A DNA stretch of 20,000 nucleotides from an uncultured virus (IMG/VR IMGVR_UViG_3300048861_000172) (lineage: Duplodnaviria > Heunggongvirae > Uroviricota > Caudoviricetes): the IMG/VR virus record IMGVR_UViG_3300048861_000172. One strand, given 5' to 3'. The notes under the pieces were generated by a model, which worked only from the letters and a program-made list of their open reading frames with translations, was not told the origin of the DNA and did not search any database. A program made the position numbers and the translations under genes. Of this stretch, positions 1 to 20,000 are shown piece by piece; positions within the stretch are counted from its first letter, which is position 1; every line of letters begins with the position of its first letter.

Positions 1-932
1 TCGCCTTCCGGAATGTCCTGACGGATCTTGTAATTTTCCAGACGCGAGTTCTTTTCCCCTTCGGGGCCATTGTCAAGCGGCTTATCCCGAATGTGATCCA
101 TGAAGGTGGCGTCAATGCCTGAGGTATTCAGGTTATAGACGTAGTTCCAGATGCTCGAGGCGATGCTTGCCTTCGGGTCCGGATTCTGCAAACCACCGGT
201 GGCCACCCGCCGCACCACCAAGATCCCCACCAACCACTCGTGGAAGTCTTCCATGCCGATACCTTCGAGCACAGCGGCGCGCTGCACCTTCTCGATCGGC
301 AAACTGGAGACGGCCCACGTTCTCAGCTTACGCATGGGAATGCTTTGCCATAACGGCGAGCGATCCAGCAGCTGATAGGCAAAATACTCTTTCCACACGT
401 TGCCATACGTGTTGGACGTATTGGCGATATACTCGCCCCAAATCGGCACCATCACCCGCAGACACAAAGCCATCGCGAGCAGCCACCTATAATCCTCACG
501 GAGATAGGTGCGCTCGGCGGTGCCCGGGTTGGTATGTGAATTTTCGAAACTCTCCTTAAAGGTCGATGGAATCTCGATCGTCGTCTTGAAACGAATCCAA
601 TAGTCGATCTCTTCCAACGGATGCATCTCGAGCAGCTTAGCCACTTGCAGGGCCAGCTTGCGGTTTTTCGCTCGATGATCGTCGGCGCTACCCAACGTCT
701 CCTTGATTGCGACGTACTGCTCGAAGATAGCGTCGAGCCGCTCGTCCGGCATTTCCGGGCGCGGTGCCCAGAATGCATTAATTTCCTGAAAGAGGTCGAA
801 CTCCTCGACGTCCTTCTTGTTCTTGCCACGCTTGAACGTGGAATAACTCCAGTTGATCGACTGATCCCGGTGCGTGAGTGTGGCTTGCACCGTGGAGCTT
901 CCTGCATCAACCCGATTAATGACCAGTTTCAC
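1..932 (-). CDS. Non-virion RNA polymerase promoter-specificity subunit, phiKZ gp68-like (5' part; runs off the left window edge)
   Basis: Manually translated, absent from the ORF track: GTG at 932 preceded by GAGGGGG RBS; open frame MKLVINRVDAGSSTVQATLTHRDQSINWSYSTFKRG...ERTYLREDYRWLLAMALCLRVMVPIWGEYI...SRLENYKIRQDIPEG with no stop to base 1. The TY..DY..L..LR...PIWGEY motif and position after the chmC-like gene match gp68 as I recall it. Confidence 0.8.
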   Translation of the reverse strand, partial: MKLVINRVDAGSSTVQATLTHRDQSINWSYSTFKRGKNKKDVEEFDLFQEINAFWAPRPEMPDERLDAIFEQYVAIKETLGSADDHRAKNRKLALQVAKLLEMHPLEEIDYWIRFKTTIEIPSTFKESFENSHTNPGTAERTYLREDYRWLLAMALCLRVMVPIWGEYIANTSNTYGNVWKEYFAYQLLDRSPLWQSIPMRKLRTWAVSSLPIEKVQRAAVLEGIGMEDFHEWLVGILVVRRVATGGLQNPDPKASIASSIWNYVYNLNTSGIDATFMDHIRDKPLDNGPEGEKNSRLENYKIRQDIPEG

Positions 933-979
933 CCGATCCCCCTCATTTAAACGAAAGATTCAACCACCGTCTCACATGG

Positions 980-989
980 GTGATATGTG
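980..989 (-). promoter_or_regulatory. Putative early phage promoter element CACATATCAC upstream of gp68-like gene
   Basis: Identical 10-mer recurs upstream of chmA (10290-10299); resembles the phiKZ early promoter consensus TATATTAC. Confidence 0.55.
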
Positions 990-1011
990 ACTGAATTTGT
1001 TTTCGTTTTAG

Positions 1012-1476
1012 TTACGCTGCTTCGTCTATCACAAGTCGGTGAGCAGCGTAGTGATGTAACCTACACAACCACACGACATCGAAAGGTTGATTGTAATCCG
1101 GATGATGCGCTTCCGGTTTTTGATCGCATTCGGGAATAGCACACACCGGCCAGGGAACAAGCCTGCCGTCTCGAATTGCATTATTCACAGCAACTGACGC
1201 TGCTTTACGCTTAGGATGCGTTTCTTCCCACTTACGCACCGAAGCATTGTGAGAGGCCTTGCCTGCTTCAGTCTGGATGTAACGTTTTTTGAGCGCCTTT
1301 CTTTCTGAAGTGACATCGCGTTCCCGATCGTACTCTTTGTAATGCTCAGAGTTCTTCTCGCGATTACTCCGTACTGTCTCCCGAACACAGTAGACGCACT
1401 TGTTACGATCAGACTTGTAGAATTCGCTGGGAGGACGCTCCTCCCAGCAGAACCTACACTCTCTGTCCGGCTCGAT
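1012..1476 (-). CDS. Free-standing HNH homing endonuclease with N-terminal Zn-finger (no canonical start codon)
   Basis: Frame of track ORF 1012..1239 stays open to 1476 and beyond: IEPDRECRFCWEERPPSEFYKSDRNKCVYC...VCAIPECDQKPEAHHPDYNQPFDVVWLCRLHHYAAH. CxxC..EFY..CxxC plus HHxDYxxPxxVxWLCxxHHxxxH are typical of phage HNH endonucleases; region is more AT-rich than its flanks. Confidence 0.8.
   Translation of the reverse strand: MEPDRECRFCWEERPPSEFYKSDRNKCVYCVRETVRSNREKNSEHYKEYDRERDVTSERKALKKRYIQTEAGKASHNASVRKWEETHPKRKAASVAVNNAIRDGRLVPWPVCAIPECDQKPEAHHPDYNQPFDVVWLCRLHHYAAHRLVIDEAA
1426..1448. other. Perfect 10-bp hairpin GCTGGGAGGA-cgc-TCCTCCCAGC inside the 5' end of the HNH frame
   Basis: Inverted repeat read directly; about 27 nt downstream of the chmC-like stop; no U-tract follows on the minus strand. 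Confidence 0.75.
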
Positions 1477-2216
1477 TAAAAAGGAATATCGTCGGTCGTG
1501 TCTTCATAACTGCCACCACCGCCTGCGTTACCGCCACCACCGCCACCGCCGTAGCTACGGCCACCACCACCGCCACCACCACGGTTGCCGCCACCGTAAC
1601 CGCCGCCTTCCTTCTTCTCAGCCTGATGGAACGGCTGCGTGGCGGCGATCACCTTGAGCATTTCGCCGACCGTGTCGAGGTAGCTCTTCACCCACATACG
1701 CGAGGCTTCTTCGTCGGTAATCGGGTTGCCTTGCGCGTCGATCAGGATGTTGAAGATCGTGTTGCCGAATTCGAACTTGATGCGCGGGGACTCTTTGTTC
1801 CAGTGCACCACCGAAATCCACACCACCCCGTTCTGGTCCTTGCCGACCCACACCGTGCCTTCGAGCATCGGTTCGTCCGACGGCTTGCCGTCCTTCCAAC
1901 GCGTCTCCTTGCACTGGTAGCCTTCTTTCCAGTCCTTGGGCGTATTGGGGTCGATCGCCTTGATGAGCAACTGCAAGATCACGCCAAACGCGTGCATCGG
2001 CAGCTTAAGCGACACCCGGCCACCATGGCGTTGGCTTTGATCGTTCGGGTTGTTCGAATACACGTTCAGTCGTGCCATGTTCGAGAAGAACTGCACCTGG
2101 AGCGTGGCCCACTTGCCCTGTGCACCCGGCGACGGTGCAGAGAGCTTGAGTTTCGGATTGTCCAGCGGATTTTTGTCACGCTGAGGGATGTTGCCGCCGT
2201 TGTTACCGTAAGCCAT
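1476..2216 (-). CDS. chmC: ChmC-like nucleus-associated nucleic-acid-binding protein (phiKZ gp67 position) with Gly-rich tail and SSB-like DDIPF C-terminus
   Basis: 246 aa; beta-rich core followed by GGGYGGGNRGGGGGGGRSYGGGGGG low-complexity tail; lies between gp66-like and gp68-like genes, the conserved location of ChmC; GAGG RBS. Confidence 0.65.
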   Translation of the reverse strand: MAYGNNGGNIPQRDKNPLDNPKLKLSAPSPGAQGKWATLQVQFFSNMARLNVYSNNPNDQSQRHGGRVSLKLPMHAFGVILQLLIKAIDPNTPKDWKEGYQCKETRWKDGKPSDEPMLEGTVWVGKDQNGVVWISVVHWNKESPRIKFEFGNTIFNILIDAQGNPITDEEASRMWVKSYLDTVGEMLKVIAATQPFHQAEKKEGGGYGGGNRGGGGGGGRSYGGGGGGGNAGGGGSYEDTTDDIPF

Positions 2217-2260
2217 GATAGCCTCTTATTGTACCCTGGGAAGGGATGATGATTAGGGGT

Positions 2261-2298
2261 CTACAGCATTGCTCGAGCCGATAAAATCTCATCGGCTC
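2261..2298 (-). promoter_or_regulatory. Putative phage promoter (W-rich ATCG-N13-TGTAG) overlapping an 8-bp inverted repeat GAGCCGAT/ATCGGCTC
   Basis: Same spaced motif at 8131-8158 and variants at 10436-10465 and 16646-16674; all intergenic and upstream of core genes. Confidence 0.45.
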
Positions 2299-3148
2299 AT
2301 GGAACGAGCATTGCACGTAGCTTTGCTTTGAAAAACGGATTCTTCAGTTGATCGATCCCGTAGCGGATCTTGTCCAGGGTTGTGGCTGCCGTCCACCGAT
2401 ATTGCTTGGCGATTTCCAATAATTCTTCACGCTGCTTAATCGGGTACGGCCGGAAGGTTTCCTTATCGCCGAGCACCTGAAGCAAGTCTTCACGAAAAGG
2501 CATCATGAAGAGATCCTTGCCATTCAGGTACTTGGTGTACCATTGCGCCTTTTCCTTGATGTGGCCGGTGTGGCTCTCCACGAGCACCAGCTCATGGAAG
2601 GCTTTTTCCGAGCACAGATCGATCGGATAGTGGGTTAAGATCAACGCTTTGCACTTCGCCTCGGGTTTGAGCTTCACATCAAAACCCAAGATACGTTTGG
2701 CTTGCGTCTTTTTGTCATGGTCGACCAGCAACTTAAGCGTTTCCTTCAGGAGCATGGTGTACTCCTTCTGGCGCACGGTTGTGTCGTACCGGGTGGTGGC
2801 CTGCGGATACCGGCGATCCAGATCCGCAAACGTGCACAGGTAAAACCGCACCTTGCAACGTCCACTGGTTAGCTCTGCAACAATCGACTCGATCTGGGCC
2901 ATTTCTTGATCGAGCGCTTCCGCACAGGGTCCAGGCATGAGTTGCGTGTCTTCCGCCTCACATGCGCCAACCAAGTTACGAAAGAGGGTGCGCAGATTGA
3001 CCCAGAACTCCTGATAGTCCAGAATCGGAGTTCGGTCATGTTTTAATTCGTCGTGGATATTGGCCGCGCTCTCCAGTGCCAAACTGGTCGCAATCGACAA
3101 CGGGTATTTGCCCAAGGCCCGGCCGGCCAAAATAGTGGAAGAGGACAT
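2297..3148 (-). CDS. Conserved jumbo-phage core protein (phiKZ gp66 position); possible degenerate PIN/5'-3' exonuclease fold
   Basis: 283 aa ORF coupled to the sbcD-like gene (TGATG overlap at 3148); motifs FWVNLRTLFRN, LILTHYPIDL, LVESHTG, LLQVLGD. Confidence 0.6.
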   Translation of the reverse strand: MSSSTILAGRALGKYPLSIATSLALESAANIHDELKHDRTPILDYQEFWVNLRTLFRNLVGACEAEDTQLMPGPCAEALDQEMAQIESIVAELTSGRCKVRFYLCTFADLDRRYPQATTRYDTTVRQKEYTMLLKETLKLLVDHDKKTQAKRILGFDVKLKPEAKCKALILTHYPIDLCSEKAFHELVLVESHTGHIKEKAQWYTKYLNGKDLFMMPFREDLLQVLGDKETFRPYPIKQREELLEIAKQYRWTAATTLDKIRYGIDQLKNPFFKAKLRAMLVP

Positions 3149-4290
3149 CAGATCACCTCACGCAAAATCTCCTCAGCCGCGTCGATCACATTCGTGCCAT
3201 GGACGGTGGCTAAGCGAATGCGGCTCATCACCTGCTCTTCAATGTTCTCCCGGGTAATGGTAATTGGGGTAAAGCCCAGATCCCGCTCGGGTGTCGCCAC
3301 CGGCTCGTTCTCTGCGTCTTTTAAGACTTCCCCGTTGAGGGTGACTTTCTCCTTAGTCCAATTAAAGTCTGGGTAATACTGCCTGAGTGTGTTCAAGTTG
3401 CCGATGAGTGGGTGACCCAACTCAAGCTCCAAGCGCATGAACGAACCCGTGGGGTAAGTGGCTAAGGCCTCTCTCACCTCCACCAACGCCTCTTCGACCG
3501 ACTGCCCGCCACAGCGGATCGTCTTAAAGATCTTGGCGCCTCTGTTCTCCACAAAGCGCATGGTGCTCTTGCCGTCTTTCACAACCGTACGGACATGCCC
3601 TTTGGCTTCTTCCTGACCATGGGTCAAGCGATCAAAGGAACCTTGGACAAAGATGCGGTCCTTGGTTTTGTACGTGTGATCGTGTCCAATCCAGATCCAG
3701 TGACGGACCAATTGGAGATATGCGTCCGAGTCATGCTTCGGTGCCGGAATATGCTCAGGCATCTGAAACTCGAACTGTCCATGCATGACGGCGTAATCGA
3801 CGTGGGTGAGTCCCCGGGCATCCATGAGACTGCGAATTTGGCTTAAGGTTTTTTCGGGCGGTCCCCACTCATCGGGTACGAACAGGAACCACTTATCGTA
3901 GTCCTGTTCGTACTCGATAGCGAGTTCTTTCACGTACTTGAGGTCGGCGCCAATTTTCGCAAACTCATTGATGGATGAAAACTGATTGGATTGCTTCCAG
4001 TCATGACTGGGCGTGCCTTCCAAGACACGCAACTTGATGCCGTGTTTAGCACACAGGCGCAACAAGTCAGCAATCCACTGCTCAGCTTCCATCACTGCTT
4101 CGTCGTTAAACTCGAGCAGGTCATCAAACACATCACCCGCTAAGATGATCATATCCAAGCGGGCGGTCTCTTCATTGTCAGGCAGCGCTCGGCGGAGATT
4201 ATCTACAATGTCCGCCGTCGGATTCTGTCGGTGCCCCAGATGAATATCGGAGAACACCGCGATCCGCAAATCAGAGTTCGTCGAAACCAT
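3148..4290 (-). CDS. sbcD: SbcD/Mre11-family metallophosphoesterase nuclease
   Basis: Calcineurin-like motifs SDIHLG, AGDVFD, EGTPSHD, MHGQF, GHDH, QGSFDR; 380 aa. Confidence 0.9.
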   Translation of the reverse strand: MVSTNSDLRIAVFSDIHLGHRQNPTADIVDNLRRALPDNEETARLDMIILAGDVFDDLLEFNDEAVMEAEQWIADLLRLCAKHGIKLRVLEGTPSHDWKQSNQFSSINEFAKIGADLKYVKELAIEYEQDYDKWFLFVPDEWGPPEKTLSQIRSLMDARGLTHVDYAVMHGQFEFQMPEHIPAPKHDSDAYLQLVRHWIWIGHDHTYKTKDRIFVQGSFDRLTHGQEEAKGHVRTVVKDGKSTMRFVENRGAKIFKTIRCGGQSVEEALVEVREALATYPTGSFMRLELELGHPLIGNLNTLRQYYPDFNWTKEKVTLNGEVLKDAENEPVATPERDLGFTPITITRENIEEQVMSRIRLATVHGTNVIDAAEEILREVI

Positions 4291-4888
4291 CGAATTCGAC
4301 CTTTTCCTCTTTAGGCTGAGTGGAACCCGTCACGTTCACCCCTTCGACTTCAATGAGTGGGCGACCATAACGTGCAAAGATTGCATTCCAGCGCCGCACG
4401 TATTCCAGCGCATGACCTTGCTCGCGCATGCTGGCGTAGCGCGCAGCTAACTCCGTGCGCAGATAATTGAGCGACTGCGCCGGATGGACGTTGGCCAAGT
4501 TCTTGGCACTTTCCACCACGTTGGCAATCGACGACTGACCACGTTCGGACTGAAACGGCACGTGGTTCGAACGATCCGCCACCGGCGGCACAGTGAAGAG
4601 GACTTCGCCTTTGTCATTGACGATGTCGACTTCGTTATACATGCCGCCGCGGAACATGCCACCTGCGACATTCACCCAGTGATTGGTGGTCACCGGATAG
4701 GGCAACTTCTCGTCCCCGGCGAAAAACGGCAGGAACACGTTGACGAAACGGTATTCGTCCAACTGATAGCGGTCGGGCGGCACCTGACTGTATTCCGCCA
4801 GCGCTTGGTCGAAGTCACTGGCGACTTCTTTCAGCCGCTCGTGGCGCGCCGCTTCCATCTGGGCGGCGATTTCTTCTTTACTGGGCAT
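4271..4888 (-). CDS. Conserved jumbo-phage core hypothetical protein (gp62-like position)
   Basis: Long ORF; ATG at 4888 with GGAGA RBS preferred over TTG 4906; motifs FLPFF, WVNVAGG, EVDIV..GEVLFTVPP. Confidence 0.65.
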   Translation of the reverse strand: MPSKEEIAAQMEAARHERLKEVASDFDQALAEYSQVPPDRYQLDEYRFVNVFLPFFAGDEKLPYPVTTNHWVNVAGGMFRGGMYNEVDIVNDKGEVLFTVPPVADRSNHVPFQSERGQSSIANVVESAKNLANVHPAQSLNYLRTELAARYASMREQGHALEYVRRWNAIFARYGRPLIEVEGVNVTGSTQPKEEKVEFDGFDEL

Positions 4889-5438
4889 GAGACTCTCCGG
4901 AAGCAAACTTGATGAGGGTCACGTAGGAGAAAAACGGATGGCGCACGCCAAGCGTGACCAACTGACGTTGCAACTCCAGCTGTGCCTCTGCATCTATACT
5001 GATAAGCCGGGTGCGTGAAAAATCACCGGGACTTTCCAGAAACAGATCAACCAGATACGCCGGTTCCGTGCTCTTGGCCGATTCCAGCAAGGGCGGAGCT
5101 TCCGGGTCCCATGCCGGGCAACGCGGATTGGGTCGGGCGTAGAGCGCGTAGCAGTGCGGCATGTCAATCGCCCGCTCCGACAGACACACCGCCACGCCAC
5201 CGGAAAGCGCCTGCGGGGCCACCAGGATGTCTTCCGGGGTGATGTGCTCCGGGCGGATCTTGTGCAGTCGCTTGGCGGCGGCATCGGCCTGCGCCAACAC
5301 ATGCAACATCGACTGCTGAATGTCACCCAGCGCATCGATTAACCACACCGGAGCTTTGCTGATTTCGCCTGCGAGTTTAAGGTGCTCGCTAAACACCCGC
5401 GCAATCATCTCTGCGCTATCCGGATCATGAATCGCCAT
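4878..5438 (-). CDS. Hypothetical protein
   Basis: 186 aa ORF overlapping both neighbours in operon fashion; no recognisable motif. Confidence 0.65.
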   Translation of the reverse strand: MAIHDPDSAEMIARVFSEHLKLAGEISKAPVWLIDALGDIQQSMLHVLAQADAAAKRLHKIRPEHITPEDILVAPQALSGGVAVCLSERAIDMPHCYALYARPNPRCPAWDPEAPPLLESAKSTEPAYLVDLFLESPGDFSRTRLISIDAEAQLELQRQLVTLGVRHPFFSYVTLIKFASGESHAQ

Positions 5439-5850
5439 TACCGTTATTGTTCAGGTTGATAATGTTGGTGATCTTCGAGTCAGCGATATTCACGAGTCGC
5501 GCCAACTGATACGTCACCCCTTGTTCGATCACTTCAATGCCCACCCGCAGCGTCACCTTGGTGCCAGGATTGGTGGTGCTATTGGCGTCACTCGAGACGT
5601 TCACCAGGCAGCTATCGTAGTAGCGACCAAAGTAACTCTCGAACATCGAGCGCATCTCGATGGTAAGCCGCGGAATGTCGTGGGCGTATTCCTGCACCAC
5701 GGCCGGAATCGACGTCAGCGCATCGGCGTAGAGGTTCGATTGCAGGTTATCCGTGGTAAACGCCCAGGATAAGAGATAATCAGCTTTTTCCCGCAATGCC
5801 GTCGTCCAGCCGGACGGACCGAGTACGGGTGCAGGGATAATGCCCGCCAT
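5425..5850 (-). CDS. Conserved jumbo-phage core hypothetical protein (gp61-like position)
   Basis: 141 aa, AGGAG RBS, motif GW....EKADYLLSWAFTTD..QSNLY. Confidence 0.7.
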   Translation of the reverse strand: MAGIIPAPVLGPSGWTTALREKADYLLSWAFTTDNLQSNLYADALTSIPAVVQEYAHDIPRLTIEMRSMFESYFGRYYDSCLVNVSSDANSTTNPGTKVTLRVGIEVIEQGVTYQLARLVNIADSKITNIINLNNNGNGDS

Positions 5851-5875
5851 GAGCGATGAGCTCCTACACGAGAAG

Positions 5876-5916
5876 AAAAAAATAAGGCAGCCTCACCGGT
5901 GAAGGTAAGACTGCCC
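5876..5916 (-). terminator. Rho-independent terminator after the gp59-like gene
   Basis: Minus strand GGCAGTCTTACC-ttcacc-GGTGAGGCTGCC stem followed by TTATTTTTTT. Confidence 0.7.
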
Positions 5917-5924
5917 TACGACTG

Positions 5925-6539
5925 TTACAGCATGCCGCCAAACTTGCTGGTCGGATCGTCCTGACCACGCTCACGAATCGAGCGCACGATGTCCCACACA
6001 TTGACAATGGTGGCTTGCTCGTGCAACTCCAGTTCGCGATCGCCCTCATGAACGTCGTCGAGATAGGTGGTGTAATGCCAGCCCCCATCTTCGTCGTCCA
6101 TGACAAGTCCCTGCGTGACACGACGATAGTCGTAGTGTTGTGCCCGGACCAGCCCCGGGAACACATCCACATACGAGCCCGAATAGCCATCGCAGCGCCC
6201 TTGATGATACAACTCTCGGGTGCCCGGCTCCGCCATGATCCAGCGCTGCATCTGCAACTTCGCATTCTGAATCTCACCCAGGGTGGTGAGCGGGCGGATC
6301 ACATCTTGATCGAACACATGGGTGGCCGCGCGCACGATTGCTTTCGCCCGGCGGATTGCTTCATGACCCATGTGCCGCTCATACATCTCACGGGCGCGGT
6401 CGACAAACATCCGCCCCGATTCGGTCACCATCTGACTGGCGATCTGGATCTTCTCCTGCGCATACGCTAATGCGCCCGGATGCTGGACGCCGTATGCAAG
6501 CGCATCAAACTCATCCGTGATCGGTACGTACATCGTCAC
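5925..6539 (-). CDS. Conserved core protein, phiKZ gp59-like (position of import factor Imp3)
   Basis: 204 aa, GTGA overlap with the beta' gene and GAGGA RBS; motifs QRWIMAEP, DGYSGSYVD, YDYRRV, DDPTS; synteny directly after gp55-like gene. Confidence 0.6.
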   Translation of the reverse strand: MTMYVPITDEFDALAYGVQHPGALAYAQEKIQIASQMVTESGRMFVDRAREMYERHMGHEAIRRAKAIVRAATHVFDQDVIRPLTTLGEIQNAKLQMQRWIMAEPGTRELYHQGRCDGYSGSYVDVFPGLVRAQHYDYRRVTQGLVMDDEDGGWHYTTYLDDVHEGDRELELHEQATIVNVWDIVRSIRERGQDDPTSKFGGML

Positions 6540-8104
6540 TCCTCAAGTTTCACTTCCTTGGGCACAGATCCCTTTTGCTGCGCCACACTCATCGCGGCGA
6601 GTTGTTCCATCAGACGAGTAATGCCTGGGTCGGGTTCGTCTGGGCTGTGCATCCAATTGGCGATTGTGGATACGGGCGGCTTGGGGATGCTCAAGCTCGC
6701 CGAGATGTCACGGGGTTTCGCATAGCTGAAGGTCGACTTGTGCGGGGCAAGGTGCACCAAGTCATCTGCCGTGCGATTGTCCAGACACAACATGACGTTG
6801 ACCTGGTCGCCATCAAAGTCGGCGTTAAAGGACTTCAAGACCAAGACGGACAGCGAAATGGTCGGAATATCCGGGTCGCGCTTAATCACCGTAATCAGCA
6901 GACGCTGGAGCGAGCCGCGTTCCAAGGACGGATTGCGTCCGAGAATCACGGGAATGCCCGGCTTATGGCTGACTTCGGTGCGGTGCGGCGACTCTTGGAT
7001 CATGTCATCGAAGAGCTTCTCCAAGAGCGGATGGTACTGCTCCGCATACTTGTTGAGAAAGCGCAACGCTTGCATGGCTGTCAAGCCCAGATCCATCAGC
7101 TTCTTGGTCAGATGCACCCGGAACACGGACACGCCGATACCCCACGAGATGTGGATCTCTTCGTAGTCGTGTTGCTCACTGAGTGAGCTGATCACTGCCC
7201 GGAAGCTAAAGTCACTGCGCGAGCCAAACACGTGTTTGCGGAGAATCCCGTGCTTGCCTGCCATCAGGCTCGAATACCAGTCGCTATAGAACTCCGCCAA
7301 CTGACTGATCGCCTTCACGGTCCGGTTTTCCTTGACCCGTACCGCGAAGTTCATATCCGGCAGATCGATCGAGGTCATCGTGCGGATGGCATCGACCACC
7401 CCCGTGACGGTTTGGTCGACATACGTTCCGACGTTACTCTTCTCGATCACGAGCAGACTGCGGTTTGGCAGCGGCAGATACTCACAGAAGAGCCGGTCCC
7501 GGTTGTGCTCGATCAGCTTGAGGAAATTCGGGATTTCCTTCTTTTTCTGTTTCTGCTTTTGCTTGTACTTCTGCTTGTACACCTTCAGCTCGAGCAGCTG
7601 ATGGATGATCTTCTCATAGTTGTCGCAGAAGTAATTGTAACCCCGCTGGATACCCATGCCCTCCAGGAAGGGAATCACCGGCGGGATTTTCACCTGCGGC
7701 CGATAATTGATGTCACAGATCCAGCGGATCACGTCGAAGTTCGACAGACTGAAGATGTCGGTCAACATCGACCAGAAGACGGGATTGATCAGCTTCTTCA
7801 CGCCAATCGGGGCGCGCATCCACACGATCGGTTGCAGCTCCACGATCGAGCGGTGCTCGACGCGGGTGTTACAGTTCAGACACAGCGCTTTGAGGCGCCA
7901 CTCTCCCGTGAGCTTACCACAGACACACGAGGGCAGATTGCTCAGCAGATCATCCGCGGCGTAGCGCGTATAGATCTCTTTGTTAAATTCATCCTTCTCG
8001 ATCTGGGTCGCGATCGAAATATCGTTAATGATCTTCACAGGCGTTTGATTGGCCTGGAAGAGGTTGTCAAAATTCACGAGACGAAGGGCTGCACCCACAC
8101 TCAC
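6536..8104 (-). CDS. rpoC: Non-virion multisubunit RNA polymerase beta' subunit, N-terminal half (phiKZ gp55-like)
   Basis: Catalytic NADFDGD; Zn-ribbon CVCG...CLNC; GKHGILRKHVFGSRSDFSFRAVI (RpoC GKxGxxR...GxRxDxSxRxVI) and GRNPSL (NRxPTL); AGGAGA RBS; directly downstream of chmA. Confidence 0.93.
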   Translation of the reverse strand: MSVGAALRLVNFDNLFQANQTPVKIINDISIATQIEKDEFNKEIYTRYAADDLLSNLPSCVCGKLTGEWRLKALCLNCNTRVEHRSIVELQPIVWMRAPIGVKKLINPVFWSMLTDIFSLSNFDVIRWICDINYRPQVKIPPVIPFLEGMGIQRGYNYFCDNYEKIIHQLLELKVYKQKYKQKQKQKKKEIPNFLKLIEHNRDRLFCEYLPLPNRSLLVIEKSNVGTYVDQTVTGVVDAIRTMTSIDLPDMNFAVRVKENRTVKAISQLAEFYSDWYSSLMAGKHGILRKHVFGSRSDFSFRAVISSLSEQHDYEEIHISWGIGVSVFRVHLTKKLMDLGLTAMQALRFLNKYAEQYHPLLEKLFDDMIQESPHRTEVSHKPGIPVILGRNPSLERGSLQRLLITVIKRDPDIPTISLSVLVLKSFNADFDGDQVNVMLCLDNRTADDLVHLAPHKSTFSYAKPRDISASLSIPKPPVSTIANWMHSPDEPDPGITRLMEQLAAMSVAQQKGSVPKEVKLEE

Positions 8105-8130
8105 TCTCCTTTATTCGTCTAGTCAGGGTC

Positions 8131-8158
8131 CTACAGGATGGCAGAAGTCGATCTTTTT
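8131..8158 (-). promoter_or_regulatory. Putative phage promoter AAAAAGATCG-N13-TGTAG upstream of nvRNAP beta' gene
   Basis: Lies between the chmA terminator and the beta' RBS; same spacing as the motif at 2261-2287. Confidence 0.5.
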
Positions 8159-8188
8159 CTAGTGTAACTTGGGGTCCTCGGAGTTGAG

Positions 8189-8221
8189 AAAAAAAGAAGG
8201 GGGCGTGAGCCCCCCTCTTTT
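8189..8221 (-). terminator. Rho-independent terminator of chmA
   Basis: GC-rich stem GGGGGC-tcac-GCCCCC followed by TTCTTTTTTT on the minus strand, about 35 nt after the stop. Confidence 0.85.
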
Positions 8222-8256
8222 GAAGTCCTACAAGGTACTACTGCGCAAACTGTAGC

Positions 8257-10212
8257 TTAGGACCAGCGACCCATCGGGCGGTAGCCTTGGTTGCCACGCT
8301 GGTTGCCGAAACCACGCTGGAACACCGGCGACTGCATCGTCGAGGCGAGCGTGGATGCTGCGAACTGATAACGCGGCAGGTCGTACGCCGCGGCGTCCGC
8401 GAACGGCGAGACTTCCGTGATACGCAGCTTGTTCATGTCGATGGCTTGCATCAGCGCATCGAGGAAGTCCGACATGAACGTGACAGGCGTCGCGTAGCCG
8501 GTGATCTCGACTTGCTCGAAGAAACCACGCATGATGCGCTCGCGCGCTGCCAGGCGTTGCTCGATCGGGTACTGCGTTTGCAGGAACGTCGCCGACCAGT
8601 CACGCGCACCGGTACGATCGTGGTTGAGTTCGAACAGGTTCGCCGCAGCGATGTAGTCGAAATCGCGCAGATCGCGCCACACGCCTTCGTGGTCCTTGTA
8701 CTGACCGAGCTGCTTGCGGTTGTCTTCGTTGGTCGCGACAATGCCGTTGCCCTTGTACACTTCGCCGAACGCACCGCCCGTCAGCACATCGGCTGCATGG
8801 CAGATTTCGCGGTTAGCGTCGATGTCACCCATCGCCGCACGGGCGAAGATGCCGTTGTACCAGGTTTCGTCGCCGCAATCCGGCACGTCCAGCGTCAGGA
8901 TGATGCCGGGGTGCGTGGCCATCGACAGCAGTTCCGCGAGGTTCTGCTCGGTGAAGGTTTCGCTCTTCGTTTCGATGTGCGCTTGCACCGGGTTAGCCGG
9001 ATCGAGCGGCGGCAGCTCGAGACCGATCACGCCGATGTCCTTCAGATCGACTTGCGACGCTTGTTGCTGACCGCGGTTGCGGTACGGCTGACGGAACTGA
9101 CCGAACCAGGCACCCGGCTCGCGCATCGTGTTGGCCACAGCCAGGCCCATCAGCTGCATCGGCAGCGTCATGTTGCGGCCGACCTTCATTTGCGTGATGG
9201 TCAGACGCGCGTAGAACTGACGGAAACGCTCGAGCGCTTGCTGTGGGTTCATCGCCTGCTGGGCGGCTGCGTAGAACGCGTTCGGGTTGCTCTTCGGCTC
9301 ATGCACCAGATCGACGTAGGAGGTGAGCGTCGCGATGTCTTGCGGCTTTTCCAGGTTCAACGACTGGTTCTGGCCGGGCTGCTGCTGACGCACCGGGCCG
9401 GTACGGAACTTCATCACCACGTCCGAGCGGATCGGATGACCCTTCGTGTCGGCGGTGGCCGGGTTGCCGAAGGTCGTGTTGACCGACAGGCTCGTGTCGC
9501 CACGGTTGCCCGAGATCGTGAACGGCTGATAGCCTTCCTGATGCTTGCCCAGTTCGGTCGCCGAAGCGATCACCGAGTTCGCGGCCAGGCGTTGCAGCAG
9601 TGCCTTGTCGTTCAGGTTGAAGTCACGCTCGACGCTGTTGGCATCGGCGTTGTACAGCGGCGTGCTCGGGAAAGCCTTGGCGACTTCCGACTCGATGGTC
9701 GACTGCATGATGTTGTCATACGCGTCGCCGACCGTGCGGGTCATCGAGAGCGGCTGACCTTGCGGGACCGGTACGGCCAGCGGCGGGATCGAGTCGCCGG
9801 TCGCTTCGAGCAGCAGTGCGTGATAGCCGACGCCCAGTTGCTTGGCTTGCTTGTACTGCACGGCCACCACCAGTACCGACACGGCGAGGTTGATGCCGGG
9901 CGCTTCGTTGTCGATCGGGATCAACGTCACGTCGAAGACCTGGTCCTTCTGCGCCGCGTAGATTTCATCGAACGCGTTGCGCATGCGGCTGAGCGTCTCA
10001 GCAGCCGGATTCGCAGCTGCCGGCATCGCCATGCCGCTGAAGAACGAGGAGGCGCCGAAGTTCGGCGACGGTTGTTGTTGTGTTTGTTGCTCGAAGCGCT
10101 GCGACGATTCTTGCTGCGCTCCACCCTGGGCACCTGCTTGCTGCTGGCGGGCGCGATCCATTGCTTCGCCCATCGAGCCACGGCCAGCGTTTTGGTTGGT
10201 CTTGAGTCCCAT
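8257..10212 (-). CDS. chmA: Chimallin, major phage nuclear shell protein (phiKZ gp54 / 201phi2-1 gp105 family)
   Basis: 651 aa with Q-rich disordered N-terminus; blocks DTKGHPIRSDVV, DLKDIGVIG, HIETKSETF, RDLRDFDYIAAAN correspond to remembered 201phi2-1 ChmA blocks (DTVGNPIRADIV, DMKDIGALG, RIDTKAANF, RDRRDLDNLAALN); canonical position upstream of nvRNAP beta'; strong codon bias and own terminator. Confidence 0.92.
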   Translation of the reverse strand: MGLKTNQNAGRGSMGEAMDRARQQQAGAQGGAQQESSQRFEQQTQQQPSPNFGASSFFSGMAMPAAANPAAETLSRMRNAFDEIYAAQKDQVFDVTLIPIDNEAPGINLAVSVLVVAVQYKQAKQLGVGYHALLLEATGDSIPPLAVPVPQGQPLSMTRTVGDAYDNIMQSTIESEVAKAFPSTPLYNADANSVERDFNLNDKALLQRLAANSVIASATELGKHQEGYQPFTISGNRGDTSLSVNTTFGNPATADTKGHPIRSDVVMKFRTGPVRQQQPGQNQSLNLEKPQDIATLTSYVDLVHEPKSNPNAFYAAAQQAMNPQQALERFRQFYARLTITQMKVGRNMTLPMQLMGLAVANTMREPGAWFGQFRQPYRNRGQQQASQVDLKDIGVIGLELPPLDPANPVQAHIETKSETFTEQNLAELLSMATHPGIILTLDVPDCGDETWYNGIFARAAMGDIDANREICHAADVLTGGAFGEVYKGNGIVATNEDNRKQLGQYKDHEGVWRDLRDFDYIAAANLFELNHDRTGARDWSATFLQTQYPIEQRLAARERIMRGFFEQVEITGYATPVTFMSDFLDALMQAIDMNKLRITEVSPFADAAAYDLPRYQFAASTLASTMQSPVFQRGFGNQRGNQGYRPMGRWS

Positions 10213-10240
10213 GATTTACCTTCTTTCCTTGAATAAAACT

Positions 10241-10266
10241 GCTGTTAATGTTTGCGCAAACACAGC
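10241..10266. other. 5'UTR hairpin/palindrome TGTTTGCGCAAACA flanked by GCTG/CAGC upstream of chmA
   Basis: Perfect 14-bp palindrome at 10249-10262, about 35 nt upstream of the ATG. Confidence 0.6.
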
Positions 10267-10289
10267 GATACACTCACCATGTCAAAATT

Positions 10290-10299
10290 GTGATATGTG
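10290..10299 (-). promoter_or_regulatory. Putative early promoter element CACATATCAC upstream of chmA
   Basis: Identical to 980-989; similar to phiKZ early consensus TATATTAC; chmA is an early gene in characterised relatives. Confidence 0.55.
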
Positions 10300-10510
10300 T
10301 CCAAGAAATCTTTGAATCGCATATTCGCGTTGATTGCGTCAGGTGTCAATTGACGCAGATGCTCCGCCCATAGTGCGCCCCAACCCCGGATGTTTCACCG
10401 AGGTTGGAGTCCAGTTCCAGATGTTTAGTCTAGTCCTATACAATAGGGTGGACGCGATAAATTTTGCAGATGAAATGCAATTCCCCGAGTTCGCAGCGGG
10501 TGGTTAAGTA

Positions 10511-10714
10511 CTACCAGTATTTACGCTTGCCCCGCACATCAAAGCGTGGGGCAGGCTGTGTTGTGCGCAGGGCTTTGGCTTCTTGGTACGCCGAGTAAGC
10601 CTCGTCCTGCGTTTCACCGTAGCCGGAATAAGTTCCGTCGGTACATTCCCAGTGCACACGGCGCTGAGGGTGTCGAACGAATTTAACCGTCTTAGGAATC
10701 TTTCCTTTCTTCAA
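10511..10714 (-). CDS. Small hypothetical protein (start uncertain)
   Basis: C-terminal part of track ORF 10511..10873; TTG at 10714 minimises overlap with the upstream gene; contains WECTDG..GYGETQDEAY. Confidence 0.45.
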   Translation of the reverse strand: MKKGKIPKTVKFVRHPQRRVHWECTDGTYSGYGETQDEAYSAYQEAKALRTTQPAPRFDVRGKRKYW

Positions 10715-10976
10715 GAGGGTCGTCTCCCGCGCCAGGCATCGCGCTACGGGACGGAAGGTTAAGTTTGCTGCGCACGTAGATAGACTCCGGCACGAGATAG
10801 TAGAACTTGCCACCAATTCGTACCGGGCTATTGTGTTCCGCACAGCTCCGAAGATAATCTTGCCCGAGTCCACGCCAGAACACCGCTAACATAAAGGTCA
10901 GAAGAAACACGACCAGCGCGACGAACAGTCTTGGGCTCTCATGGTATTGCCCAACGATGTAATTTAGTATTTGCAT
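10692..10976 (-). CDS. Small membrane protein
   Basis: 94 aa with hydrophobic helix LFVALVVFLLTFMLAVFW; starts 5 nt after the upstream stop. Confidence 0.6.
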   Translation of the reverse strand: MQILNYIVGQYHESPRLFVALVVFLLTFMLAVFWRGLGQDYLRSCAEHNSPVRIGGKFYYLVPESIYVRSKLNLPSRSAMPGAGDDPLEERKDS

Positions 10977-10981
10977 TCCTA

Positions 10982-11281
10982 CTACCCCAGATACTTGATT
11001 TCCTGGACGATCAGCTCGGGTTTCCGGCGCTCGGTGTCTGCGTAATCTTCGGCCTCAAACATGTCAACGCGCAGGTGCTCCATTTCCGGACCTTTGGGTG
11101 CGGGGATGATAAGCTGTTGCCAGTGACGGAAGTACTCCCGGACCGACGATTGCCCGTGGTTCATCGGCATGATAAGCGGCCCCGAATGCTCCACGAGCCG
11201 GGCGTACTGATGACCCTGCCAGCGTGCATACCGCCGGACACGATTACGGATGATACGTTGCCTGACGGCTTTGCTGCGCAT
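10982..11281 (-). CDS. Hypothetical basic protein
   Basis: ATG 11281 with AGGAG RBS; Arg-rich N-terminus. Confidence 0.6.
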   Translation of the reverse strand: MRSKAVRQRIIRNRVRRYARWQGHQYARLVEHSGPLIMPMNHGQSSVREYFRHWQQLIIPAPKGPEMEHLRVDMFEAEDYADTERRKPELIVQEIKYLG

Positions 11282-11289
11282 GACTACTC

Positions 11290-11568
11290 CTAAATAGAGA
11301 ACCACGTTTGTTGGGGGATTTCCTTGGTGGTCTCCACTACCGTGTGGCGATAGCCATCAAAGCGCTTCCGAGGAATCATCAAGTCGAGTTTCTTGTTGGT
11401 CTTGATTTCAAAGGCCGTGCCAACCAGCCGGTCACCCGGCCAGTAGCCCAGCGGTTGTAACCACACCTTTTCTTCTTCTAACGGGACTGCGCCGCGCAGG
11501 ATTTCTTTAATGCGCTTGAACTGCTCAACGGTTGGCATTGGCAGTCCCGTGTCAAACAGAATCGTCAC
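11290..11568 (-). CDS. Hypothetical protein
   Basis: 92 aa, GTG start with AGGA RBS, tight operon spacing. Confidence 0.6.
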   Translation of the reverse strand: MTILFDTGLPMPTVEQFKRIKEILRGAVPLEEEKVWLQPLGYWPGDRLVGTAFEIKTNKKLDLMIPRKRFDGYRHTVVETTKEIPQQTWFSI

Positions 11569-11574
11569 AGCTTC

Positions 11575-11817
11575 CTATTCTCCGTGTTCCAAAATGTCAG
11601 GTAAGCCCGGCATCTGCGTCACCCGATCGGTACTTGAGCCATCGGTGCCACTGATCTGTACAAACGAGCGATCAGGAGACAGCGCCACATGTAAGTCAGC
11701 TGGCGTGCGCCCCGGCTTCTCATCGAGCCAGCGCTGAATCTCGTCGCGGATCGGACGGGTGATTTCCACTTCCCAGCCCACGACGCGACCATGTTGTTCC
11801 ATCAGTTTGACGCTCAT
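11575..11817 (-). CDS. Hypothetical protein
   Basis: ATGA overlap with upstream stop at 11814-11817. Confidence 0.6.
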   Translation of the reverse strand: MSVKLMEQHGRVVGWEVEITRPIRDEIQRWLDEKPGRTPADLHVALSPDRSFVQISGTDGSSTDRVTQMPGLPDILEHGE

Positions 11818-12338
11818 GTGTTCCACCATTCCTTACGCGGGCCTTTGCCCGTGTTGCGTGCTCGATGACCATGACGGCGCTGAGCACGGGTTGAGGGGAC
11901 TTCGTCTTCCGGTAAATAATCGAAAGTCTCAGGGGTGCAGCGCCTGGGTTCCAGGACTTTCACGCCCGCCCAGTCTTCGACGTATTTGCGGACGTCTTCG
12001 GGGATGACTTCCATTTGAGGAAAGTCTACGAGAAGCGTGCGCCGGTCGCCCAGTGAACGGCGAATCTCTGCGACGATTTGGGAAGCCGGACGGTGATCCC
12101 CCACCGCCAAGGCTACCAGACCATTGCACGGCACAAACTTGATGTTCTCTTCCGGACGATCGAAGGATGGGTCATTACGGAAGTCGAAGATTACACCATG
12201 TTGCTCGGCCAGCTTCATGACTTCCTGAAAGCCGCCGTGCTCGGTCATCGCGCACTGAAACTCGACTTTCGTCATCTGCCAGAGTTCAGGCTCCGTATAC
12301 CAACCCGCATCATCGATCTGATAGATAGGCGAGTTCAT
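11814..12338 (-). CDS. Hypothetical protein with basic C-terminal tail
   Basis: ATG 12338 with GAGG RBS; ends RAQRRHGHRARNTGKGPRKEWWNT. Confidence 0.65.
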   Translation of the reverse strand: MNSPIYQIDDAGWYTEPELWQMTKVEFQCAMTEHGGFQEVMKLAEQHGVIFDFRNDPSFDRPEENIKFVPCNGLVALAVGDHRPASQIVAEIRRSLGDRRTLLVDFPQMEVIPEDVRKYVEDWAGVKVLEPRRCTPETFDYLPEDEVPSTRAQRRHGHRARNTGKGPRKEWWNT

Positions 12339-12343
12339 GCCTC

Positions 12344-12562
12344 TTATTTGTCCCACCACTTTCTCCCTTTGCCGTTACCCCCGCGTTTGCCCGCACGGTT
12401 TGGATTGACGAACTGGCATTCAGCCGGAAACTCGTCGTACTCGTCGCTCAAGCGCTTGGACAGATCCAAAGGTTTAGCCTTGGTATGGGCCTCTGCGGCT
12501 TGGGCGGCCATCGCTGCAATTGCCACTGCTGCGCTTAATCTTCCTGTAAGGCGTCGTGTCAT
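12344..12562 (-). CDS. Small hypothetical protein (Ala-rich N-terminus, basic tail)
   Basis: ATG 12562 with AAGGA RBS avoids overlap with the divergent plus-strand gene; ends GKRGGNGKGRKWWDK. Confidence 0.55.
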   Translation of the reverse strand: MTRRLTGRLSAAVAIAAMAAQAAEAHTKAKPLDLSKRLSDEYDEFPAECQFVNPNRAGKRGGNGKGRKWWDK

Positions 12563-12620
12563 GATAATCCTTGACCGTATTTTATAGTCTTCATTAAACC
12601 TAGAACTGGATGCCGCGTCC

Positions 12621-13724
12621 ATGTACAGTCTCTTTAACTCCATGCCGGAAGTGCATTCGGGAGTCATGAAGGTGCCCGGTTGGAATTATGTCCACGACGG
12701 GCTCCGCAGAAACCTCGGCACAGTCATCCGCTATTATCGCCGTCACACGATGGCGGTGGCCAGTGATCACTTCCTGGTACGTATCTTGCAGTCTATCGAT
12801 GTGCCGCAATCGCAGAACGTCGAGCGCTACTACGATAACGTCGATGCGATGTCAATGAATCTCTCGATGGCATTAAAAATGACGTCATCGATCTATCGGG
12901 GTCAGATGTTTAAGGGGGTGTTCTATGGGCCGAACTGCCCGGAGATCTTGGTGGCCAAGACCACTTTGCTTGACCCCTATGACGCCCATCGGAATTGGGA
13001 GCACTTGGCGCCCGTGCAAGTGTTGCGGCACCCGATTACCGATCTGGCTTTAAATCTTGCCGATGGTCATCGCAACTCTACCGACGAAGGCATTGCGGTG
13101 ATGACGATCGACATCCCGATGCTGGCGCTCCAGTACCGCGCGTTTCGGTTAAACGAGATTGCGCTCACCCAAGGCGGGGATTCGCAGCGCTCGGCAATGC
13201 AGTTTGTCCACATGTACGTGTTGCCGAACATGTTAGTCTCGCACCTGGACTACGTGCTCTTTAACCGCCTTAATGCGCTGAAGAAAGACGCACCCCTGGG
13301 TGAGGCATTAAAGAACCATCCGTTTCACCTGATCGACTACGCACCGAAGCTCAATGGCTGTCAGCTCGATCAGATCGCTATCCTTGAGCGTAACACCAAG
13401 AACTTTCGCGGCATCATGCAACAGGTGCCGATGGTCAGTGAACCGAGCATGGATGAAGTAATGCACGTGCCCCCGATGGCCCCCACGCAGCAAGTGGTGT
13501 GGGCGCTCTCGATTGCTCGACTACCGGCCTTGGATTTTCTGTTCTCGGTAACCAAGGATGGAGCCAACACCCGCAACAAGCAAGAAGTGCAGGAAGTATT
13601 AAGAGACGTGCGCAGCTACCGCCGCAACAGCATGATGAAGACCCTCAGTCCCGATCTGCAATATGACATCGAGAATGAGATTCGGGCGATTGAATCCTAC
13701 GTGGTCGACATCAACGGCCGCTAA
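12621..13724 (+). CDS. Conserved jumbo-phage core protein, phiKZ gp52-like
   Basis: 367 aa, the only credible plus-strand gene; sits between DNA polymerase and chmA in opposite orientation as in phiKZ-like genomes; followed by a terminator hairpin. Confidence 0.7.
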   Translation: MYSLFNSMPEVHSGVMKVPGWNYVHDGLRRNLGTVIRYYRRHTMAVASDHFLVRILQSIDVPQSQNVERYYDNVDAMSMNLSMALKMTSSIYRGQMFKGVFYGPNCPEILVAKTTLLDPYDAHRNWEHLAPVQVLRHPITDLALNLADGHRNSTDEGIAVMTIDIPMLALQYRAFRLNEIALTQGGDSQRSAMQFVHMYVLPNMLVSHLDYVLFNRLNALKKDAPLGEALKNHPFHLIDYAPKLNGCQLDQIAILERNTKNFRGIMQQVPMVSEPSMDEVMHVPPMAPTQQVVWALSIARLPALDFLFSVTKDGANTRNKQEVQEVLRDVRSYRRNSMMKTLSPDLQYDIENEIRAIESYVVDINGR

Positions 13725-13742
13725 GCCCAACAGGGCATATTT

Positions 13743-13770
13743 GGGGAGCCCACATAGGCTCCCCGTTTAT
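13743..13770 (+). terminator. Terminator-like hairpin between convergent genes
   Basis: GGGGAGCC-cacata-GGCTCCCC then GTTTAT; between the stops at 13724 (+) and 13775 (-). Confidence 0.65.
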
Positions 13771-13774
13771 GCCG

Positions 13775-14212
13775 TCAATTTCGGCGTATTACCCTGGATG
13801 GGAGATCACTTAGTCGGTTAACATTCCGCTCCACCGGTTTGTCGTAGAAGTCCTTGTACAACTCCTGACCGAAATAAGTGGCCGCACACCCAGCTTGTTC
13901 GCCTTGCACGATGATCATCGCAGCCGCCCCCATCTCGACCAGCTTATCGCGGGCTGCTTGCATCTCCTCCCCCACCACATTGATGAGCGGCCCATTCTTG
14001 ATGAGCCTACGCAGCAAATTGGCTTGGACTTCGGAGAGGTAGTCGTTCGCTTTGTGGTTGCGTGCCATGATGGTACTCCCTGGTTGGGGTTGAATGGGCG
14101 GGTGAGGTTTGCGAAGCGCATCCCACGCCACTCCAAACAATAAGAGTAACATCACCGACAACACTCCAAGCAGCCACAAACCGAGATCATGAGTAGTTAC
14201 TGTCTCGATCAT
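13775..14212 (-). CDS. Hypothetical protein with N-terminal TM helix; probable second in-frame start at 14068
   Basis: LGLWLLGVLSVMLLLLFGVAW helix, Pro-rich linker, then MARNHKAND preceded by GGGAG RBS. Confidence 0.6.
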   Translation of the reverse strand: MIETVTTHDLGLWLLGVLSVMLLLLFGVAWDALRKPHPPIQPQPGSTIMARNHKANDYLSEVQANLLRRLIKNGPLINVVGEEMQAARDKLVEMGAAAMIIVQGEQAGCAATYFGQELYKDFYDKPVERNVNRLSDLPSRVIRRN

Positions 14213-14303
14213 GGTCCAGCTTTAACACCACAACCAGGATGGCCAACGGTACAACCAAGTACAAAAACCGTGCTTCTGATGCTATCCATACGAGGTATCC
14301 CAT
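14187..14303 (-). CDS. 38-aa single-pass membrane peptide MGYLVWIASEARFLYLVVPLAILVVVLKLDHDRDSNYS
   Basis: Manually translated; AAGGA RBS; hydrophobic core; below ORF-track cutoff. Confidence 0.55.
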   Translation of the reverse strand: MGYLVWIASEARFLYLVVPLAILVVVLKLDHDRDSNYS

Positions 14304-14321
14304 TAGATGCTTTCCTTGTGG

Positions 14322-14438
14322 TTAAAAGTACCAGTCGCCTTGCTTTTCATGCTCCCTTTGCTTGCGTGCGCCGTAGACCACTAAAGCGATTAAAGCGACG
14401 GTTTCTCCCACCACCCATGCAATTTGACCCCACGTCAT
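14322..14438 (-). CDS. 38-aa single-pass membrane peptide MTWGQIAWVVGETVALIALVVYGARKQREHEKQGDWYF
   Basis: Manually translated; GAGGG RBS; starts 14 nt after the DNA polymerase stop. Confidence 0.55.
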   Translation of the reverse strand: MTWGQIAWVVGETVALIALVVYGARKQREHEKQGDWYF

Positions 14439-14452
14439 GCTAACCCTCTCGC

Positions 14453-16624
14453 TCAATAGTAATCGGACACGAGCTTAGTAAGCTTATCATTAGAAAGATA
14501 GACGCCCAAGGTCTCCAGCACAATGTAGAACACATTGCAGGCATCTTTGACAATCCGCCGGGCATTCATGGCATCCAGGATTTCCTTCGGCATTCCATTG
14601 CGTTGGACGATCTGGTGCGGAATCCATACGGTCCCCAGGTACTTCTTATCGTATTTCGTGAGGTAAGCGCTCACTCGGGCCGCCAACTCACGGTCCTCCA
14701 TGTTCTCAATCCATTCCCGGGTCTTGGTGGCGGAATCCAGATCCGTGGAGACATTACAGCACGAATACGGCGGCGTGGGCATCTCACCATCGCGCAGCCC
14801 AAACACCTCGTTCCAGAAAAGATGATGGCGGTAGTTCGACTTGTGCGCCTCACCCTTGTAAGAATCCGGGGAATTGATTCGCACAAACTTGAAGAACTCG
14901 GGCGAGCCGTGCGCAATCGCCTGATACACGTCGCGCTCGATGTCCCCGATTTGCTTGACCAGCGCATGCAGATCCACCGGCTTTTCCGCCATGATGGTCT
15001 TCATGATGTCGATCATCATTTCCTTGGCCGTCTTCATCACCTGCTTGGAGACGGAGGAGGACTTCAAGTGCACGCCCTTGATCTCTTCCTGGTGCTTGGA
15101 GAAGATCTGCCCTTCCTGGCACGAGATATACGCGTAGTAGTGCTTGGCCACCTGCGTTGCCACAAAGACATCGAACTTGAATTCGTTCTTCATGGCGATC
15201 TTGAAAAGGCTATCTTCCGAGACGCCAAAGTTTGCCGACATGCGCGCCAGAATGTCGGTGATGGTAGCGGCCGACAGGTAAATCATCGTGGCGGCAACCG
15301 ACATGCCTTCTTCTTCAAAGCTGATTCGGCCCGAATACCACTGCACCCAGTCCTGCACGGTAAAGATGGTTGAGTCGGTATCCGAGGTCACTGCGACTTT
15401 ACGGATCGAATCCGGGAACACGCCGAGTGAAGCCGGGAGATTACCGGTCACAAAGAACGCCTGGATAAAGTCCCCATGCTCGTTAATCGTGTTCTCGATG
15501 TGCTCCAGGGTCGAAGCCACCCGCGCATACACCGGCTGCCCTTTGAACTTACTGATTTCGGCGTTCTCCGGCTCCCCCGTCTTGGGATTCAACGGACACA
15601 GCGGCAGCAACTCGAACTGGTGGATTTGTGTGGCCAACGAGCGCTGGTCTTCGTGACAGTCTTTGAAGACACTGTCGGGGTCCGGATGCTCGTGGGTACA
15701 GCGGGTAATCAGCTTGCCCAGGAAACCCCGGATAAACTCAGGGTTGAGTTCCTTCAGGTGATAGAAGTCACCGGTGTAAAGGAAAGCTGCCCGTTGTAGA
15801 CCCGAGAGCCGGTCGACGACCGCCACCACATCGCGCCAGCCCTGATCATCGCGCCAGTAGTGATGGGTGCAGCGATGGATCGCTTTGAGCACCTCTTCCC
15901 GGGTGGGTTCTTTCAAGCCATACTTGGCCATCACCGAACTGATCTTGGCATAGTCCGAATGATTGATGATCGAGATGATGTTGTTGATGGTGATATTGGG
16001 CGACCAGTAATGTCGGTTACCCGCCAAGAACTTCTCGTTGTTGGCGTTCCCATACCCCGAGGTCGAACGACAGGTCGAGGTCAGCGTCGAGTGCGCCGTC
16101 TTGTTAAAGAGCGGGGTGGACTTCGACACGTGGGCACCGGAGAGCGAGTTGTTCGCTTGCTTGGCGTTGATCTGCTCGATGTTCTTCACCGTGGTGAGGG
16201 TCTTGTCGCCCGCACTCTTGGCCGCAAACATCTCTTTCTTGGCTTTCGAGCGTTTCTTGATGTTGGCACCGATAAACACGGCCAACAAGCTTTTCTTGGT
16301 GGACACCGGCAGATACGTGGTCAGCGTCGCTGCGATGACGTCCTTTTCCTTGATGGTGGCGGAGAGGAACTTGAAGAGGGAAGTCTCGACTTCCTTGCGA
16401 TCGCCGTTCTCCTGGCGCTCGAGCATCTTCACTTTCGGGTCCTTAAACGCAAACCGGCCACCCGGCTTGAGTTGCTTCTTCAGCCAGTCGCCACAGTACT
16501 GCTGGCTGCGTCCGGTCATGGTCGACAGATAGCAGCTGGCGTCTTTCAGGTAATGGGCTAGGACCGCGATGTCGCGCTTGTATTGGTTCGCTTCCAGCAC
16601 AAACGGATTGATTCGGCTACTCAC
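14453..16624 (-). CDS. Divergent family-B DNA polymerase catalytic subunit (phiKZ gp50-like)
   Basis: Motif B-like KQANNSLSG, motif C TSDTDSTIF, AKHYYAY and EIKGVHLK; no exonuclease domain evident, consistent with the split PolB of this phage group; GTG 16624 has AGGAGA RBS (preferred to 16645). Confidence 0.88.
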   Translation of the reverse strand: MSSRINPFVLEANQYKRDIAVLAHYLKDASCYLSTMTGRSQQYCGDWLKKQLKPGGRFAFKDPKVKMLERQENGDRKEVETSLFKFLSATIKEKDVIAATLTTYLPVSTKKSLLAVFIGANIKKRSKAKKEMFAAKSAGDKTLTTVKNIEQINAKQANNSLSGAHVSKSTPLFNKTAHSTLTSTCRSTSGYGNANNEKFLAGNRHYWSPNITINNIISIINHSDYAKISSVMAKYGLKEPTREEVLKAIHRCTHHYWRDDQGWRDVVAVVDRLSGLQRAAFLYTGDFYHLKELNPEFIRGFLGKLITRCTHEHPDPDSVFKDCHEDQRSLATQIHQFELLPLCPLNPKTGEPENAEISKFKGQPVYARVASTLEHIENTINEHGDFIQAFFVTGNLPASLGVFPDSIRKVAVTSDTDSTIFTVQDWVQWYSGRISFEEEGMSVAATMIYLSAATITDILARMSANFGVSEDSLFKIAMKNEFKFDVFVATQVAKHYYAYISCQEGQIFSKHQEEIKGVHLKSSSVSKQVMKTAKEMMIDIMKTIMAEKPVDLHALVKQIGDIERDVYQAIAHGSPEFFKFVRINSPDSYKGEAHKSNYRHHLFWNEVFGLRDGEMPTPPYSCCNVSTDLDSATKTREWIENMEDRELAARVSAYLTKYDKKYLGTVWIPHQIVQRNGMPKEILDAMNARRIVKDACNVFYIVLETLGVYLSNDKLTKLVSDYY

Positions 16625-16690
16625 GATGATTCTCCTTATCGTCACTCATGGTATTGCCGAAGACGCTATTTTTTACCTAGACGAATTGAC

Positions 16691-16719
16691 AAAAAAAAGA
16701 GAGGGCCGAAGCCCTCTCC
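16691..16719 (-). terminator. Rho-independent terminator with cUUCGg tetraloop
   Basis: GAGAGGGC-TTCG-GCCCTCTC followed by TTTTTTTT on the minus strand. Confidence 0.92.
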
Positions 16720-16982
16720 AAAGTCAATGAGTACACTCTATCGTACAGAAAAGAGTGAGTGAGGTTCTCGACCACACGACCCCCGCGCGTATCACGCTCA
16801 AGGATGGACGCTCGCTGCGAAGTTCAAGCGTACTCATTATCGACATCCTCCACCGTACCCGACCCAGGTCCAGCGAAGTTCCCATCAAAAAACGCCATCC
16901 ACACGAGACGTTGCTTCATGGGCGATCCGGATATGCCGCTACCCTTCTCCTACCACATCATGGGAGAATGGAATAAAAATTG
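16720..16982 (-). ncRNA. Candidate structured RNA / long 3'UTR between gp49-like gene and terminator
   Basis: About 260 nt lacking a long minus-strand ORF in an otherwise dense genome; several complementary segments (see findings). Confidence 0.3.
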
Positions 16983-17399
16983 TTATCCCCCGGTAGTCGA
17001 AAAACTCAGGTCCATATTGCTAAAGCCATTGCGCAGCAGCGCATTGCGCACGTCAGCCTGCGCGCCCGATTGCTGGTCGTAGATCTTGACCGTAATCACG
17101 CCGTTAGCCACACTCGTCACCGAGCTGTCGTCGATCCAGGGAATCGCGACAAACTTGCGTGAGCCATCGGGCATCTTGAGCTTCAGATACGTGTAGGCAA
17201 GCGGATCGTCGGCGGCGCCCGAGGGACCCTTAAAGAGCGGATAGAGTTGCTTGTGCGTGCCCACCACGTCGAACTGCGTATTGGCCGTCTCGCCGTCCAT
17301 CACAGACATGACGGTGACGTTCTTGTAGTTGTTGCCAGTGAGGGCAGCGGTGTAGAGATCGAAGGAATACTGCAAGCCAACTTTGTAATCGGTGGACAT
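16983..17399 (-). CDS. Conserved jumbo-phage core protein (phiKZ gp49 position)
   Basis: 138 aa beta-rich ORF upstream of the polymerase; motifs YSFDLY...GNNYKNVTV, DDPLAYTYLK, IPWID. Confidence 0.7.
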   Translation of the reverse strand: MSTDYKVGLQYSFDLYTAALTGNNYKNVTVMSVMDGETANTQFDVVGTHKQLYPLFKGPSGAADDPLAYTYLKLKMPDGSRKFVAIPWIDDSSVTSVANGVITVKIYDQQSGAQADVRNALLRNGFSNMDLSFSTTGG

Positions 17400-17411
17400 A
17401 ACACGCTCGCG

Positions 17412-17840
17412 TTAATACGGGATATGGAAAAGGAGGCTGTCGTAGCCCACCAAGCCCTCGAAGATATACGGGAACTCGCCCGGGTACTTCTGGCTATTGA
17501 ACGCCCCCTGCTCGCGCAGGCGCGCATGCAACCCCCAGGCCAACTCGGTGGTCGCAGCTTTCAGGACATGGCGGGCTTCGATCGAGTCAAACAGCCGGTA
17601 ACTCAACATACGATGCTCGACGTCCTTCGGTAACTGATGAAACTTCTTGACCGCCTCAGCCTGATCCATCAGCATCACGTCGTAGATCTGGTTGAGAATC
17701 TCCCGGATGTCTTCATCCGGCAGCACCCGGGGTCGCAGGTGCTCGACAAAGATTTCAATCAGATCCTGGCTTTCGATGACAATTTTCTTCGGGAAGGATT
17801 CGGTCACCACGATCACCTCCCGTCCAGTGCGCTCACGCAT
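17412..17840 (-). CDS. Hypothetical protein, member of tandem paralog array
   Basis: GAGG RBS; C-terminal LREQGAF...GEFPYIF..L..YDSLLF motif shared with neighbours. Confidence 0.7.
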   Translation of the reverse strand: MRERTGREVIVVTESFPKKIVIESQDLIEIFVEHLRPRVLPDEDIREILNQIYDVMLMDQAEAVKKFHQLPKDVEHRMLSYRLFDSIEARHVLKAATTELAWGLHARLREQGAFNSQKYPGEFPYIFEGLVGYDSLLFHIPY

Positions 17841-17852
17841 GGCGCCTCACTC

Positions 17853-18239
17853 CTAATACAGTTCCAGGTCCTCCGCCGAGAGCTTGGCAAGGATCAGGTC
17901 TCCATCGATGGAGATGTTGGGTTCAAAGTAGTACGGCAGGTAACCATGGACGTAAGCACCTAGGCGCGCAAGCTCCTCATAGATCCAGCGCCCGAGATTC
18001 ACCGTGGACACCGCAATCGCAATCGAGAGTTCCCGCTCTTGCCCATAGCGCCCGGCCGAAATCTCAGCCCCGAGCTTATCCAAGTTCTCCAGCGCGTCGC
18101 GCTCGTAGTGCAGCGACTGCATGATGTCCGAGAGCACTTGTTCATGGGTGATGCAGTAGGTGTCGATCACCCAGCCCAGCTCACGCCGACGGTCCTCCGT
18201 GTCCAGAATAAGAAACTGGGGGATGGTGGTCGGGTTCAT
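17853..18239 (-). CDS. Hypothetical protein, member of tandem paralog array (start uncertain)
   Basis: FLILDTED N-terminal strand; LARLGAYVHGYLPYYF C-terminal motif. Confidence 0.65.
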   Translation of the reverse strand: MNPTTIPQFLILDTEDRRRELGWVIDTYCITHEQVLSDIMQSLHYERDALENLDKLGAEISAGRYGQERELSIAIAVSTVNLGRWIYEELARLGAYVHGYLPYYFEPNISIDGDLILAKLSAEDLELY

Positions 18240-18612
18240 TTTGAGAAAAGAGTAAACATCCATCGTCGAGTGCGGCTGTGAGTTTATACGGGAAAACACC
18301 GCGATCGTAGGCTCCGAGGTCCATGAGTTTTTCCTTGATGGCTAAACCCGCCTGGACAATGGCGACTCGTGCTTGTTCTTTTTCCCGGACAGTTAAGGAA
18401 TTGTGTTCGAATACCAAATCATTGTACGCGGCTTCATTGGCAAACTCATAAAGAAGGCTATGTCCCATGTGGTCGAGCTCGACCAGGGCATAAAACAGTT
18501 GACTGAGAAACGAGTCCCAATCAACTGTCGGATAGTTAAAATGCCCGATGCTCATGCGCAGCATGCGAATTTCGTCTTCGCAGTCCATCACAAAGTTGGC
18601 GGGGACGCTCAC
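18181..18612 (-). CDS. Hypothetical protein, member of tandem paralog array (start 18612 or 18633)
   Basis: FVMDCED N-terminal strand; LMDLGAYDRGVFPYKL C-terminal motif; GGAG upstream of GTG 18612. Confidence 0.65.
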   Translation of the reverse strand: MSVPANFVMDCEDEIRMLRMSIGHFNYPTVDWDSFLSQLFYALVELDHMGHSLLYEFANEAAYNDLVFEHNSLTVREKEQARVAIVQAGLAIKEKLMDLGAYDRGVFPYKLTAALDDGCLLFSQNEPDHHPPVSYSGHGGPSA

Positions 18613-18616
18613 TGAA

Positions 18617-19075
18617 TCAGTACTCCATGCCATAGTTAACATGTACGAGCAGGTCATCACCAAAGAGCCAGTCGTTCTGATCTTCTACCGGCACGATCTT
18701 GAAATGGTGGGTTTCAAGGATCTGCTCGAGAAGTCGCTCGACCATCTGTTCGATTTCAACCGTCACGGTGAGTAAGGCACGCCGGTCAGCACTGAGCTGA
18801 TCGCGTGAATACATCAGCGTGTTCTCGTGGTTATAGTCTAGCGCTCGATCCAGCGCGTGTTCCCACTCACGGATGACTTGGCCAGCCAAGGAATTCATCC
18901 AGAACACATCCAGATCGATGCCTTCGAGTTCTTGCTTCTTGCGACGGGTCACGCCCGCATTAAGCACCGCTAAGCGCACCACATCCCGCACGCCATTTTC
19001 AAAGAAACTAAACAGCGCGTCGTACTGGGTGCACTGGGTAATCACCTCAGCGGTATCGAGGATGGTTAATCCCAC
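18617..19075 (-). CDS. Hypothetical protein, possible divergent member of the array
   Basis: GTG 19075 with GAGGAG RBS; LTILDTAE N-terminus, GDDLLVH C-terminus. Confidence 0.65.
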   Translation of the reverse strand: MGLTILDTAEVITQCTQYDALFSFFENGVRDVVRLAVLNAGVTRRKKQELEGIDLDVFWMNSLAGQVIREWEHALDRALDYNHENTLMYSRDQLSADRRALLTVTVEIEQMVERLLEQILETHHFKIVPVEDQNDWLFGDDLLVHVNYGMEY

Positions 19076-19082
19076 GATTGGT

Positions 19083-19544
19083 TCACTCCTCAAATTCTTG
19101 CTGCCAGGGATGCACAGGGGTCGGGGTCAGATAACACGTCGAACTCACCATCACATCAGTGGTGTTGATAAATTCATAGCGGTTGGTCTGCGACTCGTTA
19201 AACGCCAAGTTCGGTAGATGCGTGGCAATCTCATCGATCACCATGCTGTACACGTCATTGACGATCCAGGCGGTGTTCTCGCTCGACACCCCCACGTTAA
19301 GCAACTCGTCCTCGCACGCTTCTAGGAGCGGGTCGGGACGCAGGGACGGCATCAGCTCATGCTTATCGAAGTGGAACACCGCTTCCATGATCTTTTCCAT
19401 GAAAGGTTGGGTGTCCCAGCACTCCGCATCTTCGATCGCCGCATCGCTCTCCGGGTGCCGCACCCGGTTGCTAACTTGCCTCACCAAGTACCTGGCTCGC
19501 TCAGTGGGGTCGAACAGCGAGATGAGTACATTGGTCGTTTTCAT
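19083..19544 (-). CDS. Hypothetical protein
   Basis: ATGA overlap with the upstream stop, GAGGA RBS; acidic helical protein. Confidence 0.65.
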   Translation of the reverse strand: MKTTNVLISLFDPTERARYLVRQVSNRVRHPESDAAIEDAECWDTQPFMEKIMEAVFHFDKHELMPSLRPDPLLEACEDELLNVGVSSENTAWIVNDVYSMVIDEIATHLPNLAFNESQTNRYEFINTTDVMVSSTCYLTPTPVHPWQQEFEE

Positions 19545-20000
19545 CTGGGGTCCTCGTCCTGACCGGTTTGCTCGATCGCCTGCTTGGTCCACAAATACGC
19601 GCGGATGTCGCCTTGCTGGCGCACCACCACATCAAAGTAGCTTTGCTCGACATCAAACATCAGCCAGCGGTTGGCCGCGATCTTTTGCTCGAGCAAATGA
19701 AGCAAAGGGTCGAGTAACTGCCGCACCTGCCCCAAGCGCTCGATGCAAGCGTTGACCGCTTCGTCATCCGGGTCATCCAGATTCACAAACACCCCGCCGG
19801 TGAAGTACTTGGCCAGCACCGCGCGCTCCCAGTCTTCGCTCTTGAAGTAAGGGTTACGGTTCTTGAGCCACGCACTCAGGTAGTGCCAGATGAAATCCAG
19901 CGCATGCTTCGGATACCATGGCTGATTGCTCAGGTGCGGGAAGTTGCTCTGCTTGCAGACGATCCGCCCTTTGTGGTCAATCAGATCACCATCACGCAAA
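19541..20000 (-). CDS. Hypothetical protein (3' part; start probably outside the window)
   Basis: Open frame to the window edge; translationally coupled to the next gene. Confidence 0.6.
   Translation of the reverse strand, partial: LRDGDLIDHKGRIVCKQSNFPHLSNQPWYPKHALDFIWHYLSAWLKNRNPYFKSEDWERAVLAKYFTGGVFVNLDDPDDEAVNACIERLGQVRQLLDPLLHLLEQKIAANRWLMFDVEQSYFDVVVRQQGDIRAYLWTKQAIEQTGQDEDPR

Follow-up and report, generated by a model that had tools for sequence, protein, structure and literature searches.

An HNH-type homing nuclease gene without a start codon at the ChmC stop of an uncultured phage: a candidate for a translationally orphaned arrival

How could an apparently intact nuclease gene be translated when no start codon stands before it? 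The question is raised by a 20,000-nt stretch of DNA from an uncultured tailed virus (IMG/VR record IMGVR_UViG_3300048861_000172), referred to here as the window, in which a ChmC-like gene is followed directly by the frame of an HNH-type nuclease (Table 1). On the minus strand, the ChmC end reads GAT ATT CCT TTT TAA, and at the same junction the nuclease frame reads TCC TTT TTA ATC GAG, i.e. it is in -1 relative to ChmC. The nuclease frame runs uninterrupted between 1503 and 1015 and is closed by a stop codon at 1014-1012. The ATC at 1476-1474, which has one A in common with the ChmC TAA, is the sole near-cognate codon upstream of the first nuclease cysteine (TGT, 1458-1456). An earlier note on this DNA had described an intact HNH-type frame at the ChmC stop, in -1 and with no ATG, GTG or TTG before GTG 1239, and this description is confirmed from the sequence and the ORF listing. 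The note had proposed two routes of expression, a programmed -1 frameshift giving a ChmC-nuclease fusion or a coupled overlap with initiation at ATC.

Table 1. Positions of the features at and around the ChmC-nuclease junction of the window
Feature	Positions	Strand	Basis
Next conserved gene, phrog_3209	3..932	-	
79-nt spacer separating the nuclease stop from the following gene; contains a long AT-rich hairpin, weaker than the stem-loop (80 nt, -17.8 kcal/mol)	933..1011	-	
HNH-type nuclease ORF from ATC, 154 codons plus stop (frame open upstream to 1503)	1012..1476	-	
GTG, first ATG/GTG/TTG of the nuclease frame	1237..1239	-	ORF listing
Strong stem-loop over nuclease codons for CRFCWEERPPSEFY	1416..1458	-	Folding, inverted-repeat search
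TTA ATC in the nuclease frame	1474..1479	-	Positions of TTG and ATG starts in relatives
ChmC-like gene (246 aa), with an N-terminal domain, a Gly-rich linker and the acidic tip DDIPF at the C-terminus	1476..2216	-	
ChmC stop codon TAA	1476..1478	-	Sequence
Proposed slip site: five consecutive T, from the third base of CCT through TTT to the first base of TAA	1478..1482	-	
Codons GAC GAT ATT CCT TTT for the SSB-type tip DDIPF, proposed nuclease landing site	1479..1493	-	
In-frame TGA, upstream closure of the nuclease frame	1504..1506	-	Sequence

The upstream gene belongs to ChmC by its homology to the phiKZ gp67/PhiPA3 gp61 type, with matches to phrog_3284 (E = 1.6e-43) and to PHIKZ067 (tblastn, E = 2e-9), and by its place in a conserved gene block, the gene order around it being shared with phage FLC9. 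ChmC (in phiKZ, gp67) is reported to contain a Whirly-type RNA-binding domain and to be among the most abundant early proteins (PMC11077065). No PDB sequence match was found for the ChmC family profile. The C-terminal consensus of 27 ChmC homologues is DDDxPF, and phiKZ gp67 ends in DEDMPSF. The clade of the window's ChmC, which ends in DDIPF past a Gly-rich linker, resembles the C-terminal tip of SSB (DDDIPF; the hexapeptide is described in PMC5872125), although ChmC, unlike SSB, is reported as a Whirly-type protein and not as an OB fold (PMC11077065). Among the 17 ChmC relatives with a complete tail the stop is TAA, except for TGA in one (L005), and the five-T run of the window is found in none of the ChmC relatives.

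The same relatives indicate that the nuclease is foreign to this place. No phrog_2340-family nuclease lies within 2.5 kb of ChmC in any of 19 relatives, and the gap between ChmC and the next gene is 543 nt in the window vs 108-211 nt in 15 of 17 relatives. Being absent from the ChmC site in relatives, the nuclease gene has the distribution of a free-standing homing endonuclease gene. The best identity found is 43% for ChmC and 54% for the nuclease. A single-protein scan of viral and metagenome contigs gave no close ChmC relative (the 27-sequence alignment being too diverse for the profile scan, a narrower alignment was used), and no close DNA relative of the window was found in the phage collection. 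Since no close relative of the phage or of the nuclease copy was found, the ancestral junction is reconstructed from distant relatives.

The nuclease matches phrog_2340 'endonuclease' with E = 8e-37, and one of its homologues is named HNH endonuclease by UniRef. An AF2 model of the 163-residue frame from 1503 (P0001, pLDDT 93.7) has a predicted beta-beta-alpha element at residues 131-162, built from strands 131-133 and 144-146 and helix 148-162. Residues H133, H134, C147, H151 and H155 are invariant in 30 nuclease sequences, and the modelled element with its conserved histidine and Cys/His ligands would place the protein in the HNH superfamily. The top rows of a VIA-align search with this model are HNH nucleases at weak scores (4h9d, Z 4.4, rmsd 4.8, 72 aligned; a second row, 5h0o, Z 4.0). 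Pfam returned no family for the window nuclease at E up to 1 and chance-level rows only for 30 family members, no PDB sequence match was found, and Foldseek against the PDB gave nothing at E <= 0.001. The ORF is undecayed, with no stops or frameshifts and with all 18 invariant family columns retained, and it is off-consensus at 4 of 44 highly conserved columns, compared to a family range of 0-12. Its GC3 is 0.50 vs 0.62-0.81 in the window's genes. It should be mentioned that an intact ORF fits continued selection as well as recent orphaning.

To see where the nuclease family inserts and how its members start, 88 loci were examined, namely the best 80 of 486 IMG/VR matches, not hand-picked, and 8 from 515 phage records, hand-picked partly for matches extending upstream of the start. 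As 12 of the 88 are exact duplicates, 76 are distinct. At 74 of these 76 loci (best 80 of 486 IMG/VR plus 8), an acidic tip followed by [IVLAT]PF stands at or near the end of the ORF just upstream of the nuclease, the exceptions being L027 and L092. Pfam assigned the upstream proteins to SSB at 27 of 72 loci and to RusA at 1, with no match at 44 (loci drawn from the best 80 of 486 IMG/VR plus 8). These proteins belong to different families, ChmC being one more, and have the tail alone in common. Eight Phapecoctavirus-like records carry the nuclease; in further records of this group both flanks are matched, with a span of about 1,200 nt vs 1,617 nt. In phage tuntematon the site is empty and reads ATT CCA TTC TGA TC, and in phiWec188 it is occupied, with ATT CCT TTT TGA TC followed by the nuclease gene, a presence/absence polymorphism of the family at one site in these phages. 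Such loci suggest that the family homes to the DNA that codes for the tail. Open-access papers and bioRxiv yielded no report of a homing nuclease connected with the tail of SSB, and Rfam gave no match to a group I intron or another known RNA family near the locus at E <= 1. AT-rich third positions at the ChmC tail were considered as a sign of co-conversion and set aside as weak, because 3 of 17 genes are equally AT-rich in their last 11 codons.

Close parallels to the window junction are found in phrog_2340 nucleases of phiWec188, AV125 and nepoznato (Phapecoctavirus), KIL1 and Amme-3 (Pseudomonas) and NK-7 (Ralstonia), which are 36-47% identical to the window nuclease by tblastn. They also lie right behind an ...IPF-stop, with junction letters nearly those of the window (ATT CCT TTT T[G/A]A TC), and several of them are likewise in the -1 frame. 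However, these nucleases start at a TTG overlapping TGA or at an ATG, neither of which is present in the window, and they follow the gene of an SSB-type or unknown protein instead of ChmC.

The same difference holds across the family. An ATG, GTG or TTG lies at most 12 codons from the first cysteine in all 76 relatives and at most 8 codons from it in 75 of them (best 80 of 486 IMG/VR plus 8), whereas the window has 15 open codons there, none of them a canonical start. L028, the nearest relative found, has the stop-to-Cys spacing of the window (17 nt), with TTG ATG vs the window's TTA ATC. The window's ATC position is taken in L024, L028, L040 and L102 by an ATG whose A also belongs to the upstream stop, and an in-frame TTG overlapping a TGA stop occupies the TTA position in eight relatives, TTG being the sole start in L020, L022, L023 and L026. 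The start overlaps the upstream stop in 8 of 54 loci (such overlaps in the family read TTGA or TGATG) and is located 0-10 nt past it in another 28. Since ATC and TTA occupy the relatives' ATG and TTG positions, the junction is a coupled-overlap start site in its geometry; the codons of the TAATG or TTGA type have been replaced by ATC and TTA. The earlier suggestion of a TAATG-type overlap is thus right as to geometry, but there is no sign of ATC acting as a start codon, and inspection of the sequence found no Shine-Dalgarno ahead of it. An ATG at 1476-1474 in close relatives, which by the earlier note would refute its proposals as a sign of a lost or misread start, is indeed present in the nearest relative, with the reservation that L028 is only 49% identical.

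In one reading of this geometry, the nuclease is made at a low level on purpose: ribosomes terminating at the ChmC UAA would reinitiate at the AUC that overlaps it or at the neighbouring UUA, so that a potentially harmful nuclease would be made in far smaller amounts than ChmC, which is very abundant. We regard this as possible but doubtful. The ATC sits at a true start position of the family, the family is often coupled to its upstream gene, and the ORF appears fully functional. Reporter work gives AUC about 1-2% of AUG in one set and near-cognate codons 0.02-3% in another (bioRxiv 10.1101/063800), and T4 mobE is thought to be similarly limited by a UAAUG overlap (PMC2988022). However, the reported AUC figures came with a good ribosome-binding site, whereas the window has no Shine-Dalgarno before ATC, and a non-canonical start is used in none of the 76 relatives (best 80 of 486 IMG/VR plus 8). 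Several relatives combine a strong Shine-Dalgarno with ATG, and weak starts are therefore no habit of the family. The strong hairpin, 17 nt downstream, may also end or block many transcripts.

According to the other proposal, tRNA-Phe would undergo a programmed -1 slip on the U UUU ahead of the UAA stop, and the resulting fusion of ChmC and nuclease, about 400 aa long, would bring the nuclease to the phage nucleus. As in the -1 sites of T7 gene 10A/10B and the tetramers of IS3/IS911, the gene ends in a run of U on which re-pairing can take place, and the -1 frame continues beyond it. The U_UUU tetramer of the junction permits full re-pairing of UUU to UUU, to be followed by UUA AUC. U_UU.U is one of six tetramers reported to shift with a strong stimulator, at 0.26-5.6%, but stimulator-free tetramers are barely above background in the same report (0.147% vs 0.112%; PMC4066793). 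Of the 246 Pro codons in the window's genes 15 are CCT, which is thus rare in this phage, and a newly arrived nuclease would presumably have to find a way into the phage nucleus. If the fusion were true, ChmC's association with the shell would carry a foreign homing nuclease to a nucleus that is otherwise out of its reach. We nevertheless consider the slip very unlikely. In contrast to the known sites, the junction has no X_XXY_YYZ heptamer on inspection of its sequence, no close-spaced stimulator and no conservation in relatives, and the frame that follows it is an entire gene, mobile in its own right, which in relatives comes with its own start.

The T-run, in particular, is a feature of the family's junctions, at which Pro-Phe is encoded by CCT TTT more often than by any other codon pair (21 of 75 loci, drawn from the best 80 of 486 IMG/VR plus 8). 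The slip motif and the frame that programmed shifting would be expected to keep among relatives are not kept: relative to the upstream gene, the nuclease is in -1 in 21, in 0 in 18 and in +1 in 15 of 54 loci, and every examined relative has its own canonical start. A fused homologue was found for neither protein, as none of 35 ChmC homologues is longer than 321 aa and no nuclease relative of at least 287 aa was found, the latter being weak evidence. In a fusion, the C-terminal Phe of the conserved DDIPF tip would be buried, and in SSB a free C-terminal end is needed for partner binding. In E. coli, termination at UAA is efficient when the next base is U.

The hairpin had also been pointed out in the earlier note. 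A perfect 10-bp hairpin is indeed present 27 nt past the stop (1448-1439 with 1435-1426, loop 1438-1436); with its flanks it has 20-nt arms (1458-1439 and 1435-1416) with 80% complementarity, and no other short-loop inverted repeat of the 20 kb is as strong. The 96-nt fold at this place has z = -3.7, with 0 of 200 shuffles folding as well, and the best 44-nt window, 16 nt past the stop, reaches -26.9 kcal/mol compared to a mean of -14.2 and a minimum of -19.0 for shuffles. An equivalent hairpin is found past the ChmC stop in 16 of 18 relatives, in each case beating all 30 of its own shuffles; phiKZ also has one, and ChmC relatives without the nuclease have the same kind of hairpin. The window hairpin is read here as the likely 3' stem-loop of ChmC, which could have a role as terminator or 3' protector. 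No canonical intrinsic terminator was called at the hairpin, which has no U-tract. As a frameshift stimulator, it lies too far off, the distance of 17 nt (extended stem) to 27 nt (core) being beyond the usual spacing, and it matches the ChmC 3' stem-loop. With the T-run, the frame and the hairpin each explained by family junctions or by ChmC relatives, the claim of a programmed -1 frameshift is not sustained.

The window hairpin is the strongest among 72 nuclease loci (drawn from the best 80 of 486 IMG/VR plus 8). A hairpin conserved family-wide in the nuclease 5' coding region was also considered but found no support: counting 36-nt windows at -12 kcal/mol or lower, it occurs at 10 of these 72 loci vs up to 9 of 72 at other positions.

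Could the start-less state be an artefact of assembly or consensus, or a minority variant, with TGA/TTG or ATG in the real population? TTA and TTG, as well as ATC and ATG, differ by a single base, and the sequence is present in one sample only, with no RNA data set listed as containing it. However, an independent Logan assembly of run X1 is identical to the window over 1383-2300, at a word depth of about 12 and with no other letters listed, the Logan contigs leaving a hole at 1352-1382 and dropping rare variants. This match speaks against an assembly slip, yet it is not independent biological support because X1 is probably the source sample. We hold an artefact to be highly improbable. Production of the C-terminal piece alone, from GTG 1239, is harder still to credit and can be given almost no weight. 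This GTG is the first canonical start of the frame, but no Shine-Dalgarno-like sequence was seen upstream of it on inspection, and the 75-aa product would be without both N-terminal Cys pairs and the helical region kept by every aligned relative.

Considering the family junction, the lost start and the ChmC hairpin together, the likeliest reading is that the nuclease arrived recently and has been orphaned at the level of translation. We think it rather probable that a homing endonuclease gene was left here without a start and is silent or expressed at trace level only, with neither a designed frameshift nor a designed ATC start. In the proposed course of events, a family of free-standing HNH-type homing genes would insert right behind the stop of genes ending in an SSB-type tip (D-D-x-I-P-F), and the element would have landed behind ChmC because ChmC of this clade shares the tip, encoded by nearly identical letters. 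The TTG and ATG start positions of relatives would then have come to read TTA and ATC, leaving no dedicated start codon, TTA going with a ChmC stop of TAA instead of TGA. The T-run and the -1 frame would have been brought along with the family junction, and the ChmC stem-loop would overlie variable residues of the nuclease's first Cys-pair region. Meaningful translation of the nuclease would be lacking, and any product would come in traces from non-programmed events. That the orphaned nuclease is still delivered, by a few ribosomes which slip -1 on U UUU UAA or restart at AUC while the stem-loop holds them, is a long shot; if true, nucleus-forming phages could become homing targets for an element of ordinary phages.

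For gene calling, a locus that looks like an odd 'recoding' site can be fully explained by comparing the family of the mobile gene with that of the host gene. The homing nuclease family appears to use the DNA of the SSB C-terminal tip as a landing pad, whatever protein bears the tip. If the nuclease is active, the window would be an instance in which a nucleus-forming phage has been entered by a homing element of ordinary phages. For the ChmC clade itself, the SSB-like DDIPF tip and the conserved 3' stem-loop provide leads on ChmC expression and partners.

The arrangement is comparable to T4 mobE, located between nrdA and nrdB, which PMC2988022 describes as a free-standing HNH-type gene. It follows directly on a gene that is conserved and well expressed, its start position overlaps the upstream stop (UAAUGA), and a terminator hairpin lies inside its 5' coding region. 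The same source reports that expression of mobE depends on promoters further upstream and presumes it to be held low. As to the window, even 0.1-1% coupling could yield enough nuclease because ChmC is reported to be very abundant (PMC11077065), a consideration that runs against orphaning. The two genes differ in that mobE has a real AUG, whereas the window has AUC preceded by UUA, and in that the window hairpin is without a U-tract and the host gene is ChmC, not nrdA.

No ATG, GTG or TTG precedes GTG 1239 in the nuclease frame, confirming the start-less -1 frame that the earlier note described at the ChmC stop; the perfect 10-bp hairpin described downstream of this stop is also present (see table). 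The junction letters are the same in an independent assembly of run X1, the one public run containing the window sequence, at a word depth of about 12. X1 is probably the source sample, so that the match speaks against an assembly slip and is not independent biological support. Given this identity across the junction, there is only a very small probability that the start-less state is an error or a minority variant. Logan contigs of X1 break on either side of a 31-nt stretch inside the nuclease ORF (window 1352-1382).

Features of the ChmC-nuclease junction, and ORFs occupying the corresponding slot in two ChmC relatives
Feature	Position	Strand	Remark
ChmC-like gene, 246 aa	2216..1476	minus	ends GAT ATT CCT TTT TAA
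Nuclease frame, -1 relative to ChmC	open 1503 to 1015; stop 1014-1012	minus	
In-frame TGA closing the nuclease frame upstream	1506-1504	minus	
GTG, first ATG/GTG/TTG of the nuclease frame	1239	minus	from ORF listing
First Cys codon of nuclease	1458-1456	minus	
ATC, sharing its A with TAA	1476-1474	minus	sole near-cognate upstream of first Cys codon
Stem-loop, 20-nt arms	1458-1416 overall; perfect 10-bp core 1448-1439 with 1435-1426	minus	
L004 slot ORFs	3185-3664		106 aa with signal-like N-terminus, and 48 aa
L018 slot ORF	3247-3561		104 aa

The nuclease frame matches phrog_2340 'endonuclease' (E 8e-37), with best homologues 51-54% identical. It retains 18/18 invariant family columns and departs from the family at 4/44 highly conserved columns (family range 0-12). 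The intact ORF speaks against simple decay. In an AF2 model (pLDDT 93.7), two Cys pairs lie in the N-terminal part, the middle is helical, and a beta-beta-alpha element lies at the C-terminal end. Since Pfam and PDB sequence searches gave no match, Foldseek returned nothing at E <= 0.001, and the HNH nucleases in the top VIA-align rows score weakly (4h9d, Z 4.4; 5h0o, Z 4.0), the term HNH-type is based on the motif, the fold element and the annotation, with no curated profile.

The gene upstream encodes a homologue of ChmC, matching phrog_3284 and, by tblastn, PHIKZ067 (E 2e-9); PMC11077065 gives ChmC as phiKZ gp67. The nearest isolate is Burkholderia phage FLC9 (38.5% identity), whose genes match the neighbours of ChmC. 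The window has no megablast hit in the phage collection, and the best ChmC homologue among 5.8 billion proteins is 43% identical; the window phage represents a new chimallivirus-like lineage. A 380-aa calcineurin-like phosphoesterase (window 3148-4290, minus strand; PF00149, E 6e-6) is encoded two genes upstream of ChmC, in a gene order common to the window and FLC9.

The alignment of 27 ChmC homologues (A2) has the C-terminal consensus DDDxPF behind a Gly-rich linker. The ChmC tip of the window clade (window 1479-1493) thus resembles DDDIPF, the SSB-Ct hexapeptide as given in PMC5872125; phiKZ gp67 ends DEDMPSF. No mention of SSB was found in the available text of the ChmC paper PMC11077065. 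None of 19 ChmC loci (18 IMG/VR and FLC9) has a member of the nuclease family within 2.5 kb of ChmC. In 15/17 relatives, 108-211 nt separate ChmC from the next gene, vs 543 nt in the window, and other small ORFs fill this slot in L004 and L018. The window's genes have a GC3 of 0.62-0.81, the nuclease one of 0.50. The nuclease was inserted, probably recently, at the SSB-like tail of ChmC.

The landing site was examined in the best 80 of 486 IMG/VR relatives, not hand-picked, and in eight hand-picked phage-database loci, some taken for matches running upstream of the start, so that these eight are biased; removing 12 exact duplicates left 76 distinct loci. In 74/76, the ORF just upstream of the nuclease carries an acidic tip and [IVLAT]PF, terminal or close to terminal (71 pass the criterion of ORF >= 50 aa; L031, L037 and L095 were added by motif), the exceptions being L027 and L092. 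One further residue follows IPF in seven loci. In nine loci with SSB-type genes (L041, L043, L053, L060, L064, L080, L086, L096, L100) IPF is non-terminal and 10-22 residues follow, several of these extensions resembling A-[ND]-P-[YH]-[RK]-G...Y-x-[VIF]. Pfam assigns 27/72 upstream ORFs to SSB and one to RusA; the other 44, some of them cut by the flank, have no hit. By these profile and motif matches, the upstream genes have a tail in common, not a fold.

In the best phage-database match, Ralstonia phage NK-7, the nuclease follows, at a distance of 9 nt, an SSB gene that is annotated as such and ends DDVPF. The gene upstream of the nuclease in Escherichia phage phiWec188 ends DEDIPF, and the junction GAT ATT CCT TTT TGA TCA is near-identical in letters to GAT ATT CCT TTT TAA TCG of the window. 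Eight Phapecoctavirus-like records carry the nuclease, and others match both flanks over about 1,200 nt vs 1,617; the empty allele of tuntematon reads ATT CCA TTC TGA TC at the insertion point, CCT TTT distinguishing the nuclease-bearing allele. The pattern is that of a free-standing homing endonuclease whose putative landing site is tail-coding DNA. No paper linking the family to the SSB-type tail was found in the open-access literature. Between SSB stop and nuclease start, L039, L047, L050 and L057 carry a second copy of (A)TACCTTTTTAA, after a TATAAT-like stretch and just before the nuclease Shine-Dalgarno sequence, apparently a remnant of a donor's SSB tail travelling with the cassette.

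In 76/76 relatives a canonical start lies no more than 12 codons from the first Cys (no more than 8 in 75; L080 has TTG at 12); of the 77 loci, the window is therefore the only one without such a start. Under stricter selection, which leaves 54 loci, the start overlaps the stop in 8, follows it by 0-10 nt in 28, lies further in 18 and is absent in 0. L053, which has TTG at 6 codons and a first Cys pair whose second member is replaced by Arg (about 922-940), may be a decaying copy. In 29 homologues Met is mostly 2-6 residues ahead of the first Cys; the window ATC is 6 residues ahead, and upstream of it the frame simply reads the ChmC tail in -1. At the position of the window ATC, L024, L028, L040 and L102 have an ATG whose A also belongs to the stop. 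At that of the window TTA, an in-frame TTG overlaps TGA in eight loci; such a TTG is the sole start in L020, L022, L023 and L026 and the annotated one in AV125, nepoznato and KIL1. For phiWec188 the deposited start (L020 616-664) is an ATG inside the gene, past the first Cys pair, unlike the TTG of its sister phages.

In the nearest relative, L028 (49%), stop and first Cys are likewise 17 nt apart, and the letters read TTG ATG ... ATG vs TTA ATC ... AGA in the window; an ATG at 1476-1474, which the earlier note named as counting against its reading if close relatives had it, is thus present in this rather distant relative. At two positions (TTA/TTG, ATC/ATG), a single base separates the window from a family start. 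The stop is TAA in 16/17 ChmC relatives, and a change of the ChmC stop from TGA to TAA suffices to make TTG into TTA. We lean slightly toward an orphaned gene with no programmed mechanism. Of the suggested ATC coupled-overlap start, the position agrees with the family and the codon does not, being ATC with no Shine-Dalgarno sequence. Low-level AUC restart making the nuclease is possible, though rather unlikely: trace coupling could matter because ChmC is reported to be very abundant (PMC11077065), but the published rates, about 1-2% of AUG for AUC in one reporter set and 0.02-3% for near-cognates in another (as given in bioRxiv 10.1101/063800), were measured with a good ribosome-binding site. 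A product made from the GTG is the least probable reading of all.

The programmed -1 slip proposed earlier, yielding a ChmC-nuclease fusion, is weakened by the comparison with relatives. CCT TTT is rare by the codon usage of the window phage (CCT 15/246 Pro codons, TTT 83/201 Phe codons) and absent from the tails of ChmC relatives, and it is the commonest Pro-Phe pair at family junctions (21/75). The frame relation to the upstream gene varies over 54 loci (-1 in 21, 0 in 18, +1 in 15). Fused forms number 0/35 among ChmC relatives (longest 321 aa), and a weak search among longer nuclease candidates found none. As reported in PMC4066793, tetramers like U_UU.U shift at 0.147% vs a background of 0.112% with no stimulator, and at 0.26-5.6% only with a closely placed pseudoknot, whereas the window stem starts 17-27 nt away. 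We consider the fusion improbable.

The hairpin, the strongest short-loop inverted repeat of the 20-kb window, has -26.9 kcal/mol at 16 nt after the stop (shuffles average -14.2, minimum -19.0); a 96-nt fold there gives z = -3.7. Strong stem-loops lie within about 2-40 nt of the stop in 16/18 ChmC relatives (about 10/12 distinct groups), at -21.6 to -34.0 kcal/mol in 44 nt, each beating all 30 of its own shuffles, and phiKZ also has one (L109 1376-1416). The window hairpin is thus at a ChmC position. The post-ChmC stem-loops have no U-tract, and their letters differ between groups. Because no U-tract was found in the window hairpin, a terminator or 3' protector role is only tentatively proposed.

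As described in PMC2988022, T4 mobE is likewise free-standing, an HNH gene that immediately follows a conserved one, with a start position overlapping the upstream stop and a hairpin within its own 5' coding region. New here are the non-canonical state of the nuclease start, the identity of the host gene (ChmC, in a lineage of nucleus-forming phages), and an apparent family-level link of the nuclease to the SSB-type tail. The window hairpin overlies variable nuclease residues that lie after the first Cys pair and before the conserved Phe-Tyr. Of 72 family loci the window has the strongest such structure, and these loci do not support a family-wide hairpin in the nuclease 5' coding region. In L020, L022-L024 and L026, a GGGGCT-GAAA-AGCCCC hairpin encoding G-A-E-K-P follows the first Cys pair, in the same place as that of the window.
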